Positions 1 to 64,000 of a DNA stretch of 64,000 nt are shown here, piece after piece. Made by a program: the position numbers and the translations under genes. Origin of the DNA: an uncultured Clostridia bacterium. GTDB taxonomy: Bacteria > Bacillota > Clostridia > Oscillospirales > Acutalibacteraceae. The DNA is taken from contig CANQBM010000008.1 in the NCBI GenBank assembly GCA_947589575.1, positions 918 to 64,917 on the forward strand. Direction: 5' to 3'. The notes under the pieces are model-generated. The model searched no databases and was not told where the DNA came from. It saw nothing but the letters and a program-made list of their open reading frames with translations. The stretch's first letter is position 1, and every line of letters starts with the position of its first letter.

Positions 1-1
1 G

Positions 2-229
2 TTCTTCGTAACAGGTCACAGTGAATATGACAGAGAAACGCTTGCCAAAGAATATTTTAGGGACAAGGCTAAGGGGATAGATGTTGATATTCCGTATAAC
101 TATTTCCCTGACAACGATGAAAACGCGGTTCCCGTTATGAGCTGGAAAAGCAGTGCAAGCCTTATTTTCTCAAACTGGCTTAACTATTTCGTATACCAGA
201 AAACGCCGTATGATTTAAGCCAGTTATAA
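2..229 (+). CDS. metA: Homoserine O-acyltransferase, 3' end (truncated by window edge)
   Basis: Manual translation of frame 2: [18 protein letters not shown]...PYNYFP...[25 protein letters not shown], the MetA C-terminus including the GHxEY catalytic motif. Confidence 0.92.
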
Positions 230-279
230 TATGTATAATCAATAAAAAACACAAGGTATTCAAAAATACTTTGTGTTTT

Positions 280-936
280 TTATTCCATAAGATGTCTTAA
301 TTTGAGAAGTATTGCCTTTTCCTTTCTTGAAATCTGTACCTGTGATACGCCAAGCGCTTTTGCGGTTTTTGACTGTGTGTATCCCTTATAATATCTCAAG
401 TCTATAATCATACGTTCCGTATTATCCAGATGCTCCATAAGCTGATGGACAGACAGCCTGTCAAAGAGCATATCGCTTTCGTCTATCGGTATATCAATGG
501 TATTCTCTCCGTCCTCACCGCAGGAATTAAGTGATACCATCGGTGAAATAACATTGAGTATTTCCGCAGTTTCCTCAACTGTACAGCATAGAAGCTGAGC
601 CATTTCGGATACAGTCGGCTCTCTGAGTTCTCTTTTTATAAATTTATCCCTGAGCGACTGAGCCTTAATTGCCTTTTCCTTTAATGAACGGCTTACTTTT
701 ATTGCGCCGCCGTCACGGAATATACGTTTAATTTCTCCCATTATTACAGGTACTGCATAAGTTGAAAAGGCAAATCCTTTTGACTCGTCAAAATTGTCAA
801 CAGCTTTTATCAGACCTACGCATCCGCTTTGAAACAAATCGTCATAATCGGCTCCCCTGCCGCGAAACCGGTTTGCTATTGAGTGGACAAGTCCGATATT
901 CTGATTTATCATTTTTTCCCTGGTATCAGTTACCAT
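280..936 (-). CDS. sigF: Sporulation sigma factor F (SpoIIAC)
   Basis: DDLFQSGCVGLIKAVDNFD, FSTYAVPVIMGEIKR, region 4 TQSKTAKALGVSQVQISRKEK; third gene of the spoIIA operon. Confidence 0.9.
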   Translation of the reverse strand: MVTDTREKMINQNIGLVHSIANRFRGRGADYDDLFQSGCVGLIKAVDNFDESKGFAFSTYAVPVIMGEIKRIFRDGGAIKVSRSLKEKAIKAQSLRDKFIKRELREPTVSEMAQLLCCTVEETAEILNVISPMVSLNSCGEDGENTIDIPIDESDMLFDRLSVHQLMEHLDNTERMIIDLRYYKGYTQSKTAKALGVSQVQISRKEKAILLKLRHLME

Positions 937-1364
937 TTTGATTTCCCTTCAATTTTCTTTGAAAGGTATACTGTGGTACCCATGTCCTGCTTTGACCTAA
1001 CCTTTACAGAATCGCAGAAGCTCTCCATGACGGTAAATCCGAGACCTGCCCTGTCGCCCTCGCCTGTTGTAAAGAGAGGCGTCATAGCCTGACTTATATC
1101 GCTTATACCGCAGCCCTTATCACGTATAGTTATTTTTACAACATTCTTTTCATCAACTGAACCTGTTATGTAAATTTTTCCGTATGTATTTTTATATCCG
1201 TGAACAATACAGTTTGTCACCGCCTCGCTTACGGCGGTTTTTAAATCCGCAATTTCCTCAAGCGTGGGGTCAAGCGGTGTTACAAACGAGGAAACGACTA
1301 CCCTTGCAAACGCCTCGTTGATACTTTTACTGTCAACAGTCAGTTTAAATTCGTTAATCTTCAT
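930..1364 (-). CDS. spoIIAB: Anti-sigma F factor / kinase
   Basis: NEAFARVVV, IKTAVSEAVTN-like (LKTAVSEAVTNCIVHGY), RDKGCGI, GLGFTVMESF GHKL motifs. Confidence 0.95.
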   Translation of the reverse strand: MKINEFKLTVDSKSINEAFARVVVSSFVTPLDPTLEEIADLKTAVSEAVTNCIVHGYKNTYGKIYITGSVDEKNVVKITIRDKGCGISDISQAMTPLFTTGEGDRAGLGFTVMESFCDSVKVRSKQDMGTTVYLSKKIEGKSKW

Positions 1365-1686
1365 CTCTTTTATACTCCTTAATAATTGCTATTCTGCCGA
1401 GTCCGGCAAGCTCCATAATTTTTTTTGTTTGAGGGGTAACATTTTTTATTTCCAAACCGGCGCTTGTTGATATACTTTGCAGAAGCCTGTATCTGCCCAT
1501 CACTAATCCTATGCCTGACGAATCCATAAAGGTGACGTTTCTGAAATCAAGTATAAGGTGATTTGGTTTTTTAAATTTTATAATACTGTCAATTTTTTCT
1601 CTGACCTGTACCGCAGTATGATGGTCAATTTCGCCTATAAGATACGCGATAACTATGCTGCCGCTCGCCTCAATAGTCACATTCAT
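1354..1686 (-). CDS. spoIIAA: Anti-anti-sigma F factor (STAS)
   Basis: GEIDHH and VTFMDSSGIGLVMGRY (phospho-Ser motif). Confidence 0.95.
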   Translation of the reverse strand: MNVTIEASGSIVIAYLIGEIDHHTAVQVREKIDSIIKFKKPNHLILDFRNVTFMDSSGIGLVMGRYRLLQSISTSAGLEIKNVTPQTKKIMELAGLGRIAIIKEYKRDED

Positions 1687-1776
1687 TATTTTTCACTCCA
1701 TTAAAAAAACCAGTCTGCAACAATAGTAGCAGATTGGTTTTAAATATTTTATCGTATTTTGTATTTAAACAATCTT

Positions 1777-2880
1777 TTATAAGCTGAGCAAAATTTCCCT
1801 CACATCTCTTGCAAGGAAAAATGAACCGCAAACCAAAAGAAAGTCGTATTCTGCATTTTTTACAGCCTCAGTTGGATTAGATACTGCTTTAACATTATCA
1901 CAATAATTTAGAGCCGTCCGCTTTAATTCGTCAGCTGGTAACGAACGCTCATTATTCGGCGTTGTTGTGATAACTTCGGAAACATACAAAGAAAGCGCTT
2001 TTAAATACGAGTCAGCGTCCTTATCCCTCATCATACCGACAACAGCCGTTATTTTTCTTTTCGGAAGACGCTTTACAAGCGCTTTTACGGCGTCAATATT
2101 ATGACCTCCGTCAAGCATAATGCTGCCGTTAATCATTTCCTGCCTTGCAGGCAGTGACGGAATTACAATATTGCTTTTAAAGCCGAGCGCAGACAGAGCT
2201 GTTTTAACTGTTTCAATATTATTTTGCTCAAAATCTCGCTTATTTTCGACCTTATAAATTTTCGCGTTCAAGTCACGGCAACGTCTGTCAAAGATATGCT
2301 CACAGGCAGGGTTAGGATATAATACGACTCTCCCGTTTTGTTTTATTATTCCCGCCTTCTGAAGCGCTATTTCTTCAATGGTATTTCCTAAAAAATTTGT
2401 GTGGTCAATAGAAACGGAGGTTATTACAGATAAGAGTGTATTATTTACCGCGTTTGTTGAATCCTCAAGGCCGCCCATTCCACATTCAACAACTGCGTAA
2501 TCCACCCTGCTGTCATAAAAATATTTATAAGCAATCGCCGTAAGCAGTTCAAATTCGGTTGCATCATAAGAGGCATAAATGCTGACATATTCTGCAAGTT
2601 CTTCCTCAGTAATAAAATAGCCGTTAATCTGAATCTGCTCCCTGTAATTAATAACCCACGGTGATGTGAACAAGCCGACCTTAAAACCTAAGCTTTGCAG
2701 TGTACAGGCAATACCTGCGCTGACGGTACCCTTTCCGTTTGTACCGGCAATATGGATAACATTAATATTGTTCTGTGGATTTTCCATACGCTCCAAGAGC
2801 GCTGAAATACGGGTAAGCCCCGGCATAATACCGAGGCTTTGCTTTTTTGTTAAGATGTCAACTGCGTTTGAGTATTTCAT
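1777..2880 (-). CDS. folC: Folylpolyglutamate synthase / dihydrofolate synthase
   Basis: IHIAGTNGKGT, VVECGMGGLEDSTN, LDGGHN; directly downstream of valS. Confidence 0.92.
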   Translation of the reverse strand: MKYSNAVDILTKKQSLGIMPGLTRISALLERMENPQNNINVIHIAGTNGKGTVSAGIACTLQSLGFKVGLFTSPWVINYREQIQINGYFITEEELAEYVSIYASYDATEFELLTAIAYKYFYDSRVDYAVVECGMGGLEDSTNAVNNTLLSVITSVSIDHTNFLGNTIEEIALQKAGIIKQNGRVVLYPNPACEHIFDRRCRDLNAKIYKVENKRDFEQNNIETVKTALSALGFKSNIVIPSLPARQEMINGSIMLDGGHNIDAVKALVKRLPKRKITAVVGMMRDKDADSYLKALSLYVSEVITTTPNNERSLPADELKRTALNYCDNVKAVSNPTEAVKNAEYDFLLVCGSFFLARDVREILLSL

Positions 2881-5517
2881 TTATTTACCGAGTGTATCAA
2901 TAGAATTTTTAATGTTTGCAATCTTTTCCTCAAGTTTCAAAGCATCCTCCCTGTTCTGAGCAACGACCTTTTCGGGCGCTTTGCTGACAAAACCGGGGTT
3001 TGAGAGCTTTTTGTTAATAAAATCAAGTTTATCCTGTGCTTGAGCAAGTTCCTTTTCAAGGCGTTTTCTCTCTGCATCAAAATCAACAAGGTCGCCCATA
3101 GGAATATAAATTTTCGCATCATCGGTAATTATTGTAACCGTATTACCGAGATTGTCAAAGTTTTTTCCTACTATAACCTCATTTGCCGATGCAAGGCGCT
3201 TAATAAATTCACTGCCCATATTGAAAGTATCCGCAAATACCGTTTCAACGTAAACAGTCGCTTTTCTGCTTGGAGGAATATTCATTTCGGAACGTCTGTT
3301 TCTGATAGCTTTAATTGCTTTCATAATTCTTTCCGTTTCAGTCTCTTGAGCTGTAAATGAAAGAGACTCGTCAAAGCTTACCCATTCTGAAATCATAATT
3401 GACTCATCACTGTGAGGAATAGCCTGATAAATTTCCTCTGTAATAAACGGCATAAACGGGTGAAGAAGTTTTAAAATATCTGTCAGAACATATACAAGCA
3501 CAGATTTTGCGGTATTCTTCTCCTGGTCGTTTTCTCCCTGAAGCCTGATTTTTGCAAGCTCTATATACCAGTCGCAGAAAACATCCCAAATAAAATCATA
3601 AAGCTTTTGAATCGCAATACCGAGTTCAAACTTTTCAAGATTATCCGTAACCTCTTTTGCGAGAGCATTAACCTTTGAAACAATCCACTTGTCCTCTATT
3701 GCAAGATTTTCAGGTAATCCGTTATATTCAAATTCATCGGTAAGGTACATAAGGACAAATCTCGCGGCATTCCACAGTTTATTTGCAAAATTACGCGAAG
3801 CCTTTACCTTATCGTCCGAAAAACGCATATCATTGCCGGGCGAATTACCTGTCGCGAGCGTAAATCTGAGAGCATCCGCACCGTACTTGTCAATTATTTC
3901 AAGAGGGTCAATTCCGTTGCCGAGCGACTTACTCATCTTTCTTCCCTGTGCGTCACGCACAAGACCGTGAATCAAAACCGTATCAAACGGAACATTACCC
4001 GTATGTTCAACGGCGGAGAAAATCATCCTTGCAACCCAGAAGAAAATAATATCATATCCTGTTACAAGCGTGTTGGTAGGATAGAAATATTTGAGCTCCT
4101 CCGTGTTATCCGGAAAGCCTAATGTTGAAAATGGCCACAGCGCAGAGGAAAACCAAGTGTCAAGAGTATCCGGATCCTGATGAATATGCACGCTGCCGCA
4201 ATGAGAACAACGCTGTGCATCTTCCTTGGAAACAGTAACTTTTCCGCAGTCATCACAATACCACGCAGGAATACGGTGCCCCCACCAGAGCTGACGTGAA
4301 ATACACCAGTCCTTGATGTTCTCCATCCAGTGATAGTATATCTTATTAAAGCGTTCGGGAACAAACTTAACCTTTCCGTTTTTAACAACATTAATTGCGG
4401 GCTTTGCAAGCGGCTCCATTTTAACGAACCACTGCTTTGAAAGTCTCGGCTCAATAGAGGTGTGGCAGCGGTAGCAGGTACCTACATTATGGCTGTAGTC
4501 CTCAATCTCAATGAGAGCGCCCTCAGCCTCCAAATCCTTAACTATCTCCTTACGGCACTCATATCTGTCCATGCCTGAATATTTGCCCCAACCGTCTGCA
4601 ATATGGCCGTCGTCTGTCATAACGTCGATTATTTCGAGGTTATGGCGCAGACCAACCTCATAGTCGTTAGGGTCGTGGGCAGGCGTAATTTTAACAACTC
4701 CCGTACCGAACTCAATATCAACATAATCGTCAGAAATAACGGGAATTTCTCTGTGAACAATCGGGAGTATGAGCGTTTTTCCGATTATATCACGGTATCT
4801 TTCATCATTCGGATTTACAGCAACGGCAGTATCGCCGAGAAGTGTTTCAGGTCTTGTCGTGGCAAGTTCAACATAGCCTGTGCCGTCCTTGAACGGATAA
4901 CGCAGATGCCAGAAATGACCTGCCTGATCCTCATATTCAACCTCTGCGTCAGAAATGGTAGTACAGCAGTGGGGACACCAGTTAACCATACGCTTGCCCT
5001 GATAAATAAGACCTTTTTCATAGAGATTTACGAAAACCTCACGTACTGCTTTTGAACAGCCCTCATCAAGAGTAAACCTCTCCCTGTCCCAGTCGCACGA
5101 CGAACCCATCTTTTTAAGCTGTTCAATTATGCGTGAGCCATACTGCTCCTTCCAAGCCCAAGCACGTTCAAGAAAACCGTCACGACCTATATCATCCTTA
5201 GTGACGCCCTCCTTACGCATAGCCTCAACAATCTTTGCCTCAGTAGCAATGGACGCGTGGTCTGTGCCGGGAAGCCATAATGCCTCATAACCCTGCATTC
5301 TTCTGAAACGTATAAGAATATCCTGAAGAGTATTATCAAGCGCATGCCCCATATGAAGCTGACCCGTGATATTCGGAGGCGGAATAACTATTGTATACGG
5401 CTTTTTCTCAGGATTAACCTGCGCATGAAAATATTTATTATCACACCAAAATTTATAGGTACGTTCCTCAACGTCCTTTGGGTCGTACTGCTTTGCAAGT
5501 TCCTTTGACATAATCAA
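2881..5517 (-). CDS. valS: Valyl-tRNA synthetase
   Basis: [13 protein letters not shown] (HIGH), [17 protein letters not shown]-terminal coiled coil; Val T-box upstream. Confidence 0.98.
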
Positions 5518-5539
5518 AACTCCTTAATCTTTTGTAAAT

Positions 5540-5778
5540 AAAAAAAACGCCTTCATCTCACAATGAGACGAAAGCATAAAACTCCGTGGTACCACTCAAA
5601 TTGCATTTATATAAAATGCCGCTCAAACCCTTAACGCAGGCATACGGACAGAGCTAATAGTTCACCGTTCACCCTGCCGGCTCAAAAGCTACCTTCACAT
5701 ACCCTTTCTGTACCCTTTCACCAAACGGATACTCTCTGAAAGAAGCAGGCATGCTACTCCTCTTTATCCCAGCCGTTA
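5540..5778 (-). promoter_or_regulatory. T-box riboswitch (Val specifier) with terminator
   Basis: Minus strand: GGGATAAAGAGGAGTAG stem I start; GAAG-GUA-GC specifier (GUA = Val, 5690-5692); T-box AATTTGAGTGGTACCACGG (about 5584-5602); hairpin plus U-tract (about 5540-5575). Confidence 0.92.
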
Positions 5779-5790
5779 GATATTGAAATA

Positions 5791-5819
5791 ATATTAACAA
5801 AAATATTTTAAGTTGTCAA
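5791..5819 (-). promoter_or_regulatory. Sigma-A promoter of T-box-valS-folC
   Basis: TTGACA (5814-5819)-17 nt-TAATAT (5791-5796). Confidence 0.75.
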
Positions 5820-5841
5820 GTAAGTAAATATAATGTATAAT
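5813..5841 (+). promoter_or_regulatory. Sigma-A promoter of GNAT gene
   Basis: TTGTCA (5813-5818)-17 nt-TATAAT (5836-5841). Confidence 0.7.
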
Positions 5842-5861
5842 CAAATTAGGGAGGGGTTATT

Positions 5862-6296
5862 ATGATACGTGAAATAAACGAAAACGATTTTGAAGGCTTA
5901 AGCAGACTGTATACGCATCTTCACAGCAATCCACCCATTCCCGAAAACGATGAAACAAAAAGACTTTGGGAACAAATTTTAAATGATAAAAGCCATCATA
6001 TAATAATCTGTGAAATTGATAATAAAATTGTGTCCTCCTGCGTATGCGTAATTATCCCGAATCTCACACACAACCAGCAGCCGTACGCAGTTATTGAAAA
6101 TGTTGTTACAGACAAGAAATACAGAAAAAAGGGATATGCCACACAATGCCTTGATTACGCCAAAGAAATCGCTAAGAAAGAAAACTGCTATAAAATGATG
6201 CTTATGACAGGCTCGCGAAAAAGGAGCACGCATAGATTTTACCAAAAGGCAGGATATAATAAAATAGAAAAGACAGCTTATATACAAAGAATATAA
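5862..6296 (+). CDS. GNAT family N-acetyltransferase
   Basis: IENVVTDKKYRKKGYA acetyl-CoA binding motif A; THRFYQKAGY. Confidence 0.9.
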   Translation: MIREINENDFEGLSRLYTHLHSNPPIPENDETKRLWEQILNDKSHHIIICEIDNKIVSSCVCVIIPNLTHNQQPYAVIENVVTDKKYRKKGYATQCLDYAKEIAKKENCYKMMLMTGSRKRSTHRFYQKAGYNKIEKTAYIQRI

Positions 6297-6338
6297 AAAG
6301 CAACCGCCTTACCGAACAGGAAAAGGCGGTTGCTTTTT
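6296..6338. terminator. Bidirectional intrinsic terminator (GNAT / uxaA)
   Basis: AAAAGCAACCGCCTT...AAGGCGGTTGCTTTT between convergent genes. Confidence 0.85.
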
Positions 6339-7811
6339 CTACATTATTACTCCGTCTTTGAAAATTGATATTTCCCGGTAGCCGTTCTCTTCATTCCTCG
6401 TCTTTTTTCCTGACGCGACGGAAATTATGAGGTCAAGAAGATTATCGGTAAGCATACCGGCGTCGCAACCGTTTAAAAGCACACCCGCATTGAAATCAAT
6501 CCAGTTTTTCTTTTTCTGCATAAGCTGAGTATTTGACGATATTTTCAATGTCGGAACAGGAGCGCCCAGCGGCGTTCCCCTGCCTGTTGTAAAAATAATC
6601 ATATGCGCTCCGGAGGCTGTCAGATTTGTTGTTGAAACAATATCGTTGCCCGGACCTGTAAGCAGATTAAGACCCGATTTTTTACATTTTTCTCCGTAAT
6701 TTAGAACATCCGTAACAACTGCCTTTCCGCCCTTTTGAACACAACCGAGCGATTTTTCCTCAAGAGTGGTAAGTCCTCCGTCGTGATTTCCCGGTGACGG
6801 ATTTTCATAGCAGACCTGATTATGGCTTTCAAAATAGGTTTTAAAATCATTTATCATATGTACTGTTTTTTCAAAGGTTTCTCTGCTTTGAGCGCGCTCC
6901 ATAAGCAGATGCTCCGCGCCGAACATTTCAGGTACCTCCGTGAGAATCGCAGACGCTCCCATACCTGTAAGCTTATCCGTAATTCTGCCGCAAAGCGCGT
7001 TTGCTGTTATACCGCTGAATGCGTCCGAACCGCCGCATTTTAGTCCTATAATAAGTCTTCCAAGCGAAACAGGAGTACGGCTGAATTTCTTAACATATGA
7101 CTGAAGCTCTCCGAGGAGCCTTCTTCCCTCCTGAAGCTCGTCGTCACATTCCTGTGTAACAAGAAATTTCACCCTGTTTTTATCAAAACCGCCGAGATAC
7201 TTTTTAAGCGTATTGACATTAGTATTTTCACATCCTAGCGAAACGACAAGGACACCGCCGGCATTAGGATGATTAACAAGTGAGGCGAGAATTTTTCTTG
7301 TATTTTCCTGATCCTCTCCCAACTGGCTGCAACCGTACGGATGTGTATATCCGAACACTCCGTCAGTACCGTCTGAAAACTCATTCTGACCGATTTTTTC
7401 CAGCGTTCTGACAGTATTATTTATACAGCCGACGGTTGATATTATCCAGATTTCATTTCTTATGCCGACTGCGCCGTCGTCACGCACATATCCGTTAAAG
7501 GTAAGATTTGTTTTTTCGGTTTTAAAACCGTTATCACCCGAAAAAGTATAATTAAGCCTTTCGCCGAGATTTGTTTTTAAATTGTGCTCGTGAATATGGC
7601 TTCCCGCCTTTACATCACAGGAGAGATGTCCTATGGGATTTGAATATTTAATAACGCTTTCCCCTGCTTTCAAGTCCTCCAAAAGCACCTTATGACCGAA
7701 AGGAATATCGTCAAGCAGGGTAATTCCCTGCTCCGTATAACCTTTTTTAAGCGCTTCAAGGGTAATTGCAACATTATCGTTTTCATTTATTTTAAAAAGC
7801 TTATTCACCAT
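6339..7811 (-). CDS. uxaA: Altronate dehydratase
   Basis: N-terminal SAF domain (DIPFGHKV), HPYGCSQLG, LKCGGSDAFSGITAN, NPSPGN..GGLTTLEEKSLG, FTTGRGTP. Confidence 0.93.
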   Translation of the reverse strand: MVNKLFKINENDNVAITLEALKKGYTEQGITLLDDIPFGHKVLLEDLKAGESVIKYSNPIGHLSCDVKAGSHIHEHNLKTNLGERLNYTFSGDNGFKTEKTNLTFNGYVRDDGAVGIRNEIWIISTVGCINNTVRTLEKIGQNEFSDGTDGVFGYTHPYGCSQLGEDQENTRKILASLVNHPNAGGVLVVSLGCENTNVNTLKKYLGGFDKNRVKFLVTQECDDELQEGRRLLGELQSYVKKFSRTPVSLGRLIIGLKCGGSDAFSGITANALCGRITDKLTGMGASAILTEVPEMFGAEHLLMERAQSRETFEKTVHMINDFKTYFESHNQVCYENPSPGNHDGGLTTLEEKSLGCVQKGGKAVVTDVLNYGEKCKKSGLNLLTGPGNDIVSTTNLTASGAHMIIFTTGRGTPLGAPVPTLKISSNTQLMQKKKNWIDFNAGVLLNGCDAGMLTDNLLDLIISVASGKKTRNEENGYREISIFKDGVIM

Positions 7812-9225
7812 ATACCACCTCTTGAGCAGATTTTCTCATTCCGTTAATTTTGATATTGTCATAATATTTTTTAACCGTTTCATAAAGACCGTTAATCTGT
7901 GTCAAATCAATGTCCCAAAAATCTTTATTTGACAGTACCGCTTTAACAACATTATTTTCCCTATAAGCCTTTTCAAAAAAATCAAGAACATTTTTTGAAT
8001 CTTTAATTTCGTAAATTTTGCCATTCCTTTTTCCGACAAATTTTCCGTTTTCATACCTGCCGTTATAAAAATTTATCAGAACGGCAAGAGAAAAACAGAT
8101 TATGTCCGGCAGTTTACCTGCCAAATTATAATAATCAATAAGTGTACAAAGACAGCGTGTCTTAAACTTTGATACGGAATTAAGGCTTATGTCAAGGATT
8201 TTATGGTCAATAAACGGATTGCTAAATCTCTCAAGAACTGAATTTGCAAAAGTTATAAGATCATCTTCCGGTAAATTAATTGTAGGTATAACCTCTTCAA
8301 AAAGCGCCTTTTTTACATACGCGTTCATTAAACTGTCACGCATCATATCACGGACAATATCAAAGCCCATATCATATGCGCACAAGACGGACATTGTATG
8401 AGCTCCGTTTAAAATACGCACTTTTCGCGAACGGTAAGCTTTCAAATCATCAACAAAGGCGACATTTGCGTTTATACCATCAAACGGAAGAACTCTTTTT
8501 GCGTTGTCATCAGCCTGTATCAGAAAGCTCTCATACGGCTCGCAAGTCACTGCGCATTTGTCATTTTCATAATCAATATGACCTGTTACAATTCTGTCAA
8601 CAAGAGTATTGCAAAATGAACAGCTGGTCTTGACATAGTCAATAAAGTTTTCCCCTAAATTCCATAGGTTTATATACTTAATAATACAATCTCTAAGAGT
8701 ACCGCCGTTATTCTCAATAAGCTCAACAGGTAAAAAAACAAGTCCTTTTTTGCCTGCTTTGTATCTCTCAAAAAGGAGCGCTGTCATTTTTGCGGGGAAT
8801 GAAATATCCGGACTATTCTCTATTGCATCATTTTCATTAAAGCAGATACCCGCCTCAGTGGTATTTGAAATAATAATTTCAAGAGAGTCGCTTTTAAAAA
8901 GCTCAACAACGCTGTCATACTCGCCAACCGTATCAATCGCACGTGAAATACAATTAATTTCCTTAACATCGTTTATAATCCTGCCGTCATATCTGCCTCG
9001 TATTATTATATTATATTTGCAGTTCTGGCTTTTGAGAGCATTGATTACTTCAGTATTCTTCCTCGGCTGGCAGACTGCTATGCTGCCCTTATAAGCATTG
9101 ATTTCGTTTGCAAGCTGAATATAATAATCCGCAAACGCACGAAGGAAATTTCCTTCACCGAACTGTAAAATTTTAACGGGATAACCGTCAAATTTATGGC
9201 TGTACATTTCTCTGTTTTTTTCCAT
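7801..9225 (-). CDS. uxaB: Tagaturonate reductase (altronate oxidoreductase)
   Basis: LQFGEGNFLRAF, SNTTEAGI, TLVDRIVTG, KVRILNGAHT, ERFSNPFIDH. Confidence 0.93.
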   Translation of the reverse strand: MEKNREMYSHKFDGYPVKILQFGEGNFLRAFADYYIQLANEINAYKGSIAVCQPRKNTEVINALKSQNCKYNIIIRGRYDGRIINDVKEINCISRAIDTVGEYDSVVELFKSDSLEIIISNTTEAGICFNENDAIENSPDISFPAKMTALLFERYKAGKKGLVFLPVELIENNGGTLRDCIIKYINLWNLGENFIDYVKTSCSFCNTLVDRIVTGHIDYENDKCAVTCEPYESFLIQADDNAKRVLPFDGINANVAFVDDLKAYRSRKVRILNGAHTMSVLCAYDMGFDIVRDMMRDSLMNAYVKKALFEEVIPTINLPEDDLITFANSVLERFSNPFIDHKILDISLNSVSKFKTRCLCTLIDYYNLAGKLPDIICFSLAVLINFYNGRYENGKFVGKRNGKIYEIKDSKNVLDFFEKAYRENNVVKAVLSNKDFWDIDLTQINGLYETVKKYYDNIKINGMRKSAQEVVYGE

Positions 9226-9251
9226 AACTAATCCTAATAAAAAATATTATA

Positions 9252-9280
9252 ATAATTATATAGCACAATAAATTTATTTG
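9252..9280 (-). promoter_or_regulatory. Probable sigma-A promoter of uxaBA
   Basis: TTGCAA-17 nt-TATAAT on the minus strand just upstream of uxaB (coordinates approximate). Confidence 0.6.
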
Positions 9281-9284
9281 CAAC

Positions 9285-9320
9285 AAAAAACTCCCGACAC
9301 TTTTCAGTATCGGGAGAAAA
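9285..9320 (-). terminator. Intrinsic terminator upstream of the uxaB promoter
   Basis: CTCCCGA (9291-9297)/TCGGGAG (9310-9316) stem followed by a T-run on the minus strand. Confidence 0.7.
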
Positions 9321-9608
9321 TACCTTATTAAATTTTATTAACTAGTACATTGGTCTAACCTCAGATTTTATTCTCTGCAAAGTTACTAACTAGCCCATTG
9401 GAATTCACCTTGAATTTATTTTATATTCCGGCATCCAGCCACAAATTATCAGCAGGAAAATAATCAAAAAATCTATATATAAAAGTTATTTAATTGTCAT
9501 TGCGCTCGATGTAATTACCAACCCTGCTAAATAACTTTTAATTACTTTTAAAGTTTGTATCCGTTAGTAAATTCCGTTTTTACTACTGTCGATACTATTT
9601 CCGTTATT

Positions 9609-9656
9609 CTATTGGATTACATTACGAGCGCTTGTCTGATCTGGTTCAAAATCCAT
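9609..9656 (-). other. 15-codon micro-ORF or pseudogene start (MDFEPDQTSARNVIQ*)
   Basis: AAGGAGG (9665-9671) 8 nt before ATG (9654-9656); TAG at 9609-9611. Confidence 0.4.
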
Positions 9657-9745
9657 TGGACAAGCCTCCTTTATTTTATTGAACAAGCGTTTCTATCTAT
9701 AAACCTCTAACTTCTTCCTAAAGGTTATCTCCTTTGTTCAACTAA

Positions 9746-9774
9746 ATAATAGCACACCTTTTATCAAATGTCAA
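9746..9774 (-). promoter_or_regulatory. Sigma-A promoter with extended -10, driving an orphan unit
   Basis: TTGACA (9769-9774)-17 nt-TATTAT (9746-9751) preceded by TGc. Confidence 0.7.
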
Positions 9775-9844
9775 TAGTTTTTTTAAACATTTTTTTGTTT
9801 TTTTGTACAAGTTCTATATAAGCCTATTTACAATTAATTACTAT

Positions 9845-9873
9845 TGACGAAAGGAACACAAAAAGATATAATA
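9845..9873 (+). promoter_or_regulatory. Sigma-A promoter of DUF1292 gene
   Basis: TTGACG-17 nt-TATAAT. Confidence 0.7.
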
Positions 9874-9894
9874 TAATTCATAAAGGAAAGGCAA

Positions 9895-10221
9895 GTGAGC
9901 AATATGGAAAACAATGAAGAATTTTATGAGCCGGATATAATCAGCGTAACTGATGACAACGGTAATGAGATTTTATTTGAACTGCTTGAAAGATATGAAA
10001 CAGATGATGACGTTTATGTAGCTATCACACGTTATTATGAAACCGATGAGGAAATCGTCGAGGGTGACTACGAAGTAATCATCTTAAAGGTAGAAAGCGA
10101 CGGTGACGAAGAATATCTCGCCGAGATTGACGACGACCTTGAATTTGAACAGGTTTCCGATATTCTTATGGCGAAGGTTGAGGAAAAATATGACGTCGAA
10201 TACTTCGAGCCCGAACAGTAA
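9895..10221 (+). CDS. DUF1292-family acidic protein
   Basis: ISVTDDNGNEILFELLERYE..DDVYVAI, LAEIDDDLEFEQV; very acidic; start codon uncertain (GTG 9895 or ATG 9904). Confidence 0.75.
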   Translation: MSNMENNEEFYEPDIISVTDDNGNEILFELLERYETDDDVYVAITRYYETDEEIVEGDYEVIILKVESDGDEEYLAEIDDDLEFEQVSDILMAKVEEKYDVEYFEPEQ

Positions 10222-10246
10222 ATAATATAATCGGACATTAATATTA

Positions 10247-10428
10247 TGTCTGCCCTTCTCGACAACCTTGGACCTTAGTAACCCGAACACGTTTTTTAAG
10301 GGATTTATCTTCCGTGAAACGGGAATGCAGACCTCCCTGTTTAACAGGACGCTGGGAGCACAAAGTGATCGGAGTAAAACCCACCTGCTTGAGATGCAGG
10401 TTATTCTCGGTTCAAGGCGGCTGGGTGG
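10247..10428 (+). ncRNA. ssrS: 6S RNA
   Basis: About 180 nt; ends pair (TCTGCCC/GGGTGGA, CCTTGGACC/GGTTCAAGG); internal ACCTGC/GCAGGT hairpin; upstream TATAAT at 10226-10231; followed by a terminator. Recognised by pattern, not by covariance model. Confidence 0.75.
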
Positions 10429-10433
10429 ATTTA

Positions 10434-10472
10434 TAAAAAAAGTGTTGCAGTCTTTACTGCAACACTTTTTTA
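10434..10472. terminator. Bidirectional terminator (6S / epimerase)
   Basis: AAAAAAAGTGTTGCAGT-CTTT-ACTGCAACACTTTTTT. Confidence 0.88.
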
Positions 10473-10554
10473 TTTACTAATTATCGGGATATTCCCTGCT
10501 TAACAAACGCAATACGAAATCCATTTACTTTTAAAATTTTCTTTAACATTAAAA

Positions 10555-11574
10555 TTATTCACCCTTCATTTCAAGAAGCTTTGCTTTACCCTCAAAGGCA
10601 ATCTTGGAAAGCTTGATTGAATCAAATATTGCCGATTCAATATCATCAGGCGTACAACCGAGTTCCTTTGTATCGTCTGTAGGAATAAAGAGGTCCATAC
10701 CCATAATATCCGCAAGACCGACAGGGTCAATACCCGATTCAACATTACGCTTTGCATAGTCCTTACGCATAACAAGACCGAATGCCTGAAATGCTGCCTT
10801 AGGGCAGTCAATAATCTTTCTGTCAGGGATACCGTCCATTGCGCGATATACAATTTTAAGAAATTCTCTCCAATGAAGATTATAGCAGGAAATGCCGTAT
10901 GCTCTTGCGCCCTCAACTTTTTCGGCGGCGCCTACAATCGCCTCACCTACCTGACGGACGGTAAGCATCGCAGTACCTCCCTTTGGATACATTGTGAAAG
11001 GCATCTTTTCAAATCTCTGGAGTTGTTCAATAAGAATTACCCAAACAGGACGGCGTCCCGGCTGAGTACCGAAAATATACGGCAGTTCAAGCACTGCGAC
11101 ACCCATATTTTCATCAGCGTACTTAAAGGCGACCTCCTCCTGCTCAACGCGGGCGCGTATATACGGATGTTTCTCGCAAAGGTTCATTTCAGGTTTTTGC
11201 TTAGCAAGCCAGGCAAAATAAGAACCGAGAACAACGCACCTTTTAACACCGCACTTTTTCGCCATAGCAAGACAACGGTCTGTCGGGTCAATGTTATACT
11301 TTTTATAAGCGTCATAAACAGGATGAGGAAACTCCACTCTTTCATCAACTCCTGCGGCATATACAAAAGCGTCTACGCCGGTCATTGCCTTTTCAAGCTC
11401 ATCATCTGTAAGCTCAAGGAAATTACCGAACTGAATTTCCATTTCCTCTGGAATAGGAGCTCCCTCAGGAAGAGGAGGAAGAGCGATTGTTTTAACCTTG
11501 TGGCCTCTGTCGATAAAGATTTGTGCGGCAGCCGAGCCTAAAAGTCCGGTACCTCCGAAAATAAGTACGTTCAT
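10555..11574 (-). CDS. NAD-dependent epimerase/dehydratase (extended SDR-like)
   Basis: N-terminal VLIFGGTGLLG Rossmann motif; FVYAAG; YxxxR in place of YxxxK (HPYIRAR). Confidence 0.8.
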   Translation of the reverse strand: MNVLIFGGTGLLGSAAAQIFIDRGHKVKTIALPPLPEGAPIPEEMEIQFGNFLELTDDELEKAMTGVDAFVYAAGVDERVEFPHPVYDAYKKYNIDPTDRCLAMAKKCGVKRCVVLGSYFAWLAKQKPEMNLCEKHPYIRARVEQEEVAFKYADENMGVAVLELPYIFGTQPGRRPVWVILIEQLQRFEKMPFTMYPKGGTAMLTVRQVGEAIVGAAEKVEGARAYGISCYNLHWREFLKIVYRAMDGIPDRKIIDCPKAAFQAFGLVMRKDYAKRNVESGIDPVGLADIMGMDLFIPTDDTKELGCTPDDIESAIFDSIKLSKIAFEGKAKLLEMKGE

Positions 11575-11644
11575 AAATTAACCCCCTGTTATGTAAATTG
11601 TACAAATAAAGTATAACATTATATTAATTTTTCGTCAATAACAA

Positions 11645-12496
11645 TTATCTGCTCAACAGCAGAAAGTATGCGAGGACGATTATGCCGAGTACAATTCTGT
11701 ACCAGCCGAACACCTTAAAATCGTGCTTTTTAATAAATGTCATAAGAAATTTAATACACAGAAGCGAAACAACGAAAGCAACAACCATACCTAAAGCAAG
11801 AGCAATCATTTCTTCAGATGTAAAATCAAATCCGAATTTAACGAGTTTCAATGCGCTCGCGCCCACCATTGTCGGAACTGCGAGGAAGAAAGTAAATTCA
11901 GCGGCGGCAGTCCTTGAAACGCCTATAATAAGCGCTCCTATAATTGTTGCGCCTGAACGTGATGTACCCGGAATCATTGAAAGCACCTGAAAAAGACCGA
12001 TAACAAAGGCGGTGCGGTATGTAATGTCATCTAAAGCCTCAACCTTCGGAGTTCTTTTTTTATTCCAGTTTTCAACAACAATAAAAGCAATACCGTAAAC
12101 AATCAACATAATTGCAATAGTAACGGCATTTCCAAAATATTTTTCAAGTAAATCGTCAAAGAAAAGTCCTAAGACCGCAGAAGGAATACACGCAACAACA
12201 ACCTTGAGCCACATATTGATTGTGTCCATATTAACCTTCGGCTGTGATTTATCCTTAAACTGAAACGGCCACATCTTCTTCCAGAACATAACTACTACTG
12301 CAATAATAGCACCGAGCTGTATAACAACAAAAAACATTTCCTTGAAGGATTCGCTCATATTGAGAGTGATAAATTCATCAACCAAAAGCATATGGCCTGT
12401 GCTGCTGATTGGCAGCCACTCCGTTATGCCCTCAACAATTCCAAGAAAAATAACCTTTAAAATTTCAATTATACTCAAATGTATATCCCCTTTCAT
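11645..12496 (-). CDS. uppP: Undecaprenyl-diphosphate phosphatase
   Basis: [33 protein letters not shown]; true start probably TTG at 12475. Confidence 0.96.
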
Positions 12497-12563
12497 AACA
12501 ACCTAATAAAGCATATTATCAATTAAGATGTATTATACTAAACAGCTGATTGGTTTGCAATAT

Positions 12564-12590
12564 AAAAGCACCATTTAAAATGGTGCTTTT
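12564..12590 (-). terminator. Terminator of the carboxyltransferase operon
   Basis: AAAAGCACCATTT-A-AAATGGTGCTTTT. Confidence 0.8.
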
Positions 12591-12599
12591 ATTTAATGA

Positions 12600-13997
12600 T
12601 TAAACAGGATGTACCTTTGTTTCAATATTATCGTGCTTGCCGTCAAGGCCGTATTTTGCGTCACGTCTTTTTTCAAAGAATTTAACGGCAACCTGGCCGA
12701 ACTGAGCATACGAAAGAACATCCTCCTCCTGCTCATAAAACTCCCTGATTTCATCTTTAAACGAGTCGATAGTATCAGTAATCAAATCGGCAGGACGGCA
12801 GTCAATAATTTCATCGTCGCCGACGATTTTCTTCCTGAATTCAGGGTCAATTTCACAAGGTGTTTTGCCGTACTTGCCGGCAACCATATCCTTAAATTCC
12901 TTAGTAACCATCTTGTATCTCTCACCAAGGATTACATTGAACACGGACTGTGTGCCTACAATCTGTGATGTAGGGGTAACAAGCGGAGGGTATCCCGAAT
13001 CCTTACGAACACGCGGAACTTCGTTAAGAACCTCCTCAAGCTTATCAGCCTTACCTGCCTGCTTAAGCTGGGAAACAAGGTTTGAAAGCATACCGCCCGG
13101 CACCTGATAAAGAAGCGTATTTGCGTCTACTCCGAGCATCTTTGGATCAAGAAGTCCCGATTCAAGATACTTTTCACGCAGAGGTGTAAAGAAATCACGA
13201 ATTTCGCTAAGCGCCTTTATATCAAGACCTGTGTCATAAGGAGTACCCTGAAAAGCCGCGACCATTGACTCGGTCGCGGGATGAGAAGTACCCATTGCGA
13301 GCGGACTGATAGCAGTATCTATAATGTCAACGCCTGCCTCAACACCCTTAAGCTGTACCATTGATGCAAGACCTGACGTATAATGCGAATGAAGCTGAAT
13401 AGGAACATTGACAGTTTCCTTAAGCGCCTTAACGAGGTCATATGTGCCGTAAGGCGTCAACAGACCTGCCATATCTTTGATACAGATTGAATCGGCGCCA
13501 GCCTCCTCAAGCTGTTTTGCATAATTGCAGTAATACTCAATATCAAATACAGGACCTGTTGTGTAGGAAATTGCCGCCTGGACGTGTCCTCCGTACTTCT
13601 TTGCAGCGTTAATAGCCGTTTGAAGATTACGCACGTCGTTAAGGGCGTCAAAAATTCTTAAAATATCAATACCGTTATCAATACTTTTTTTAACAAAGTA
13701 ATCAACAACCTCATCAGAATAATGACGGTAACCAAGCATATTCTGACCGCGGAAAAGCATTTGTAGTTTTGTATTAGGACACTTTTTGCGGATTAATCTT
13801 AACCTTTCCCACGGGTCCTCATTCAGAAATCTAAGACAGGAATCAAAGGTTGCGCCACCCCAGCATTCAAGTGAATGATAGCCGATTTTATCCATTTTCT
13901 CAAGAATATCAGAGAATTCTTCAGTGGTCATACGAGTTGCAATCAATGACTGATGTGCATCACGCAAAACTGTTTCAGTAATACCGATTTTAGCCAT
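12600..13997 (-). CDS. Oxaloacetate decarboxylase alpha / transcarboxylase 5S-type pyruvate carboxyltransferase (no fused biotin domain)
   Basis: LRDAHQSL, ECWGGATFD, IKDMAG, HSHYTSG, YQVPGGMLSNL, PPLVTPTSQIVG. Confidence 0.9.
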   Translation of the reverse strand: MAKIGITETVLRDAHQSLIATRMTTEEFSDILEKMDKIGYHSLECWGGATFDSCLRFLNEDPWERLRLIRKKCPNTKLQMLFRGQNMLGYRHYSDEVVDYFVKKSIDNGIDILRIFDALNDVRNLQTAINAAKKYGGHVQAAISYTTGPVFDIEYYCNYAKQLEEAGADSICIKDMAGLLTPYGTYDLVKALKETVNVPIQLHSHYTSGLASMVQLKGVEAGVDIIDTAISPLAMGTSHPATESMVAAFQGTPYDTGLDIKALSEIRDFFTPLREKYLESGLLDPKMLGVDANTLLYQVPGGMLSNLVSQLKQAGKADKLEEVLNEVPRVRKDSGYPPLVTPTSQIVGTQSVFNVILGERYKMVTKEFKDMVAGKYGKTPCEIDPEFRKKIVGDDEIIDCRPADLITDTIDSFKDEIREFYEQEEDVLSYAQFGQVAVKFFEKRRDAKYGLDGKHDNIETKVHPV

Positions 13998-14009
13998 TTA
14001 TGCCACCTC

Positions 14010-14405
14010 TCAGCTTAATGTGATAATAAGCTGGCCTGCCTCAACGCTGTCGCCCTTATTAACATTGATTGAAGCTACAGTGCCGTCCTGAGGAGACACA
14101 ATGTCATTTTCCATCTTCATAGCCTCAAGAACACAAAGAACCTGTCCGCTTGCAACAGACGCTCCCGCCGAAACTTTGATATCAAGAATTGTACCGGGCA
14201 TAGGAGATTCAATCTTAACGCTGCCCTGTGCCGCAGTGGCAGGTTGTGCAGCGGGAGCAGGAGCAGCCTGAGCCGGTGCAGGTGCCGGAGCCGGAGCTGC
14301 CGCAACAGGCGCCGCTGGTGCCGGCTGAACCGGCGCTGATGACGCACCCTCTTCAACAGTTACATTATAAGGTGTTCCGTTTACAGTAATAGTATAGTTT
14401 TTCAT
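14010..14405 (-). CDS. Biotin carboxyl carrier protein
   Basis: EAMKM biotinylation motif; Ala/Pro-rich linker. Confidence 0.95.
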
Positions 14406-14420
14406 ATTATTAATCCTCCA

Positions 14421-15737
14421 TTATTTTACAGAATGTTTTCTCGGTAAAGTAGTTTCTCTCTTGCCTGAAAGAATATCAAGAGCGGCAATAACTCTTTCTC
14501 TTGTCTCGGCGGGAGTACATATATCATCAACCGCGCCGCAGGCAGCAGCCGTAAACGGCGATGCAATATTTTCAATATATTCAGCCTTAAGCATTTCCCT
14601 GTCCTCTCCGTCAGCAAGCCTGTCGTTAAACAGAAAGGCAACTGCCGAATCAGTATTGAGCGGCGAAACAACAGAACTGTCCCACGCAATAGTCATATCA
14701 GCGTTTGCGCCTTTGCCCGCAAGTATGATATACGCACATCCTATTGCATTTTGAGTTATAACAGAAATCTTAGGACATGTTGCTGAAGCATAAGCGGACG
14801 TCAGTTTGGTTAACGCGACTAAGGTCTGATTTTCCTTTTCATCAATAATACCGTCTGTGTTGACAATGGTTACAACGGGTATTGAATAAGCATCACAAAG
14901 CTTAATCATCGCCTCCGCCTTATATGAGCATGCAGGGCAGAGCGCATTACCCTCAAACGCAATAAAACCGACTGTTGTTCCCATAACTGTTGCAAGGGCC
15001 GTTTTACAATTTGATTTTGCATATCCTCCCTTAATTTCAACCGCTGATGAATTATCGGAAATAGCATTAATAACCGAAACGGCGTCTGCGCCATCGGACA
15101 AAGCGCTCTGAGGAGCAGAAAAATCAAATATCGGCGCAGGAGAAAGATTATTTGACGGGAGCAGGGAAACTAAATTTTTAACTTTATCAACCGCACTGCT
15201 GAAATCATCACAAAGAATATCAACAGTTCCTTCCTCATATGACTGCTCAGCAGTAACATCACTCGGAGACGAAACATAAAAATCCGCGTCCTTAACCGCC
15301 ACAACCACATCAGCCATATTAGCGATAAGAGCCGACGTTCCCAGACAAGCGCCCGCAACAACAGCAATCTGCGGACAAACCCCGCTGATAGATGCCGACG
15401 CCTTAACAAGCTCACCGTAGGCGTTTAAAACTTCAAAGCCTTCACTCAGCTTAACACCGTTTGAATCAAAAACCGAAATAACAGGACAGCCTGTCTTAGA
15501 CGCCAAATCATAAATCTTTTTTATCGTTGCGCACTGCGCAACGCTCACAGCGCCATCGTCAACAGTAATATCCTGTGAAAATGCGTAAACCGCACAGCCG
15601 TTTACTGTACCGAAACCGGCAACGACCTCAACCTCACCGCTTGCGGATTTGGCATATGCGTCAATCCGGGTAAAGGAGCCGTCGTCAAAAAGCGCCTCAA
15701 GCCTTGCAAGCGCATCAGAGTCTTTTAATTCACTCAC
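14421..15737 (-). CDS. Acyl-CoA carboxyltransferase-family subunit (divergent PccB/MmdA/12S-like)
   Basis: RLEALFDDGSF, VVAGFGTVNG..VYAFSQD, AAACGAVDDI..PAETRE, KRETTLPRKHS; several catalytic motifs altered. Confidence 0.8.
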   Translation of the reverse strand: MSELKDSDALARLEALFDDGSFTRIDAYAKSASGEVEVVAGFGTVNGCAVYAFSQDITVDDGAVSVAQCATIKKIYDLASKTGCPVISVFDSNGVKLSEGFEVLNAYGELVKASASISGVCPQIAVVAGACLGTSALIANMADVVVAVKDADFYVSSPSDVTAEQSYEEGTVDILCDDFSSAVDKVKNLVSLLPSNNLSPAPIFDFSAPQSALSDGADAVSVINAISDNSSAVEIKGGYAKSNCKTALATVMGTTVGFIAFEGNALCPACSYKAEAMIKLCDAYSIPVVTIVNTDGIIDEKENQTLVALTKLTSAYASATCPKISVITQNAIGCAYIILAGKGANADMTIAWDSSVVSPLNTDSAVAFLFNDRLADGEDREMLKAEYIENIASPFTAAACGAVDDICTPAETRERVIAALDILSGKRETTLPRKHSVK

Positions 15738-15866
15738 CTTATTATCCTCCTAATATTTGTAAAAACAAACAGGAAAACTAAATAATTCCAAATTTTCCTA
15801 TTATAGATTTTAACACTTTATTTCATTAATATCAACATAAAATTAATTATTTTTAAAATATTAATA

Positions 15867-16619
15867 TTATTCGCTTTCAGAAGGATTTGAAGAGCGGAGA
15901 AGCTTTCTCACTTCATTGTCAGTAAGCTCTCTTGTTTTTCCCGTAGCGAGCATACCGAGTTTAACAGGTCCTATTGAAATTCGTTTGAGCCTTGCGACTT
16001 CCAAATTAACTGCCTCGCACATTTTTCTTATCTGCCTGTTTCTGCCCTCACGGAGAATGAACTCAAGAACTACTCTTCCCTCCTCCTCTGTAATTACATT
16101 TACGTCACAGGGAGCAGTTTTTCTGCCGTCAATTTCAATGCCGTTTCTCAGATTTTCAAGCATATTGTCATTAACAGCAGGACGTACTGTTACACGGTAA
16201 ACCTTTGCATAATTATGCTTTGGGTGAGTCAGCGCATTAGCAAAGGAGCCGTCGTTTGTAAGAATTAAAAGTCCTTCTGAATCTTTATCAAGCCTGCCGA
16301 CAGGATAAACTCTTGCATTTACATCAACAAGGTCCATAACGGTTTTTCTTCCGAGTTCGTCACAAACCGTAGTCACATAACCTCTCGGCTTATTAAGCAT
16401 AATATAATACATTCTGTCTGTTTTATTAATTCTTTTACCGCGCACTGTGACAATATCCCTCTTAGGATTAATTTTATCACCTATATGCGCAGGGTGGCCG
16501 TTTACCTTTACCTTGCCCATCTCAATGAGTTCTTCGCTTTTACGGCGTGACGCAACACCGCATTCAGCCATGAATTTCTGCAGGCGTACTTCGTTCTTGT
16601 TCGGCATAATATTTAACAT
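15867..16619 (-). CDS. rluB: 23S rRNA pseudouridine synthase (RluB/RsuA family)
   Basis: S4 domain RLQKFMAECGVASRRKSE; YPVGRLDKDSEGL; EGRNRQIRKM; start probably 16607. Confidence 0.88.
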   Translation of the reverse strand: MLNIMPNKNEVRLQKFMAECGVASRRKSEELIEMGKVKVNGHPAHIGDKINPKRDIVTVRGKRINKTDRMYYIMLNKPRGYVTTVCDELGRKTVMDLVDVNARVYPVGRLDKDSEGLLILTNDGSFANALTHPKHNYAKVYRVTVRPAVNDNMLENLRNGIEIDGRKTAPCDVNVITEEEGRVVLEFILREGRNRQIRKMCEAVNLEVARLKRISIGPVKLGMLATGKTRELTDNEVRKLLRSSNPSESE

Positions 16620-17637
16620 CCTCGTCTGCCTTTATCGGCAGTCTTTCTACTAAATTTTCATTATAATACACATATACCCATCCGAGTCTGTCGCCTTTTT
16701 TAACGGGAGCATAAGCAAATGGACAGTGGTATATTTCAAGTCTAAGGTCTGATAAAACAAAGAGTTCTTTTTTATATGATGCCTTTACCGCTTGTGTTCG
16801 GGAACCGACCATATTTATTTCTATATTATCCGAAACCTCGTATTTATTATACTTTTTTTCACATTCTTTAAGTAAACTGATATGGTCGTTCCAGTCGTCT
16901 GGAGCGTAAAGAGTAACGCAGACAAGCTTATTGCCGTTATAATTTTTTGCGCTGACAAGACACCTGCCTGCTTTTTTGGTATATCCCGTTTTTACCCCGA
17001 AAAAATTTTCGTCCCTTGAAAGCAGCTTGTTGTGATTATATACCATTATTTCCTTTTTGCCAACCATTATTTTTGCACTTTTCATTGAAACTATTTCGCA
17101 AAAAGCTTTATTTTGGACTGCGGTACAGGTGAGAAGCGCCATATCATACGCTGTCGAGTGATGGCCCCCCTCGTCAAGACCGGACGGAGTAACAAAATGC
17201 GTACTGTTCATACCTATTTCCACGGCACGCTTATTCATAAGAGCTGAAAATTCTTTAATACCGCCGGACAAAAAGTATGCAACGGCATTTGCGGAATCAT
17301 TGCCCGAAGTCAGCATCATACCTGTTATAAGATCTTTAAGCGTAAGTGTATCGCCTTCTCTCAAGCCTAAAGATGTGCCCTCCGTCTGAAGCATTTCCTT
17401 TGTTATTCTTACTGTTTCATTAAGCCGTTCGCTTTCTATTGCCAAAAGCGCTGTCATAATCTTGGTGGTTGAAGCTATCGGTCTTTCCTCGTAAGCGTTT
17501 TTCTCATACAAAATAATACCTGTATCGGCATCCATAACAACCGCGCATCTTGCGGAATTATCAGCGCCGTAAGCAGTCATGGGAAAAATGAACAAAAGTG
17601 CTAATAAAAAAGAAAATCTCTTTAACAAAATAATCAC
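16564..17637 (-). CDS. D-Ala-D-Ala carboxypeptidase (S11, DacB-like)
   Basis: SxxK (ASTTKIMT), SxN (SGN), KTG (KTGYT); signal peptide. Confidence 0.9.
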   Translation of the reverse strand: MIILLKRFSFLLALLFIFPMTAYGADNSARCAVVMDADTGIILYEKNAYEERPIASTTKIMTALLAIESERLNETVRITKEMLQTEGTSLGLREGDTLTLKDLITGMMLTSGNDSANAVAYFLSGGIKEFSALMNKRAVEIGMNSTHFVTPSGLDEGGHHSTAYDMALLTCTAVQNKAFCEIVSMKSAKIMVGKKEIMVYNHNKLLSRDENFFGVKTGYTKKAGRCLVSAKNYNGNKLVCVTLYAPDDWNDHISLLKECEKKYNKYEVSDNIEINMVGSRTQAVKASYKKELFVLSDLRLEIYHCPFAYAPVKKGDRLGWVYVYYNENLVERLPIKADEDVKYYAEQERSTPAEIHG

Positions 17638-17681
17638 CTACATAATATATATGCAGGTGATTAATCAGAATAATTAAAATC

Positions 17682-18077
17682 TTATTCGCTTGCTTCTTCA
17701 GCGGGGGTTTCGCTCTTATCGCTCTTAAGAAGCTCCGTAACTTTGTCAACAAGTTCGGGAATCATAGCAATAGCACGGTCGGCAGACGAAGTGTAGTTGT
17801 TAATCTGCATCATTCTGCACTTACCGTTTTCAATAACAATAAACGCAACCGGAGTGATGGTAATACCTCCTCCGCCTCCGCCGCCAAAAAGCTCAGCGTT
17901 TGACTTAGACGGAAGATCCGTACCTCCTGACGTGAAGCCGTAAGATACCTTTGATACAGGAATTAAGGTTGTGCCTCCTGTTACCATAGGCTCGCCGATA
18001 ATAGTTGATACATCAACCATTTCGCGCATCTTTTCAAGAGTATTTTCCATTATTTTGTTTACCGGAGTTTCTTTCAT
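17682..18077 (-). CDS. ytfJ: GerW/YtfJ family sporulation protein
   Basis: DVSTIIGEP, IPVSKVSYGFTSGG, FGGGGGGGITITPVAF. Confidence 0.9.
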   Translation of the reverse strand: MKETPVNKIMENTLEKMREMVDVSTIIGEPMVTGGTTLIPVSKVSYGFTSGGTDLPSKSNAELFGGGGGGGITITPVAFIVIENGKCRMMQINNYTSSADRAIAMIPELVDKVTELLKSDKSETPAEEASE

Positions 18078-18081
18078 AATT

Positions 18082-18852
18082 TCAGTCCCCTTTTTTATTA
18101 TTAATTAAATTCTTTAAAAATATAAATCCAGCTTTAAGCGCTACCCGCAAAAGCAGTCCTACACTGATACTGCCGATAAACTGAAATTCCGTCTCAGTTC
18201 TGTCAGCAATAAAATCAGGTTGAATACAATCATCATAATTATCAACCTTCATACCGTTAAGTATCATACCTTTTACAGGATAGTAATACCTGCAAACCGT
18301 TCCGTAAGAACGCGCGATAACATCGGCATCCGGACCGCCTACCAGTATCATAACATAAAGTGAGTAAATATGTAAACCCCTAATTAGAGTAAGCACGGCA
18401 GAATTTGCAGTTTCAATTAAATTTGAAACAAAAGAGAGTATACCCACAATGCCTTCCTCGTCCCACATTTTTTTAATCGGATTTGGCTTTTGCTTTTGCT
18501 CAGGCTTGTTTTCGGTCTTTTTTTCAGCAGGCGCAGTGCTGTCGACATTAACATTTTCATTCTTTATTTCAGTCACGCCAACAGGTAATTCTGCGGGTTC
18601 TTTAACCTTTTTTTTATTTTTCTGTTTATTATTTCTTTTTTCCCGAACGTCGTCTGCCATATCACGCGCCCTTTTTTCAGGAAAAAGAATGAGAGAAATA
18701 AGCTTTGAAAGGGCAATCTCTTTCTCAATAAAAAGCACCTTTATTTTTGTATTCCAACCTTTATCATAAACAACTGTAAAGGTTGCGGAAAGAGAGAAAA
18801 TTAACGCGAGTAAAACTGCCAAAACGGCAACAACAATTAAAAATACTTTCAC
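18082..18852 (-). CDS. DUF2953 (YtfI-like) membrane protein
   Basis: N-terminal TM segment, Lys-rich linker, DADVIARSYG motif; position upstream of ytfJ. Confidence 0.65.
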   Translation of the reverse strand: MKVFLIVVAVLAVLLALIFSLSATFTVVYDKGWNTKIKVLFIEKEIALSKLISLILFPEKRARDMADDVREKRNNKQKNKKKVKEPAELPVGVTEIKNENVNVDSTAPAEKKTENKPEQKQKPNPIKKMWDEEGIVGILSFVSNLIETANSAVLTLIRGLHIYSLYVMILVGGPDADVIARSYGTVCRYYYPVKGMILNGMKVDNYDDCIQPDFIADRTETEFQFIGSISVGLLLRVALKAGFIFLKNLINNKKGD

Positions 18853-18854
18853 TA

Positions 18855-19475
18855 TTAACTGCCCTCCCGCTTTTTTACGTTATCCGTCTCGCCGGGCGGA
18901 GAATCCTTTTTGGTATTATCCTCAAATAATGATGTTTGGGAATTGTCCTTTTCCTCTGTATTTTCAGGAAGATCAGGCAAATCATCAAGGCTGTTAAGCG
19001 AAAAACAGCGTAAAAACCTGTCAGTCGTACCGTAAACAAGAGGTCTTCCGGGCAAATCAAGCCTGCCCTTTTCCTCAATAAGACCTTTTTGAATAAGATT
19101 CGATACGGGACCACTGCAGTCAACGCCCCTAATCTGCTCAATAAACGAACGCGTGACCGTTTTATTATAAGCAATTATCGCAAGAACCTCAAAAGCCGCC
19201 TGACTTAAAGGAGTATTCTTTTTTATTTCAAGAAGAGCCCTTACATCATCACTGTACTCCTCACGGGTACAAAGCTGATATTTACCGTCAACACGGATTA
19301 ACCTGAGTCCGCGGTCGTTTTCGTCATACACAGCCTCAAGATGACCGAGCATTTTTATGACATTTTCAACATCAATATCAAGTACCTCCGCAAGTTTTGC
19401 GGGTTCAACAGGATCTCCCGCCGCAAAGAGCATAGCCTCAAGAGACGCCAAAACATTATTACTGCTCAATATCAT
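18855..19475 (-). CDS. scpB: SMC-Scp complex subunit B
   Basis: LEAMLFAAGDP, LSQAAFEVLAIIAY, IEQIRGVDCS, GRPLVYGTT. Confidence 0.95.
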   Translation of the reverse strand: MILSSNNVLASLEAMLFAAGDPVEPAKLAEVLDIDVENVIKMLGHLEAVYDENDRGLRLIRVDGKYQLCTREEYSDDVRALLEIKKNTPLSQAAFEVLAIIAYNKTVTRSFIEQIRGVDCSGPVSNLIQKGLIEEKGRLDLPGRPLVYGTTDRFLRCFSLNSLDDLPDLPENTEEKDNSQTSLFEDNTKKDSPPGETDNVKKREGS

Positions 19476-20181
19476 TTACCTCATTAATTAACTGAACCGA
19501 AGGATTTGTCATTTCACCCTCAATTTCTATCTTTTTTGTTTTCGCAAGTTCAAGCACGGCAAGAAAGGTTGCCACAATATCGCTTTTAGTCTGCGCATCC
19601 TTAAAAAGAGATAAAAATTTTATTTTTTTACCTCTGCCAAGCTTACGCATAACCGCGCTTACCTTAGTTGCGACCGAAACAAATTTCTTAGCAACTATGA
19701 CCTTAAAAGAGTCAAGCGGAGGCGGCAGCTTACGCCTGCCCCTGCCTGCCGCGCTTATGTATGCGTTAAGAAGCTCCTCCCCCTCGTGAAAACGCTCATA
19801 ATCATAATTTACATATCCCTGTTGGGCGGGACGGACAAAACGGTTAAAGCCATCTGTCTGTTCGGAGAGTTTTTTAGCCATAAGTTTGCAGTCACGGTAT
19901 TCTATAAGCTCGCCTGTCAGTTCTTTTTTCAGTATTTCAGCCTCTTCATGCTTTGGAAGCAGGGATACGGTTTTTATATAAATAAGCCTCGCTGCCATTT
20001 CAAGAAACTCGCCCGCAACGTCAAAATCCTGTTCCCGCATCTGTCTTACATAGTCAACATACTGATTTACAAGCTCAACAATAGGAATGTCGTTAATATT
20101 CAGTTTATGCTTTGAAATAAGATGTAAAAGAAGATCCATAGGTCCTTCATAAACATCTATCTTATAATTTATTTGTTCCAT
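19459..20181 (-). CDS. scpA: Segregation and condensation protein A (kleisin)
   Basis: YEGPMDLLLHLI, EFLEMAARLIYIK, IVATFLAVLEL. Confidence 0.95.
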   Translation of the reverse strand: MEQINYKIDVYEGPMDLLLHLISKHKLNINDIPIVELVNQYVDYVRQMREQDFDVAGEFLEMAARLIYIKTVSLLPKHEEAEILKKELTGELIEYRDCKLMAKKLSEQTDGFNRFVRPAQQGYVNYDYERFHEGEELLNAYISAAGRGRRKLPPPLDSFKVIVAKKFVSVATKVSAVMRKLGRGKKIKFLSLFKDAQTKSDIVATFLAVLELAKTKKIEIEGEMTNPSVQLINEVNDIEQ

Positions 20182-20861
20182 TATTCACCAAATACCGCTT
20201 TTGGAATTATCGAAATCAAGTCCATCATTCCGCCGGAAATAAATGAAATAACACCGTCAAGAATTCCTGTAAAAAGAATAATTATAAATCCTATCATGAT
20301 ATATCTTTCATAACGTTCTATTTTAAAATAAATTTTATCGGGAAGTATTGAAGAAAAAATTCTTGACCCGTCAAGAGGCGGAATAGGCAACAGGTTAAAT
20401 ACAGCAAGCGTTACATTTACCGACGCCGCAATATAAAAGAAATATGAAAGAGCTGAAAAAGCGGGATTTTCCGAGTTGAAGGAACCGAAAATATAAAATA
20501 AGAAAACAGCTATAAATCCCATAATGAGATTTGAAACAGGTCCCGCCAGGGCAATCAGCGCCATATCACGTCTCGGATGCTTAAGCCTTGCAGGATTAAC
20601 CGGTACAGGCTTTGCGTATCCTACCCCGAAAAGGAAAATCATTATTGTGCCAAGTATATCAAGATGGGCAAACGGATTAACGGTAAGTCTTCCCTTAATC
20701 CTTGCGGTATCGTCACCGCACTTGTCGGCAACAAGAGCGTGCGCAAGCTCGTGAATGGGCAGACAGCAGAAAACGACAAAGCAGGTTGATAAAACCATTA
20801 TCAAAAAGCTCAGGTAATCCCCTTCTCTGAAATAGTAAATCATATCGGATAATCTGCTCAT
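20181..20861 (-). CDS. Site-2 protease family (M50) membrane metalloprotease
   Basis: HELAH, GRLTVNP, FNLLPIPPLDG; start moved to ATG 20861 (RBS AAAGGA, avoids long overlap with prmC). Confidence 0.9.
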   Translation of the reverse strand: MSRLSDMIYYFREGDYLSFLIMVLSTCFVVFCCLPIHELAHALVADKCGDDTARIKGRLTVNPFAHLDILGTIMIFLFGVGYAKPVPVNPARLKHPRRDMALIALAGPVSNLIMGFIAVFLFYIFGSFNSENPAFSALSYFFYIAASVNVTLAVFNLLPIPPLDGSRIFSSILPDKIYFKIERYERYIMIGFIIILFTGILDGVISFISGGMMDLISIIPKAVFGE

Positions 20862-20865
20862 AAAA

Positions 20866-21687
20866 TCAATCCTTTTTACATGCGGTAACCATTCTGTCGT
20901 TACCATACATATCTTTTATTACATTTATATTTTTAAAATGCGTAAGAACATTAAAAATATCTTTTCCTTGGTCTTCGCCTATTTCAAGAAAGAGGTGACC
21001 GTTTTTATTTAACATATCAAACCAATTATCGTTGATAATACGGTAAAAGTCAAGTCCGTCTTTTCCACCGTCAAGCGCCGTCGCAGGCTCATAAAGAACC
21101 TCTGACTGAAGGGTCTTTATATCATCACTTTTAACATATGGCGGATTTGATACAATAACATCGCCTTTAGGCAAATCATTTGTATTTTTTATGTCAGCGC
21201 AGATTATTCTTGCGTTTGAAATACCATCGGAGTTTTTCAAAAGATAAAACAGCGCGTCCCCGCTCTTTTCAATCATATAAATGGTTGCATCGGGACATGC
21301 CTTTGCAATGCTGACACCGATACAGCCTGAGCCCGCACATAAATCGTACACTATACACTCACCAAGATTTTTAATATGCTTTACCGCGAGCGCGCAGAGT
21401 TCCTCAGTTTCAGGTCTTGGTATGAGAACACCCTTGCCTACATAAAATTCGCTTTCATAAAAATCCCACTTACCGATAACATACTGAATAGGCTCTCCGC
21501 TTTTTACACGCCAAAGCATATCGGCAAGGCGTTTCATAATTATATCATCCTGTTGGTGCATTTTAAACTGACTGTTTTTTATCCCCGCAAGACTGCATAC
21601 AATACAGAGCGACTTGAATTCAGCCTCATCAATACCGTTACAGGAAAGAAAATAAACGCTGTAATTATACGCTTCCTTTAACGTCAT
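20866..21687 (-). CDS. prmC: Release factor glutamine methyltransferase
   Basis: GEPIQY, LIPRPETEEL, DLCAGSGCIG, SNPPY, ALDGGKDGLDFY. Confidence 0.95.
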   Translation of the reverse strand: MTLKEAYNYSVYFLSCNGIDEAEFKSLCIVCSLAGIKNSQFKMHQQDDIIMKRLADMLWRVKSGEPIQYVIGKWDFYESEFYVGKGVLIPRPETEELCALAVKHIKNLGECIVYDLCAGSGCIGVSIAKACPDATIYMIEKSGDALFYLLKNSDGISNARIICADIKNTNDLPKGDVIVSNPPYVKSDDIKTLQSEVLYEPATALDGGKDGLDFYRIINDNWFDMLNKNGHLFLEIGEDQGKDIFNVLTHFKNINVIKDMYGNDRMVTACKKD

Positions 21688-22655
21688 TTTATTTCGTCAT
21701 CCTCCGGATTATCAGTAATTACAGCCTTAAGTGATTCAATTCCCACTTTTATAATTTCATCATCGGGTTCTTTAGTTGTAAGCCTCTGCATCCATAAACC
21801 CGGAGCTGAAAGTATTTTTACAAACAGATTATCATGCCTGCCTGCATATTTGATAAACTCATATCCGAGCCCCATAACCAACGGAATAAATGCAAGCTTC
21901 AAAAGCATCCAGAGTATTCTGACAGACGCAACCGAAGGAAAAATTTTTGAAAGCACCGTTCCTAAAACAATACTGAAAATCAGCATAACGAATATAAACG
22001 AGGTACCGCAGCGCGGATGAAAGCGTGTGCATTTTTTTACATTTTCAACCGTAAGCTCAAGCCCCGCCTCATAGCAGGCGATTGATTTATGCTCCGCTCC
22101 GTGATACATAAAAGTGCGTTTAATATCCTTCATTTGACTTACAAGAGCGATATATATAACAAATATCGCAATCTTTAATACGCCTTCAACAGTACCTTGC
22201 CAGGGAGTAAGTATGCCGTTTGTCCATACATTCAGTCTGTTAAACACAAGAACGGGAAGATAGAAAAAAATTACAAAAGCGAGAGCAAAGCCCAAAACAG
22301 TGGCAATCCCCATTATAATATTCATAAACTTGTCGCCGAGCTTATCGGTAAGCCATTTTTCAAACTTATTCATTTCAACATCTTCCATATCCTCCATACC
22401 GGAGGCTTCGGCAGAATACATAAGCATTTTGTAACCAAGTATCATAGACTCGACAAAACCGACAATTCCTCTGATGACAGGAAGTCCCCAGATTTTATTC
22501 TTATCCCTCGCGTGCTTTACGTCATGATGCTCGACAATAATACTGCCGTCGCTTTTTCTTACAGCGGTTGCGACACCTTTAGGCCCCTGCATCATAACGC
22601 CCTCAATAAGCGCTTGACCGCCCACAGAGGTTTTATGTACTTTTTTATCACTCAT
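21684..22655 (-). CDS. DUF1385 family membrane protein
   Basis: VGGQALIEGVMM, YHGAEHK, HPRCGTSF, WMQRLTTKEP; usual neighbour of prmC. Confidence 0.9.
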   Translation of the reverse strand: MSDKKVHKTSVGGQALIEGVMMQGPKGVATAVRKSDGSIIVEHHDVKHARDKNKIWGLPVIRGIVGFVESMILGYKMLMYSAEASGMEDMEDVEMNKFEKWLTDKLGDKFMNIIMGIATVLGFALAFVIFFYLPVLVFNRLNVWTNGILTPWQGTVEGVLKIAIFVIYIALVSQMKDIKRTFMYHGAEHKSIACYEAGLELTVENVKKCTRFHPRCGTSFIFVMLIFSIVLGTVLSKIFPSVASVRILWMLLKLAFIPLVMGLGYEFIKYAGRHDNLFVKILSAPGLWMQRLTTKEPDDEIIKVGIESLKAVITDNPEDDEIK

Positions 22656-24192
22656 TGCTTTCGCCTTTCATTTCCATGCCTTGATTGATTTCAGCGTCGT
22701 CTGGATTCTGCGCAATATCCTGAAGTTCATTTTCAGACGGCGCATTTTCAACAGGGAGATATATTGTAACAAGGGTTCCCTTGCCTTCTTCGCTGTCTAT
22801 TTCAAGTCTGCCCTTATGCAGATTTATTATTTCATTCGTTACCGCAAGTCCTATTCCCGAACCGCGCACAGACACATTTGCTTTATAAAACTTATCCTTA
22901 ACATGAGGCAGATCCTCCTTGCTGATACCACAGCCCTGGTCGGCAATAGCAATACTTATAAAATCAGTTTTATCAAGCTTGGTAAACTGCGCCTTTACAA
23001 AAATCTTGCTCGGTGAACGGGAGTATTTCAGCGCGTTATCAAGTATATTCATAAATACCTGTTTAAGCCTGTTCGCGTCGGCGTTTGCGATTGCGGGTAC
23101 ATCGGGTATACTGTATTTTACCTCTATGCCCTCACGCAGCGCCCTTTCCCTGAAGGTAAAAACCGTTTCGTCAAGCTCCGCAAAAACATCTGTCTTTGCC
23201 AGCTTTAAGTTCATTCTTCCGCTTTGAAGCCTTGAGAAATCAAGAAGCTCCTCAACAAACCCTTCAAGCCTTCCCGCTTCCTTGACTATGACCTCAAGAC
23301 CTTTTCTTGTAACCTCGTCAACAGAGTCGTCCATACCTAAGGTAAGAGTTTCACCCCAGCCTTTAATTGACGTCAGCGGAGTTCTCAGCTCATGAGAAAT
23401 GGTGGAAATAAAATCATTTTTCATTTTATCTGTTGTCGAGATTTCCTCCGCCATTGAATTAATTGAATCGCAGAGGTTACCTATTTCGTCATTATACTTT
23501 TTCTCAATACGAACCGAATAATCTCCCTGCGATATTTTCTTTGTAGTTTCGTTAATCTCCTGCACCGGAATTATGATTGAACGGATAAAAAACAGATTAG
23601 AAAAGATAATAATTGAAAATACGATTAACAGTCCCAAAAAAATTAAAAATACCACTGAACTTATTTGATTGTCTATCTGCTCAAGCGACGACATTACGCG
23701 GACCGCGCCCACTATATCGCCGTCGGGATTTTTAATGGCGCGGCATATTGCCATAACCTTTTCCCTGCTGTCTATTTTTCCGACATATTTTCCGCTGTTA
23801 TCGGGGCTTATAAGCGCCTGATTATAGTCCGGCATATCCTGCTTTTCAATCGCAAAACCGCTTGAGGACATAATAACCTGACCGTCGCTGTCAATCAACC
23901 AAATTGTTGTTTTATCCTTATAGCTGTAACTGTCAATAAAATCCGTTGCGGACTGCTCAAGCGTTACCCCGGATTCAAGATTAGATGAAAAATAATCGGT
24001 TGCCGTAGTTGACGTGCCTGAATTTAAAATACTTTCCACATTAGAATAATAGTGGTTTTTAATTGCAAACGATGATGCAACAAACACAATAATGAAAAAT
24101 ACGGCGATTACACCAATAATATTTATAAGCCATCTCAGCGTAATACCCTCTATTTTTGGAATATGAAATTTTTCACTAATCCTTTTTTTCAT
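22648..24192 (-). CDS. Sensor histidine kinase (2 TM, HAMP, HisKA, HATPase)
   Basis: ISHELRTPLTSI, NILDNALKYS, ADQGCGI, GSGIGL. Confidence 0.95.
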   Translation of the reverse strand: MKKRISEKFHIPKIEGITLRWLINIIGVIAVFFIIVFVASSFAIKNHYYSNVESILNSGTSTTATDYFSSNLESGVTLEQSATDFIDSYSYKDKTTIWLIDSDGQVIMSSSGFAIEKQDMPDYNQALISPDNSGKYVGKIDSREKVMAICRAIKNPDGDIVGAVRVMSSLEQIDNQISSVVFLIFLGLLIVFSIIIFSNLFFIRSIIIPVQEINETTKKISQGDYSVRIEKKYNDEIGNLCDSINSMAEEISTTDKMKNDFISTISHELRTPLTSIKGWGETLTLGMDDSVDEVTRKGLEVIVKEAGRLEGFVEELLDFSRLQSGRMNLKLAKTDVFAELDETVFTFRERALREGIEVKYSIPDVPAIANADANRLKQVFMNILDNALKYSRSPSKIFVKAQFTKLDKTDFISIAIADQGCGISKEDLPHVKDKFYKANVSVRGSGIGLAVTNEIINLHKGRLEIDSEEGKGTLVTIYLPVENAPSENELQDIAQNPDDAEINQGMEMKGESNE

Positions 24193-24213
24193 TTTGTTTC
24201 CTGCCGAAATTTA

Positions 24214-24927
24214 TTAATGCTTTGATGTTATCCATTTATATCCGAGTCCCCATATTGTTACAAGCCTTGTCGGATTTGACGGATTCTCCTCAATTTTAAT
24301 TCTGAGACGTCTGATGTTTACGTCTACAATTTTTTCATCGCCGAAATAATTTGCGCCCCATACCGTTTTAAGTATATCTGTTCTTGAAAGGGCCGCGTTC
24401 GGGTTTTTGAAAAAATATTCAATAATTTGGAATTCAACCTGGGTAAGTTCAATCAGCTCGCCGTTCTTTGCAAGCGTTCTGTTTCTGAGATTAAGCTCAA
24501 ATTCATCAAGCACAATACTGTCGCCCGTTGTGTCATTTTTTCTGAAGCCTCTTGTCATCTCAACACGTCTGTAAACTGCGTCGACTCTTGCCATAAGCTC
24601 GCTCGGTGAAAACGGCTTCGTCACATAGTCGTCGGCACCGAACAGAAGTCCCGTAACCTTGTCCATCTCCTGAGTCTTTGCGCTAAGCATAATTATACCC
24701 AAATCGGACGAACGCTTACGAAGCTCCTTACACACGGTAAGCCCGTCAACCTCCGGCATCATAATGTCAAGGATTGCGACGTCAAAATTACTGCCTTCTT
24801 TTGAAAACTTTTCAAGAGCAACAGCACCGTTTTCAGCCTGCTCAACCTCATATCCGCTCCTTGTGAGATTAATTACAATAAACTCGCGGATTGACTCTTC
24901 ATCCTCAGCAACTAATACCTTTTTCAC
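24214..24927 (-). CDS. OmpR/PhoB-family response regulator
   Basis: LVAEDE, LDIMMP, DDYVTKPF, winged-helix C-terminus (VDVNIRRLR, TIWGLGY). Confidence 0.95.
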   Translation of the reverse strand: MKKVLVAEDEESIREFIVINLTRSGYEVEQAENGAVALEKFSKEGSNFDVAILDIMMPEVDGLTVCKELRKRSSDLGIIMLSAKTQEMDKVTGLLFGADDYVTKPFSPSELMARVDAVYRRVEMTRGFRKNDTTGDSIVLDEFELNLRNRTLAKNGELIELTQVEFQIIEYFFKNPNAALSRTDILKTVWGANYFGDEKIVDVNIRRLRIKIEENPSNPTRLVTIWGLGYKWITSKH

Positions 24928-24952
24928 GTTAATTCCTCCTCTGAATTTAAAA

Positions 24953-26260
24953 TCAATAAGGTTTAATCATTTTTTTCAAATCATCAACTGTGAATCTTAT
25001 ATCTGCCTTACTGTTCACATTTGCAAGATAAACAAATCCCGAATTACTCGATATTTCAGTATAATTTTTTAAATTCCCGTCATTTGAATTATAAGCGGAC
25101 TTAATCATAGTAACAATGCAAAAGCACTCTTTTTTACTTTTATCGGAAATGACCGACAATTTTCTTTTGTCATTATCATACTTAACACTGAGCTTTGAAA
25201 AATCATCATCGTCGATTAAAAGCGAGTATGCGTCCCTCTTGCATGAATAGGAATAGCACTTATGGTTTAAAACAGTATTTTCATATACCACCCAGTTCTG
25301 AGCGGTGATTTGCGCCGGAAGATTTTTCACCGATGTGTCAAGTGGAATTTCTATAACCTTATCACCGTCAATATCCTTGCAGTCAATAAGACTGTTTCTC
25401 GTAGTGTCGGCTGTTCTTCCGGTACTGTAGCTGTAAAACGGTGAAACGATTGAATCATAGTAGTCTGACCAGTAAATAAATTCAGTCAGCATTGAATCGC
25501 CGTCTGATTTGAGCGCGTCGGCATAAATACTGATTCCCTCGTCGGTTCTTCCGAGAGTAATATTTTTAAATGAGATAATTGTACTGTCAAGCTTTGTTTC
25601 CCCTATAAGACTCTTTTTATTATTTTTGAATGAATAGAGCTGTGCCTCGGGAGATACGGAAGAGTAGCCTGCGTTAAACACCGCTACTTCGCTTACATTA
25701 TCCTCATTTATGTCTGCACAGACAAATTCACCCGCTGTAATTGAATCGGAAATCGGTTTGATTTTATATCCTGCGCCGGTCTGTCCCAGACTGTATACGC
25801 TTAGCTTAAACGTGGTTGATTTTGAAATAAAGCTCCAGCAGACAAGAATTTCCTCTGAACCATCGCCATTGACATCGCAAAAGTCAACAGACTTAACATC
25901 GCTGCCTTCGCCTTTTATATTGTCAACAACACTCCATTTATCATCTGATTTTTTTAAAACAGCGAGGCTCGCTGTTCCAAGCTCATCAGACGGTTCGTAA
26001 AACGCAATCGCCTCATCATTTTCATCTGAATCAAGATTGTGGAAAATATAAGATGTTGTATAATCTCCTCCTGCGGGAATTTTAATAAGATAGCCTGATT
26101 TACAAAACTCGTTAACCGCGTTTTGCACTCCCGCGTTGTCACCGCTCGGAGAAATAGGAGAAATCAAATCGTCAATAGATGTTGCAAGTTTAAAATTATT
26201 ACACCCCGTAAGTAACAGTGACAAAATTACAATAATTGAAAACAGCTTTATTTTTTTCAT
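24953..26260 (-). CDS. Lipoprotein with FG-GAP/VCBS-like repeats
   Basis: Lipobox LLTGC; repeated DxNxDG motifs (DVNGDGSEE, DINEDNVSE, DIDGDKVIE); RBS AAGGAGTG supports start 26260. Confidence 0.7.
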   Translation of the reverse strand: MKKIKLFSIIVILSLLLTGCNNFKLATSIDDLISPISPSGDNAGVQNAVNEFCKSGYLIKIPAGGDYTTSYIFHNLDSDENDEAIAFYEPSDELGTASLAVLKKSDDKWSVVDNIKGEGSDVKSVDFCDVNGDGSEEILVCWSFISKSTTFKLSVYSLGQTGAGYKIKPISDSITAGEFVCADINEDNVSEVAVFNAGYSSVSPEAQLYSFKNNKKSLIGETKLDSTIISFKNITLGRTDEGISIYADALKSDGDSMLTEFIYWSDYYDSIVSPFYSYSTGRTADTTRNSLIDCKDIDGDKVIEIPLDTSVKNLPAQITAQNWVVYENTVLNHKCYSYSCKRDAYSLLIDDDDFSKLSVKYDNDKRKLSVISDKSKKECFCIVTMIKSAYNSNDGNLKNYTEISSNSGFVYLANVNSKADIRFTVDDLKKMIKPY

Positions 26261-26381
26261 TTTGTCACTCCTTCTTTGCATACATATTAAACATTATAAC
26301 AGAAATATTAAATAAAATAAATATAAATTTAAAAATAATTACAAAAAATTACATATATAAATATTTTTTAAATCTCTTAAC

Positions 26382-26413
26382 AAAACGGCAGTTCAAATTG
26401 AACTGCCGTTTTT
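26382..26413 (-). terminator. Terminator after DUF2804 gene
   Basis: AAAACGGCAGTTCAA-A-TTGAACTGCCGTTTT. Confidence 0.85.
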
Positions 26414-26418
26414 AAAAA

Positions 26419-27447
26419 TTAATATTTGTTATGGACCCTTTCCGCAAAACAGAGTAAATCCTTTACCTCAATAACCGTACCGTCGTCAAGAACAGCCTTT
26501 CCTGTCATTCTTCCGAAGACCTGATGCTGGTCGGTGACAATAAGATTTAACGCGCTTGTATAGTCGCTTCTGTCAATTATCGGGACAAAGTCCATTTCAA
26601 ATCTGCCGTCTGACGAAGTAAATGTCCACGGGTCAATGTAATTATCGCTGATATTGAAAACAACATCGTCAATCTTATGAACTGTACCGTCATAGAAAAT
26701 TACATTTTCGCTTGCTTTTGACGTATCTCCGAAACCATACCCTATATTAAAGCCGAAACGGTGACCGTCAATTTGTCCCGAACCCGAGCCCCAGTACCAG
26801 TAATTGTTATATGTCCACACACCTCTTCCCCAGTCAAGACAGCCGAAGTCGGTTTCGGGAGAGAGCTCATACACGATACCGTCATACTCAACCTTACCGC
26901 AGGCGCGCATACAGTTAATCTTTTGATTATAGTAAAACGCTTTCTTATCCTCTGCCCACGGGGTAGCGATTACCATTGTGTCTTCAGGCTGATTTTCAAG
27001 AGAAATATTCACCTTTATTCCCTTTCCGCCGTCAAAGGAAGGAAAATCACAGCGTATAATACGCTTGTTGTTATCAACCAAAAATTCAACGGCGAATTTT
27101 CCGTTTTTAACTTTGACATCGCCTCTTTCAGAGGTTGAGGGCATGGCAAGCCTGCCCATAGGAAACGGCGCCATATTGCCCTGTGTATGTTCAAAAGGCT
27201 TGTTAAAGTCAAGAAAGCTGACGCTTTCAAGCTCAAGATAACCTAAATCCGATACTGTAAAGCAGACGCCTATATTGTGCTTATTTGAGATTACGCAGTA
27301 ATAATCCCACTCTTTAATTCTTGTCCTTCGCTTTTTTATGTCGTTTCTGTTATAAATCTGAACAAGCCGTCTGCTCCAACCGGGCTCTCTCAGACTGCCG
27401 TCATAATTAAGAAGCGGTTTACGCTCAGTTACCTCATGATTTCTCAT
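26419..27447 (-). CDS. DUF2804 family protein
   Basis: RIKEWDYY, YYNQKINC, LDWGRGVW, GFNIGYGFGD, HQVFG. Confidence 0.8.
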   Translation of the reverse strand: MRNHEVTERKPLLNYDGSLREPGWSRRLVQIYNRNDIKKRRTRIKEWDYYCVISNKHNIGVCFTVSDLGYLELESVSFLDFNKPFEHTQGNMAPFPMGRLAMPSTSERGDVKVKNGKFAVEFLVDNNKRIIRCDFPSFDGGKGIKVNISLENQPEDTMVIATPWAEDKKAFYYNQKINCMRACGKVEYDGIVYELSPETDFGCLDWGRGVWTYNNYWYWGSGSGQIDGHRFGFNIGYGFGDTSKASENVIFYDGTVHKIDDVVFNISDNYIDPWTFTSSDGRFEMDFVPIIDRSDYTSALNLIVTDQHQVFGRMTGKAVLDDGTVIEVKDLLCFAERVHNKY

Positions 27448-27566
27448 ACAGTTTCTCCGTTTTATTAAAAGATGAATTCCATTTTGATTTTAGCATATTA
27501 AATTATCTTTTTCAACAATAAAAGCGCGTTTGAATGTATACAGTTGTGATGTTGTATAAGGCTTTA

Positions 27567-27595
27567 ATACCCCGCATTAAATTAATGCAGGGTAT
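27567..27595 (-). terminator. Probable terminator after uvrA
   Basis: ATACCCCGCATTAA-A-TTAATGCAGGGTAT hairpin; weak U-tract. Confidence 0.55.
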
Positions 27596-27599
27596 AATT

Positions 27600-30416
27600 T
27601 TAAAGATATTTTTTTAGATACTGTCCGGTATAGGATTTTTTGCATTTTGCCACTTCCTCGGGAGTACCTTCCGCTACAATTTTTCCTCCGCCGTTTCCGC
27701 CCTCCGGTCCGAGATCTATTATATGGTCCGCCGTTTTGATAATATCAAGATTATGCTCGATTACAACAACCGTATTTCCCGAATCCACAAGCATATTAAG
27801 GACGTTTACAAGCCTGTGGACATCCGCCGTATGAAGTCCGGTTGTAGGCTCGTCAAGGATATAAATGGTCTTTCCCGTGCTTTTTCTTGAAAGCTCGGTC
27901 GCGAGTTTTACTCTCTGCGCCTCACCGCCCGAAAGAGTTGTGGCGCTCTGCCCGATTTTTATATATCCGAGTCCGACATCAGAAAGAGTTTTCAGCTTAT
28001 TGTATATTTTTTTCTGCTGTGCGAAGAACTCCACTCCCTCATCAACCGTCATTTCAAGCACATCATATATTGATTTGCCTTTGAATTTGACCTCAAGCGT
28101 TTCGCGGTTATAACGCTTGCCTGCGCAAACCTCGCACGGAACATAGACGTCCGCCAGAAAATGCATTTCTATTTTAACAATTCCGTCTCCCTGGCACGCC
28201 TCGCATCGACCGCCCTTTACGTTAAATGAAAAACGGTTTGCCTTATATCCCCTCTGTTTAGCGTCGGATGTCTGTGCGTAAAGTTCTCGTATATCATTGA
28301 AAACACCCGTATATGTTGCGGGGTTTGAGCGGGGAGTCCTTCCTATCGGCGACTGGTCAATGTTGATAACCTTGTCAAGATTATCGGCGCCCGTGATTTT
28401 TTCAAATTTTCCCGGCCGTTTTTTTGCGCCGTTCAAAACATTCGACAGATATTTATTCAGTATTTCATTTACAAGGCTCGACTTGCCAGATCCCGATACT
28501 CCTGTGACAGCAACAAATTTACCCAAAGGAATTTCGACATCAATATTTTTAAGATTATTTTCCGCGGCCTTATAAATTGTCAGCTTTTTGCCGTTACCAT
28601 GCCTGCGCTTTTCAGGCACGGGAATGGAGCGTTTTCCGCTGAGATACATACCGGTAATTGATTTTTCGCAGTTAATAATATCTTCAGCTGTGCCTGCCGC
28701 AATCAGCTCTCCGCCGTGAATACCTGCTCCCGGACCGATGTCAACTATATAATCCGCATTGCGCATTGTATCCTCGTCATGCTCAACAACGATAAGCGTA
28801 TTGCCTAAATCACGAAGATGTTTCAGCGTGTCAAGCAGTTTATTATTATCCCTTTGGTGAAGACCTATTGAAGGCTCGTCAAGAATATAAAGCACTCCCA
28901 TAAGGGACGAACCTATTTGAGTAGCAAGCCGTATACGCTGCGCCTCGCCGCCCGAGAGAGTTGCCGCCTCACGTGAAAGCGAAAGATATTCAAGACCGAC
29001 TGAATTAAGAAATTCAAGTCTCTCTTTAATCTCGTTGATTACAAGCGTTCCGATTAGTTTTTCCTTTTCGGTAAGCTCAAGATTATTGATAAACTCTATC
29101 TCATCGCCTATCGGCATACGGCAAAATTCATAAATATTTTTCCCTCCGACAGTCACGCTCATAATTTCAGGAGTAAGCCTTGAACCCTTACAGTCAGGGC
29201 AGGTACATGTTGTCATAACCGCTTCAATATCACTTCTTGCCCAGTCCGATGTTGTTTCATCATATCTTCGTTTAAGATTTGAAATGATACCCTCAAAGGT
29301 ATTCTTGTATGTTCCTGTACCGTAAGAGGTCGCCCGTTTCATTGTCAGCTTTTTATCGCCTGTGCCGTAAAGAATAGCATTAAGACCTTCCTTTGAAATC
29401 ATTTCAATCGGCACGTCAAGCGAAAATCCGTATTCCTTTGCAAGTCCCTCATAATACATCTTTGCGATTGAGCCGTCGTTTATGTTCCAACCCGACGCCT
29501 TGATTGCGCCCTGATTGATTGACAGCTTCTTATTAGGAATAATTAAGTCGGGGTCAATCTCCTTATATGATCCGAGACCCGAACACTTTTTGCAAGCACC
29601 GAAAGGGTTGTTAAAGGAAAACATACGGGGACTCATTTCCTCAATGACCGCACCGTGCTCCGGGCAGGCATAATTAAGCGAGAAAAGCTCCTCCCTGTCG
29701 CCCACTATATCTATTATAACTACACCGTCTGAAAGCTGCGTTGCCGTTTCAATGGAATCGGTAAGACGCGACTTGATTGAATCGCTTATAACAAGCCTGT
29801 CAACAATAACCTCAATGTTATGCTTTTTATTCTTGTCCATTTTAATTTCTTCGGACAAGTCATAGACAGAACCGTCTACGCGGACACGGACAAAGCCTGA
29901 TTTGCGTACATTATCAAGCTCCTTTACATATTCTCCCTTACGTCCGCGGACAATCGGCGACATTACCTGTATTTTAGTTTTATCCTTAAGCTTAAGAACA
30001 GAGTCTACTATTTGGTCAACGGTCTGCTGAGTAATTTCCCTACCGCATTTTGTACAGTGCGGAATACCTATACGAGCGTAAAGAAGCCTTAAGTAATCAT
30101 AAATTTCAGTAACCGTACCTACCGTTGAACGCGGATTCCTGCTTGTTGTTTTCTGGTCTATTGAAATTGCGGGAGAAAGACCGTCGATATAATCAACGTC
30201 CGGCTTTTCCATCTGACCTAAAAACTGTCTTGCATAAGAGGAAAGCGACTCGACATACCTGCGCTGTCCCTCCGCGTAAATTGTATCAAAGGCAAGGCTT
30301 GATTTTCCGGAGCCGGAAAGACCCGTAAATACAATCAGCTTATCCCTCGGAATTTCAATATCAATATTTTTAAGGTTATGTTCCCTTGCGCCCTTTACGA
30401 CTATATTCTTAGCCAC
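27600..30416 (-). CDS. uvrA: Excinuclease ABC subunit A
   Basis: [23 protein letters not shown], two LSGGEAQR signatures, zinc fingers; GTG start overlaps the MATE stop. Confidence 0.98.
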
Positions 30417-31834
30417 TACTTTCCACCAGCCTTTTTATTGTTATACTCCTCAAGCCCTCTTATACCCTCTGTTGTTACGGGCTTAATCCATTTTTTAGTA
30501 AGGTAATACCTCATACAAACGATGTTTTTAGGTATATCTTCAAAAACATACATAACGGCAAACGCAACCGCAAACGGTACCTTAAACAGATAAACCGCAA
30601 TAATTGTTGCCGGTACAGATAACACCCATAGGCAAAACAGCTCATATTTTGCTCCTGTAACAGTATCTCCGCCTGAGCGGAAAACTGAAACAATTTCCAG
30701 ATATGGCATCATTCTGAGCGGAAATGCGACCGCGTAAATCGCCATTATTGTCATTGCGGTATCAAGCGTCGTTATGCTTATATAGTTTCCCATATTAAAT
30801 ATGCCGATCAGCTGTTCCCTGAAAATAACTATCAAAACAGCTACAATCACGGCAAGCGCGGGTACAAGCACCATAAAGCGTTTTGAATCCAGAAGTCCTT
30901 TCTCTATCTTTCCCTGACCGATTGATTTTCCTATCATAACCGACGCTGCGCTGCACAAGCCTATAAAAATTACAAAAGCTATATTTTCAAAGCTCCTTAA
31001 AATTGTGAGAGCTGAAAAATATTCATACCCCATATTGCCGAAAATAATATTATACACAAATGTACCGGCGCCCCACATACTTTCATTCAGAACGACGGGC
31101 CAGGCCTTTGCCGCATAAGCAGTCAGCTCCTGCTTTGAAAAGCTGAAAAACGAGCGAAAACTGCCTATCAGAATATTCTTTTTAATAAAAGACACGACAA
31201 TAATCAGCAAAACGCCGAGCCACGCGGAAATAACCGTTGCAAGCGCAGCTCCACTGATACCAAGCGCGGGAAATCCGAATTTACCAAAAATCATACTGTA
31301 ATCAAGAAATATGTTAAGTACGGTTGTAACTGCCGAAACATACATCGGCAGTTTTACATTTTCAACGGCGCGCAGAATTGCTGCAAGTATGTTTGTAAGC
31401 GCAACCGGGATAAACGAAAATGCGACTATTTTAAGATACTGTGCGCCTGATGCAATAACATTCTTATCAGAATTAAATATCCGTACAACTCCGCTCGGTA
31501 TTGCAAGACTCACAGCGGTAAACAAAACTGACGCGCCGAGCGCGAATATAATTGAAATACCGCTTATCCGACGTATTTTCTTAATGTCCCTGATACCCCA
31601 AAACTGTGAAATGAAGACAGTCGTTGCCGAGCAAAAGCCGACAAGTATCATATTCATCAGCCACGCCCATTGACCCATCATACCGACTGACGAAAGCGCA
31701 ACCGTACCTAGACTGCTAACAAGAAGCGTATCGGCAAGCGTAAAAGAGCTTGTAAGCAGATTCTGCAGCGCAACAGGTATAGACAGCTTAACTGCAGTTT
31801 TCCAAAAGCTTTTATCGTTAAATAATTTTATCAT
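30416..31834 (-). CDS. MATE family efflux transporter
   Basis: About 12 TM segments; [44 protein letters not shown]. Confidence 0.9.
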
Positions 31835-31839
31835 TATCC

Positions 31840-33801
31840 CTATTTTTCCAGCTCGGCGATTTGATCACGCAGGAACGCGGCGTGTTCAAATTCAAGCATA
31901 CGAGCCGCCTCCTTCATTTCCTTAGTAAGCTGATTAATAAGAAGCTGTTTTTCTCTCTTATTAAGATGCTTACGCTTGTCCTCAAGCTTTTCCTTAGATG
32001 TAATCTCAATAATCTGACGGACGTCCTTTTTAATTGTCCGGGGAACAATGCCGTTCTCCTTATTGTATTTCTCCTGAATTTCTCTTCTTCTTACGGTTTC
32101 GGTAATCGCACGCTCCATTGACGGTGTAACACTGTCCGCGTACATAATTACCTCGCCGTTTTCGTTTCTCGCGGCACGCCCTATAGTCTGAACAAGAGAG
32201 GTCTCCGAACGCAGAAATCCCTCCTTGTCGGCATCTAATATCGCAACAAGAGATACCTCGGGAATATCAAGTCCCTCACGCAGAAGATTGATGCCTACAA
32301 GAACATCAAACTCACCAAGGCGCAAGTCACGTATAATTTCCATACGCTCAATCGTATCAATATCGTGGTGCATATAGCGCACCTTAACATCAAAACCCTC
32401 AAGATACTTTGTCAAATCCTCTGCCATTGCCTTTGTAAGCGTCGTTACAAGCACTCTTTCTTTACGCTGGGCGCGAATATTAATTTCGGACAGCAAATCG
32501 TCCATCTGGTCCTCAGTCGGCTTTACGGTAATAACAGGGTCAAGAAGCCCCGTAGGTCTTATAACCTGTTCAACAATCCGAGCGCTCCTTTCTCTTTCAA
32601 ATTGACCCGGAGTAGCGGATGTAAATACGACCTGATTAATCTTGCCGTAAAATTCATCAAACTGCAATGGGCGGTTGTCAAGCGCGCTTGGCAGTCTGAA
32701 ACCATACTCAACAAGGCTTTCCTTTCGCGCCCTGTCGCCTGCATACATTCCTCTTACCTGAGGCAGCATAACATGGCTTTCGTCACAGAAAAGGAGAAAA
32801 TCATCAGGGAAATAATCAATCAGTGTAAAGGGCGCCTCTCCCGGTTTTCTTCCGCTCATAACGGCTGAATAGTTTTCAATACCCTTGCAGAACCCTGTCT
32901 CTCTGAGCATTTCAATGTCATTCATCGTGCGTTCCTTGATACGCTGTGCTTCAAGAAGCTTGCCCTTTTCCTCAAAATAAGCTACTCTTTCAACCATCTC
33001 GTTATATATTTTATCAATGGCAGTATTCATTTTTTCAGCGCCTACCACATAGTGCGACGCGGGATAGAGACATACGTGCGAGAGAATACCCTCAACCTTA
33101 CCTGTCAGAGGCTGTATTTCGCAAATTCTGTCAATCTCATCACCGAAAAATTCAATTCTTACCGCATTGCCCGAAGAACCCGCGGGGAACACCTCAAGTG
33201 TATCCCCTCTTACTCTGAATTTATTTCGGACAAAATTTATATCATTACGCTCATATTGAATTGAAACGAGCTTTTCAATAAGTTCGTCCCTGCCGTATTC
33301 CATACCTGTTCTCAGAGAGATGACCATACTTTGATAATCAATGGGGTCGCCTATAGAATAGATGCAGGATACAGATGCAACAATGATAACGTCACGCCTT
33401 TCAAAAAGCGCGGCAGTTGCCGAATGGCGGAGTTTGTCTATCTCCTCATTAATGGCGGAATCCTTTTCAATATAAGTATCCGTTGTCGGAACATATGCCT
33501 CCGGCTGATAATAATCGTAATAGGATACAAAGTATTCAACAGCATTTTCGGGGAAAAATTCCTTAAATTCACTGCAAAGCTGAGCAGCGAGAGTTTTATT
33601 ATGCGCAAGGACAAGTGTAGGTCTGTTGATTTTTTCAATAATATTAGCCATCGTAAATGTTTTGCCTGAACCGGTAACGCCCATAAGCGTCTGTTCCCTG
33701 TCACCGTTTAGAATACCGCTTACAAGAGCGTCAATGGCTTGCGGCTGATCGCCTGTAGGCTTATATTTACTAACAAGCTTAAACTTATCCATACTATGCA
33801 C
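31840..33801 (-). CDS. uvrB: Excinuclease ABC subunit B
   Basis: [44 protein letters not shown]-terminal UVR domain. Confidence 0.98.
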
Positions 33802-33907
33802 CTAACTCTTTTTTAAACAATTTTTCGCATATAGTCTATTATATTATAAACAGTTATAAAAGTAAAGATGTGTATTCAAATGTTAACAAAGAATGAAGAA
33901 ACATAAC

Positions 33908-33946
33908 AAAAAAATTCTCCCTTATCATCCTTTGGGAGAATTTTTT
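33908..33946 (-). terminator. Terminator after FN3-CHAP gene
   Basis: AAAAAATTCTCCC...GGGAGAATTTTTT. Confidence 0.8.
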
Positions 33947-33994
33947 AATTTATTTACATAATATAAGAGATTTTATGTAATATATAATATGCTT

Positions 33995-36148
33995 TTAATT
34001 ATGACCGTAATCGGGTGTTACATATCCGTAAATATAAATATTGCTGTGCGAATAATTTCTCCTTTTTACTACATCATCACAGTTACCCTCTATTGTATAT
34101 ACAATGCCGTCTTCGTATTTTTCAACAAGACCTATATGGTAAGGCGTTGTCTCACCTCGAAGAGCATAATAAATAAAATCTCCTGTTTTAGGAATATAAT
34201 CCGGATCTTTAAACAGACCTTTTGACTTGAAATAGTTGACTGATTTTTTCGGCGATTGATAAAGCGGAATCCTTCCGGACTGGTAATAACCGAGTTCATT
34301 TGCACACCATGTAATGAAAAGGTTGCACCACGGCACACGCTTTTTATAACCTGCCCATGTCCAAAATTTTTTGCCGCCCGAATAACCCAGCTGACTTTCG
34401 GCTACACGTACCATATCGTTCTTTTTCGGCGGAGAAGAAATTGACCTTGCGCTTTTACCTTTTGTATCATAAGCGCTTGTATTTTTGCTTTCAGTGATGT
34501 TCACGCACCGAACGGTATAAGTATAACTTTTTCCCTTTATTGCCTGTATATCAGTAAAATTATTGTATGCAGTAACACCTATGGACGTCCATTTTCCCTT
34601 TCCTGATTTGCGAAGCACCTTATATTTTTCAGCGCCCTTTACACTTCCCCATTTAAGTTTGATACCTGTGGAAGTTGCCGATATTGAAGAAATTTTCGGA
34701 GTGGAAATAAAAGTGATTTTCTTTCCTGTGGTATTGTAACCGCTGGCATACACCTTTCCGTCTGCGGTTACACAGCGGACTGTGTATATATATTGGTATC
34801 CGCTGTTTGCTATTGTGTCTGTGAAACTTGTAGAGACGGTGGTTGTAAGAGCGGTCCAACCGCCTTTTGCTGTTTTGCGGTATACCCTGTACTTTTCAGC
34901 TTTTTTAACGCTCCCCCATTTAATGATGACTCCTTGATCGGTTGAGGATACTGACGAGATTTTAGGAACAGAAAGAGCAGTAAAACTCATACCAGCAGGA
35001 TCATAACCGCTTATGTAGAAGTTTGAACTGTTTACACAGCGAACAGTATAAGTGTATTGCGTTGCCTTCGCAGCGCTCCTGTCAATAAAGCTTGTGGAAG
35101 AGGCAGTACCTATAACAGTCCAGCCGTTTTTTCCTGTTTTACGCAATACTTTATATTTTTCAGCGCCTTTTACTTTATTCCATTTTATTTCGCTGCCTGA
35201 ATTTTTAGCATTGATTGATGTAATTTTAGGAAGCGCGCATGACACTATACTCTTTTTTGTGTTATATGCGCTTGTCAGATTCTTGCCGTCGGCGCTTAAG
35301 CATCTTACGGCAAAAGTGTATTTAACGCCGGTTTTTACCTCTTTCCAAGTGCAGCTTGCAGATGTAGTATCATATATTTTTTTCCAGTTTCCGTTTTCTG
35401 TTTTGCAGAATACTCTGTATTTTTCGGCGCCTTTAACCTTATTCCATTTAATTACCGCTCCCGCGTTGTTAATATATACTGATGAAATCGAAGGCGGGGA
35501 AAGAAAAGTAATTTTATTACCGGCTGCTTTGTAACCGCTTGTATAACTGTTTGATTTGCTTATGCAGCGAACCGTGTAAGTGTAATTCGTTGCGTTTTTG
35601 GCTGTTTTGTCTGTAAAACTTGTTGACGCGGTCGAACCTATAATGGTCCATCCTTTATTACCTGTTTTACGTAATACTCTGTATTTTTCAGCTCCTTTAA
35701 CCTTGCCCCAACTGAGTTTAACACCGGCTTTTACATTGGTTATTTGCGAAACTTTAGGAACGGTGAGGACAGTTATGCTCTTGCCGTTTTTGTTGTAACC
35801 GCTGATATATTTCTTACCGTTACCGCTTACACACCTTACGGTAAAGGTGTATTTTTTTCCTGTTTTCGCTTTAGTCCAAGTGTAACTTGTTGATTTAGTA
35901 TCGGTTATTTTTTTCCACTTTCCGTTACCCGTTTTATAATAAATCCTGTATTTTGACGCTCCGTTTACCTTTTTCCATTTAACGACTGTTCCGTCGTTAT
36001 TAACGTGAACCGATGTAAGCACAGGCGTTGAAAGAGAGTTATTTCTTTTATTTGCCGAATTGTAATCCGACGCGAATGACGAAAATGACGGAATTATACA
36101 CAGCGCAATTATCACGGAAATCAAAATACCGATAAACCCTTTTTTCAT
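33995..36148 (-). CDS. Secreted cell-wall hydrolase: six FN3-like repeats plus CHAP domain
   Basis: Signal peptide; six repeats of about 88 aa (W..V.GA.KY...RK....W...Y.Y.VRC); C-terminal PWCNLFITWC...HIGLVE...TIEGN (Cys/His CHAP). Confidence 0.85.
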   Translation of the reverse strand: MKKGFIGILISVIIALCIIPSFSSFASDYNSANKRNNSLSTPVLTSVHVNNDGTVVKWKKVNGASKYRIYYKTGNGKWKKITDTKSTSYTWTKAKTGKKYTFTVRCVSGNGKKYISGYNKNGKSITVLTVPKVSQITNVKAGVKLSWGKVKGAEKYRVLRKTGNKGWTIIGSTASTSFTDKTAKNATNYTYTVRCISKSNSYTSGYKAAGNKITFLSPPSISSVYINNAGAVIKWNKVKGAEKYRVFCKTENGNWKKIYDTTSASCTWKEVKTGVKYTFAVRCLSADGKNLTSAYNTKKSIVSCALPKITSINAKNSGSEIKWNKVKGAEKYKVLRKTGKNGWTVIGTASSTSFIDRSAAKATQYTYTVRCVNSSNFYISGYDPAGMSFTALSVPKISSVSSTDQGVIIKWGSVKKAEKYRVYRKTAKGGWTALTTTVSTSFTDTIANSGYQYIYTVRCVTADGKVYASGYNTTGKKITFISTPKISSISATSTGIKLKWGSVKGAEKYKVLRKSGKGKWTSIGVTAYNNFTDIQAIKGKSYTYTVRCVNITESKNTSAYDTKGKSARSISSPPKKNDMVRVAESQLGYSGGKKFWTWAGYKKRVPWCNLFITWCANELGYYQSGRIPLYQSPKKSVNYFKSKGLFKDPDYIPKTGDFIYYALRGETTPYHIGLVEKYEDGIVYTIEGNCDDVVKRRNYSHSNIYIYGYVTPDYGHN

Positions 36149-36344
36149 AATTTTTCAACTCCTCTTTATTGATATTAAGCATATTATGCCATCACGTTCA
36201 ACGGTTAAATTAACATTATACAATGCATATAATTTTATCATCATAAAAATCATTTTGTCAATAATTTTTAAATATTGCAATAATTATACAAATTTTCATA
36301 AAAAAACCATTATTATATAATGTTATTATTAATATAAAATAAAA

Positions 36345-36397
36345 TTAAAACCTTGAAATCCTAATATATAATACATACACGGATTCCAAGGTTTTAA
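36345..36397 (-). terminator. Long-loop hairpin terminator of the tRNA operon
   Basis: 17-bp arms with one G-U pair on the minus strand, 19-nt loop, then T-rich run. Confidence 0.65.
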
Positions 36398-36398
36398 A

Positions 36399-36474
36399 TG
36401 GTGACCCATCGGGGAGTCGAACCCCGGACACCTTGATTAAAAGTCAAGTGCTCTGCCATCTGAGCTAATGGATC
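36399..36474 (-). tRNA. tRNA-Lys(TTT)
   Basis: Cloverleaf; anticodon arm CTTGA-CT TTT AA-TCAAG; encoded CCA. Confidence 0.96.
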
Positions 36475-36499
36475 ATATCACCCCGTATAATCGAGGTGC

Positions 36500-36574
36500 T
36501 GGCTGGGGAGGCGGGATTCGAACCCACGCATGACGGAGTCAAAGTCCGTTGCCTTACCGCTTGGCTACACCCCA
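36500..36574 (-). tRNA. tRNA-Gln(TTG)
   Basis: ACGGA-CT TTG AC-TCCGT; encoded CCA. Confidence 0.96.
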
Positions 36575-36650
36575 ATATTTTGGGATAAAAAAGACTCTGA
36601 TTCAATCATAACAAACCAGAACCTGCGCTCAACATATCTATGAACATAAG

Positions 36651-36727
36651 TGGGGTGGGATATCGGATTCGAACCGATGACCTCCAGTGCCACAAACTGG
36701 CGCTCTAACCAACTGAACTAATCCCAC
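36651..36727 (-). tRNA. tRNA-His(GTG)
   Basis: CCAGT-TT GTG GC-ACTGG; G-1 at 36728; encoded CCA. Confidence 0.96.
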
Positions 36728-36771
36728 CATATATATAAAAGCACCGGAGTGCTGTTATTCTGTTTTTCTTA

Positions 36772-36848
36772 TGGCGCGCTGAGAGGGACTCGAACCCCCG
36801 ACCTACTGCTTAGAAGGCAGTTGCTCTATCCAGCTGAGCTATCAGCGC
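36772..36848 (-). tRNA. tRNA-Arg(TCT)
   Basis: ACTGC-CT TCT AA-GCAGT; encoded CCA. Confidence 0.96.
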
Positions 36849-36852
36849 AAAA

Positions 36853-36926
36853 TGGAGCGGGTGATGGGAATCGAACCCACACAACCAGCTTGGAAGGCTG
36901 GGATTCTACCATTGAACTACACCCGC
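36853..36926 (-). tRNA. tRNA-Gly(TCC)
   Basis: CCAGC-CT TCC AA-GCTGG; encoded CCA. Confidence 0.96.
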
Positions 36927-36940
36927 ATACAACGGTCATT

Positions 36941-36969
36941 ATTATACATAATGACCGCCGAAGTGTCAA
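36941..36969 (-). promoter_or_regulatory. Consensus sigma-A promoter of the tRNA operon
   Basis: TTGACA (36964-36969)-17 nt-TATAAT (36941-36946). Confidence 0.9.
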
Positions 36970-36984
36970 GTATTTTTTTAAAAA

Positions 36985-39294
36985 TTAGTTTATTTTTATG
37001 TTAATTTTATCCTGAGCCGACAAAGTAAACGTCTTAATTTCCTCATTTTGATTGAAAACAATCGCGTTTGCAAGCTTTTCCTCTACCTGCCGTCTTACTG
37101 CGTCGCGAAGTCCGCGTGCATTTTTCTTTGAGCCGTATGCCTCTTTTGCGAGAAATACAGGTACCGAATCATCATATACAAGATTGATTGATTTGTCCTT
37201 AAGGCTTTCAACAAGCTCGTCAAGCATAAGACGCGCGATTTTTTCAAAGTCGTCATGAGAAAGTTCATTGAACACAATAATTTCATCAACTCTGCCGAGA
37301 AACTCTGGTCTGAGGAATCTTTCAAGAGCCTTCATTGTAACCTCTGTATTAATATCCCCCGACGACTTATTAAAACCAAGCGAGGCTGAATCTGTCGAGC
37401 CTGCGTTTGAGGTCATAATAATAACAGTATTTTCAAAGTTTACATTTCTGCCCTGAGCGTCTGTAATTCTGCCCTCATCAAGTATCTGAAGAAGAATATT
37501 CAAAACGTCCTTGTGCGCCTTTTCAATCTCGTCAAAAAGTATAACGCTGTACGGCTTTCTTCTAACCTTTTCGGTAAGCTGTCCCGCATCGTCATAGCCG
37601 ACGTATCCCGGAGGAGAGCCGATAATTCTTGACACACTGAACTTTTCCATAAACTCTGACATATCAAGCCGTATTAAATTATCAGGACTGTCAAACAGCG
37701 CGTCTGCAAGACGTTTAACAAGCTCCGTCTTTCCGACGCCTGTAGGTCCCACAAATATAAAAGACTGAGGCCTTTTCTTTGGACTGATTTGGACTCTTCC
37801 GCGTCTTACGGCATTAGCTACTTTTTCAATAGCGTTGTCCTGACCTATAATATGCGACTTAAGCTCGTTTTCAAGCGAAGCAAGTTTTTTAATATCGTTC
37901 TGTTCAATTTTAGAAGCGGGTATTCCGGTCCAAAGTGAAATAACCTTTGCTAAATCAGCCTCAACCACTTGATTGTCCTTTGCCTTTTCCTCAAGATCGG
38001 AAAGAGTTGAGTCAATCTGCATAACCTCGCTTTTAAATTTAGTTATGAGCTCGTAGTCAATCGTTTCATTTTCCTCAGGCGAAGAGAGCCTTTCAATATT
38101 TTCCTCAAGTAGTTTTTTTCTGTCAAGAGACATCTGATACTGACTGATTGCCGGATTTCGGAGATTTGCGCAGGTACAGCTTTCATCAAGCAAGTCAATC
38201 GCCTTATCCGGAAGGTAGCGGTCTGTTACAAAACGCTCTGACATTGTAACCGCGCGGTAAACAAGCGAATCCGAAATACAAACCTTATGGTAATCCTCAT
38301 AATAACTCTTTATGCCGAGTAACATTTTGTAAGCTTCGTCAATGGAGGGCTCTTCAATTTTTATAGGCTGAAAACGTCTTTCAAGCGCCGCATCTTTTTC
38401 AATATACTTACGGTACTCATTAAAGGTTGTTGCGCCTATAACCTGAATTTCACCGCGTGACAGAGCGGGCTTAAGAATATTTGCGGCATTCATTGTGCCT
38501 TCGGAGTCGCCTGTACCCACAAGGTTATGCACCTCGTCAATAAACAAAATTATATTTCCCTCATGCTTAACCTCGTCGACAAGACCTTTAATTCTGCCCT
38601 CAAACTGACCACGAAACTGAGTGCCCGCAACAAGCGCTGTCAAATCAAGCAGATATATTTCCTTGTCGGCAAGGCGCGCGGGTACCTGCCCCTTAGCAAT
38701 ACGAATGGCAAGGCCTTCTGCTATAGCCGTTTTGCCCACACCCGGTTCACCTATGAGGCAAGGATTGTTTTTTGTACGCCTGCAAAGTATCTGAATAGCT
38801 CGTGAAATTTCGCTTTCCCTGCCGATTATATTATCAATTTTCCCCTGTTTTGCGCGGTCGGTAAGATTATTACAGTATGTGTTTAAAAATTTTCTTGCCT
38901 CGTCCTGCGAATTCTTTTTGCCCTTTTTTGAACGTCTTTTGCCGCTGCCTTTTGTATCAGCGCTGCCGTTTTGTTCTGTCAGCTCACCGCCGAATAAATC
39001 GGCAAACGGCATTGTCTGAGCACCGTCCATATTTTCAGGATTAAACATATCACCGAGACTGCCGAAATCAAAATCGCCCATATTTTCCATAAAAGTCGCC
39101 ATCTGCTCGGACGCCATTTCAAGTTCGTCATCCGAAATACCCATTTTGTCAATCATCTGATTTATTGAGCCGATATTAAGCTCTCTGGCGCATTTTATGC
39201 AAAGACCTTCCGGAACAGTCTTTTCCCCCTCCATTTTCTGTATGAAAACTACTGCCGGTCTTTCACCGCAGCGTGAACAAATTTGTCTTTTCAT
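36985..39294 (-). CDS. Clp/Hsp100 class I ATPase with N-terminal zinc finger (ClpE/ClpC-like)
   Basis: Two AAA+ modules (GEPGVGKT, GPTGVGKT; IDEVH, LFDEIEKAH); N-terminal CSRC...CIKC; no Clp-N repeat recognised. Confidence 0.9.
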   Translation of the reverse strand: MKRQICSRCGERPAVVFIQKMEGEKTVPEGLCIKCARELNIGSINQMIDKMGISDDELEMASEQMATFMENMGDFDFGSLGDMFNPENMDGAQTMPFADLFGGELTEQNGSADTKGSGKRRSKKGKKNSQDEARKFLNTYCNNLTDRAKQGKIDNIIGRESEISRAIQILCRRTKNNPCLIGEPGVGKTAIAEGLAIRIAKGQVPARLADKEIYLLDLTALVAGTQFRGQFEGRIKGLVDEVKHEGNIILFIDEVHNLVGTGDSEGTMNAANILKPALSRGEIQVIGATTFNEYRKYIEKDAALERRFQPIKIEEPSIDEAYKMLLGIKSYYEDYHKVCISDSLVYRAVTMSERFVTDRYLPDKAIDLLDESCTCANLRNPAISQYQMSLDRKKLLEENIERLSSPEENETIDYELITKFKSEVMQIDSTLSDLEEKAKDNQVVEADLAKVISLWTGIPASKIEQNDIKKLASLENELKSHIIGQDNAIEKVANAVRRGRVQISPKKRPQSFIFVGPTGVGKTELVKRLADALFDSPDNLIRLDMSEFMEKFSVSRIIGSPPGYVGYDDAGQLTEKVRRKPYSVILFDEIEKAHKDVLNILLQILDEGRITDAQGRNVNFENTVIIMTSNAGSTDSASLGFNKSSGDINTEVTMKALERFLRPEFLGRVDEIIVFNELSHDDFEKIARLMLDELVESLKDKSINLVYDDSVPVFLAKEAYGSKKNARGLRDAVRRQVEEKLANAIVFNQNEEIKTFTLSAQDKINIKIN

Positions 39295-39354
39295 TTAACC
39301 TCTCCTTGTATTACAAGTCTGTAATAACCAACATCTATATTATTAGCGCCACTT

Positions 39355-39963
39355 TCACTTTCTCTCTTTAAGCTGGCGGATAAATCCGGGAGCATATCCG
39401 AGAAGTGAAATAAGCGTGCATATTGCTGAAATTATAACTAAAATCCATGTGACAACGTCGGGAAGGGTAAATCCCGTAATATCACACAGCGCGCCGTTTT
39501 TGCCGAATGCAAGAATAAAAATCATACCGATATAAAACACATTTGTCGCAACCTTGCCCCAAATTTCGGCAGCGGTGGGTCGCATACCGAGCGAAAGCAG
39601 AACAGCGCCTCCGACTATCATAATAAGCTCTTTTAAAATAAAAAACATAAAGAGATATTTGATTGCATTATCCCAGTATGTAACAATAAGGACAACTACA
39701 ATCGCCATTTGAGAAAGCTTGTCGGCAATGGGGTCAAGTATTTTTCCAAGATTAGATACCTGATTGAATTTCCTTGCAATCTTTCCGTCAAACAAATCGG
39801 TAAGCGCGGCGCAAATCATTATAATAACCGCGGTTAAAATATGTCCCTTTAAAAACAGCACAACGAATACCGGAATAAGCGCAATTCTTATAAACGAAAG
39901 CCAGTTAGGAATAGTATTCCAGCCCTCAAAAAGTTCACTTATATTTTTCTTGAAATCACTCAT
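39355..39963 (-). CDS. pgsA: CDP-alcohol phosphatidyltransferase (PgsA-like)
   Basis: PNWLSFIR, TDLFDGKIARKFNQVSNLGKILDPIADK. Confidence 0.85.
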   Translation of the reverse strand: MSDFKKNISELFEGWNTIPNWLSFIRIALIPVFVVLFLKGHILTAVIIMICAALTDLFDGKIARKFNQVSNLGKILDPIADKLSQMAIVVVLIVTYWDNAIKYLFMFFILKELIMIVGGAVLLSLGMRPTAAEIWGKVATNVFYIGMIFILAFGKNGALCDITGFTLPDVVTWILVIISAICTLISLLGYAPGFIRQLKERK

Positions 39964-39974
39964 ATTTGTACCTC

Positions 39975-40649
39975 CTATAACTGTTTTATAAACGGATTAT
40001 TTGCATTTATAAAATCAACAGCATAACTGCTGTCAGCCAGCTTTACAAATGAATTGTCCTTTGGAAGAATGCCGCAAATATAACCTATAATTGTTGAAAC
40101 GGTGAATATTAAAACAAGCGCCTTTAACAAACCGAATACTCCTCCTAAAAAAGCGTTTGCGCGCCTGAGAGGCATATGTTCCTTTTTCCGTAGTTTTTTT
40201 ACAAGGTGAATAATAATACCCGCAGCAATATAAAACAGGACAAAAGTTATTATAAACAAAATTATTTTTATTACTATAAGCGCAACAGGTTCAACAACTG
40301 AATTGGTTACCTCTTTACTTATTTCTTCAAGTGAAAGGTCCTTAAAAGAGGACGTATCAATCCCGCGGGAAAAAATATCAGGCAGAGAACCTGTAAAATC
40401 ATTAACGGCTTTAATTATACCGTTAACCGATTGAGAACGGCTGATTTGTTCCAAAACCTGATTATATACGGTTTCTTTCAAAAAATTATCATAAACAGAA
40501 ATATAATATCTATCACTTACAAAAAACGCAAGAGGCACGCCGAAGAAAAACCTCAGCATACTTAACAACGAAACAAGCAGTCCCCTTTGCACGCCTGTAA
40601 TTACAATCAAGGCGGTTATAATTATAAAAGCCAAATCCAAATAATTCAA
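39975..40649 (-). CDS. CvpA family membrane protein
   Basis: MNYLDLAF..TGVQRGLL; NAFLGGVFGLLKA. Confidence 0.75.
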   Translation of the reverse strand: MNYLDLAFIIITALIVITGVQRGLLVSLLSMLRFFFGVPLAFFVSDRYYISVYDNFLKETVYNQVLEQISRSQSVNGIIKAVNDFTGSLPDIFSRGIDTSSFKDLSLEEISKEVTNSVVEPVALIVIKIILFIITFVLFYIAAGIIIHLVKKLRKKEHMPLRRANAFLGGVFGLLKALVLIFTVSTIIGYICGILPKDNSFVKLADSSYAVDFINANNPFIKQL

Positions 40650-41854
40650 TTTGTTTCCGCCCCGCTTCTGTCAATAAATGACTGTTTGTGAATAAAAATT
40701 TCAGAACCCATACGGCAAATAGACTTGACGGAATCATCAGCGGATATTCTGCTCTTTTCTTCCGAATTTGAAAGATTAAAGCTGATTATCTCACTGTTTG
40801 TCAGAACAGTTACAAGACTTGACGACGCGGTTGCTGATTTAATATTTCCCTTAACTTTGATTTCGCTCTTTACTTTTCCGCTTGATTTTATATATGATAC
40901 AACATTATCTGTTGAATTGCTGTACGAATTGTAAACTAAAATTAAATCGCCGGCAGGAGTATAACTGATGCACCGTGTGCTTATCGCATTTTCTGCATAA
41001 ATTTCTTCATATTTCCCGCTTTTTTTGACAATGCCTGCATAGCTGTCACCGACAACAAGAACATTGCTTGAGGTAAAGCTCATATCAATTACAGAGCCGT
41101 GCGGCAGTTGCGCAGCTTTAGGCTTTGCTCCCGCGTTTGATACATCATACAGATAAACAGTTGTTTTTAAATCTGCGTTTTCGCCTTTCAGAACAGCGGC
41201 GGCCAGCCTCTTTCCGTTATCGCTTAGTGCCATTGAAACAATATATCCGTCAGAGGTACTAAGCTCAAACGTCTTTTCAAGCGATTTTGAATAAACGGTA
41301 ATATCACATACCTTTTCGCTTGATGTAGTGGCAACAGCAACTGTGCCGTTTTTGGAAACGTCCGCGCATAAAATAGTATTCTCAGTTTCCTGTTCATATA
41401 CGGCGGAGCTGACAGTATCAAGTCTGTAATTTTTATCACCCTGGTCGTATATCAGCGAATAAATACCTGCTGTTTCAAGGATAGGATTTGAATATCCGTG
41501 TTCAAATACATACTCTGCGTCAGCGTCCTTGCTGTTAAGAACAGTATAACTGCTCGGTGTTATAATGCCCAGTTTGTTATTAATATTTACTATTGATACA
41601 TTTTGTGAAGCGTCAAGATTATACGGGAAATTATCATCTGCAACCCCCTGAGTTAAGGTAAATTTTCCTTTCTCGTCCGTAAAACGATCCTTTACGGAAT
41701 TAATATTAATTTCGCAGATCTTCATTATAATAAGAATAATTACAATAACAGCAATAATTATCCATAATATTCTTTTATGCCTTCTGTCCTTTTGAGCACG
41801 CCTTTCACGGCGTTCCATTTCACGTTGATTGCCAGCCATAGCGCCACCTGTCAA
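40646..41854 (-). CDS. DUF5711-like membrane-anchored beta-propeller protein
   Basis: Basic N-terminus, one TM segment, repeated beta motifs; typical neighbour of CvpA in Clostridia. Confidence 0.6.
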   Translation of the reverse strand: MTGGAMAGNQREMERRERRAQKDRRHKRILWIIIAVIVIILIIMKICEININSVKDRFTDEKGKFTLTQGVADDNFPYNLDASQNVSIVNINNKLGIITPSSYTVLNSKDADAEYVFEHGYSNPILETAGIYSLIYDQGDKNYRLDTVSSAVYEQETENTILCADVSKNGTVAVATTSSEKVCDITVYSKSLEKTFELSTSDGYIVSMALSDNGKRLAAAVLKGENADLKTTVYLYDVSNAGAKPKAAQLPHGSVIDMSFTSSNVLVVGDSYAGIVKKSGKYEEIYAENAISTRCISYTPAGDLILVYNSYSNSTDNVVSYIKSSGKVKSEIKVKGNIKSATASSSLVTVLTNSEIISFNLSNSEEKSRISADDSVKSICRMGSEIFIHKQSFIDRSGAETN

Positions 41855-42585
41855 TAATTTATTTTGTTCAGATAAAGCCCCTGAGGCGGAGCGGTTTTAC
41901 CTGCAAGTTTTCTGTCTTTTGAATTTATTATATTGATGAGCTCTCCCGCTTTGATTTTACCCTCTGATACAAAAAGGAGAGTTCCGACCATAATTCTTAC
42001 CATATTGTAAAGAAAACCGTCTGCCTCAACCTTGAAATACACCATATCATTTTCACGCCATACCTCAAAATTCTTCACGGTTCTAACATAATCCTCAACA
42101 TCACTTTTTGCCGAACAAAAGGCGCGGTAATCATATGTGCCTATAAATGCCTTACATTCCCTGTTCAGAAAACCGGCGTCAATATTGTACTTATAATGAA
42201 GGGCATATTTAGAGCAAAACGGATTTCTGAATTTACCGTTATAAATTTTATAAACATATTCCTTTGACTTACAGGAATAACGAGGGTGAAAGCTGCCGCA
42301 AACCTCACGGCACCCGATAACCGATATATCGGGAGGAAGTTTTGTATTAAGCGCAAAAATAACTCCGTTATCACTTATATTCATATCGGTTTTTAAAGTC
42401 AGGCAGTACATATTTGCGTGCACTCCCGTATCAGTCCTGCTGCATCCCGTTACATCAAGCCTCTCTGAAAAGACCTCCTCAACCGCGTTTTGAAAAACCT
42501 CCTGAACAGATAAGGCATTTTGCTGAACCTGCCAGCCGTGATAATTACTGCCGTCATATTGAATTGTTAAAAGCAAATTTCTCAT
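41851..42585 (-). CDS. truA: tRNA pseudouridine(38-40) synthase
   Basis: YDGSNYHGWQ, GCSRTDTGVHA, FLYNMVRIMVG, TAPPQGLYL. Confidence 0.97.
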   Translation of the reverse strand: MRNLLLTIQYDGSNYHGWQVQQNALSVQEVFQNAVEEVFSERLDVTGCSRTDTGVHANMYCLTLKTDMNISDNGVIFALNTKLPPDISVIGCREVCGSFHPRYSCKSKEYVYKIYNGKFRNPFCSKYALHYKYNIDAGFLNRECKAFIGTYDYRAFCSAKSDVEDYVRTVKNFEVWRENDMVYFKVEADGFLYNMVRIMVGTLLFVSEGKIKAGELINIINSKDRKLAGKTAPPQGLYLNKINY

Positions 42586-43394
42586 ATAAAATTCTTAAAA
42601 AAATAATTAGTAACAATAATTGCCGTTATAAAAATTAATACAACCGCGAGAGCCAAAAAGTCCCTTGCAGAAAATCTCATTACCTTCATCTTTGTTCTGC
42701 CCGCGCCGCCGCGGTAGCACCTGCACTCCATTGCGTAAGCAAGTTCACCCGCGCGTCTGAAAGAGGATATAAACAGCGGAATAATTACGGGAATAAGAGC
42801 CTTTGCTCTGTGAATAAGTCCGCCGGAATCCATCTCCGCGCCGCGTGATTTCTGCGCCGCCATTATCTTTTCAATCTCTTCAATAAGAGTGGGAATAAAT
42901 CTGAGCGCAATCGTCATTGTCATAGCTATTGAGTGAACGTCAACCTTAATAAGCTTAAGCGGCTTAAGCAGTCTTTCAAGCGCGTCCGTTAGTTCTGTCG
43001 GCGAGGTTGTATATGTCAAAAGCGAGCTGATAACAACAAGCGTAATAATACGTATTGCCATAAACACAGCCGTTTCAATTCCGCTTTGTGTTATCTTAAG
43101 TCTTCCGATCTGAACGAGGGGTTCTCCTCTGCCGTAAAAAAGATTAAGCAGTGATGTAATTATAATGATTACAGCAAGAGGCTTAATGCTTTTAAGCACC
43201 GTTTTAAGCGGTATTTTAGAGATAAGCACAAGCATAACAGCACAGATTACGACCACTGTAAGAGATACAATATTTTTACATATAAAAATTGATACGATAA
43301 GAAGAAGAGTTAATATAACCTTCATTCTTGCGTCCATTTTATGAATAACAGAATTTCCGGGAAAATACTGACCGATTGTTATATCCGAAATCAA
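42582..43394 (-). CDS. ecfT: ECF transporter T component
   Basis: ITIGQYFPGNSVIHKMDAR, ALRFIPTL, AQKSRG, AMECRCY. Confidence 0.95.
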   Translation of the reverse strand: MISDITIGQYFPGNSVIHKMDARMKVILTLLLIVSIFICKNIVSLTVVVICAVMLVLISKIPLKTVLKSIKPLAVIIIITSLLNLFYGRGEPLVQIGRLKITQSGIETAVFMAIRIITLVVISSLLTYTTSPTELTDALERLLKPLKLIKVDVHSIAMTMTIALRFIPTLIEEIEKIMAAQKSRGAEMDSGGLIHRAKALIPVIIPLFISSFRRAGELAYAMECRCYRGGAGRTKMKVMRFSARDFLALAVVLIFITAIIVTNYFFKNFI

Positions 43395-43396
43395 AC

Positions 43397-44260
43397 TCAG
43401 GCACCTCCCCCGAAAAGTTTTTTCATTTCAGCAACGCCCTGCTCTACTGTATATATATTAGTCCGGCAGTCAAATCCCAAAGCCTTTAGCCTGAGAAAAA
43501 TATCGGTAATTTCAGGGACATTGAGCCCCATCGCTTTAAGCTCCTCACCGTGTGAATAAACTTCGTCAACGGTACCGTTCATTGCAAGAGTACCTTTATT
43601 CATAACAAGTACCCTTTTACAAATCTCCGCTACATCCTCCATAGAATGTGAAACGAGTATAACAGTATTACCCATACGATACTGATAATCCTGTATTAAC
43701 TTTAAAATAACCTTTCTTCCTCTTGGATCAAGACCCGCGCACGGCTCGTCAAGTATAAGCACTTTAGGCTCCATAGCTATTATTGACGCTATTGCAACCC
43801 TGCGTTTCTGTCCGCCCGACAGGTCAAAAGGCGACTTTTCCATAACCTCCTCGGACAATCCGACGAAAGCCGCGCTTTCTCTTACACGCCTGTCAATTTC
43901 CGCCCTTTCAAGCCCCATCTGCTTAGGTCCAAAAGCAATCTCTCTGTAAACAGTTTCCTCAAATATCTGATACTCAGGATATTGAAAGCATAATCCGACT
44001 GCAAAACGCACCTGTCTTATATTTTTTTTATTCTCCTTAGTCCAAATATCTTTGCCGTCAACAAAAACCTTTCCGCTATGCGGCTGAAGAAGACCGTTAA
44101 GATGCTGAATCAGCGTTGACTTGCCTGAGCCCGTATGACCGATTATTCCGATTAAATCGCCCTGCTCCGCGTCAAAGCTGACATTTTCGATTGCTGCGGT
44201 TTCAAACGGCGTTCCTATACTGTAAAGATATTTTAAATTTTCACAGGCAAGATACGCCAT
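43397..44260 (-). CDS. ecfA2: ECF transporter ATPase A2
   Basis: GHTGSGKST, FQYPEYQIFEETV, LSGGQKRR, LDEP. Confidence 0.95.
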   Translation of the reverse strand: MAYLACENLKYLYSIGTPFETAAIENVSFDAEQGDLIGIIGHTGSGKSTLIQHLNGLLQPHSGKVFVDGKDIWTKENKKNIRQVRFAVGLCFQYPEYQIFEETVYREIAFGPKQMGLERAEIDRRVRESAAFVGLSEEVMEKSPFDLSGGQKRRVAIASIIAMEPKVLILDEPCAGLDPRGRKVILKLIQDYQYRMGNTVILVSHSMEDVAEICKRVLVMNKGTLAMNGTVDEVYSHGEELKAMGLNVPEITDIFLRLKALGFDCRTNIYTVEQGVAEMKKLFGGGA

Positions 44261-45159
44261 TATTTTTCCTCCAACTTACTCTTTAAAAATTCAACACATT
44301 CATCTGCGTTAAGTATTGCTTCTCCGCTTTTAAGTCCCAAGCGGTATATTAGCTCCGTGGACTGCGGCACATCAAGACCGAGCGCCTTAACCTCGTCAAC
44401 TCTTGAAAATACATTCTGCGGAGCGCCGTCCATTTTTATCTTGCCGTTATCAATAACAATAACCCTGTCAGCCTGTACTGCCTCGTCCATATAGTGAGTG
44501 ATGAGAATAATTGTTATGCCCTCCTCACGATTAAGCTTTTTAACAGTCTCAAGCACCTCGCGCCTTCCGCTCGGGTCAAGCATGGCAGTCGGCTCGTCAA
44601 GAACAATACAATCCGGCTTCATTGCGATAATTCCCGCAACGGCTACTCTCTGCTTTTGTCCTCCCGAAAGCTTACTCGGCGCTTTTGTTCTGTATTCATA
44701 CATACCCACGGTTTTGAGAGCCTCGTCGACCCTTCTTCTGCATTCGTCTGACGGAATACCGAGATTTTCTACACCGAAAGCAACGTCTTCCTCGACTATT
44801 GAGGACACAATCTGGTTGTCGGGATTTTGAAAAACCATACCGACCTTTTTTCTGATGTCAAATATTGAGTCGTCATCTTTCGCGGTCTGTCCGTCAACTA
44901 TAACCTCACCGCTTTTTGCGAAGAGAATACCGTTTGTGAGCTTTGCAATCGTTGACTTACCCGAACCGTTATGACCGAGAACAGCCACAAACGAGCCCTT
45001 TTTAATTGTAAGATTAAGATTTTCCAGTACCTTGATTTCTTTTTTAGGAGTTAATGAACTGCTTTTTGAATCCCTTTTGGATTGGGATTCAGCGTTATCA
45101 TAATCTTCGTTCTCGAGTACATAGGAAAAATCTACATTTTTAAATTCAATCAGGTTCAT
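44260..45159 (-). CDS. ecfA1: ECF transporter ATPase A1
   Basis: GHNGSGKST, FQNPDNQIV, LSGGQKQR, LDEP. Confidence 0.95.
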   Translation of the reverse strand: MNLIEFKNVDFSYVLENEDYDNAESQSKRDSKSSSLTPKKEIKVLENLNLTIKKGSFVAVLGHNGSGKSTIAKLTNGILFAKSGEVIVDGQTAKDDDSIFDIRKKVGMVFQNPDNQIVSSIVEEDVAFGVENLGIPSDECRRRVDEALKTVGMYEYRTKAPSKLSGGQKQRVAVAGIIAMKPDCIVLDEPTAMLDPSGRREVLETVKKLNREEGITIILITHYMDEAVQADRVIVIDNGKIKMDGAPQNVFSRVDEVKALGLDVPQSTELIYRLGLKSGEAILNADECVEFLKSKLEEK

Positions 45160-45161
45160 TA

Positions 45162-46031
45162 TTATTCAGCAGTCCATATTGCAGACGAACCGCAAGGGAG
45201 AACCTGGTTTTTTGATGAAACAGGTAGTCCGATTTCGTCCGCTTCGACCTTACCGCCCTTTTCTTTTGTAATAACATCATCAATAATATATTTCATAACA
45301 GACGCAGAAAGCCCTGTTGTATAAGAGTTAAGAAGCACCATTATAGGCTCATCTGAAAGAAGGCGGGAAATAAGCCTGACAAAATCATAAATACTATCCT
45401 CAAGATGCCAGATTTCCCCTTTTGGACCTCTGCCGTAGCTCGGAGGGTCAAGAATAATTATATCATACTTATTACCGCGTCTTATTTCACGTGAGACAAA
45501 TTTCATACAGTCATCAACTATCCAGCGTACATTTTCCTCATCAACGCCTGAAAGTTTCGCGTTTTCCTTTGCCCACTGCACCATACCTTTTGACGCGTCA
45601 ACGTGAACAACCTCCGCGCCCTCCTTAAGGCACGCGATTGTAGCCCCACCCGTATAAGCAAAAAGATTAAGTACCTTAATGTCCTCTCTGCCTGACTGAC
45701 GGATAAGCTGTCTTGTATAATCCCAGTTCACAGCCTGCTCCGGAAAAAGCCCAGTATGCTTAAATCCCATAGTTTTTATGCTGAAAGTCAAGTCCTTGTA
45801 CCTGACCTGCCAAGCGTCAGGAATACGCTTGAAAACCTGCCATTTCCCTCCGCCTGTATGAGAACGCACATATTTGGCGCTCGGCTGATACCACAACCTG
45901 TGTTCCTTTTCACTTTTCCATATTACCTGAGGATCGGGACGAATTAATATTTCTCTTGTCCAGCGTTCCAGCTTTTCACCGCAGGAGCAGTCAATCAATT
46001 CGTAATCCTTCCAGTCTTTTGAATATCTCAT
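45162..46031 (-). CDS. Class I SAM-dependent methyltransferase (RlmI/RlmK-like catalytic domain)
   Basis: HTGLFPEQ, LNLFAYTGGAT, VDASK, LDPPSYG. Confidence 0.85.
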   Translation of the reverse strand: MRYSKDWKDYELIDCSCGEKLERWTREILIRPDPQVIWKSEKEHRLWYQPSAKYVRSHTGGGKWQVFKRIPDAWQVRYKDLTFSIKTMGFKHTGLFPEQAVNWDYTRQLIRQSGREDIKVLNLFAYTGGATIACLKEGAEVVHVDASKGMVQWAKENAKLSGVDEENVRWIVDDCMKFVSREIRRGNKYDIIILDPPSYGRGPKGEIWHLEDSIYDFVRLISRLLSDEPIMVLLNSYTTGLSASVMKYIIDDVITKEKGGKVEADEIGLPVSSKNQVLPCGSSAIWTAE

Positions 46032-46042
46032 CCGGTAATCCT

Positions 46043-47395
46043 TTATGATAATCTTTCTCGCACAACGTCAGCAATAGTGTTTCCGAGTTTCGTAATCTGG
46101 TCAATATCCGCGCCTTCGAGCATTACCCTCACAAGAGGCTCAGTACCGCTGACACGCACAAGGACTCTGCCCTCGCCGGAAAGCTCCATTTCAGCCTGCT
46201 GTACGGCAGATATAATATACTCATCATTGTTGTACTTTTTCTTACCCTCGTCAGTAACCTTAACATTAATAAGCACCTGTGGATATACACGCATTATACC
46301 TGCAAGCTCCGAAAGCTTTTTACCTGATTTCACTACAGTTTCAATAAGCTGAACACCCGAAAGTTCCCCGTCTCCCGTGCTTGCGTAATCAAGGAATATA
46401 ACGTGACCGCTTTGCTCACCGCCGATATTATAGCCGTCCTTTAGCATTTTTTCAAGCACATATCTGTCGCCGACAGCAGTCTTAGCACATTCTATATCAT
46501 TTTCCTTGCAGAATTTAAAAAAGCCCATATTGCTCATAACTGTGACAACGGCTGTATTTTTCTTAAGAGTACCCTCTTCCTTCATTCTCTTTGAGCAGAT
46601 AGCAATTACCTTGTCGCCGTCTACAAGTTCTCCGTTTTCGTCAACGGCCAGCATTCTGTCTGCGTCGCCGTCAAACGCAAGACCCAAATCAAGACCTGCG
46701 TCCTTTACAAAGCGCATAAGCTCCCCAGGATGAGTTGAACCGCAGTTATCGTTAATATTAACTCCGTCGGGCGTATCCGAAAGCATTATGCACCTTGCGC
46801 CAAGAGCTGTAAAAATATTCTTAGCGCACACAGACGCGCTGCCGTTTGCGCAGTCGAGAGCTATTGAAAGACCGTCAAAACGTACTGACGCGGTTGAAAC
46901 AATATGCTCAACATAATCACTGACTGCGGTTTTGCAGTAAAGCCTGTTGCCTACCTCTCCGCCTAAAAGCACGGGGATTTTCTGCGTGTTGTCAAGAATT
47001 ATAGATTCTATTTCCTCTTCAATAGCGTCATCAAGCTTGTAGCCCGTTTTCTGGAAAATCTTTATTCCGTTATATTCACACGGATTGTGAGACGCAGAAA
47101 TCATAACGCCTGCCTCACAGCCGTATTGGCAGACAAGATAAGCAACCGCCGGAGTAGGAACAATACCTACGGAAAGGACGTTACATCCTACCGAAGTAAA
47201 ACCTGCCGTAAGCGCCGCTTCAAGCATATCGCCCGATGCTCTTGTATCCTTACCTATAAGAACTGTCGGCTTAGCCGACTTGCTTTCTTTAATTAAAACC
47301 ATAGCTGCCGCTCTGCCTATCTGCAAAGCGAGCTCCGGAGTAAGATTTTCGTTAGCAATTCCTCTTACGCCGTCAGTACCGAATAATCTACCCAT
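46043..47395 (-). CDS. glmM: Phosphoglucosamine mutase
   Basis: FGTDGVRG, MISASHNP, DGDADR, GGEQSGH, RVSGTEPLVRVM. Confidence 0.97.
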   Translation of the reverse strand: MGRLFGTDGVRGIANENLTPELALQIGRAAAMVLIKESKSAKPTVLIGKDTRASGDMLEAALTAGFTSVGCNVLSVGIVPTPAVAYLVCQYGCEAGVMISASHNPCEYNGIKIFQKTGYKLDDAIEEEIESIILDNTQKIPVLLGGEVGNRLYCKTAVSDYVEHIVSTASVRFDGLSIALDCANGSASVCAKNIFTALGARCIMLSDTPDGVNINDNCGSTHPGELMRFVKDAGLDLGLAFDGDADRMLAVDENGELVDGDKVIAICSKRMKEEGTLKKNTAVVTVMSNMGFFKFCKENDIECAKTAVGDRYVLEKMLKDGYNIGGEQSGHVIFLDYASTGDGELSGVQLIETVVKSGKKLSELAGIMRVYPQVLINVKVTDEGKKKYNNDEYIISAVQQAEMELSGEGRVLVRVSGTEPLVRVMLEGADIDQITKLGNTIADVVRERLS

Positions 47396-47419
47396 ACATC
47401 AATACTCCTTCTCTGTAAT

Positions 47420-48454
47420 TTATAATAAACTCTGCTGTCCGTCCTGCTCAATGCCCAAATGCTTGTATGCAAGAGCAGTAGCGCATCTTCCGCGCGGCGT
47501 CCTTGAAAGAAAGCCGATCTGCATGAGATACGGCTCATATACGTCCTCAATAGTAACCGCTTCTTCTCCGATTGCGGCGGCAATCGTTTCAAGTCCTACG
47601 GGACCGCCGCTGTAATTTTTAATCATAGTTTCAAGAAGAACTCTGTCAATATTATCAAGACCGAGCTCATCAATTTCCATTCTGTTCAGCGCGTCAACGG
47701 ACGCCTCACGGCTGATAACTCCGTCATACTTAACCTGCGCAAAATCGCGGCTGCGCTTTAAAAGCCTGTTTGCAATACGGGGTGTACCGCGTGAACGTGA
47801 TGCAATTTCAGCCGCTCCCCCATCATCAATGGGTATATCAAGTATACTTGCGCTCCGTTTTACAATAGTTGCAAGCTGTGGCTTGGAATACATTTCAAGT
47901 CTGAAAATCACGCCAAATCTGTCACGCAGAGGAGCTGAAAGCTGGCCGGCTCTTGTTGTTGCGCCTATCAGCGTGAAATGAGGCAAATCAAGTCTTATTG
48001 AGCGCGCCGAAGGACCCTTGCCTATAATAATATCAAGCGCGCCGTCCTCCATTGCGGGATAAAGCACTTCTTCAACCTGTCTGTTAAGGCGGTGAATCTC
48101 GTCAATGAAAAGCACGTCACCTTCCTGAAGATTTGTAAGAAGAGCCGCAAGGTCGCCCTGCTTTTCAATAGCAGGGCCGCTTGTAATACGGATATTCACT
48201 CCCATTTCATTTGCGATAATGCCTGCCAGCGTTGTTTTGCCGAGACCCGGAGGCCCGTACAGCAGAACGTGGTCAAGCGCCTCTCCCCTGCCTCTTGCAG
48301 CCTCGATATATATTTTTAAATTTTCTTTTACCTTATCCTGTCCGATATATTCTTCAAGAAATTTAGGTCTAAGAGAATTTTCAATATCATTATCTTCGGG
48401 AGTGAAATCAGAAGTAATTATTCTGTTTTCAAAATCCATTTCCGTTTCCTGCAT
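47420..48454 (-). CDS. ruvB: Holliday junction helicase RuvB
   Basis: [37 protein letters not shown]. Confidence 0.98.
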
Positions 48455-48464
48455 AACCTATCTC

Positions 48465-49070
48465 CTATAAATTCTTAGCAAGCCGTTTAAGTCCCTGCCT
48501 TATCATTTCATCAACAGAGAGCGATTTATCCATACTGCCGACAACAACTGCGGCATCGGATTGTGAGTATCCGAGCGCAACGAGTGCTTCAACAGCCTCG
48601 GCAGAACCGCTTCCCTCCATAACCGACGAGGCGCTCGCAACAGCCTGTGACGCATCGCCTGATGAAATTGAAACCATTTTGTCCTTAAGCTCAAGAACAA
48701 TTCGCTCAGCAGTTTTTTTACCGACTCCCTGGGCTCTTGTAATTGCCTTAGAATCCCCTGAAGCAATACACAGCGCAAACTTGTCGGGAGAGAGTTCGGA
48801 TAGAATTGATACCGCCGCTTTAGGTCCGATACCCGAAACCGTAATCAGTAGCTTAAATGCTTCAAGCTCCGAAAGGCTTGCAAAACCGTATAAATCCATT
48901 GAGTCCTCACGGACTGCAAGATGGGTATAGACATTGACCTTATCACCTATTCTGCCTATCTCTTTAACAGTATTGAGCGTGGTAAAGCATTTAAAACCTA
49001 CTCCGCCGCATTCCACAACTATAAAATTAACATCGCTAACTGTAAGCGTACCTTTTAGATTATACAACAT
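48465..49070 (-). CDS. ruvA: Holliday junction DNA-binding protein RuvA
   Basis: VECGGVG, HLAVRED..LYGF, VSGIGPK, GVGKKTAERI, ALVALGY. Confidence 0.97.
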   Translation of the reverse strand: MLYNLKGTLTVSDVNFIVVECGGVGFKCFTTLNTVKEIGRIGDKVNVYTHLAVREDSMDLYGFASLSELEAFKLLITVSGIGPKAAVSILSELSPDKFALCIASGDSKAITRAQGVGKKTAERIVLELKDKMVSISSGDASQAVASASSVMEGSGSAEAVEALVALGYSQSDAAVVVGSMDKSLSVDEMIRQGLKRLAKNL

Positions 49071-49074
49071 AAAA

Positions 49075-49575
49075 TCACCCTGATTCCTTTAAAGAGCCCA
49101 TAAGCGAACCGCTGCAGTGGCCGTGGCATATTGCCATAGCCAGCGCATCGGCTGTATCGTCAGGCTTTGGAATTTTTTCAAGACCGAGCATAATTCTCGT
49201 CATTTCCTGCACCTGCTTTTTTTCAGCTCTGCCGTAGCCAACAACCGACTGCTTAACCTGAAGAGGCGTGTACTCAAAAATATCAACGCCGTAATTCTGT
49301 GCAGATAAGGTTATAACTCCCCTTGCCTGCGCAACGTCAATAACAGTTTTGGCATTACTGTTATAAAACAGTTTTTCCATACTCATAACCTCAGGCTTAT
49401 ATTTTTCAAACAAATAACACATATCATTATAAATTGTCTGAAGCCTGAGCGGAAAAGGAGTGTGGGCGTCGGTAGTTATAGCGCCGTAGCCTAAAACCCT
49501 GAATTTATTAGCTTTATATTCTAAGACTCCCCAACCCACGATAGCATATCCCGGATCGATACCAAGAATAATCAT
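49075..49575 (-). CDS. ruvC: Holliday junction resolvase RuvC
   Basis: ILGIDPG, QARGV, YTPLQVKQSVVGYGRAEKKQV, DDTADALA. Confidence 0.97.
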   Translation of the reverse strand: MIILGIDPGYAIVGWGVLEYKANKFRVLGYGAITTDAHTPFPLRLQTIYNDMCYLFEKYKPEVMSMEKLFYNSNAKTVIDVAQARGVITLSAQNYGVDIFEYTPLQVKQSVVGYGRAEKKQVQEMTRIMLGLEKIPKPDDTADALAMAICHGHCSGSLMGSLKESG

Positions 49576-49726
49576 ATATACTTCTCCATTTTAGATTTAG
49601 TCAATTATAACACGACAGGAAATAATATGCAATAAATAATATATAAATTATATATGAACAGTTAAGCAAAAAAAATCACCGGTACGGCTGTAACGGTGAT
49701 TTCTATTATTGACTATTTACAGCGCT

Positions 49727-50290
49727 TTATCCTTTTAAGAAGTGAACAAATTTTTCAAGCTCGGTCACATTAAAGGTATAATTGCCTGCATCTGTGTTTG
49801 GAATATAATATCTTGCACAAACCTCGCCGTTTAATACGGTAAACGCCTGTTTTAAAGTTGATATCATATAGTCGGCGGACTGCCTCGCGTTTGAACCGCT
49901 GACAATTACTGCTCCAACCCTTTTATGCTTTTCAATGGGATGCTTTGCTCCTCTTTTAAACCGGGCGCTGTAGTAACGCTGAAAGCGGTCAATAACCGCC
50001 TTGAGAGGAGCGGGAAAAAAATTATTGTAAACAGGGGTAAAAAAGGCTATGTAATCCGCCTGTTCAAAATCCTCAAAGAATAAATCCAAATCCTTATTTG
50101 AACAGCCGTTATGATACTCGCAATACTTACAGTCACAGCAGGGCGCAGGCGCCATTTTAAACGTGTCGTATTCTACGATATTACAATCGTAAAAATACTT
50201 TTTAACCTGATTAATCATTTCGGCAGAAACACCGTTTTCTCTCGGCGAGCCGTTAATAATCAATAATTTTCTCATCTTATCACCGTCCAT
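49727..50290 (-). CDS. Flavodoxin-fold NAD(P)H-dependent FMN reductase / iron-sulfur flavoprotein-like
   Basis: INGSPRENG, compact CxxCxxCx5C (CCDCKYCEYHNGC), TPVY; start probably 50275. Confidence 0.8.
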   Translation of the reverse strand: MDGDKMRKLLIINGSPRENGVSAEMINQVKKYFYDCNIVEYDTFKMAPAPCCDCKYCEYHNGCSNKDLDLFFEDFEQADYIAFFTPVYNNFFPAPLKAVIDRFQRYYSARFKRGAKHPIEKHKRVGAVIVSGSNARQSADYMISTLKQAFTVLNGEVCARYYIPNTDAGNYTFNVTELEKFVHFLKG

Positions 50291-50371
50291 AAGTATATCA
50301 TAAAATTATATTGTTTTAAAGTGTAAAATATGCTAATATGCTCATAAATTATATTGTGAGGTTTTATATAT

Positions 50372-51538
50372 ATGATTTATAGACTTATAGACAATATGGT
50401 TAAAAAAGAAAGCAAAAGCTCCCAAACAGCACGGGAAAAACTCGGTATACTCAGCGGAATCATCGGAATAATACTCAATCTTGTACTTTGCTTAGTGAAG
50501 TTTTTTGTCGGTATACTCACAGGCTCTGTTTCGATAACAGCCGATGCGGTCAACAATCTTTCGGACGCCGGTTCGGGAATTGTAACTATTGCGGGGGCAA
50601 GACTGGCAAATAAGCCTGTCGACGAGGAGCATCCGTTCGGCCACGGACGTATTGAATATATTTGCGCGCTCATAATTTCTTTTTTTATTTTCATTATGAG
50701 TTTTGAACTTTTCAAAAATTCGGTAAAAAAAATAGCAGATCCGGGTGAAATAAAATTTAATATATGGTATATCATAATACTTTCAGCGACAATATTAATT
50801 AAACTCTTTATGGCGCGGTTTAACAGTATTTTATATAAGATTACAGATAATATAAGTTTGAAAGCGGTCAAGCAGGACAGTCTTAATGACTGTCTCGCTA
50901 CGGGCGCGGCAATAGCTGCTCTTCTTATCAGCTCACTTACCTCGTTCAAAAAAGCGGACGGAATAACGGGCTTGGCTGTAGCCGCTGTTATTTTCATAAC
51001 GGGAGTAAATATTGTCAGAGATATTTCAGGAAAACTTCTCGGGCAGCCGCCGTCTGAAGAGCTTGTAAAAAAGATTGAAAACATTATGATGAGCGAGGAA
51101 AAGATTATCGGCGTTCACGACTTAATTGTCCATGATTACGGAGCAGGAAGAATTATTGCGTCAGCTCATGCGGAAGTGCCTTCAACATCTGATATTGTGG
51201 AAATACACGATATAATTGACAGAGCGGAAAAGAAAATTTCAAAAGAGCTTAAAATCGTTATCTGCATTCATATGGACCCTGTTGTTGTCAATGATAAAGA
51301 AGTTGAAAAATACAAGACCCTTACAAACAAAATAATTAACAGCATTAATCCTGAATACAGTTTTCACGATTTCAAAGTGGTAAACGGACCGACACATACA
51401 AATCTTATTTTCGACCTTACAATACCTTATGACAAAAATATAAAAACCGCGGAGGTATTGTCAGAGATGACCAAAAAATTCCGGTCAGCAGATGAAAAAA
51501 TAAATCTTATTGTGACTGTTGAACATTCGTATGTATAA
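50372..51538 (+). CDS. Cation diffusion facilitator (CDF) transporter
   Basis: SITADAVNNLSD, HPFGHGRIEY, DSLND, HDLIVHDYG; extra C-terminal domain. Confidence 0.92.
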   Translation: MIYRLIDNMVKKESKSSQTAREKLGILSGIIGIILNLVLCLVKFFVGILTGSVSITADAVNNLSDAGSGIVTIAGARLANKPVDEEHPFGHGRIEYICALIISFFIFIMSFELFKNSVKKIADPGEIKFNIWYIIILSATILIKLFMARFNSILYKITDNISLKAVKQDSLNDCLATGAAIAALLISSLTSFKKADGITGLAVAAVIFITGVNIVRDISGKLLGQPPSEELVKKIENIMMSEEKIIGVHDLIVHDYGAGRIIASAHAEVPSTSDIVEIHDIIDRAEKKISKELKIVICIHMDPVVVNDKEVEKYKTLTNKIINSINPEYSFHDFKVVNGPTHTNLIFDLTIPYDKNIKTAEVLSEMTKKFRSADEKINLIVTVEHSYV

Positions 51539-51551
51539 AATCAATTAACAT

Positions 51552-51586
51552 TAAACGCCCGAAGGCAGTTTGCCTTCGGGCGTTTA
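51552..51586. terminator. Bidirectional terminator (CDF / ilv-leu operon)
   Basis: TAAACGCCCGAAGGCA-GTT-TGCCTTCGGGCGTTTA. Confidence 0.85.
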
Positions 51587-51596
51587 TTTAATTATT

Positions 51597-51986
51597 TTAC
51601 TCGTCTACTCTGTAATTAACAGCGTTTTCTTTACACCAATCAATAACCTTTTTCATAAGATATTCTTTTTCAAATTCGTCAAAACCGGCGGAAATATCCC
51701 TATAAGCATTAAAATATTTCCAAAAGGTTTCAACGCAGTCATATGACGAAAGCTTGTCAAATTTTGCAGATACCTTTGAATTATTAAGGGATTTGATATA
51801 CGCCCTGATAACTTCCTCGTTGCTTATTGTGAGAAACGGAATAAACCCGAGTTCTAATAATTTAGTATAATCCTCACAGGGAAGGTCGCTGTATTTATAA
51901 ATTGAATAATCGGTACGCGAAAACCAATATTCAGTTGTTGAACCCCACGCGTAGCGCAGATTTTTCTGGGTTAAAACAAGTTGCAT
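51597..51986 (-). CDS. Hypothetical protein
   Basis: 129-aa ORF with RBS, 15 nt after the leuD stop, ends at a terminator; no motif recognised. Confidence 0.7.
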   Translation of the reverse strand: MQLVLTQKNLRYAWGSTTEYWFSRTDYSIYKYSDLPCEDYTKLLELGFIPFLTISNEEVIRAYIKSLNNSKVSAKFDKLSSYDCVETFWKYFNAYRDISAGFDEFEKEYLMKKVIDWCKENAVNYRVDE

Positions 51987-52001
51987 TTTTCTGCCTCTTA
52001 C

Positions 52002-52481
52002 TTATTTTATTGAATTCATTAAACCGCCGTTTTTAATAATATTTTGTATAAACTCGGGAAAAGGCTGAGCCTGATAGGTTTTGCCCGTTGTGCAGTTTGT
52101 AATGACACCGCTGTCAAAATCGACATCAACCTCGTCCCCGTCTTTAATGTCCTTTGCCGCCTCGTCACACTCAAGAATTGCAAGGCCTATGTTGATTGCA
52201 TTACGGTAAAAAATACGCGCAAAGGTGGATGCAATTACGCAGGATATACCCGACGCCTTAATGGCAATAGGGGCATGCTCGCGCGAAGAACCGCAGCCGA
52301 AATTTGCCTGCGCAACCATTATATCGCCCGGTTTTACCTTATTGACAAATTCCGCATCAATATCCTCCATACAATGCGATGCAAGCCACGCATCATCACT
52401 TTTGTTAAGATAACGCGCGGGGATAATAACATCTGTATCAACATTATCTCCGAACTTATGAACTAAACCTTTTGCTTTCAT
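52002..52481 (-). CDS. leuD: 3-isopropylmalate dehydratase small subunit
   Basis: [36 protein letters not shown]. Confidence 0.95.
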
Positions 52482-52495
52482 TACGCTCTCCTCCC

Positions 52496-53764
52496 TTACA
52501 CCTTTGTGGGATCTGCAATATAGCCTTTCAGCGCGGAAGCTGCGGCTACTGCAGGTGATGCAAGATAAATTTCAGACTTTGTATGTCCCATTCTGCCGAC
52601 GAAATTGCGGTTTGAGGTGGAAACCGCCCTTTCCCCCGACGCAAGAATACCCATATGGCCGCCGAGACACGGTCCGCAGGTAGGAGTAGAAACGATTGCG
52701 CCTGATTCAACAAAAATCTCAGCCAAGCCTTCTCTTATACACTGAAGGTAAATTGACTGCGTTGCGGGAATAACGATACAACGCACGCCCTTTGCAATCT
52801 TTTTGTTTTTTAGAATGGAAGCGGCAACACGCATATCCTCCATACGTCCGTTAGTGCAGGAACCGATAACGACCTGGTCGATTTCAATCCTGTCAAGCTC
52901 GTCAACGGTTTTAGTGTTTTCAGGAAGATGAGGACAAGCAACTGTCGGCTTAAGAGTGCTCAAATCAATTTCAACAACGCTGTCATATTCAGCATCTTCA
53001 TCAGCCTCATAAACCTTATATTCTCTCTTCGTTCTTCCCTTTACATATTGAGTCGTAATATCGTCAACAGGGAAAATTCCGTTTTTAGCACCGCACTCAA
53101 TAGCCATATTTGAGATACAAAGGCGGTCATCCATTGAAAGCTCCTTGATACCGTCGCCTGTAAACTCAAGCGATTTGTAAAGAGCGCCGTCAACACCGAT
53201 TTTACCTATAAGATGGAGAATAACGTCTTTACCACTGATAAAAGGGGCTTTCTTTCCCGTAATAACGACCTTAATGGCGGATGGCACCTTGAACCAAGCC
53301 TTGCCTGTTACCATTCCCGCCGCCATATCAGTTGAGCCTACGCCAGTTGAAAATGCGCCGAGAGCACCGTATGTACAGGTATGTGAATCAGCGCCGATAA
53401 CACAGTCGCCGCAGGTAACAATTCCCTGTTCGGGAAGAAGAGCATGCTCAATACCCATATTGCCGACATCGTAATAATGGAGTATATCATTTTGTTTGGC
53501 AAACTCTCTGACCTGCTTGCAGTTTTCTGCAGACTGAATATCCTTATTAGGCGTAAAATGATCCATAACAAGCGCAATTCTTGTTTTATCAAAAACAGTA
53601 TTCCTGCCAAACTTATTCATTTCATTAATTGCCACAGGAGACGTTACATCGTTTCCGAGCACCATATCCAAATCAGCCTCAATAAGCTGACCTGCAACAA
53701 CATTGTCAAGACCTGCATGAGCAGCAAGTATCTTTTGAGTCATCGTCATACCCATAAACTTCAC
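52496..53764 (-). CDS. leuC: 3-isopropylmalate dehydratase large subunit
   Basis: [34 protein letters not shown]. Confidence 0.95.
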
Positions 53765-53776
53765 CTGATTTCCAAA

Positions 53777-54316
53777 TTAAATATCGTCGGTAAATGAGCC
53801 CTCTCCTCTTTCAAGCGAGGTCACACCCGTACGGGCAAGCTCAACAATACCGAAATCCTTAACCAAATCATTGACAAACATATCAATGGTTTCTCCCTTG
53901 CCCGTAAGCTCAAGAGTCATAGTTGTCATAGATACATCAAGCACACGTGCGCCGTACCGCATATTGAACGCAAGAAGCGAATTCTTCTGCTCAACACCCG
54001 CTGCTTTAACCTTAACGAGCAAAAGCTCAGACGAAACAGACCTTGTCGCCTCAAGCTCCGCTACCTTTTTAACTATTTCCAGCTTTAAGAGCTGGGTTTT
54101 AATCTGCCTTACGTTTTCAGGTTCAGTGTATGTTTCAATAGTCATACGTGAAAACGCGGGGTCTTCAGTTTCGCTTACAGTAAGCGAACTGATATTGTAG
54201 CCTCGTCTTGAAAAAAGGCTTGCCACACGCTGAAGCACACCCGCTGTATTATCAACAAGAACCGATAAAACAAGCTTTTCTTCTGCCATAGGACTGTCCT
54301 CCTTACATCTCTTCAA
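53777..54316 (-). CDS. ilvN: Acetolactate synthase small subunit
   Basis: ACT domain VLVDNTAGVLQRVASLFSRRGYNI; ELARTG; start probably 54289. Confidence 0.95.
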   Translation of the reverse strand: MKRCKEDSPMAEEKLVLSVLVDNTAGVLQRVASLFSRRGYNISSLTVSETEDPAFSRMTIETYTEPENVRQIKTQLLKLEIVKKVAELEATRSVSSELLLVKVKAAGVEQKNSLLAFNMRYGARVLDVSMTTMTLELTGKGETIDMFVNDLVKDFGIVELARTGVTSLERGEGSFTDDI

Positions 54317-55964
54317 TAATATCTGCAGCCGAACCGCCCGGCGGAATCATCGGAAGCACGTTTGAATCCGGCGAAATTCTGCAGTCAATAAGAACAGGCT
54401 CATTAAGGGAAAGAGCCTCTTTAAGAACAGCGTCAATCTCTTCATTAGTATTAATACGCATTCCCTTAATACCAAATGCCTCAGCAACCTTAACAAAATC
54501 TGTTACACGGTGAGGGTCGGTATCGGCAAATCGTCTGCCGTAAAAAATCTTCTGCCACTGGCGGACCATACCGAGAACAGTATTGTTCATAATAAACATA
54601 ATTACGGGAATATTGTATGACGCCATTGTTGCAAGTTCTGTCAAATTCATATGAAAACCGCCGTCGCCCGCAAACATAATAACACGTCTTCCCGGACATC
54701 CCACGGACGCGCCGATTGAAGCGCCCATTGAATATCCCATTGTTCCTAATCCGCCCGAGGTAAGAAGAGTACGCGGCTGTTTATATTTATAAAACTGAGC
54801 CGCCCACATTTGATGCTGGCCTACATCGGTAACAACAATCGTGTTTTCATCGGTTGCCTTGTCGACAGCCTCAATAAGAGTCTGCGGATTAACGTAATCA
54901 TCAATCTGAATCTGATTAAACGGACGTCTGAAGGAATTGATTTCATTCTTCCATTCTGTATGGTCGAGCTGTTCAATCGCCTGAGTAAGCTGCGGTAATA
55001 CTTCCTTAAGACTGCCTCTGAGATGATAGTTTGAATTAATATTTTTATCCATTTCAGCGGAATCAATATCAATATGTAATATCTCTGCATTAGGAGCAAA
55101 ACGCGCTCTGTTTCCTGCAACACGGTCGGAAAAGCGCGCGCCGGCAGTAATAAGTACATCACAGTCGTGCGCCGCCTTATTCGCCTCATATCTTCCGTGC
55201 ATACCTATAAAGCCCACGTGAAGCTCATGACCATTAGGAAAAGCGCCGAGTCCCATAAGAGATGATACAACGGGAGCGTCAAGCTTTTCGGCAAAGGTAA
55301 TAAGCTCCTTGCTTGCGTCTGACGATATGGCGCCGCCGCCTACATAAATGATAGGCTTTTTACAGTTTTTCAAAAGTTCAACAGCTCTGTCAAAGCATTT
55401 TGACTTAGGCTTAATAAAAACATCAGGCTCCTGCTTCGGCTGAGGCGTGTACTCACACTCCGCGGCAGTAATATCCTTTGGAATATCAACAAGTACCGGA
55501 CCCTTTCTGCCTGAAATTGCAATCTTAAATGCACGGCGTATTGTATCTGCAAGCTCCTCAACATTACTAACCATAAAATTATGCTTTGTAATAGGCATTG
55601 TTATACCCTTAATATCAACCTCCTGAAACGAATCGCGTCCGATAAGACTCGTTCCTACATTACAGGTGATTGCTACCATAGGAATCGAATCCATATGGGC
55701 AGTTGCAATACCTGTTACAAGGTTTGTCGAGCCCGGACCCGAAGTAGCAAAGCAAACGCCCACCTTGCCTGTTGCTCTGCTGTAGCCGTCTGCGGCATGA
55801 GACGCGCCCTGCTCGTGCGCCGTAAGAATATGTTTGAATGTATCTCCGTATTTATAAAGCTCATCAAATATATTTAAAATTGTTCCGCCCGGATAACCGA
55901 AAACAGTATCGACACCCTGTTCTTTCAGAACTTCAAGAACAATCTGGGAACCGTTAAGTTTCAT
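54303..55964 (-). CDS. ilvB: Acetolactate synthase large subunit
   Basis: FGYPGG, HEQGASH, TSGPG, DVGQHQMW, GDGGFHMN (TPP motif), LGMVRQWQ. Confidence 0.96.
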   Translation of the reverse strand: MKLNGSQIVLEVLKEQGVDTVFGYPGGTILNIFDELYKYGDTFKHILTAHEQGASHAADGYSRATGKVGVCFATSGPGSTNLVTGIATAHMDSIPMVAITCNVGTSLIGRDSFQEVDIKGITMPITKHNFMVSNVEELADTIRRAFKIAISGRKGPVLVDIPKDITAAECEYTPQPKQEPDVFIKPKSKCFDRAVELLKNCKKPIIYVGGGAISSDASKELITFAEKLDAPVVSSLMGLGAFPNGHELHVGFIGMHGRYEANKAAHDCDVLITAGARFSDRVAGNRARFAPNAEILHIDIDSAEMDKNINSNYHLRGSLKEVLPQLTQAIEQLDHTEWKNEINSFRRPFNQIQIDDYVNPQTLIEAVDKATDENTIVVTDVGQHQMWAAQFYKYKQPRTLLTSGGLGTMGYSMGASIGASVGCPGRRVIMFAGDGGFHMNLTELATMASYNIPVIMFIMNNTVLGMVRQWQKIFYGRRFADTDPHRVTDFVKVAEAFGIKGMRINTNEEIDAVLKEALSLNEPVLIDCRISPDSNVLPMIPPGGSAADIIEEM

Positions 55965-56128
55965 ATCGTACCTCTCCTACACAAGAAAAAATTATTAGAA
56001 ATATAATATATTATTTACACTCTAAAGTCAAGAGTTAATCCATGTTAAAATCGCACTTGTAAACAGATAATTTTTGTTATATAATAGGCTGAATCAGATT
56101 ACGAACAGCAAATCATAAGGAGATAATT

Positions 56129-57223
56129 ATGAAGCTTGGTATTGTAGGTTTGCCGAATGTCGGCAAAAGCACGCTTTTCAACGCTATTACTAATGCGGGA
56201 GCGCAAAGCGCCAACTACCCTTTCTGCACAATCGAGCCGAACGTCGGCATGGTTAGCGTTCCCGATGAACGTCTTGACAAGCTTGCCGAGATGTATCATC
56301 CCGACAAGTTCACTCCGGCTACTATTGAATTTGTTGACATTGCGGGTCTTGTAAAAGGCGCTTCAAAAGGCGAGGGCTTAGGAAACAAATTTCTTTCGCA
56401 CATAAGAGAAGTAGATGCGGTAATTCACGTTGTACGCTGCTTTGAAAACGATGACATAACCCACGTTGACGGCAGCATTGACCCCGAAAGAGACATTGAA
56501 ACAATTAATCTTGAACTTATTCTTTCAGACCTTGATATTCTTTCAAGAAGAATAGACTCACGCAAAAAAGCAATGAAAGGCGACAAAACTCTTGCGGGAG
56601 AAATTGCTTTTCTTGAAAGACTGCAAAGCGAAATGGAGCAGGGAAAAACCGCAAGAAGCGTTGAAATTTCAGATGAGGAACAGGAATACTTAAAAGAGAT
56701 TTCACTCCTGACAATAAAGCCCGTAATATATGCCTGCAATATGGGAGAGGACGATTTTTCAAACGGAATTGAAAACAATAAATTTTACAAAACGGTTGAG
56801 GAAATTTCAAAATCGGAGGGCGCGGAAACGCTTCCCATCTGCGCCGAAATGGAAGCTGAAATTGCACAGCTTGACGAGGACGAAAAAGAGCTTTTCCTTG
56901 CCGATATGGGACTTGAAAAAAGCGGACTTGACAGGCTTATCAAAAAAAGCTACTCCCTGCTTGGTCTTATTTCATATCTGACCGCGGGCAAACCTGAGGT
57001 AAGGGCGTGGACAATCAAAAAAGGTACCAAGGCGCCTCAGGCGGCAGGTAAAATTCATACGGATTTTGAAAGAGGATTTATCAGAGCGGAGGTAGTTTCC
57101 TTTGATGATTTAATTGAATGCGGCAGTATGAATGCGGCTAAGGAAAAGGGACTTGTACGCTCCGAGGGTAAGGATTATATAATGAAAGACGGAGATATTG
57201 TTCTTTTCCGTTTTAATGTTTAA
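56129..57223 (+). CDS. ychF: Redox-regulated ATPase YchF
   Basis: [48 protein letters not shown]. Confidence 0.97.
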
Positions 57224-57243
57224 AAAACTAATATTGATATTGA

Positions 57244-57273
57244 AAATCCGATTTCTTTTATGAAATCGGATTT
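57244..57273 (+). terminator. Probable terminator after ychF
   Basis: AAATCCGATTTC-6 nt-GAAATCGGATTT. Confidence 0.7.
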
Positions 57274-57327
57274 AACTCTTTTTAGTGGAATTGTTCAATA
57301 AATTTTATAAAATGTTTAATAATTTTG

Positions 57328-57356
57328 TTGACATTTGTGTGGAATATTGGTATTAT
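57328..57356 (+). promoter_or_regulatory. Sigma-A promoter of sigH-like gene
   Basis: TTGACA (57328-57333)-17 nt-TATTAT (57351-57356). Confidence 0.75.
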
Positions 57357-57378
57357 AGTAGTAAGGTGGGAGAGAATT

Positions 57379-57951
57379 ATGTCTGAGTTTAATATAAAAA
57401 CTAATGACGAAATTCTTTCAAATGCGCAATCCGGCGACAATGTTCAAATGGAAATTGCGATTGAAAAATACAGACCTTTTGTTGAGCTTGCTGCCCTAAA
57501 GTATAAAGATTCCCCTCTTGAGTATGAGGACATTATACAGGAAGGCATGATAGGTCTTTTAGCTGCCATTAAATCATATGACAGTAAAAAAGGCGCCTCT
57601 TTTAAAACTTATGCAAAAATCTGTATTGACAATTCAATCCAGACAGCTCTCAGAAAATTCAACAGGCAAAAGGATATTCCTGCTCAAAATTTTATTGAAT
57701 ATCAGGAGGAAGAACTGCCTTTTCAAAACGGAGCTGCCAGCGCAGAGGACATTGTCATTGCTCAAGAAAGCGTTTCACTGTTGACTAAAGTTCTTCATGA
57801 AAATCTCTCAGATTTTGAAAACGAGGTCTTAAGACTGCACATCGTCGGTTGCAGCTACAATGAAATTGCCAAAAGATTATGCAAAACACCTAAAGCAATC
57901 GATAATGCTTTACAACGTGTAAGGAAGAAATTAACAGGTATTTCTTTGTAG
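57379..57951 (+). CDS. sigH: Sigma-H-like RNA polymerase sigma factor
   Basis: EDIIQEGMIGLLAAI, SFKTYAKICI, LSDFENEVL, SYNEIA, KAIDNALQRVRKKL; start moved to ATG 57379. Confidence 0.8.
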   Translation: MSEFNIKTNDEILSNAQSGDNVQMEIAIEKYRPFVELAALKYKDSPLEYEDIIQEGMIGLLAAIKSYDSKKGASFKTYAKICIDNSIQTALRKFNRQKDIPAQNFIEYQEEELPFQNGAASAEDIVIAQESVSLLTKVLHENLSDFENEVLRLHIVGCSYNEIAKRLCKTPKAIDNALQRVRKKLTGISL

Positions 57952-57990
57952 CACACAAATCCGACAATTAACTTTTGAGAGGTGAAAATT

Positions 57991-58269
57991 ATGTTCGAAG
58001 ACAAAACATTGATTTGTAAGGACTGCGGAAATGAATTTGTTTTCACAGCGGGCGAACAGGAATTCTATGCAGAGAAAGGCTTTGTAAACGAGCCCCAAAG
58101 ATGCAAAGAGTGCCGTGACAAAAGAAAAGCCGCACGCAGAGCGCCGCGTGAATATCACGACGCAGTATGCGCATCCTGCGGAAAAGAGTGTCAGGTTCCG
58201 TTTGCTCCAAACGGCGAACGTCCCGTTTACTGCAGCGAATGTTTTGCAAAAATGAAAGAAGAGGGATAA
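57991..58269 (+). CDS. Double zinc-ribbon protein (zf-trcl plus CxxC-x17-CxxC)
   Basis: DKTLICKDCG..FTAGEQEFY..KG..NEPQRCKEC; CASCG...PVYCSEC; RBS GAGGTG before ATG 57991. Confidence 0.85.
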   Translation: MFEDKTLICKDCGNEFVFTAGEQEFYAEKGFVNEPQRCKECRDKRKAARRAPREYHDAVCASCGKECQVPFAPNGERPVYCSECFAKMKEEG

Positions 58270-58324
58270 GCCCTCTGTTTTACGAAAGGCTCTTTATTGA
58301 GTCTTTCTTTTTTTTAAAAATTTC

Positions 58325-58353
58325 TTGACATATTATTTTTGCTGTGTTAATAT
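58325..58353 (+). promoter_or_regulatory. Sigma-A promoter of tRNA-Ser(TGA)
   Basis: TTGACA-17 nt-TAATAT with TGn extension. Confidence 0.75.
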
Positions 58354-58368
58354 TATTGAGCAATAAAC

Positions 58369-58457
58369 GCAGAGGTATCGAAGCGGTCATAACGAGGCGG
58401 TCTTGAAAACCGTTTGTCCGAAAGGGCGCGTGGGTTCGAATCCCACCCTCTGCGCCA
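58369..58457 (+). tRNA. tRNA-Ser(TGA)
   Basis: 89 nt with long variable arm; anticodon loop CT TGA AA; encoded CCA. Confidence 0.95.
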
Positions 58458-58490
58458 AAAAAAAGAAGTCGTTTTTACGACTTCTTTTTT
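58457..58490. terminator. Bidirectional terminator (tRNA-Ser / acyltransferase)
   Basis: AAAAAAAAGAAGTCGT-TTTT-ACGACTTCTTTTTT. Confidence 0.85.
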
Positions 58491-58497
58491 ATTTTTA

Positions 58498-59643
58498 TTA
58501 TTTAGAAAACAGCTTTTTATCGACCCATACAATCAAATCGTTGTAATGCAAAATCTTTTTTAAAAATTCAACAACTATTGATATTGCTACCGAAACAATT
58601 AAAAGTATAACCGGAATAAGAATTGCATTCTTAACCGAATAAAGCAAATCGTTAAGATACACATATCTGATAAAGGTATGAATCAAAAAGATATTTAATG
58701 AGTGGCTTCCGATAAACATAAGCGCTTTATTGACAATGGGAATCCTTTTTAAGTATCTGTTTGCAAAAAGAATAACAATCACGGGTGAAATGCAGTAGTT
58801 GAATTCCCAAATCTTTTCCCTGCCGAACTTATGTGTAATAACAACAATCAGGAAAAAGGCAAGCATATAAACAAAAAACAATATTATATCCGAAAGGATT
58901 TTGCTCTTTTTAAAAAGCGTAAATTTATTAACCCTTGAAAAAACGTCATACTTTGCAAAAGCCATACCAAGAATATATGCCAGGAAAAAAGAAAATATGT
59001 TTTTACTCCCCGGAAAACCCATACCCATAATTCTCGGAAAAAGCATAAAAGCAGCACCGATAACAAAGAAACTAAAGCGTTCACCGAGTCGGCATATAAG
59101 AGGGAAAAATACTGTCATTATAACGACCGCGCTCATATACCACCAAGTGCCTACAAGAGAGGGTGTTCCGACAATATGGGAAATTCCGAGAAAATCAATT
59201 ACCGCCCATAACCAGCTCCCCTCAATCTTTGTCTGCGATGTAACATAACAGATAAGCGGGCGTTGGTCTATCGCATACGTTATGATAAACACAAGAATAT
59301 ATACAAACCAGAAACCGCCTAGAACTTTAAGCAGTCTTTCACCCGTCCAGTTAAAAACAGACCTGTTGTCAAGTCTTATTTGACTGAATGATTTATAAAA
59401 CCCATATGCTGTAATAAATACAAACATACCCACGCACAACTTAAAAGAGTCGCAAACCATCAATGGCCAGTGGTATGATTCAAAAGGGAAAAAATTAAAT
59501 ACGTGCCTTTTAATCTCTGTTACTGAAATAGAATGGTGAAACATTAACAGCACAATCGCAACACCTTTTACAAGCATAGAATCATACTTTGAAAATGAGC
59601 TTGACCGAGCTGCTCTTTCAACATCTGCTTTTCTGATAATCAT
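58498..59643 (-). CDS. Acyltransferase-3 (OafA-like) integral membrane O-acyltransferase
   Basis: KGVAIVLLMFHH, VGMFVFITAYG, WWYMSA, IGSHSLNIFLIH; about 10 TM segments; own TTGACA-17-TATAAT promoter upstream. Confidence 0.85.
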   Translation of the reverse strand: MIIRKADVERAARSSSFSKYDSMLVKGVAIVLLMFHHSISVTEIKRHVFNFFPFESYHWPLMVCDSFKLCVGMFVFITAYGFYKSFSQIRLDNRSVFNWTGERLLKVLGGFWFVYILVFIITYAIDQRPLICYVTSQTKIEGSWLWAVIDFLGISHIVGTPSLVGTWWYMSAVVIMTVFFPLICRLGERFSFFVIGAAFMLFPRIMGMGFPGSKNIFSFFLAYILGMAFAKYDVFSRVNKFTLFKKSKILSDIILFFVYMLAFFLIVVITHKFGREKIWEFNYCISPVIVILFANRYLKRIPIVNKALMFIGSHSLNIFLIHTFIRYVYLNDLLYSVKNAILIPVILLIVSVAISIVVEFLKKILHYNDLIVWVDKKLFSK

Positions 59644-59760
59644 TTTGATTTCCTCAATTAAATTTTGATGATTTCATATTTTAATAATTGAGTTTATTAT
59701 ATTTTAAAATGGATAATATGTCAATATTTCGATTTTACGTAGTATTCTATAAACGAATGA

Positions 59761-61584
59761 TCAACCTGCATAATTGAGCTTTTCCCTATTACTTCCGTCA
59801 AATCTTAAGCGATAATTAGGACCTCCCTGAATATCGAGATTAAGTTTGCAATAAATCCATTCACCTGCAATGTTTATAGAAGCTACTTTTTCATCTGTCA
59901 GCTTTTTCTTGTTGCTTCCGTCAAGCTTTACGCTGTACATTCTGTTGCTATCGTCTGTATTTGAATAGTAAATCGTGTCACCTGCAACATTTAAATCAAA
60001 AGCAGAATCATCATTGACTTTGTGATTATCAGTTCCATCGGTTTTTACAGCATATATTTTGTCGTCATCATTTTTGTTCAAATAATAAATCCAGTTATCG
60101 AGAACATTAATATCATACGTTTCGCAATCAATAATCTTGTGACTGTTGCTCCCGTCTGTTTTCATGGCATATATCTTGTAACCGTCATTTTTATTGTTAT
60201 AATAAATCAAATCATCAACAACAGCTATAATATAATTATCAAAAATCTTTTGCTTATTACTTCCGTCAGTTTTCATAACAAACGATTTGTAGTTTTCATC
60301 ACAATACCATGTTGAATAATAAATATTTTCACCCACAACGCTCATAGAAATGGGTTCATCATCACTTATCTTATGATTATTAGCTCCATCTGTCATAACA
60401 GCGTATATACCACCATAACCATTATAATACACATAATTGTCAACAACGTTAATAAAAGGCATAAGCAGATTGCAATTTTTGCTCAGCTTTTTCCTTTCGG
60501 TTCCGTCAGTCTTTATGCGGTATAAATTATAAGTTTCTCCCAACGAATCGCAATAATAAATATAATCGCCCTGTAAAGCCGCATAACCACAATTGTCAAG
60601 ATTTCCTGATGTGTTTCCGGCAATATCTACCACTTTATTTTCCGGTTCTGTTTCAGTTGTACTTTCCGTAACAGTTGAGTTTACCATAGTTTCGGGCGCA
60701 AGATTATTTTGTTCAAGGTTTAATCGTGTGCCGGCAAACACACCGCCCGACACAAGAACTGCTGCGCTCAAAACTCCGGCAATCACCTTAGACGCCGTTG
60801 TTTTGAACAGCTTTTTTGAAAGTGAAATTTTGGCATTAGATAAAGCATTATCAGTAACACCGAAAGTCGTTTCAGCAGGGCTGTTATAACTGCGCGTAAT
60901 AGAGGCTGCACCGTTCACAATAGTTGAAAAAGACGGATGCAGCATAGTATTTGGAATATGCTTTGAAAGAATAGTGCCAAGAAGAGGAATTGCAGCCGCA
61001 GAATGAAGCTGAATATTGTCCCTTTTTTCAATTGCTTCTATTTCATCACGAATTTTCTTTCGTGCATAATTCAGACGGCTTTTAACCGTCCCTTCACTGC
61101 ATTCAAGAAAATCAGCAATCTCCGAAACCGATTTTTCATCATAATAATAGAGAATAATACATACCCTCTGCTCGTCAGGCAGGCGGTCAATAATTTCATT
61201 TATTATTTTATGTATTTCTGAATTATCAACTATCTCCTGCGCGTTTTCCGCTTTATTATCTTCAATATCAAATTCAAAACCATCCGCTTTATCATATTGA
61301 GAGAAAAGAACAGGCTTTGACTTTTTCAGATAATTTTTACATTTGTTAGCCGCAATGCTTTTAAGCCAGCTTTCAAAAACAAAAGCATTATTAAGTGTAT
61401 TCAAACTTTTAAATGCGGCTACAAATGTTTCCTGAGTAATATCACCTGCATCCTCTCTGTTTTTGAGAAGTTTAAAGCAGAGATAGTAAATTCTGCTGTA
61501 ATATTCCTCATATAAAACAGAAAAGGCTTGTGAGTCACCGCTTACAGCTTTCTGAATTAAATCGATTAGTTCTGTTTTTTCCAT
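59761..61584 (-). CDS. ECF-type sigma factor fused to a TM helix and a DUF5050-like beta-propeller
   Basis: Region 2 (DAGDITQETF, WLKSIAANKCKNYLKK); region 4 (LPDEQR..YYYDEKSVSEIA...GTVKSRLNYARKK); TM VIAGVLSAAVLVSGGVFA; seven IYY...Y..KTDG repeats; RBS AAGAGG supports start 61584. Confidence 0.85.
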   Translation of the reverse strand: MEKTELIDLIQKAVSGDSQAFSVLYEEYYSRIYYLCFKLLKNREDAGDITQETFVAAFKSLNTLNNAFVFESWLKSIAANKCKNYLKKSKPVLFSQYDKADGFEFDIEDNKAENAQEIVDNSEIHKIINEIIDRLPDEQRVCIILYYYDEKSVSEIADFLECSEGTVKSRLNYARKKIRDEIEAIEKRDNIQLHSAAAIPLLGTILSKHIPNTMLHPSFSTIVNGAASITRSYNSPAETTFGVTDNALSNAKISLSKKLFKTTASKVIAGVLSAAVLVSGGVFAGTRLNLEQNNLAPETMVNSTVTESTTETEPENKVVDIAGNTSGNLDNCGYAALQGDYIYYCDSLGETYNLYRIKTDGTERKKLSKNCNLLMPFINVVDNYVYYNGYGGIYAVMTDGANNHKISDDEPISMSVVGENIYYSTWYCDENYKSFVMKTDGSNKQKIFDNYIIAVVDDLIYYNNKNDGYKIYAMKTDGSNSHKIIDCETYDINVLDNWIYYLNKNDDDKIYAVKTDGTDNHKVNDDSAFDLNVAGDTIYYSNTDDSNRMYSVKLDGSNKKKLTDEKVASINIAGEWIYCKLNLDIQGGPNYRLRFDGSNREKLNYAG

Positions 61585-61705
61585 ACTTGTCCTCTTATAC
61601 AGTATCTTATTATAATTATAACACAAATAACATTACTTGCAATAAATATAAAATTAAGACATTTTAATTTTGTTATTTAGTATAATTTTATACATCTATT
61701 ATTAT

Positions 61706-62482
61706 TTAATCTAGTAAAATAACAGCTTGTACTTCGTCTCCGTCATGCAAATATGTATAGATAGAAGCGGGTTCACCATTGACAAAAAGTTCTGCAAGCT
61801 CATATCTATAATTTAGAAAACTTGATGAACCATATGAAATTGCATCAAATAGGCAAATAGTTTTAGTATATTGTCCAACAGTTTGATTCTTCTGTTTTGC
61901 TAAAAATTGAGAGGCAGCAAAACTACTTAATCCATATACTGTTGCGGTTGTATTTTTCCATGGCACATCTGTTAAATCTATAAAGTTAAGCCCGCTGATG
62001 TCAGTAATCTTATCCGGATACAGCTCGCCTAACTTTTTTATATCATAATACAATCCCCTATCTATTTGGCAAACGCTGAAATGTGCTATGCCTGTTGTAT
62101 CACCCTGCGCCGCAGTGGTACTGCTGACACTGGATGTATTTTCCGAATTTGCAGAACTCCTGTCGCCTGATGAATCTAATTCAAATATCGCTAATAAAAC
62201 AATGCCAATTAATGCTAAAATAACTACAATGAATATTCCCATTGTACCTTTTTTAGATAATTTTCCAGGCGTTTTTTGAAATTCTATTGATTCATCGGAG
62301 CTTTCTGTTATATTAGTATCAGATTCTGCCATTTTACTGTCATTGCCGCCGGTTTCATTATTTACCAAAAAATTTTCAGACTGATTTTCCGCATCATCCG
62401 ATAAAGTTACATTCGTACCGCAGTCCGGGCAAAAAACAGTATCGTCCTCTAATTTGTTACCACATACTTCACAAAATTTCAT
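61706..62482 (-). CDS. Zinc-ribbon, single-TM membrane protein
   Basis: MKFCEVCG...FCPDCG ribbon, acidic linker, TM GIFIVVILALIGIVLLAIF, Ser/Thr linker, unknown C-terminal domain; start likely ATG 62482. Confidence 0.75.
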   Translation of the reverse strand: MKFCEVCGNKLEDDTVFCPDCGTNVTLSDDAENQSENFLVNNETGGNDSKMAESDTNITESSDESIEFQKTPGKLSKKGTMGIFIVVILALIGIVLLAIFELDSSGDRSSANSENTSSVSSTTAAQGDTTGIAHFSVCQIDRGLYYDIKKLGELYPDKITDISGLNFIDLTDVPWKNTTATVYGLSSFAASQFLAKQKNQTVGQYTKTICLFDAISYGSSSFLNYRYELAELFVNGEPASIYTYLHDGDEVQAVILLD

Positions 62483-62513
62483 ATTTCTATTGCCTTTCCG
62501 TAAATTGCTCAAC

Positions 62514-63005
62514 TCACTTTTTCATAAACAATTTTACTATAGGGTATATGATTACATAAGCTATAATTGCAAAAATAGGTATGAAAATATATGTAATAAA
62601 ATGCATTCTCCAATCCTGCAAATGAAATATTCCCATAATTATTTCATCAATACCACTTAAAAACGCCGCCCAAAAGCCTATAATACACGATATAAATCCG
62701 GCAATACCTTTGGGCAGCCACTTATTTTCTTCCTCTCGTTGCTTGTTTGCAGCTTCAGTAATTTCCCTGCAGTACGCCTCGTGTGACGGCAGAACCTCCC
62801 ACTGATCCAACGGAATCTCTCTGAAAAATGCCACAACCTTTGTCTGATTATTGATAAATTCAAGGCGCTCCTTTTCATAATTATACCGATAAAAACCGTT
62901 AGACTGCGTGTATATCGGTATTGACACCTTTGATGTGCCTCCGGTTGTAAATTTGTTTGTTTCATTTTCGTTCTGATTTAATTCATTTAATTCTGATTTT
63001 TCCAT
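62514..63005 (-). CDS. Hypothetical protein with two C-terminal TM helices
   Basis: RBS GAAAGGG before ATG; two hydrophobic segments at the C-terminus. Confidence 0.7.
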   Translation of the reverse strand: MEKSELNELNQNENETNKFTTGGTSKVSIPIYTQSNGFYRYNYEKERLEFINNQTKVVAFFREIPLDQWEVLPSHEAYCREITEAANKQREEENKWLPKGIAGFISCIIGFWAAFLSGIDEIIMGIFHLQDWRMHFITYIFIPIFAIIAYVIIYPIVKLFMKK

Positions 63006-63090
63006 AATTTTATCCCTTTCTAAATCATTTGATACTATTAAGACAACTGAATATGTAATTCGGTTTTACCAATTTACAAATTTTTATTTT

Positions 63091-63229
63091 TGCGGGCTTT
63101 CTGCTCTGCTTTTCTGTTCTGCAAACAAGTGTTATCGCGCCGGCTGCCGTCTGCTTGCACGCGAATAACGAAACAGTCCGGCGGACTGTTTCTCGCCCTC
63201 GGCGCGAGAGTTCGAGTCTCTCCTTCTGC
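63091..63229. repeat. GC-rich multi-hairpin element ending in an inverted copy of the tRNA-Ser(GCT) 3' end
   Basis: GAAACAGTCC-GGC-GGACTGTTTC hairpin (63170-63192); GTTATCGCG/CGCGAATAAC stem; 63200-63229 is the exact reverse complement of 63279-63308. Confidence 0.8.
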
Positions 63230-63242
63230 AATTTAATAACAT

Positions 63243-63275
63243 AAAAAAAGGAACAGATAAATCTGTTCCTTTTTT
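63243..63275 (-). terminator. Terminator of tRNA-Ser(GCT)
   Basis: AAAAAAAGGAACAGAT-AA-ATCTGTTCCTTTTTT. Confidence 0.88.
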
Positions 63276-63365
63276 GGCGCAGAAGGAGAGACTCGAACTC
63301 TCGCGCCGGTTGCCCGACCTACGCCCTTAGCAGGGGCGCCTCGTCACCAACTTGAGTACTTCTGC
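63275..63365 (-). tRNA. tRNA-Ser(GCT)
   Basis: 91 nt; CGCCC-CT GCT AA-GGGCG; long variable arm; encoded CCA. Confidence 0.95.
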
Positions 63366-63422
63366 AAGCTGACGGGTTAAACCTGTCAAGTATTTAAAAA
63401 TGCACTTTGTTGTGCGAGTAAT

Positions 63423-63451
63423 ACTTTAACATAAGATCTTTAAATTGTCAA
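63423..63451 (-). promoter_or_regulatory. Sigma-A promoter of tRNA-Ser(GCT)
   Basis: TTGACA (63446-63451)-17 nt-TAAAGT with TGn extension. Confidence 0.7.
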
Positions 63452-63459
63452 TAGAAATA

Positions 63460-63999
63460 TTACATATGCGATTTAAAAAAACTTGCAATATCATCAATAT
63501 TTTTTTGTGCCGGCGGAATATGAGGCTCAATGACGCTGAACACATGAACAAGTTTTTTTCCGTTATACCTTTCTGTGTAATCGTGAAATTCGTTTTCTAC
63601 TCCGAGATTATTAAGAATATCACGCAGCTTATACGACTGTTTTCTTATGAAATCGCCTGACGAGGTGACTATATAAAACGGAGGCAGAGCGTTAGTTGCA
63701 AGATTTTCAAACTGCATAAGAAAATAATACGGCGACGATTTATGACTTGCAGTACCTAAAATTGAGGTCAAATTCACGTTCATCATTATATTGGGCGATA
63801 CCAAATCAATAGCGGGTGAGGTTGCGCATGCCGCTTTAAATTTCAGCTTATTCTCCGTTAAAAACAGCCTCTTGCGCAAATCATTGTCAGCGTTAATCTG
63901 TGCGGTAAGGCAGCAAAGCTGACCGCCCGCGCTGTCGCCTGTTATAAAAACATTTTTTCTGTCAATCGGATATTTTTCACAATTAATGTCAATCCATTT
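63460..63999 (-). CDS. Alpha/beta hydrolase (HSL-type esterase), 3' part, truncated by window edge
   Basis: Frame extends upstream of the track ORF: WIDINCEKYPIDRKNVFITGDSAGGQL (GDSAG nucleophile elbow); C-terminal HVF. Confidence 0.85.
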   Translation of the reverse strand, partial: KWIDINCEKYPIDRKNVFITGDSAGGQLCCLTAQINADNDLRKRLFLTENKLKFKAACATSPAIDLVSPNIMMNVNLTSILGTASHKSSPYYFLMQFENLATNALPPFYIVTSSGDFIRKQSYKLRDILNNLGVENEFHDYTERYNGKKLVHVFSVIEPHIPPAQKNIDDIASFFKSHM

Positions 64000-64000
64000 T

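Follow-up and report, generated by a model that had tools for sequence, protein, structure and literature searches.

The window analysed here comprises 64,000 nucleotides of contig CANQBM010000008.1 from an uncultured Clostridia bacterium of the family Acutalibacteraceae. It carries three consecutive genes, here called A, B and C, followed on the same strand by a gene for an acyltransferase; their positions are collected in Table 1 together with those of the domains of gene C and of the predicted promoters. Gene C starts with an ATG that has the sequence AGAGGA 6 nt 5' of it, and the encoded N-terminus, MEKTE-, is common to its homologues too. For gene B the ATG at 62482 is the probable true start.

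Table 1. Genes, protein domains and predicted promoters at the locus (window positions; residues refer to the respective protein)
Feature	Position	Strand	Description
Predicted ECF-type promoter	63041..63068	(-)	TAAAACC-N14-GTTGTCT (AAC-N17-TGTC); 35 nt upstream of gene A
Gene A	62514..63005	(-)	163 aa; cytoplasmic beta-meander + helix domain (residues 26-83), two-helix TM hairpin
Gene B	61706..62512	(-)	cytoplasmic Zn_Ribbon_1 - TM - ~150-aa ectodomain
Predicted housekeeping-type promoter	61615..61642	(-)	TTGCAA-16-TGnTATAAT; before gene C; basal expression
Gene C (P0001)	59761..61584	(-)	607-aa ECF sigma - linker - TM - stalk - DUF5050 propeller
Sigma region 2 (residues 24-89)	61318..61515	(-)	Pfam PF04542, E 1e-14; pLDDT >90
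Sigma region 4 (residues 127-179)	61048..61206	(-)	Pfam PF08281 + PF04545
Post-sigma4 motif (residues 186-207)	60964..61029	(-)	E-K-x3-4-K-L-H-x5-P-L-L + hydrophobic 12-mer
Cytoplasmic leash (residues 208-262)	60799..60963	(-)	Ser/Thr/Asn/Ala-rich; ends in basic patch KKLFK
TM helix (residues 266-286)	60727..60789	(-)	single; pattern K-x2-A-G-x2-A...G-G
Extracellular stalk (residues 287-330)	60595..60726	(-)	Ser/Thr/Glu-rich; pLDDT 30-40
Beta-propeller (residues 331-607)	59764..60594	(-)	seven-bladed, DUF5050 (YWTD-like)
Acyltransferase_3 membrane protein	58498..59643	(-)	downstream of C, same strand

The N-terminal part of the gene C product was characterized by profile searches. Sigma70_r2 (PF04542) scored 54.4 bits (cut-off 24), Sigma70_r4_2 (PF08281) 53.2 bits (cut-off 25.7, E 2e-14) and the NCBIfam model TIGR02937 (sigma70-ECF) 107.7 bits against a cut-off of 42.9, while the same kind of search found neither sigma3 nor sigma1.1 in gene C. 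Having sigma2 and sigma4 only, both above threshold, the protein is placed among the ECF (group 4) sigma factors. In an alignment of 62 relatives, residues T166, K168, S169, R170, L171 and R175 of region 4 are invariant. In the main text of the ECF classification 2.0, none of the Firmicutes groups named carries a sensor extension with a single TM helix.

Region 4 is followed by a conserved motif in which E186 and L193 are invariant among the 62 relatives and P200 is conserved in at least 90% of them. The motif runs into a 12-residue hydrophobic stretch with a median Kyte-Doolittle score of 1.85 across the family, and AlphaFold2 places a helix at residues 198-207, at a pLDDT of only ~56. This hydrophobic segment is a candidate for an autoinhibitory or membrane-dipping helix. 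The leash of ~55 residues that comes next is disordered in the model (pLDDT <50); over the 62 relatives its length ranges from 53 to 104 residues and it is long and disordered throughout. Pfam detected no domain of any kind, and hence no anti-sigma domain, in the leash of gene C or of the 62 relatives, no match at all in residues 186-323 of gene C at E values up to 0.1, and no zf-HC2 match in gene C or the 62 relatives. The leash contains no Cys or His zinc motif, and cysteine is absent from residue 163 up to the TM helix.

Residues 267-285 are the sole segment of gene C above a Kyte-Doolittle score of 1.6 (score 2.1). On its N-terminal side the segment is flanked by four K/R and no acidic residues, on its C-terminal side by three acidic and no basic ones; the topology is therefore predicted to be N-in/C-out. 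In all 62 aligned relatives a TM helix lies at the same aligned position, so that the earlier expectation of recurrent fusions of this kind in gut Clostridia holds. Within the helix K266 (94%), A269 (94%), G270 (85%), A273 (81%) and G280 (81%) are conserved, as is the G-G pair at 279-280, and Gly, Ala and Ser together make up a median of 43% of the segment across the family. The A-G-x2-A and G-G elements could be determinants of helix packing rather than a protease feature.

For the ectodomain, DUF5050 (PF16472) matched residues 324-580 with E 3e-51 and 174.6 bits (cut-off 27). Seven repeats of the K/xTDG type were counted, and AlphaFold2 modelled residues 335-603 mostly with pLDDT >90. The top PDB match of the model was 3S25 (TM-score 0.81 on target, rmsd 3.0), which is described as a "7-bladed beta-propeller-like protein" of Eubacterium rectale, followed by the YWTD propellers of LRP6 and LDLR. 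Profile and model thus point to a seven-bladed DUF5050 propeller. Its fold is like that of 3S25 (EUBREC_1955) and of the LDLR/LRP YWTD domains, but 3S25 is a stand-alone protein without an assigned function, whereas the gene C propeller would be the outer domain of a sigma factor. In relatives the DUF5050 propeller occurs as the outer domain of Ser/Thr kinases and of zinc-ribbon proteins, and the ectodomain of the sigma-TM fusion is exchanged between close relatives. The four papers found to mention DUF5050 give no functional account of the domain. Altogether, the architecture proposed in a first-pass annotation of the sequence was recovered: complete sigma regions 2 and 4 by Pfam and NCBIfam scores above cut-off, a TM helix, on whose presence that proposal depended, as one hydrophobic segment with N-in/C-out orientation, and a stalk with seven DUF5050-like repeats by the Pfam match, the repeat count, the AlphaFold2 model and 3S25.

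A sigma factor joined to an extracellular propeller might arise from read-through, a frameshift or mis-assembly, or might be a decaying gene with a dead sigma domain. The first-pass annotation had itself pointed to orthologues as the place where such an artefact would become visible. In a second, independent metagenome-assembled genome, that of a rabbit-gut Clostridia (L005), gene C is an uninterrupted open reading frame of 607 codons with 92% amino-acid identity and the same neighbours, for which reason the fusion is not an artefact. The two genes differ by 25 synonymous and 54 non-synonymous changes that leave the frame undisturbed. Of the 54 non-synonymous changes 3 fall into the sigma part (dN/dS 0.18) and 33, next to 11 synonymous ones, into the propeller (dN/dS 0.69); the stalk is 78% identical and the TM helix sequence is the same in both. 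Further samples also yielded full-length homologues that combine sigma and DUF5050, one such protein is encoded in the genome of an isolate, Desulfosporosinus metallidurans, and the protein cluster of gene C holds 12 member sequences. Moreover, gene C retains all sigma residues that are invariant in the alignment of the 62 relatives. An artefactual or read-through origin is ruled out by the intact L005 orthologue, and with the homologues elsewhere, the cluster members and the preserved sigma residues it would be very surprising if any version of this reading were correct. Gene C is a real gene under selection. In phage and plasmid collections no full-length relative was found, the matches there being sigma-only or propeller-only.

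Gene order indicates that gene C is not a stand-alone one-component system but stands third in an operon, A-B-C, that is conserved. The order A-B-C recurs in differing surroundings in the window and at four further loci (L029/30, L033/34, L031 and L043). Five independent loci that bear A reach far enough to show what follows it, and all five have a sigma-TM fusion further downstream: in four of them it is the second gene after A, and in the fifth, whose variant L032 lacks B, it is the next gene; L044 is the same locus as L043, and L044 and L045 end too early to show the downstream genes. Orthologues of gene A are 43-60% identical and keep their position. Orthologues of gene B, with 38-43% identity, immediately precede C in L029 and L033; in L043 a Zn-ribbon-TM gene takes its place, and in L031 an RCC1 ectodomain replaces its ectodomain. 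The partners are not obligatory companions of the sigma factor: A and B are not adjacent to P0003 and P0004, two close relatives of gene C, and A is missing from most of the wider sigma-TM family.

The domain of gene A is modelled with high confidence (AlphaFold2 pLDDT 97 for residues 30-90) as a three-stranded meander plus helix. Neither Pfam nor NCBIfam matched gene A, a Foldseek comparison of its model with the PDB gave nothing better than E 0.3, and its family has only 27 representatives among 1.84 billion proteins, which together indicate that gene A belongs to a new, tiny family. In gene B, Pfam and NCBIfam recognised the zinc ribbon (PF13240, 26.9 bits against a cut-off of 25) and nothing beyond it. 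In some relatives a zinc ribbon shares its chain with another of the cytoplasmic modules, which is the sigma factor in P0060, P0072, P0094 and P0121 and the A domain in P0132, P0134, P0138, P0142 and P0145. The view of gene C as a one-component regulator was right in that sensor and sigma form one polypeptide and incomplete in that two conserved partners, both cytoplasm-facing membrane proteins, accompany it. Likewise no recognisable anti-sigma domain adjoins gene C, as had been stated, but two conserved partner genes do.

The acyltransferase was considered as a further member or target of the conserved cassette and was rejected as such because it is missing from the cassette in L029, L033, L031 and L043. 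It has a perfect TTGACA-17-TATAAT promoter of its own (59696-59724). Between gene C and the acyltransferase no terminator was found, and in this genome read-through from the cassette is possible.

Five independent loci have the sequence TAAAACC-N14-GTTGTCT ahead of gene A; when loci that have it before the sigma gene are counted too, the number of independent loci is at least six. In two loci without A and B (L024 and L037) the motif lies directly upstream of the sigma gene, and in L037 and L035 it is also found before neighbouring zinc-ribbon or lipoprotein genes. More distant loci have a CGTCT variant at -10, such that the motif generalises as AAC-N17-T/CGTC. Based on this co-occurrence and its resemblance to the ECF consensus, namely AAC at -35 and CGT/GTC at -10, we predict the motif to be an autoregulatory promoter. 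Scanning the 1.96-Mb genome with a position weight matrix gave 47.8 bits for the operon promoter and 14.6 bits for the runner-up, i.e. one strong match only; the remaining matches of the exact pattern were at control level, and neither the exact-pattern search nor the matrix scan of the genome revealed further regulon members. Since there is a single strong match, the operon itself is the likely regulon, and it probably switches itself on. A regulon, which the first-pass annotation had not been able to name, can thereby be proposed. A housekeeping-type promoter lies directly before gene C and has a comparable counterpart in L029 (TCGCAA-16-TATAAT). Reading it as the only promoter of the sigma gene, with no autoregulation, was given up when A and B, which the predicted promoter precedes, proved to be operon-mates.

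Placing A, B and C all under the predicted promoter of the sigma factor resembles the layout of classical sigma/anti-sigma operons, and it raises the question whether A, possibly together with the zinc ribbon of B, sequesters the sigma domain of C. The controlling step would then be a signal-dependent dissociation from A and B instead of a cleavage of C, and the fusion to the TM helix and propeller would mainly serve to co-localise sigma, inhibitor and sensor. Such a role would agree with the presence of the fusion downstream of A at every informative locus, with the confidently folded, cytoplasmic and membrane-anchored domain of A, as anti-sigma factors have it, and with the zinc ribbons fused to sigma and to the A domain in relatives. 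However, the A domain is rich in beta structure, and its comparison with anti-sigma domains and PDB folds gave no match. A class I anti-sigma domain, a helical bundle of ~80-90 residues that binds sigma2 and sigma4, was found neither in A nor in the leash. The absence of A from most of the wider family also speaks against sequestration by A, as do P0003 and P0004, which have neither A nor B beside them; the scaffold must therefore be controllable without the two. We regard sequestration by A as unlikely.

The locus resembles separate sigma/anti-sigma pairs under regulated intramembrane proteolysis, such as RsiW-SigW, RsiV-SigV and RseA-SigE, in its type II topology, its helix-destabilising TM segment, its exposed juxtamembrane region, the RseP/RasP orthologue that its genome encodes and its predicted autoregulated promoter of the AAC...CGTC type. 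These pairs are made of two chains, whereas in gene C sigma and membrane sensor are one chain, and cleavage must therefore free sigma itself instead of destroying an inhibitor. Closer in architecture is IutY (ECF243) of Pseudomonas putida, a sigma/anti-sigma hybrid of iron-starvation cell-surface signalling, which is cut by Prc and then by RseP (PMC8999054) and whose truncated form is constitutively active (PMC8999054; PMC5411451). Like gene C it is an ECF sigma factor with a C-terminal single-pass membrane segment and an extracytoplasmic part. In IutY a FecR-type anti-sigma domain lies between sigma and membrane, whereas gene C has a disordered spacer in which no such domain was recognised; IutY works with a TonB-dependent outer-membrane receptor, in contrast to the DUF5050 propeller as putative sensor, the two different partner genes and the Gram-positive-type Clostridium relative as host of gene C. 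The actinobacterial groups ECF48, ECF52 and ECF53, e.g. SCO4117 of Streptomyces coelicolor, lack a separate anti-sigma gene and are predicted to be activated by proteolysis (PMC8999054; PMC5826349). They resemble gene C in that a long stretch with one or two TM helices and a sensing domain outside the cell prolongs the ECF sigma factor at its C-terminus. In these extensions the ectodomain is Pro-rich or binds carbohydrate, and there is an anti-sigma domain of the zinc-finger (ZAS-like) type, of which none was found in gene C. The zinc finger of these groups is in-chain, whereas at our locus zinc binding would reside in the separate partner B and belong to the zinc-ribbon fold class, and gene C is from a Clostridia family with its own post-sigma4 motif. 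Fused membrane sigma factors are thus already known as a kind, and what is new is the unstudied gut-Clostridia variant. To say that there is no established mechanism for such fusions, as had been done initially, is too strong in view of the IutY precedent and the like prediction for ECF48, ECF52 and ECF53 (PMC8999054).

Features of substrates of regulated intramembrane proteolysis are present in gene C: it has a type II single-pass TM helix that is rich in Gly, Ala and Ser and contains a G-G pair, and its genome encodes an RseP equivalog. Helices of this composition are usual among substrates of site-2 proteases. The RseP/RasP of this genome, which has the HEGGH motif and is encoded between dxr and ispG on a different contig, C3, scored 237 bits (cut-off 147.55). 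The M50 protein within the window (20181-20906), initially put forward as candidate releasing protease, scored only 31 bits on the RseP model, and we consider it a less likely protease for this step than the canonical RseP.

It is also conceivable that the sigma factor works without being cut. On its leash of 53-104 residues the uncleaved sigma domain would recruit RNA polymerase to membrane-proximal DNA, gated by pairing of the TM helix through A-G-x2-A with A, B or a second C, or by the post-sigma4 helix flipping between membrane and sigma. The protein would then be reminiscent of ToxR, CadC and BcrR, one-component regulators that are bound to the membrane. The long leash, disordered in 62/62 relatives, would suit a sigma factor working while tethered equally well as one that is released, and the small residues of the TM helix are conserved in a sequence-specific way. 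Two co-transcribed membrane partners with cytoplasmic domains and a single, local target promoter beside the own gene fit this scheme too. Against it stands that we know of no membrane-bound sigma factor that works while tethered. Furthermore, characterised sigma/anti-sigma fusions are freed by proteolysis (PMC8999054), and the Gly-rich TM helix with the exposed stalk fits regulated intramembrane proteolysis. Activity in the tethered state appears rather unlikely, and our best guess is that the sigma domain of gene C would be released by regulated proteolysis.

Taken together, we propose that gene C, which closes a rare, conserved and self-activating operon, codes for a membrane-tethered ECF sigma factor that acts by proteolytic release and positive feedback, and we give this explanation about an even chance of being right. 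Newly made, tethered sigma would be inactive, restrained perhaps by the post-sigma4 hydrophobic helix, perhaps by the parts of A and B that lie in the cytoplasm, or by the two in combination. The propeller would sense a cue, possibly related to the cell wall, whereupon the stalk would open to a site-1 cut and the Gly/Ala/Ser-rich TM helix would next be cut by the RseP/RasP of the genome. The freed sigma domain together with RNA polymerase would then transcribe its own operon from TAAAACC-N14-GTTGTCT, such that the levels of A, B and C would rise and, by read-through, that of the downstream acyltransferase as well. The positive feedback would be self-limiting because every new sigma molecule is tethered again. 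Proteolytic activation of a fused sigma/anti-sigma protein has precedents in IutY, which is cut by Prc and RseP, and in SCO4117 of ECF52 (PMC8999054). A and B resemble no known anti-sigma domain and may be outputs of the proposed proteolytic switch rather than its regulators.

The locus belongs to a large unstudied family of gut and rumen Clostridia that has interchangeable outer domains and no recognisable anti-sigma domain. To our knowledge, what is known about the control of ECF sigma factors comes almost wholly from separate anti-sigma proteins of Proteobacteria, Bacilli and Actinobacteria. A mechanism other than regulated proteolysis would represent a new mode of sigma-factor control. One form of it, which we find possible but doubtful, would dispense with any anti-sigma domain: the membrane-tethered sigma, whether it works on its tether or after release, would be governed by a cytoplasmic complex with the zinc ribbon of B and the A domain, the exchangeable outer domains of B and C would sense as a pair, and the operon would have no target but itself, making it a self-contained surface-display or sensing switch. 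The system is testable, as it offers a promoter with a single strong genomic match as reporter, A and B as candidate partners, and relatives with other ectodomains. Such a compact sensor-to-promoter unit could serve as an orthogonal switch in anaerobes, and DUF5050 propellers would gain their first functional context, as sensor domains.

The minus-strand open reading frame of gene C, which encodes the 607-aa product P0001, is real. Its ATG is preceded at a distance of 6 nt by AGAGGA, and the start MEKTE- is common to gene C and its homologues. The N-terminal 185 residues matched the ECF superfamily model TIGR02937 of NCBIfam with 107.7 bits (cut-off 42.9), and no NCBIfam equivalog model was reached. 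A single TM-like segment (residues 267-285, Kyte-Doolittle 2.1) is followed by seven K/xTDG-type repeats. Since this segment is flanked by basic residues before and acidic residues after it, the sigma factor is cytoplasmic and the C-terminal half lies outside. In an AlphaFold2 model built on an 84-sequence alignment, sigma2 and sigma4 (pLDDT >90) as well as the propeller (residues 335-603, mostly >90) were confidently folded, while residues 198-207 formed a weak helix (~56) and residues 209-323 remained below 50. Among PDB structures the propeller came closest to 3S25 (TM-score 0.81), the seven-bladed founder of DUF5050 from Eubacterium rectale, and then to the YWTD propellers of LRP6 and LDLR. 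Pfam, Kyte-Doolittle and AlphaFold2 thus agree with the first-pass annotation, which had placed sigma regions 2 and 4, one TM helix and a seven-repeat DUF5050-like propeller in one protein.

Coordinates of the cassette, its surroundings and compared loci
Feature	Sequence	Position	Strand	Details
Gene C	window	59761-61584	-	sigma factor, leash, TM helix, stalk, propeller
Sigma70_r2	gene C product	residues 24-89		Pfam
Sigma70_r4_2	gene C product	residues 127-178		Pfam
DUF5050	gene C product	residues 324-580		Pfam, E 3e-51
Propeller of gene C	window	59764-60594
Housekeeping-type promoter	window	61615-61642		TTGCAA-16-TGnTATAAT, before gene C
Gene B	window	61706-62512	-	Zn_Ribbon_1, TM helix, ectodomain of ~150 residues; 5' of gene C
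Gene A	window	62514-63005	-	163 residues; no family match; 5' of gene B
Predicted ECF-type promoter	window	63041-63068	-	35 nt before gene A
Region lacking ~400 bp	window	63069-63274		corresponds to L005 4170-4520
XRE-type HTH gene	L005	4174-4380	-	68 aa, divergent
tRNA-Ser pair	window	58369-63365		convergent, 4.8 kb apart
tRNA-Ser(tga), tRNA-Ser(gct)	G026:C29 (L047)	9090-9490		tandem, ~220 bp apart
Second sigma-like gene and zinc-finger gene	window	57325-58269		also L005 9308-10198, L047 9640-10560
Apparent split sigma pair	G000 C16 (L002)	473-2412
DUF5050 lipoprotein genes upstream of P0004	L022	25-2870
M50 protein	window	20181-20906

A read-through or assembly artefact, which had been considered for this fusion, is ruled out by a rabbit-gut Clostridia MAG (L005). 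There the 607-codon frame is intact with 92% identity, and the neighbouring genes as well as both tRNA-Ser genes are likewise present.

A word-indexed search provided 916 relatives of the gene C product. The full sigma+DUF5050 architecture was found in four clusters besides its own, one of them from a Desulfosporosinus metallidurans isolate; P0005 and P0027 are N-terminally cut, such that just sigma region 4 and the propeller are left. The N-terminal half is shared by many proteins with different C-terminal domains. Among 62 aligned sigma-bearing relatives the TM helix occupied the same aligned position in all 62, confirming the earlier expectation that such fusions recur, and a Pfam anti-sigma domain was found in none of the 62. 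After sigma4 they share the motif E-K-x3-4-K-L-H-x5-P-L-L followed by a hydrophobic 12-mer (median KD 1.85), with E186 and L193 being invariant and P200 conserved to at least 90%. An inhibitory or membrane-dipping role would best fit this hydrophobic helix. The TM helix follows the pattern K-x2-A-G-x2-A...G-G (81-94% conserved). From L193 to the TM helix the cytoplasmic leash spans 53-104 residues. As a rival to release by proteolysis, the sigma factor may act while still on this leash, which is long in every relative. Sigma factors aligning to the gene C product are also encoded by the crAss-like phages MT774376/NC_055869 (cr55_1) and MT774380 (cr1_1) and by MT837799, a 6-kb faecal 'Bacteriophage sp.' contig. 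These alignments cover residues 9-209 or 1-297, through the post-sigma4 motif, and for MT837799 extend through the TM region.

The concept of a fused sigma factor is not new, since fused sigma/anti-sigma proteins are already known from IutY (ECF243) and ECF48/52/53 (PMC8999054). Unlike these, the gene C family carries neither the FecR-type domain that defines the former nor the ZAS-type domain that defines the latter. Among the groups named in the main text of the ECF reclassification, none from the Firmicutes has this architecture.

Gene C had been read as a one-component factor without a separate anti-sigma gene beside it. Two conserved partner genes, A and B, do lie upstream on the same strand, neither of them with a recognisable anti-sigma domain. 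The order A, B, sigma fusion is repeated in unrelated surroundings beside the closest sigma relatives: at L029/L030 (P0006), at L033/L034 (P0007), at L031 (P0010; B has an RCC1 ectodomain, and the variant contig L032 is without B) and at L043 (A starts with a zinc ribbon). Identities are 43-60% for the A proteins (window, L029, L033, L031) and 38-43% for the B proteins (window, L029, L033). In D. metallidurans (L023) and for P0012 (L035) a zinc-ribbon membrane protein is likewise encoded ahead of the sigma+DUF5050 gene, and at L037 several lie downstream of P0072, a fusion of zinc ribbon and sigma factor. The gene A family is rare, with 27 representatives in 1.84 billion proteins, and was not found in 80 other genera of the taxonomic family. 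In its model (pLDDT 97 over residues 30-90) three strands form a meander, with a short helix and a long one that continues into a TM hairpin; no PDB neighbour was significant. Five of the 27 representatives carry an N-terminal zinc ribbon, which together with the positive-inside rule locates the A domain in the cytoplasm. The three cytoplasmic modules thus co-occur, and the zinc ribbon is found fused both to the sigma factor and to the A domain. These gene fusions speak for a functional link, of whatever nature, between the modules. A and B may be non-canonical inhibitors of the sigma factor; this cannot be general, however, since the sigma+DUF5050 proteins P0003 and P0004 occur without them.

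The sequence TAAAACC-R-A-N9-TC-R-GTTGTCT-W-W-ATA-R-TA is common to all loci upstream of gene A. The exact core AAAACC-N14-GTTGTCT precedes A in window/L005, L029/30, L033/34 and L031/32, lies 5' of a divergent XRE gene in L043, and directly precedes the sigma gene of P0003 (L024). By our estimate ~0.01 exact chance matches are expected across all compared loci. CGTCT variants precede the P0072 gene, two of its zinc-ribbon neighbours and a lipoprotein gene after P0012. Classical ECF promoters (SigW, SigM, SigX, SigV consensus) have the same spacing, AAC-N17-(T/C)GTC. When the 1.96-Mb genome was scanned with a matrix built from ten sites, the window site scored 47.8 bits and the next-best site 14.6 bits, such that the proposed regulon is the operon itself.

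In the same-genus genome G026 nothing lies between the tandem tRNA-Ser genes, and the 4.8-kb acyltransferase-C-B-A stretch is therefore lineage-specific; it would represent an insertion together with the inversion of one tRNA gene. In L005, as in L029 and L043, the divergent XRE-type gene and a TTGACT-17-TATAAT promoter lie shortly before the ECF-type promoter. Both fall within the ~400 bp absent from the window, whose cassette has thus lost its probable repressor gene and its housekeeping promoter. The acyltransferase_3 gene downstream of C has a perfect housekeeping-type promoter and lies outside the conserved cassette; no terminator separates the two genes, and read-through from C is possible in this genome. 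Between ychF and tRNA-Ser lies a second sigma-like gene (regions 2+4, ~190-208 aa) beside a 95-aa double treble-clef zinc finger (PF13451, PF23477), and both L005 and L047 have kept this pair. Elsewhere in the genome a 342-aa single-pass membrane protein is encoded behind an ordinary ECF sigma gene. The two resemble a classical sigma/anti-sigma pair, and the genome would thus have fused as well as split designs.

Anatomy, conservation and co-occurrence are what the data show, and the mechanism is inferred. For activation we favour regulated proteolysis, to which we give an even chance. It is suggested by the type II topology, the exposed disordered stalk, the Gly/Ala/Ser-rich TM helix, the precedents of IutY and ECF52 (PMC8999054) and a bona fide RseP encoded in the genome (346 residues, HEGGH, flanked by dxr and ispG, 237 bits on TIGR00054). 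The small M50 protein formerly proposed as a candidate releasing protease reached only 31 bits on the RseP model and is the less likely of the two.

In the maximum-likelihood tree of the sigma part, P0001 belongs to a clade of eight (support 100/99), in which the DUF5050 bearers P0001, P0003 and P0004 interleave with members bearing a different ectodomain. Along well-supported branches the DUF5050 label must have changed three or more times; the outer domain has thus been swapped while the sigma-leash-TM scaffold was conserved. The outer parts of the 62 relatives span 100-727 residues and comprise BspA-type LRR_5 (8), DUF5050 (5), RCC1 (2) and otherwise unrecognised domains. DUF5050 propellers also form the outer part of Ser/Thr protein kinases and of zinc-ribbon membrane proteins (proteins considered: P0027, P0047, P0048, P0050, P0053, P0070, P0084, P0089, P0104, P0120), and in the sigma fusion P0027 the propeller adjoins a PASTA domain. 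DUF5050 may therefore be a general extracellular sensor domain, perhaps, by a weak inference, related to the cell wall. At the P0004 locus two genes 5' of the sigma+DUF5050 homologue encode DUF5050 lipoproteins, whose signal peptide MKETFFKKVFKTAASKIIAGVL...GGC is about the same as the internal juxtamembrane/TM segment KKLFKTTASKVIAGVL of the sigma fusions. Anchor and propeller look like a portable module that gained a sigma factor by grafting or lost one. The 79 substitutions between gene C and L005 are uneven: dN/dS is 0.18 for the sigma part, 0.47 for the leash and, from small counts (33 non-synonymous, 11 synonymous), ~0.69 for the propeller, and the TM helix is identical. Selection on the exposed propeller would accordingly be relaxed or diversifying. 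The pattern, within these small counts, is that of a constrained sigma factor coupled to a rapidly evolving outer domain.

Follow-up and report, generated by a model that had tools for sequence, protein, structure and literature searches.

Integron attC sites and the forked hairpin of CTX-phi attP(+), on which XerCD acts, are recombination sites in the form of folded single strands, and the boxes of attC are arranged as R''/L''...L'/R' (RYYYAAC...GTTRRRY). REP/REPIN sequences and MITE-type repeats are served by RAYT (HUH) or IS transposases, and REP sequences follow a rule, a conserved 5' tetranucleotide of the GTAG type. The bridge RNA of IS110 and the omega RNA of TnpB/IscB are guide-carrying non-coding RNAs of mobile elements. 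Some elements integrate into tRNA or tmRNA genes with a crossover in the T-loop, as exemplified by mycobacteriophage Ms6, and a block of identity ending at the gene end is expected for their att sites (PMC1762012). Cis-mobilisable elements (CIMEs) are integrase-less derivatives of integrative elements (PMC5704250, PMC6323972). Template switching homogenises and expands inverted repeats and inverts spacers (PMC7202029, PMC8604942, PMC8794818, PMC13100816).

We analysed a stretch of 64,000 nucleotides from an uncultured Clostridia bacterium (GCA_947589575.1, CANQBM010000008.1:918-64917; below, the window), in which a tRNA-Ser(GCT) gene is accompanied by a perfect inverted copy of its 3' part. 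We consider it likely (probability of about 0.7) that this locus holds a worn family cassette bearing a recent templated patch, and that the family consists of integrase-less cassettes that replace the end of a gene.

The inverted repeat behind tRNA-Ser(GCT)

On the plus strand, 63200-63229 (CGGCGCGAGAGTTCGAGTCTCTCCTTCTGC) agrees with the reverse complement of 63279-63308 at every position (30/30); the arms are separated by 49 nt and the terminator of the tRNA lies inside the gap. The copy of the tRNA-Ser 3' end had been described in a first-pass annotation of this DNA; it was reproduced, and a 30-nt inverted match was obtained in none of 100 dinucleotide shuffles of the window. The perfect 10-bp hairpin with a 3-nt loop reported at 63170-63192 was likewise confirmed. 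The tRNA arm ends short of the discriminator and CCA (GCCA excluded). The same annotation placed the start of the element at 63091; the interval 63091-63229 is indeed GC-rich (57.6% G+C, versus 35% in the preceding 1.1 kb), but homology to the family described below begins only at about 63135-63147, and 63092-63126 looks like older debris. The features of the locus are as follows.

63108-63126, plus strand: GCTTTTCTGTTCTGCAAAC, probable remnant of the R tail of an older unit
63135-63162, plus strand: X region, with the subfamily motif ..GCACGC..
63135-63148, plus strand: TCGCGCCGGCTGCC, a 13/14 direct match to tRNA positions 63301-63314
63163-63168, plus strand: P1 5' strand, GAATAA, unpaired in folds of the window strain
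63170-63192, plus strand: HP1, 10-bp palindrome GAAACAGTCC-GGC-GGACTGTTTC with a 3-nt loop, the family marker
63194-63204, plus strand: HP2, hairpin CGCC-CTC-GGCG, conserved in place and structure in the family, with covarying sequence
63200-63229, plus strand: R, sense-strand copy of the 3' part of the tRNA, 30 nt
63205-63209, plus strand: templated patch, CGAGA (from the alignment, folds and family consensus 'CC-TGTTCGA')
63230-63242, plus strand: spacer from R to the terminator (10-25 nt in family units)
63243-63275: bidirectional intrinsic terminator (stem of 15 bp between an A-run and a T-run), lying in the loop between the two arms
63275-63365, minus strand: tRNA-Ser(GCT), the neighbouring target gene (ARAGORN; Rfam tRNA, 51.7 bits)
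63279-63308, minus strand: inverted-repeat arm inside the tRNA gene, from the variable-arm 3' side through the T-arm into the 3' strand of the acceptor
63451-63423, minus strand: promoter-like site of tRNA-Ser(GCT) (promoter scan)

Comparison with relatives shows that the interval 63135-63229 is a single, worn member of a family of structured non-coding cassettes present in many copies. The flanks of HP1 (CG and CTC) are asymmetric and fix the orientation of this copy as plus, 63169-63195 fitting the strand-specific pattern CG-AAACAGTCC-N3-GGACTGTTT-CTC on that strand. The end of HP1 lies 84 nt from the 3' end of tRNA-Ser, in convergent orientation and with the terminator between them. Further upstream, GCTTTTCTGTTCTGCAAAC resembles TTTTCTGTTCTTTACATC, which directly precedes this terminator in G019 and G015, two sister species, and 63108-63126 is probably what is left of an older unit. 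Similar remnants, some with HP1 and some lacking it, are found behind the same tRNA in G028, G019 and G003; the tRNA-Ser(GCT) site has been hit repeatedly. The match TCGCGCCGGCTGCC at 63135-63148 overlaps the GC hairpin motif of the subfamily. A 68-codon ORF on the minus strand (63025-63231) spans the hairpins and was rejected as unsupported.

A search with the 163-aa neighbouring protein led to eight places in independent ENA/Logan (metagenome) assemblies, seven of which cross the inverted repeat, and one independent assembly was 100% identical to the window locus over 481 nt. The recovery of the locus in independent assemblies indicates that the inverted repeat is not an assembly artefact. 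The same data bear on the idea that no family is involved and that the locus is either a one-off accident (a template switch or an assembly chimera) or an att scar left by the AT-rich islet of 4.8 kb that separates the two tRNA-Ser genes. The element is nearly unique in its own genome, a template switch does seem to have shaped the arm (see below) and the islet is bounded by two tRNA-Ser genes. We nevertheless give this idea next to no credence, since independent assemblies span the locus, hundreds of homologous units are present in relatives, the far end of the islet carries no tRNA-Ser(GCT) repeat and the 3' end of tRNA-Ser(TGA) is different. With respect to an integrase att site, the copy is inverted, neither end of the islet has a direct repeat and no integrase lies inside it. 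tRNA-Ser(TGA), at 58369-58457, was considered as the attL/attR partner of the islet and rejected for its differing 3' end, and no other copy of the 30-mer was found at up to three mismatches. The one-off and att-scar explanations are already refuted; a hairpin family absent elsewhere, a one-off event or an assembly artefact, which the first-pass annotation had named as contrary outcomes, are excluded by the relatives and the spanning assemblies.

The HP1 family and its link to gene ends

The genome from which the window is derived contains only two copies of HP1, both worn, the second of which lies behind tRNA-Val on contig C15. The palindrome AAACAGTCC-N3-GGACTGTTT was found in 102 of 145 genomes of the genus (0-46 copies each), and a reversed control pattern gave no match in the same 145 genomes; the expectation of a multi-copy hairpin family in relatives was therefore borne out, and the family is non-coding. 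In a scan of one genome per species, HP1 was present on at least 119 contigs, nearly all of them Oscillospirales MAGs from gut and rumen, with Eubacterium sp. CAG:251, Acutalibacteraceae, Oscillospiraceae and Ruminococcaceae among the hosts. Eight IMG/VR contigs carry HP1, and no match was obtained in the plasmid collection. The "phage" record MT838325.1, which also carries HP1, was discarded as an ordinary bacterial scaffold (glyA, YebC, PBP) with no phage. An Rfam search for a known family, suggested in the first-pass annotation, was run on the window and nine family loci (Rfam 15, E-value thresholds) and returned only tRNA, glmS and weak chance matches, and no matching family. In the literature searched, the palindrome GAAACAGTCC-N3-GGACTGTTTC was met only in unrelated primer lists, and the cassette family is apparently undescribed so far.

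A typical family unit is about 100-200 nt long and consists, in order on the strand opposite the tRNA, of L, X, the P1 5' strand, HP1, HP2, the P1 3' strand and R, followed by the spacer, a terminator and then the tRNA gene. L, which begins with TGG (complementary to CCA) and reaches into the T-loop, is the reverse complement of the last 20-23 nt of the tRNA and thus forms a direct repeat of the gene end. X is a variable GC-rich hairpin, the flanks of HP1 are fixed (CG...CTC), and R is a sense copy that runs from the end of the variable loop along the T-stem 5' strand and the T-loop some way into the T-stem 3' strand. A unit of G003 behind tRNA-Ser(GCT) has a fully compensated HP1 variant, AAAGCCCC/GGGGCTTT. 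The sequence of HP2 varies across family units and its pairing is kept. In P1, 153 of 216 positions pair in 54 non-redundant units, versus 106.8 ± 5.1 with shuffled partners (0/2000 reaching the observed value), and one position shows all four Watson-Crick types (A-T 21, G-C 19, T-A 6, C-G 2). The covariation of P1 and HP2 shows that the core has been selected as a folded single strand, whether of DNA or RNA, and this strand is predicted to form a three-way junction of P1, HP1 and HP2.

As the folded strand could be RNA, the unit might be a plus-strand sRNA gene ending at the shared terminator, or the tail of a minus-strand read-through pre-tRNA. The junction would then be an RNA scaffold. R might mimic the tRNA or act as a guide, or the complement of R might form an anti-tRNA segment, and the RNA would take part in processing, sensing or protecting tRNA; the copies would have spread by duplication or mobility. 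The layout of a structured 5' domain, a single-stranded R and an intrinsic terminator resembles that of an sRNA gene, and R has the same sequence as the tRNA and could pair with L. Nevertheless, the promoter scan gave no plus-strand promoter for the unit, only that of the tRNA itself, and HP1 is invariant rather than covarying among the units found, with a search pattern that itself fixed its sequence, which is more typical of a site recognised by a protein. The variation between sister species from 0 to 46 copies, the arrays and the debris fit selfish DNA better than a housekeeping RNA, and the window strain tolerates the loss of P1. We therefore regard an RNA function as unlikely.

Hairpins had been expected within about 150 nt downstream of tRNA genes, each with an inverted arm matching the isotype of its own tRNA, and both expectations were supported. 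Of 133 units sampled without bias from the species scan, 46 (35%) had the 3' end of a tRNA or tmRNA gene no more than 134 nt away; 15 isotypes and tmRNA were represented, and we estimate the linkage expected by chance at less than 1%. In 34 of these 46 linked units, the unit's own tRNA was the best match to R among the tRNAs of the set. Across about 60 distinct units, HP1 lies 63-127 nt from the tRNA or tmRNA 3' end and is always convergent with it (opposite strand), and the exact match of R is 5-20 nt long (median of about 12), the 30 nt of the window being the single outlier. Cores that are 90-97% identical over about 58 nt are found at different genes (tRNA-Arg, tRNA-Met, tRNA-Pro and tmRNA; tRNA-Val versus tRNA-Thr), each with a target-specific R. 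As R mirrors the neighbouring tRNA throughout the family, the inverted repeat of the window is a hallmark of that family. Among the remaining units, some follow the 3' ends of protein genes (rubrerythrin-like, gyrA/gyrB region) and some are embedded in REP-like palindromes.

L is common in the family but absent from about 20 of 67 tRNA-linked units. It begins precisely at the CCA end in at least 17 units whose upstream flanks have nothing in common, and its other boundary falls at T-loop positions 55-58. Many copies of L have their own terminator directly after them, and tandem arrays (L049 and, in the own genome, contig C15) have a different terminator for each unit. The distal end of the tRNA-Val unit reads CCA in this genome and CAT in sister strains, and the proximal gene is intact. 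The sequence TGGCGCAGAAGG... does not recur upstream or elsewhere in the window; the window copy thus has neither a recognisable L nor a recognisable direct repeat, and its mode of arrival is not visible at this locus. The earlier statement that the repeat is not an ordinary attR is correct for the inverted arm, but the family normally has an att-like direct repeat, L, which has been lost from the window copy. For annotation, units of this type account for many of the contig breaks and tandem terminators that MAGs show behind tRNAs, as well as for many "duplicated tRNA ends" there.

Recent change in the arm of the window copy

Over 481 nt, only eight positions distinguish the window from six assemblies of sister strains (L216-L221). 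Six of these eight differences are packed into 6 nt, and every one of the six matches the tRNA arm (window compared with L216 and L222). The sister strains read GGCG-TATCCT-GTTCGAG, and the window and L222 read GGCG-CGAGA-GTTCGAG; the patch at 63205-63209 corresponds to five substitutions and one deletion, and the arm passes from 20 to 30 nt. The tRNA arm at 63279-63308 is invariant across all strain assemblies. The sister allele, with its 20-nt arm, has the family-consensus junction 'CC-TGTTCGAG', which is also present at the tRNA-Ser(GCT) units of G071 and, at the same locus, of the outgroup G015, which reads the ancestral-type 'CC-T-TGTTCGA'. HP1 and HP2 are present in the window copy. In the sister allele, TATCC (GTATCC) forms P1 with GAATAA at 63163-63168 (4/6 pairs), whereas folds of the window allele leave P1 unpaired, the helix being destroyed.

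On the polarity given by the family consensus and one outgroup, the patch was copied from the tRNA arm in the lineage of the window, making the arm perfect and breaking P1. We infer that it arose by a template switch between the arms of a quasi-palindrome (a replication slip), the perfection of the arm being a mutational by-product in a decaying copy and not a designed antisense module; the patch was probably harmful to the element. The GGC loop of HP1 in the window is the inverse of GCC, C-rich loops being present in about 135 of 140 units, and may be a second trace of template switching. The 3' part of R in the window, CCTTCTGC, for which G015 and G019 have TCTCTGTTCTTTAC, also looks like the product of an earlier conversion.

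The first-pass annotation had taken the perfect identity as a sign of recent copying or ongoing conversion, and the strain comparison agrees, with an arm homogenised to the tRNA by a templated patch. Its wider proposal, a non-autonomous tRNA-targeting element homogenised to its local tRNA, gains support from the tRNA linkage, the specificity of R and this patch. By contrast, the mutation that made the arm perfect abolished a conserved helix of the element, which weakens the other reading offered there, an antisense module that pairs with read-through pre-tRNA. The window would provide a clean, strain-resolved natural case of quasi-palindrome template switching, in which a single event added 10 nt, made the repeat perfect and cost a conserved helix, and it cautions against taking perfect complementarity to a tRNA as proof of antisense function.

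Enzymes, mechanism and known systems

Clustering of the 934 ORFs of at least 90 aa located within 2.5 kb of HP1 identified no recurrent family beyond housekeeping proteins and tRNA-Pro prophage integrases. The GIY-YIG motif was absent from ORFs of 50-160 aa within 700 nt of HP1, and small GIY-YIG genes occur in only 2 of the 145 genus genomes. Reverse transcriptases (RVT_1) were present in 4/9 high-copy and 6/12 zero-copy genomes, IS110 (PF01548) in 2/9 (G119 and G001) and 1/12, and HUH transposases (Y1_Tnp) in 3/9 and 2/12, with neither IS110 nor Y1_Tnp in G032, which has 46 copies. Tyrosine recombinases (Phage_integrase) are universal, with 3-12 per genome and three in G032; every genome has Xer-like ones of about 330 aa. 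Among the genus genomes compared, copy number was tracked by none of the recombinase, HUH, reverse transcriptase, IS110 or small GIY-YIG genes. The co-occurring HUH transposase envisaged in the first-pass annotation was therefore not found, nor did any specific tyrosine recombinase stand out. The comparison of filled and empty alleles across strains, which it had also suggested, yielded no such pair, all assemblies being filled, with both units of the own genome fixed in all strain assemblies. Synteny around the tRNA-Val unit of this genome is not simple in relatives. On inspection, a target rule of the IS91 type (GTTC before the junction) fitted the T-loop junctions, not the protein-gene targets, and gives no direct repeat; it was rejected.

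The units might alternatively be retro-insertions, in which L would be a cDNA of the mature tRNA 3' end (from CCA to the modified T-loop) that was template-switched to the core RNA and inserted downstream. L begins at the mature CCA end and stops at T-loop positions 55-58 in many independent units, and some of the flanks upstream of L are not terminators, as this would predict. However, the identity block reaching the gene end is also expected for att sites (PMC1762012), and a separate terminator between the units of an array is not given by simple downstream insertion. Moreover, reverse transcriptases do not follow copy number (4/9 versus 6/12) and R is left unexplained, making retro-insertion quite improbable.

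If, as we prefer, the family consists of integrase-less cassettes replacing gene ends, a cassette would enter the T-loop of a gene by site-specific recombination, bringing with it a replacement gene end and a terminator, and the old end would be shoved outward to become L. Successive integrations would produce tandem arrays with a terminator for each unit. R would pair with the copy of the gene end, the folded single strand imitating the target duplex, and the chemistry would fall to a trans-acting enzyme, perhaps one common to all hosts. The extent of L from CCA to the T-loop, the terminators of the individual array units and the decay of the distal copy point to T-loop integration with replacement of the gene end. 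Spacers and terminators are wholly different between units with cores about 90% identical, which fits a local origin as well as fast decay. Under gene-end replacement, retargeting to a new tRNA would require passage through a chimeric tRNA, which counts against this mechanism.

A more speculative extension, which we hold to be possible but doubtful, is that the HP1 cassettes are minimal programmable integrating DNA. The scaffold would recruit a universal host enzyme (Xer-type, for example), the L and R arms would be exchangeable and would pair as a mimic of the target in hairpin form, and one core would serve for tRNA, tmRNA and conserved gene ends alike, its arms being written or retargeted by templated copying. 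If the preferred reading of the family holds, then in a large group of Clostridia from gut and rumen nearly any tRNA gene can be host to a parasite of some 150 nt that preserves the gene, supplies a terminator and keeps a mirror image of its target, without an enzyme of its own. Integration at tRNA genes would then reach a size class known only for integron attC and REP elements, and the question raised would be by which enzyme, of host or phage, the invariant palindrome is recognised.

Like the IS110 bridge RNA and the TnpB/IscB omega RNA, the units join a constant scaffold to a variable, target-matching segment, and the window copy lies about 50 nt from its match. The unit could accordingly encode a guide RNA (an IS110 bridge/seek RNA, a TnpB omega RNA or the homing crRNA of a CRISPR-associated transposon), with R as the guide to the tRNA gene. 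We consider this highly improbable: the HP1 units have no cognate IS110 or Y1 gene, IS110 and IS200/IS605 Y1 being missing from G032 and most high-copy genomes, no protein family recurs beside HP1, and no match to an Rfam omega-RNA, HEARO or other family was obtained. The geometry of L and R also fits poorly, as they cover the same target segment on opposite strands and are not adjacent half-sites.

REP, REPIN and MITE sequences resemble the units in being short, non-coding, multi-copy, hairpin-forming and intergenic, beside terminators, with copy numbers that vary by species. The HP1 units differ from them in the lack of Y1 HUH co-occurrence and of fixed terminal inverted repeats, in their target-derived ends and in their strong linkage, in a fixed orientation, to tRNA 3' ends. 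The flank 5' of the palindrome is CTACG, the polarity of which is opposite to that of the REP rule.

With quasi-palindrome template-switch mutagenesis, the locus shares a clustered multi-nucleotide change that makes an imperfect inverted repeat longer and perfect; this process covers the perfection of the arm in the window strain only, not the origin of the element or of R.

The likeness to integron attC and CTX-phi attP lies in the conservation of structure while sequence varies, in paired inverted segments imitating a duplex site, and in small non-autonomous units that form arrays and would be served in trans. By contrast, the target is the T-loop of a tRNA gene and not attI or dif, HP1 is sequence-invariant, the single-stranded form is a predicted one, and no GTTRRRY cores of integron attC type are apparent by eye in the HP1 units.

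Relative to tRNA-integrating elements and CIMEs, the HP1 units are only 100-200 nt long, have no cargo and carry an extra inverted copy, R. A single folded core is found behind at least 15 isotypes and some protein genes, no integrase-bearing parent was found, and the window copy is without the direct repeat. In other respects the family is like these elements, with a direct repeat extending from the T-loop to CCA, a gene that remains intact, tandem accretion behind the same gene, tmRNA as a further target and no integrase inside the unit.

Units in the genome of the window

Two features are used below:
Window 58458-63274: AT-rich block of four genes, between convergent tRNA-Ser(TGA) and tRNA-Ser(GCT) genes
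Contig C15:24440-24700 (outside the window): second unit of the same genome with the HP1 palindrome that marks the family (loci L224/L250)

The block encodes an acyltransferase-3, a sigma/anti-sigma-propeller fusion, a Zn-ribbon membrane protein and a 163-aa membrane protein. It contains no integrase, and neither of its ends carries a tRNA-derived direct repeat. A direct repeat with 13 of 14 matching positions (63135-63148, TCGCGCCGGCTGCC; 63301-63314, TCGCGCCGGTTGCC) joins the variable GC-rich region of the element (X) to the T-stem 5' strand and variable arm of tRNA-Ser(GCT). It is complementary to R, the T-arm copy, over the first 8 nt of that converted arm.

The second unit lies behind tRNA-Val(TAC), upstream of the gene gap, and has a distinct terminator of its own. 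It contains a full L, the distal direct copy of the tRNA end (TGGTGGGAACAACAGGGCTCG), which reads CCCATCA in sister strains, as against CCCACCA. The remnant of an older R, with its spacer, is found farther out.

Units at tRNA genes of relatives and phage-labelled records

At locus L036 (G003:C35), a unit occupies the same place as that of the window, behind tRNA-Ser(GCT) at a distance of about 60-140 nt. Its palindrome differs (AAAGCCCC-AGT-GGGGCTTT), with unchanged flanks (GGGAG...CG), and counts of the exact HP1 pattern therefore underestimate the family.

HP1 units occur at both tRNA-Pro(TGG) and tRNA-Pro(CGG), which are convergent genes (L104, L212, L208-L215). Directly adjoining these units, in the last ~12 nt of tRNA-Pro(CGG), are integrated prophages that have tyrosine or serine recombinases; this accounts for the IMG/VR matches to HP1. 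The GenBank record MT838325.1 (L237; 5.4 kb, unverified) is named 'Bacteriophage sp.'; this assignment was rejected, as the record appears to be a bacterial scaffold from its encoded genes (glyA, a YebC-like protein and a D-alanyl-D-alanine carboxypeptidase-like protein).

Units without a tRNA-derived arm and units at protein genes

Some metagenome-assembled genomes (MAGs) contain HP1 units with a third hairpin and a terminal TTCACTC in place of R (L109, L110, L112, L137, L171, L196, L197, L237). These units are located inside or adjoining REP-like palindromes (GTAGGGTGCGATG-CCCA-CATCGCACCCTAC type), and in some cases their two flanks are complementary. Two near-identical subfamilies lacking a tRNA-derived R predominate in G032 (46 copies; L069-L088), a MAG in which many contig ends lie 6-50 nt from HP1; its assembly is broken by HP1 repeats.

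Other units, some of them in tandem, duplicate the end of a rubrerythrin-like gene (its last ~12 codons with the stop codon) or that of a gene beside gyrA/gyrB (L093/L033, L089, L108, L121 and L191, with L114, L124 and L189, for the two genes together). In these units, the sequence immediately inside the junction is repeated as a short inverted copy. Given these duplicated protein-gene ends, the target range is wider than tRNAs.
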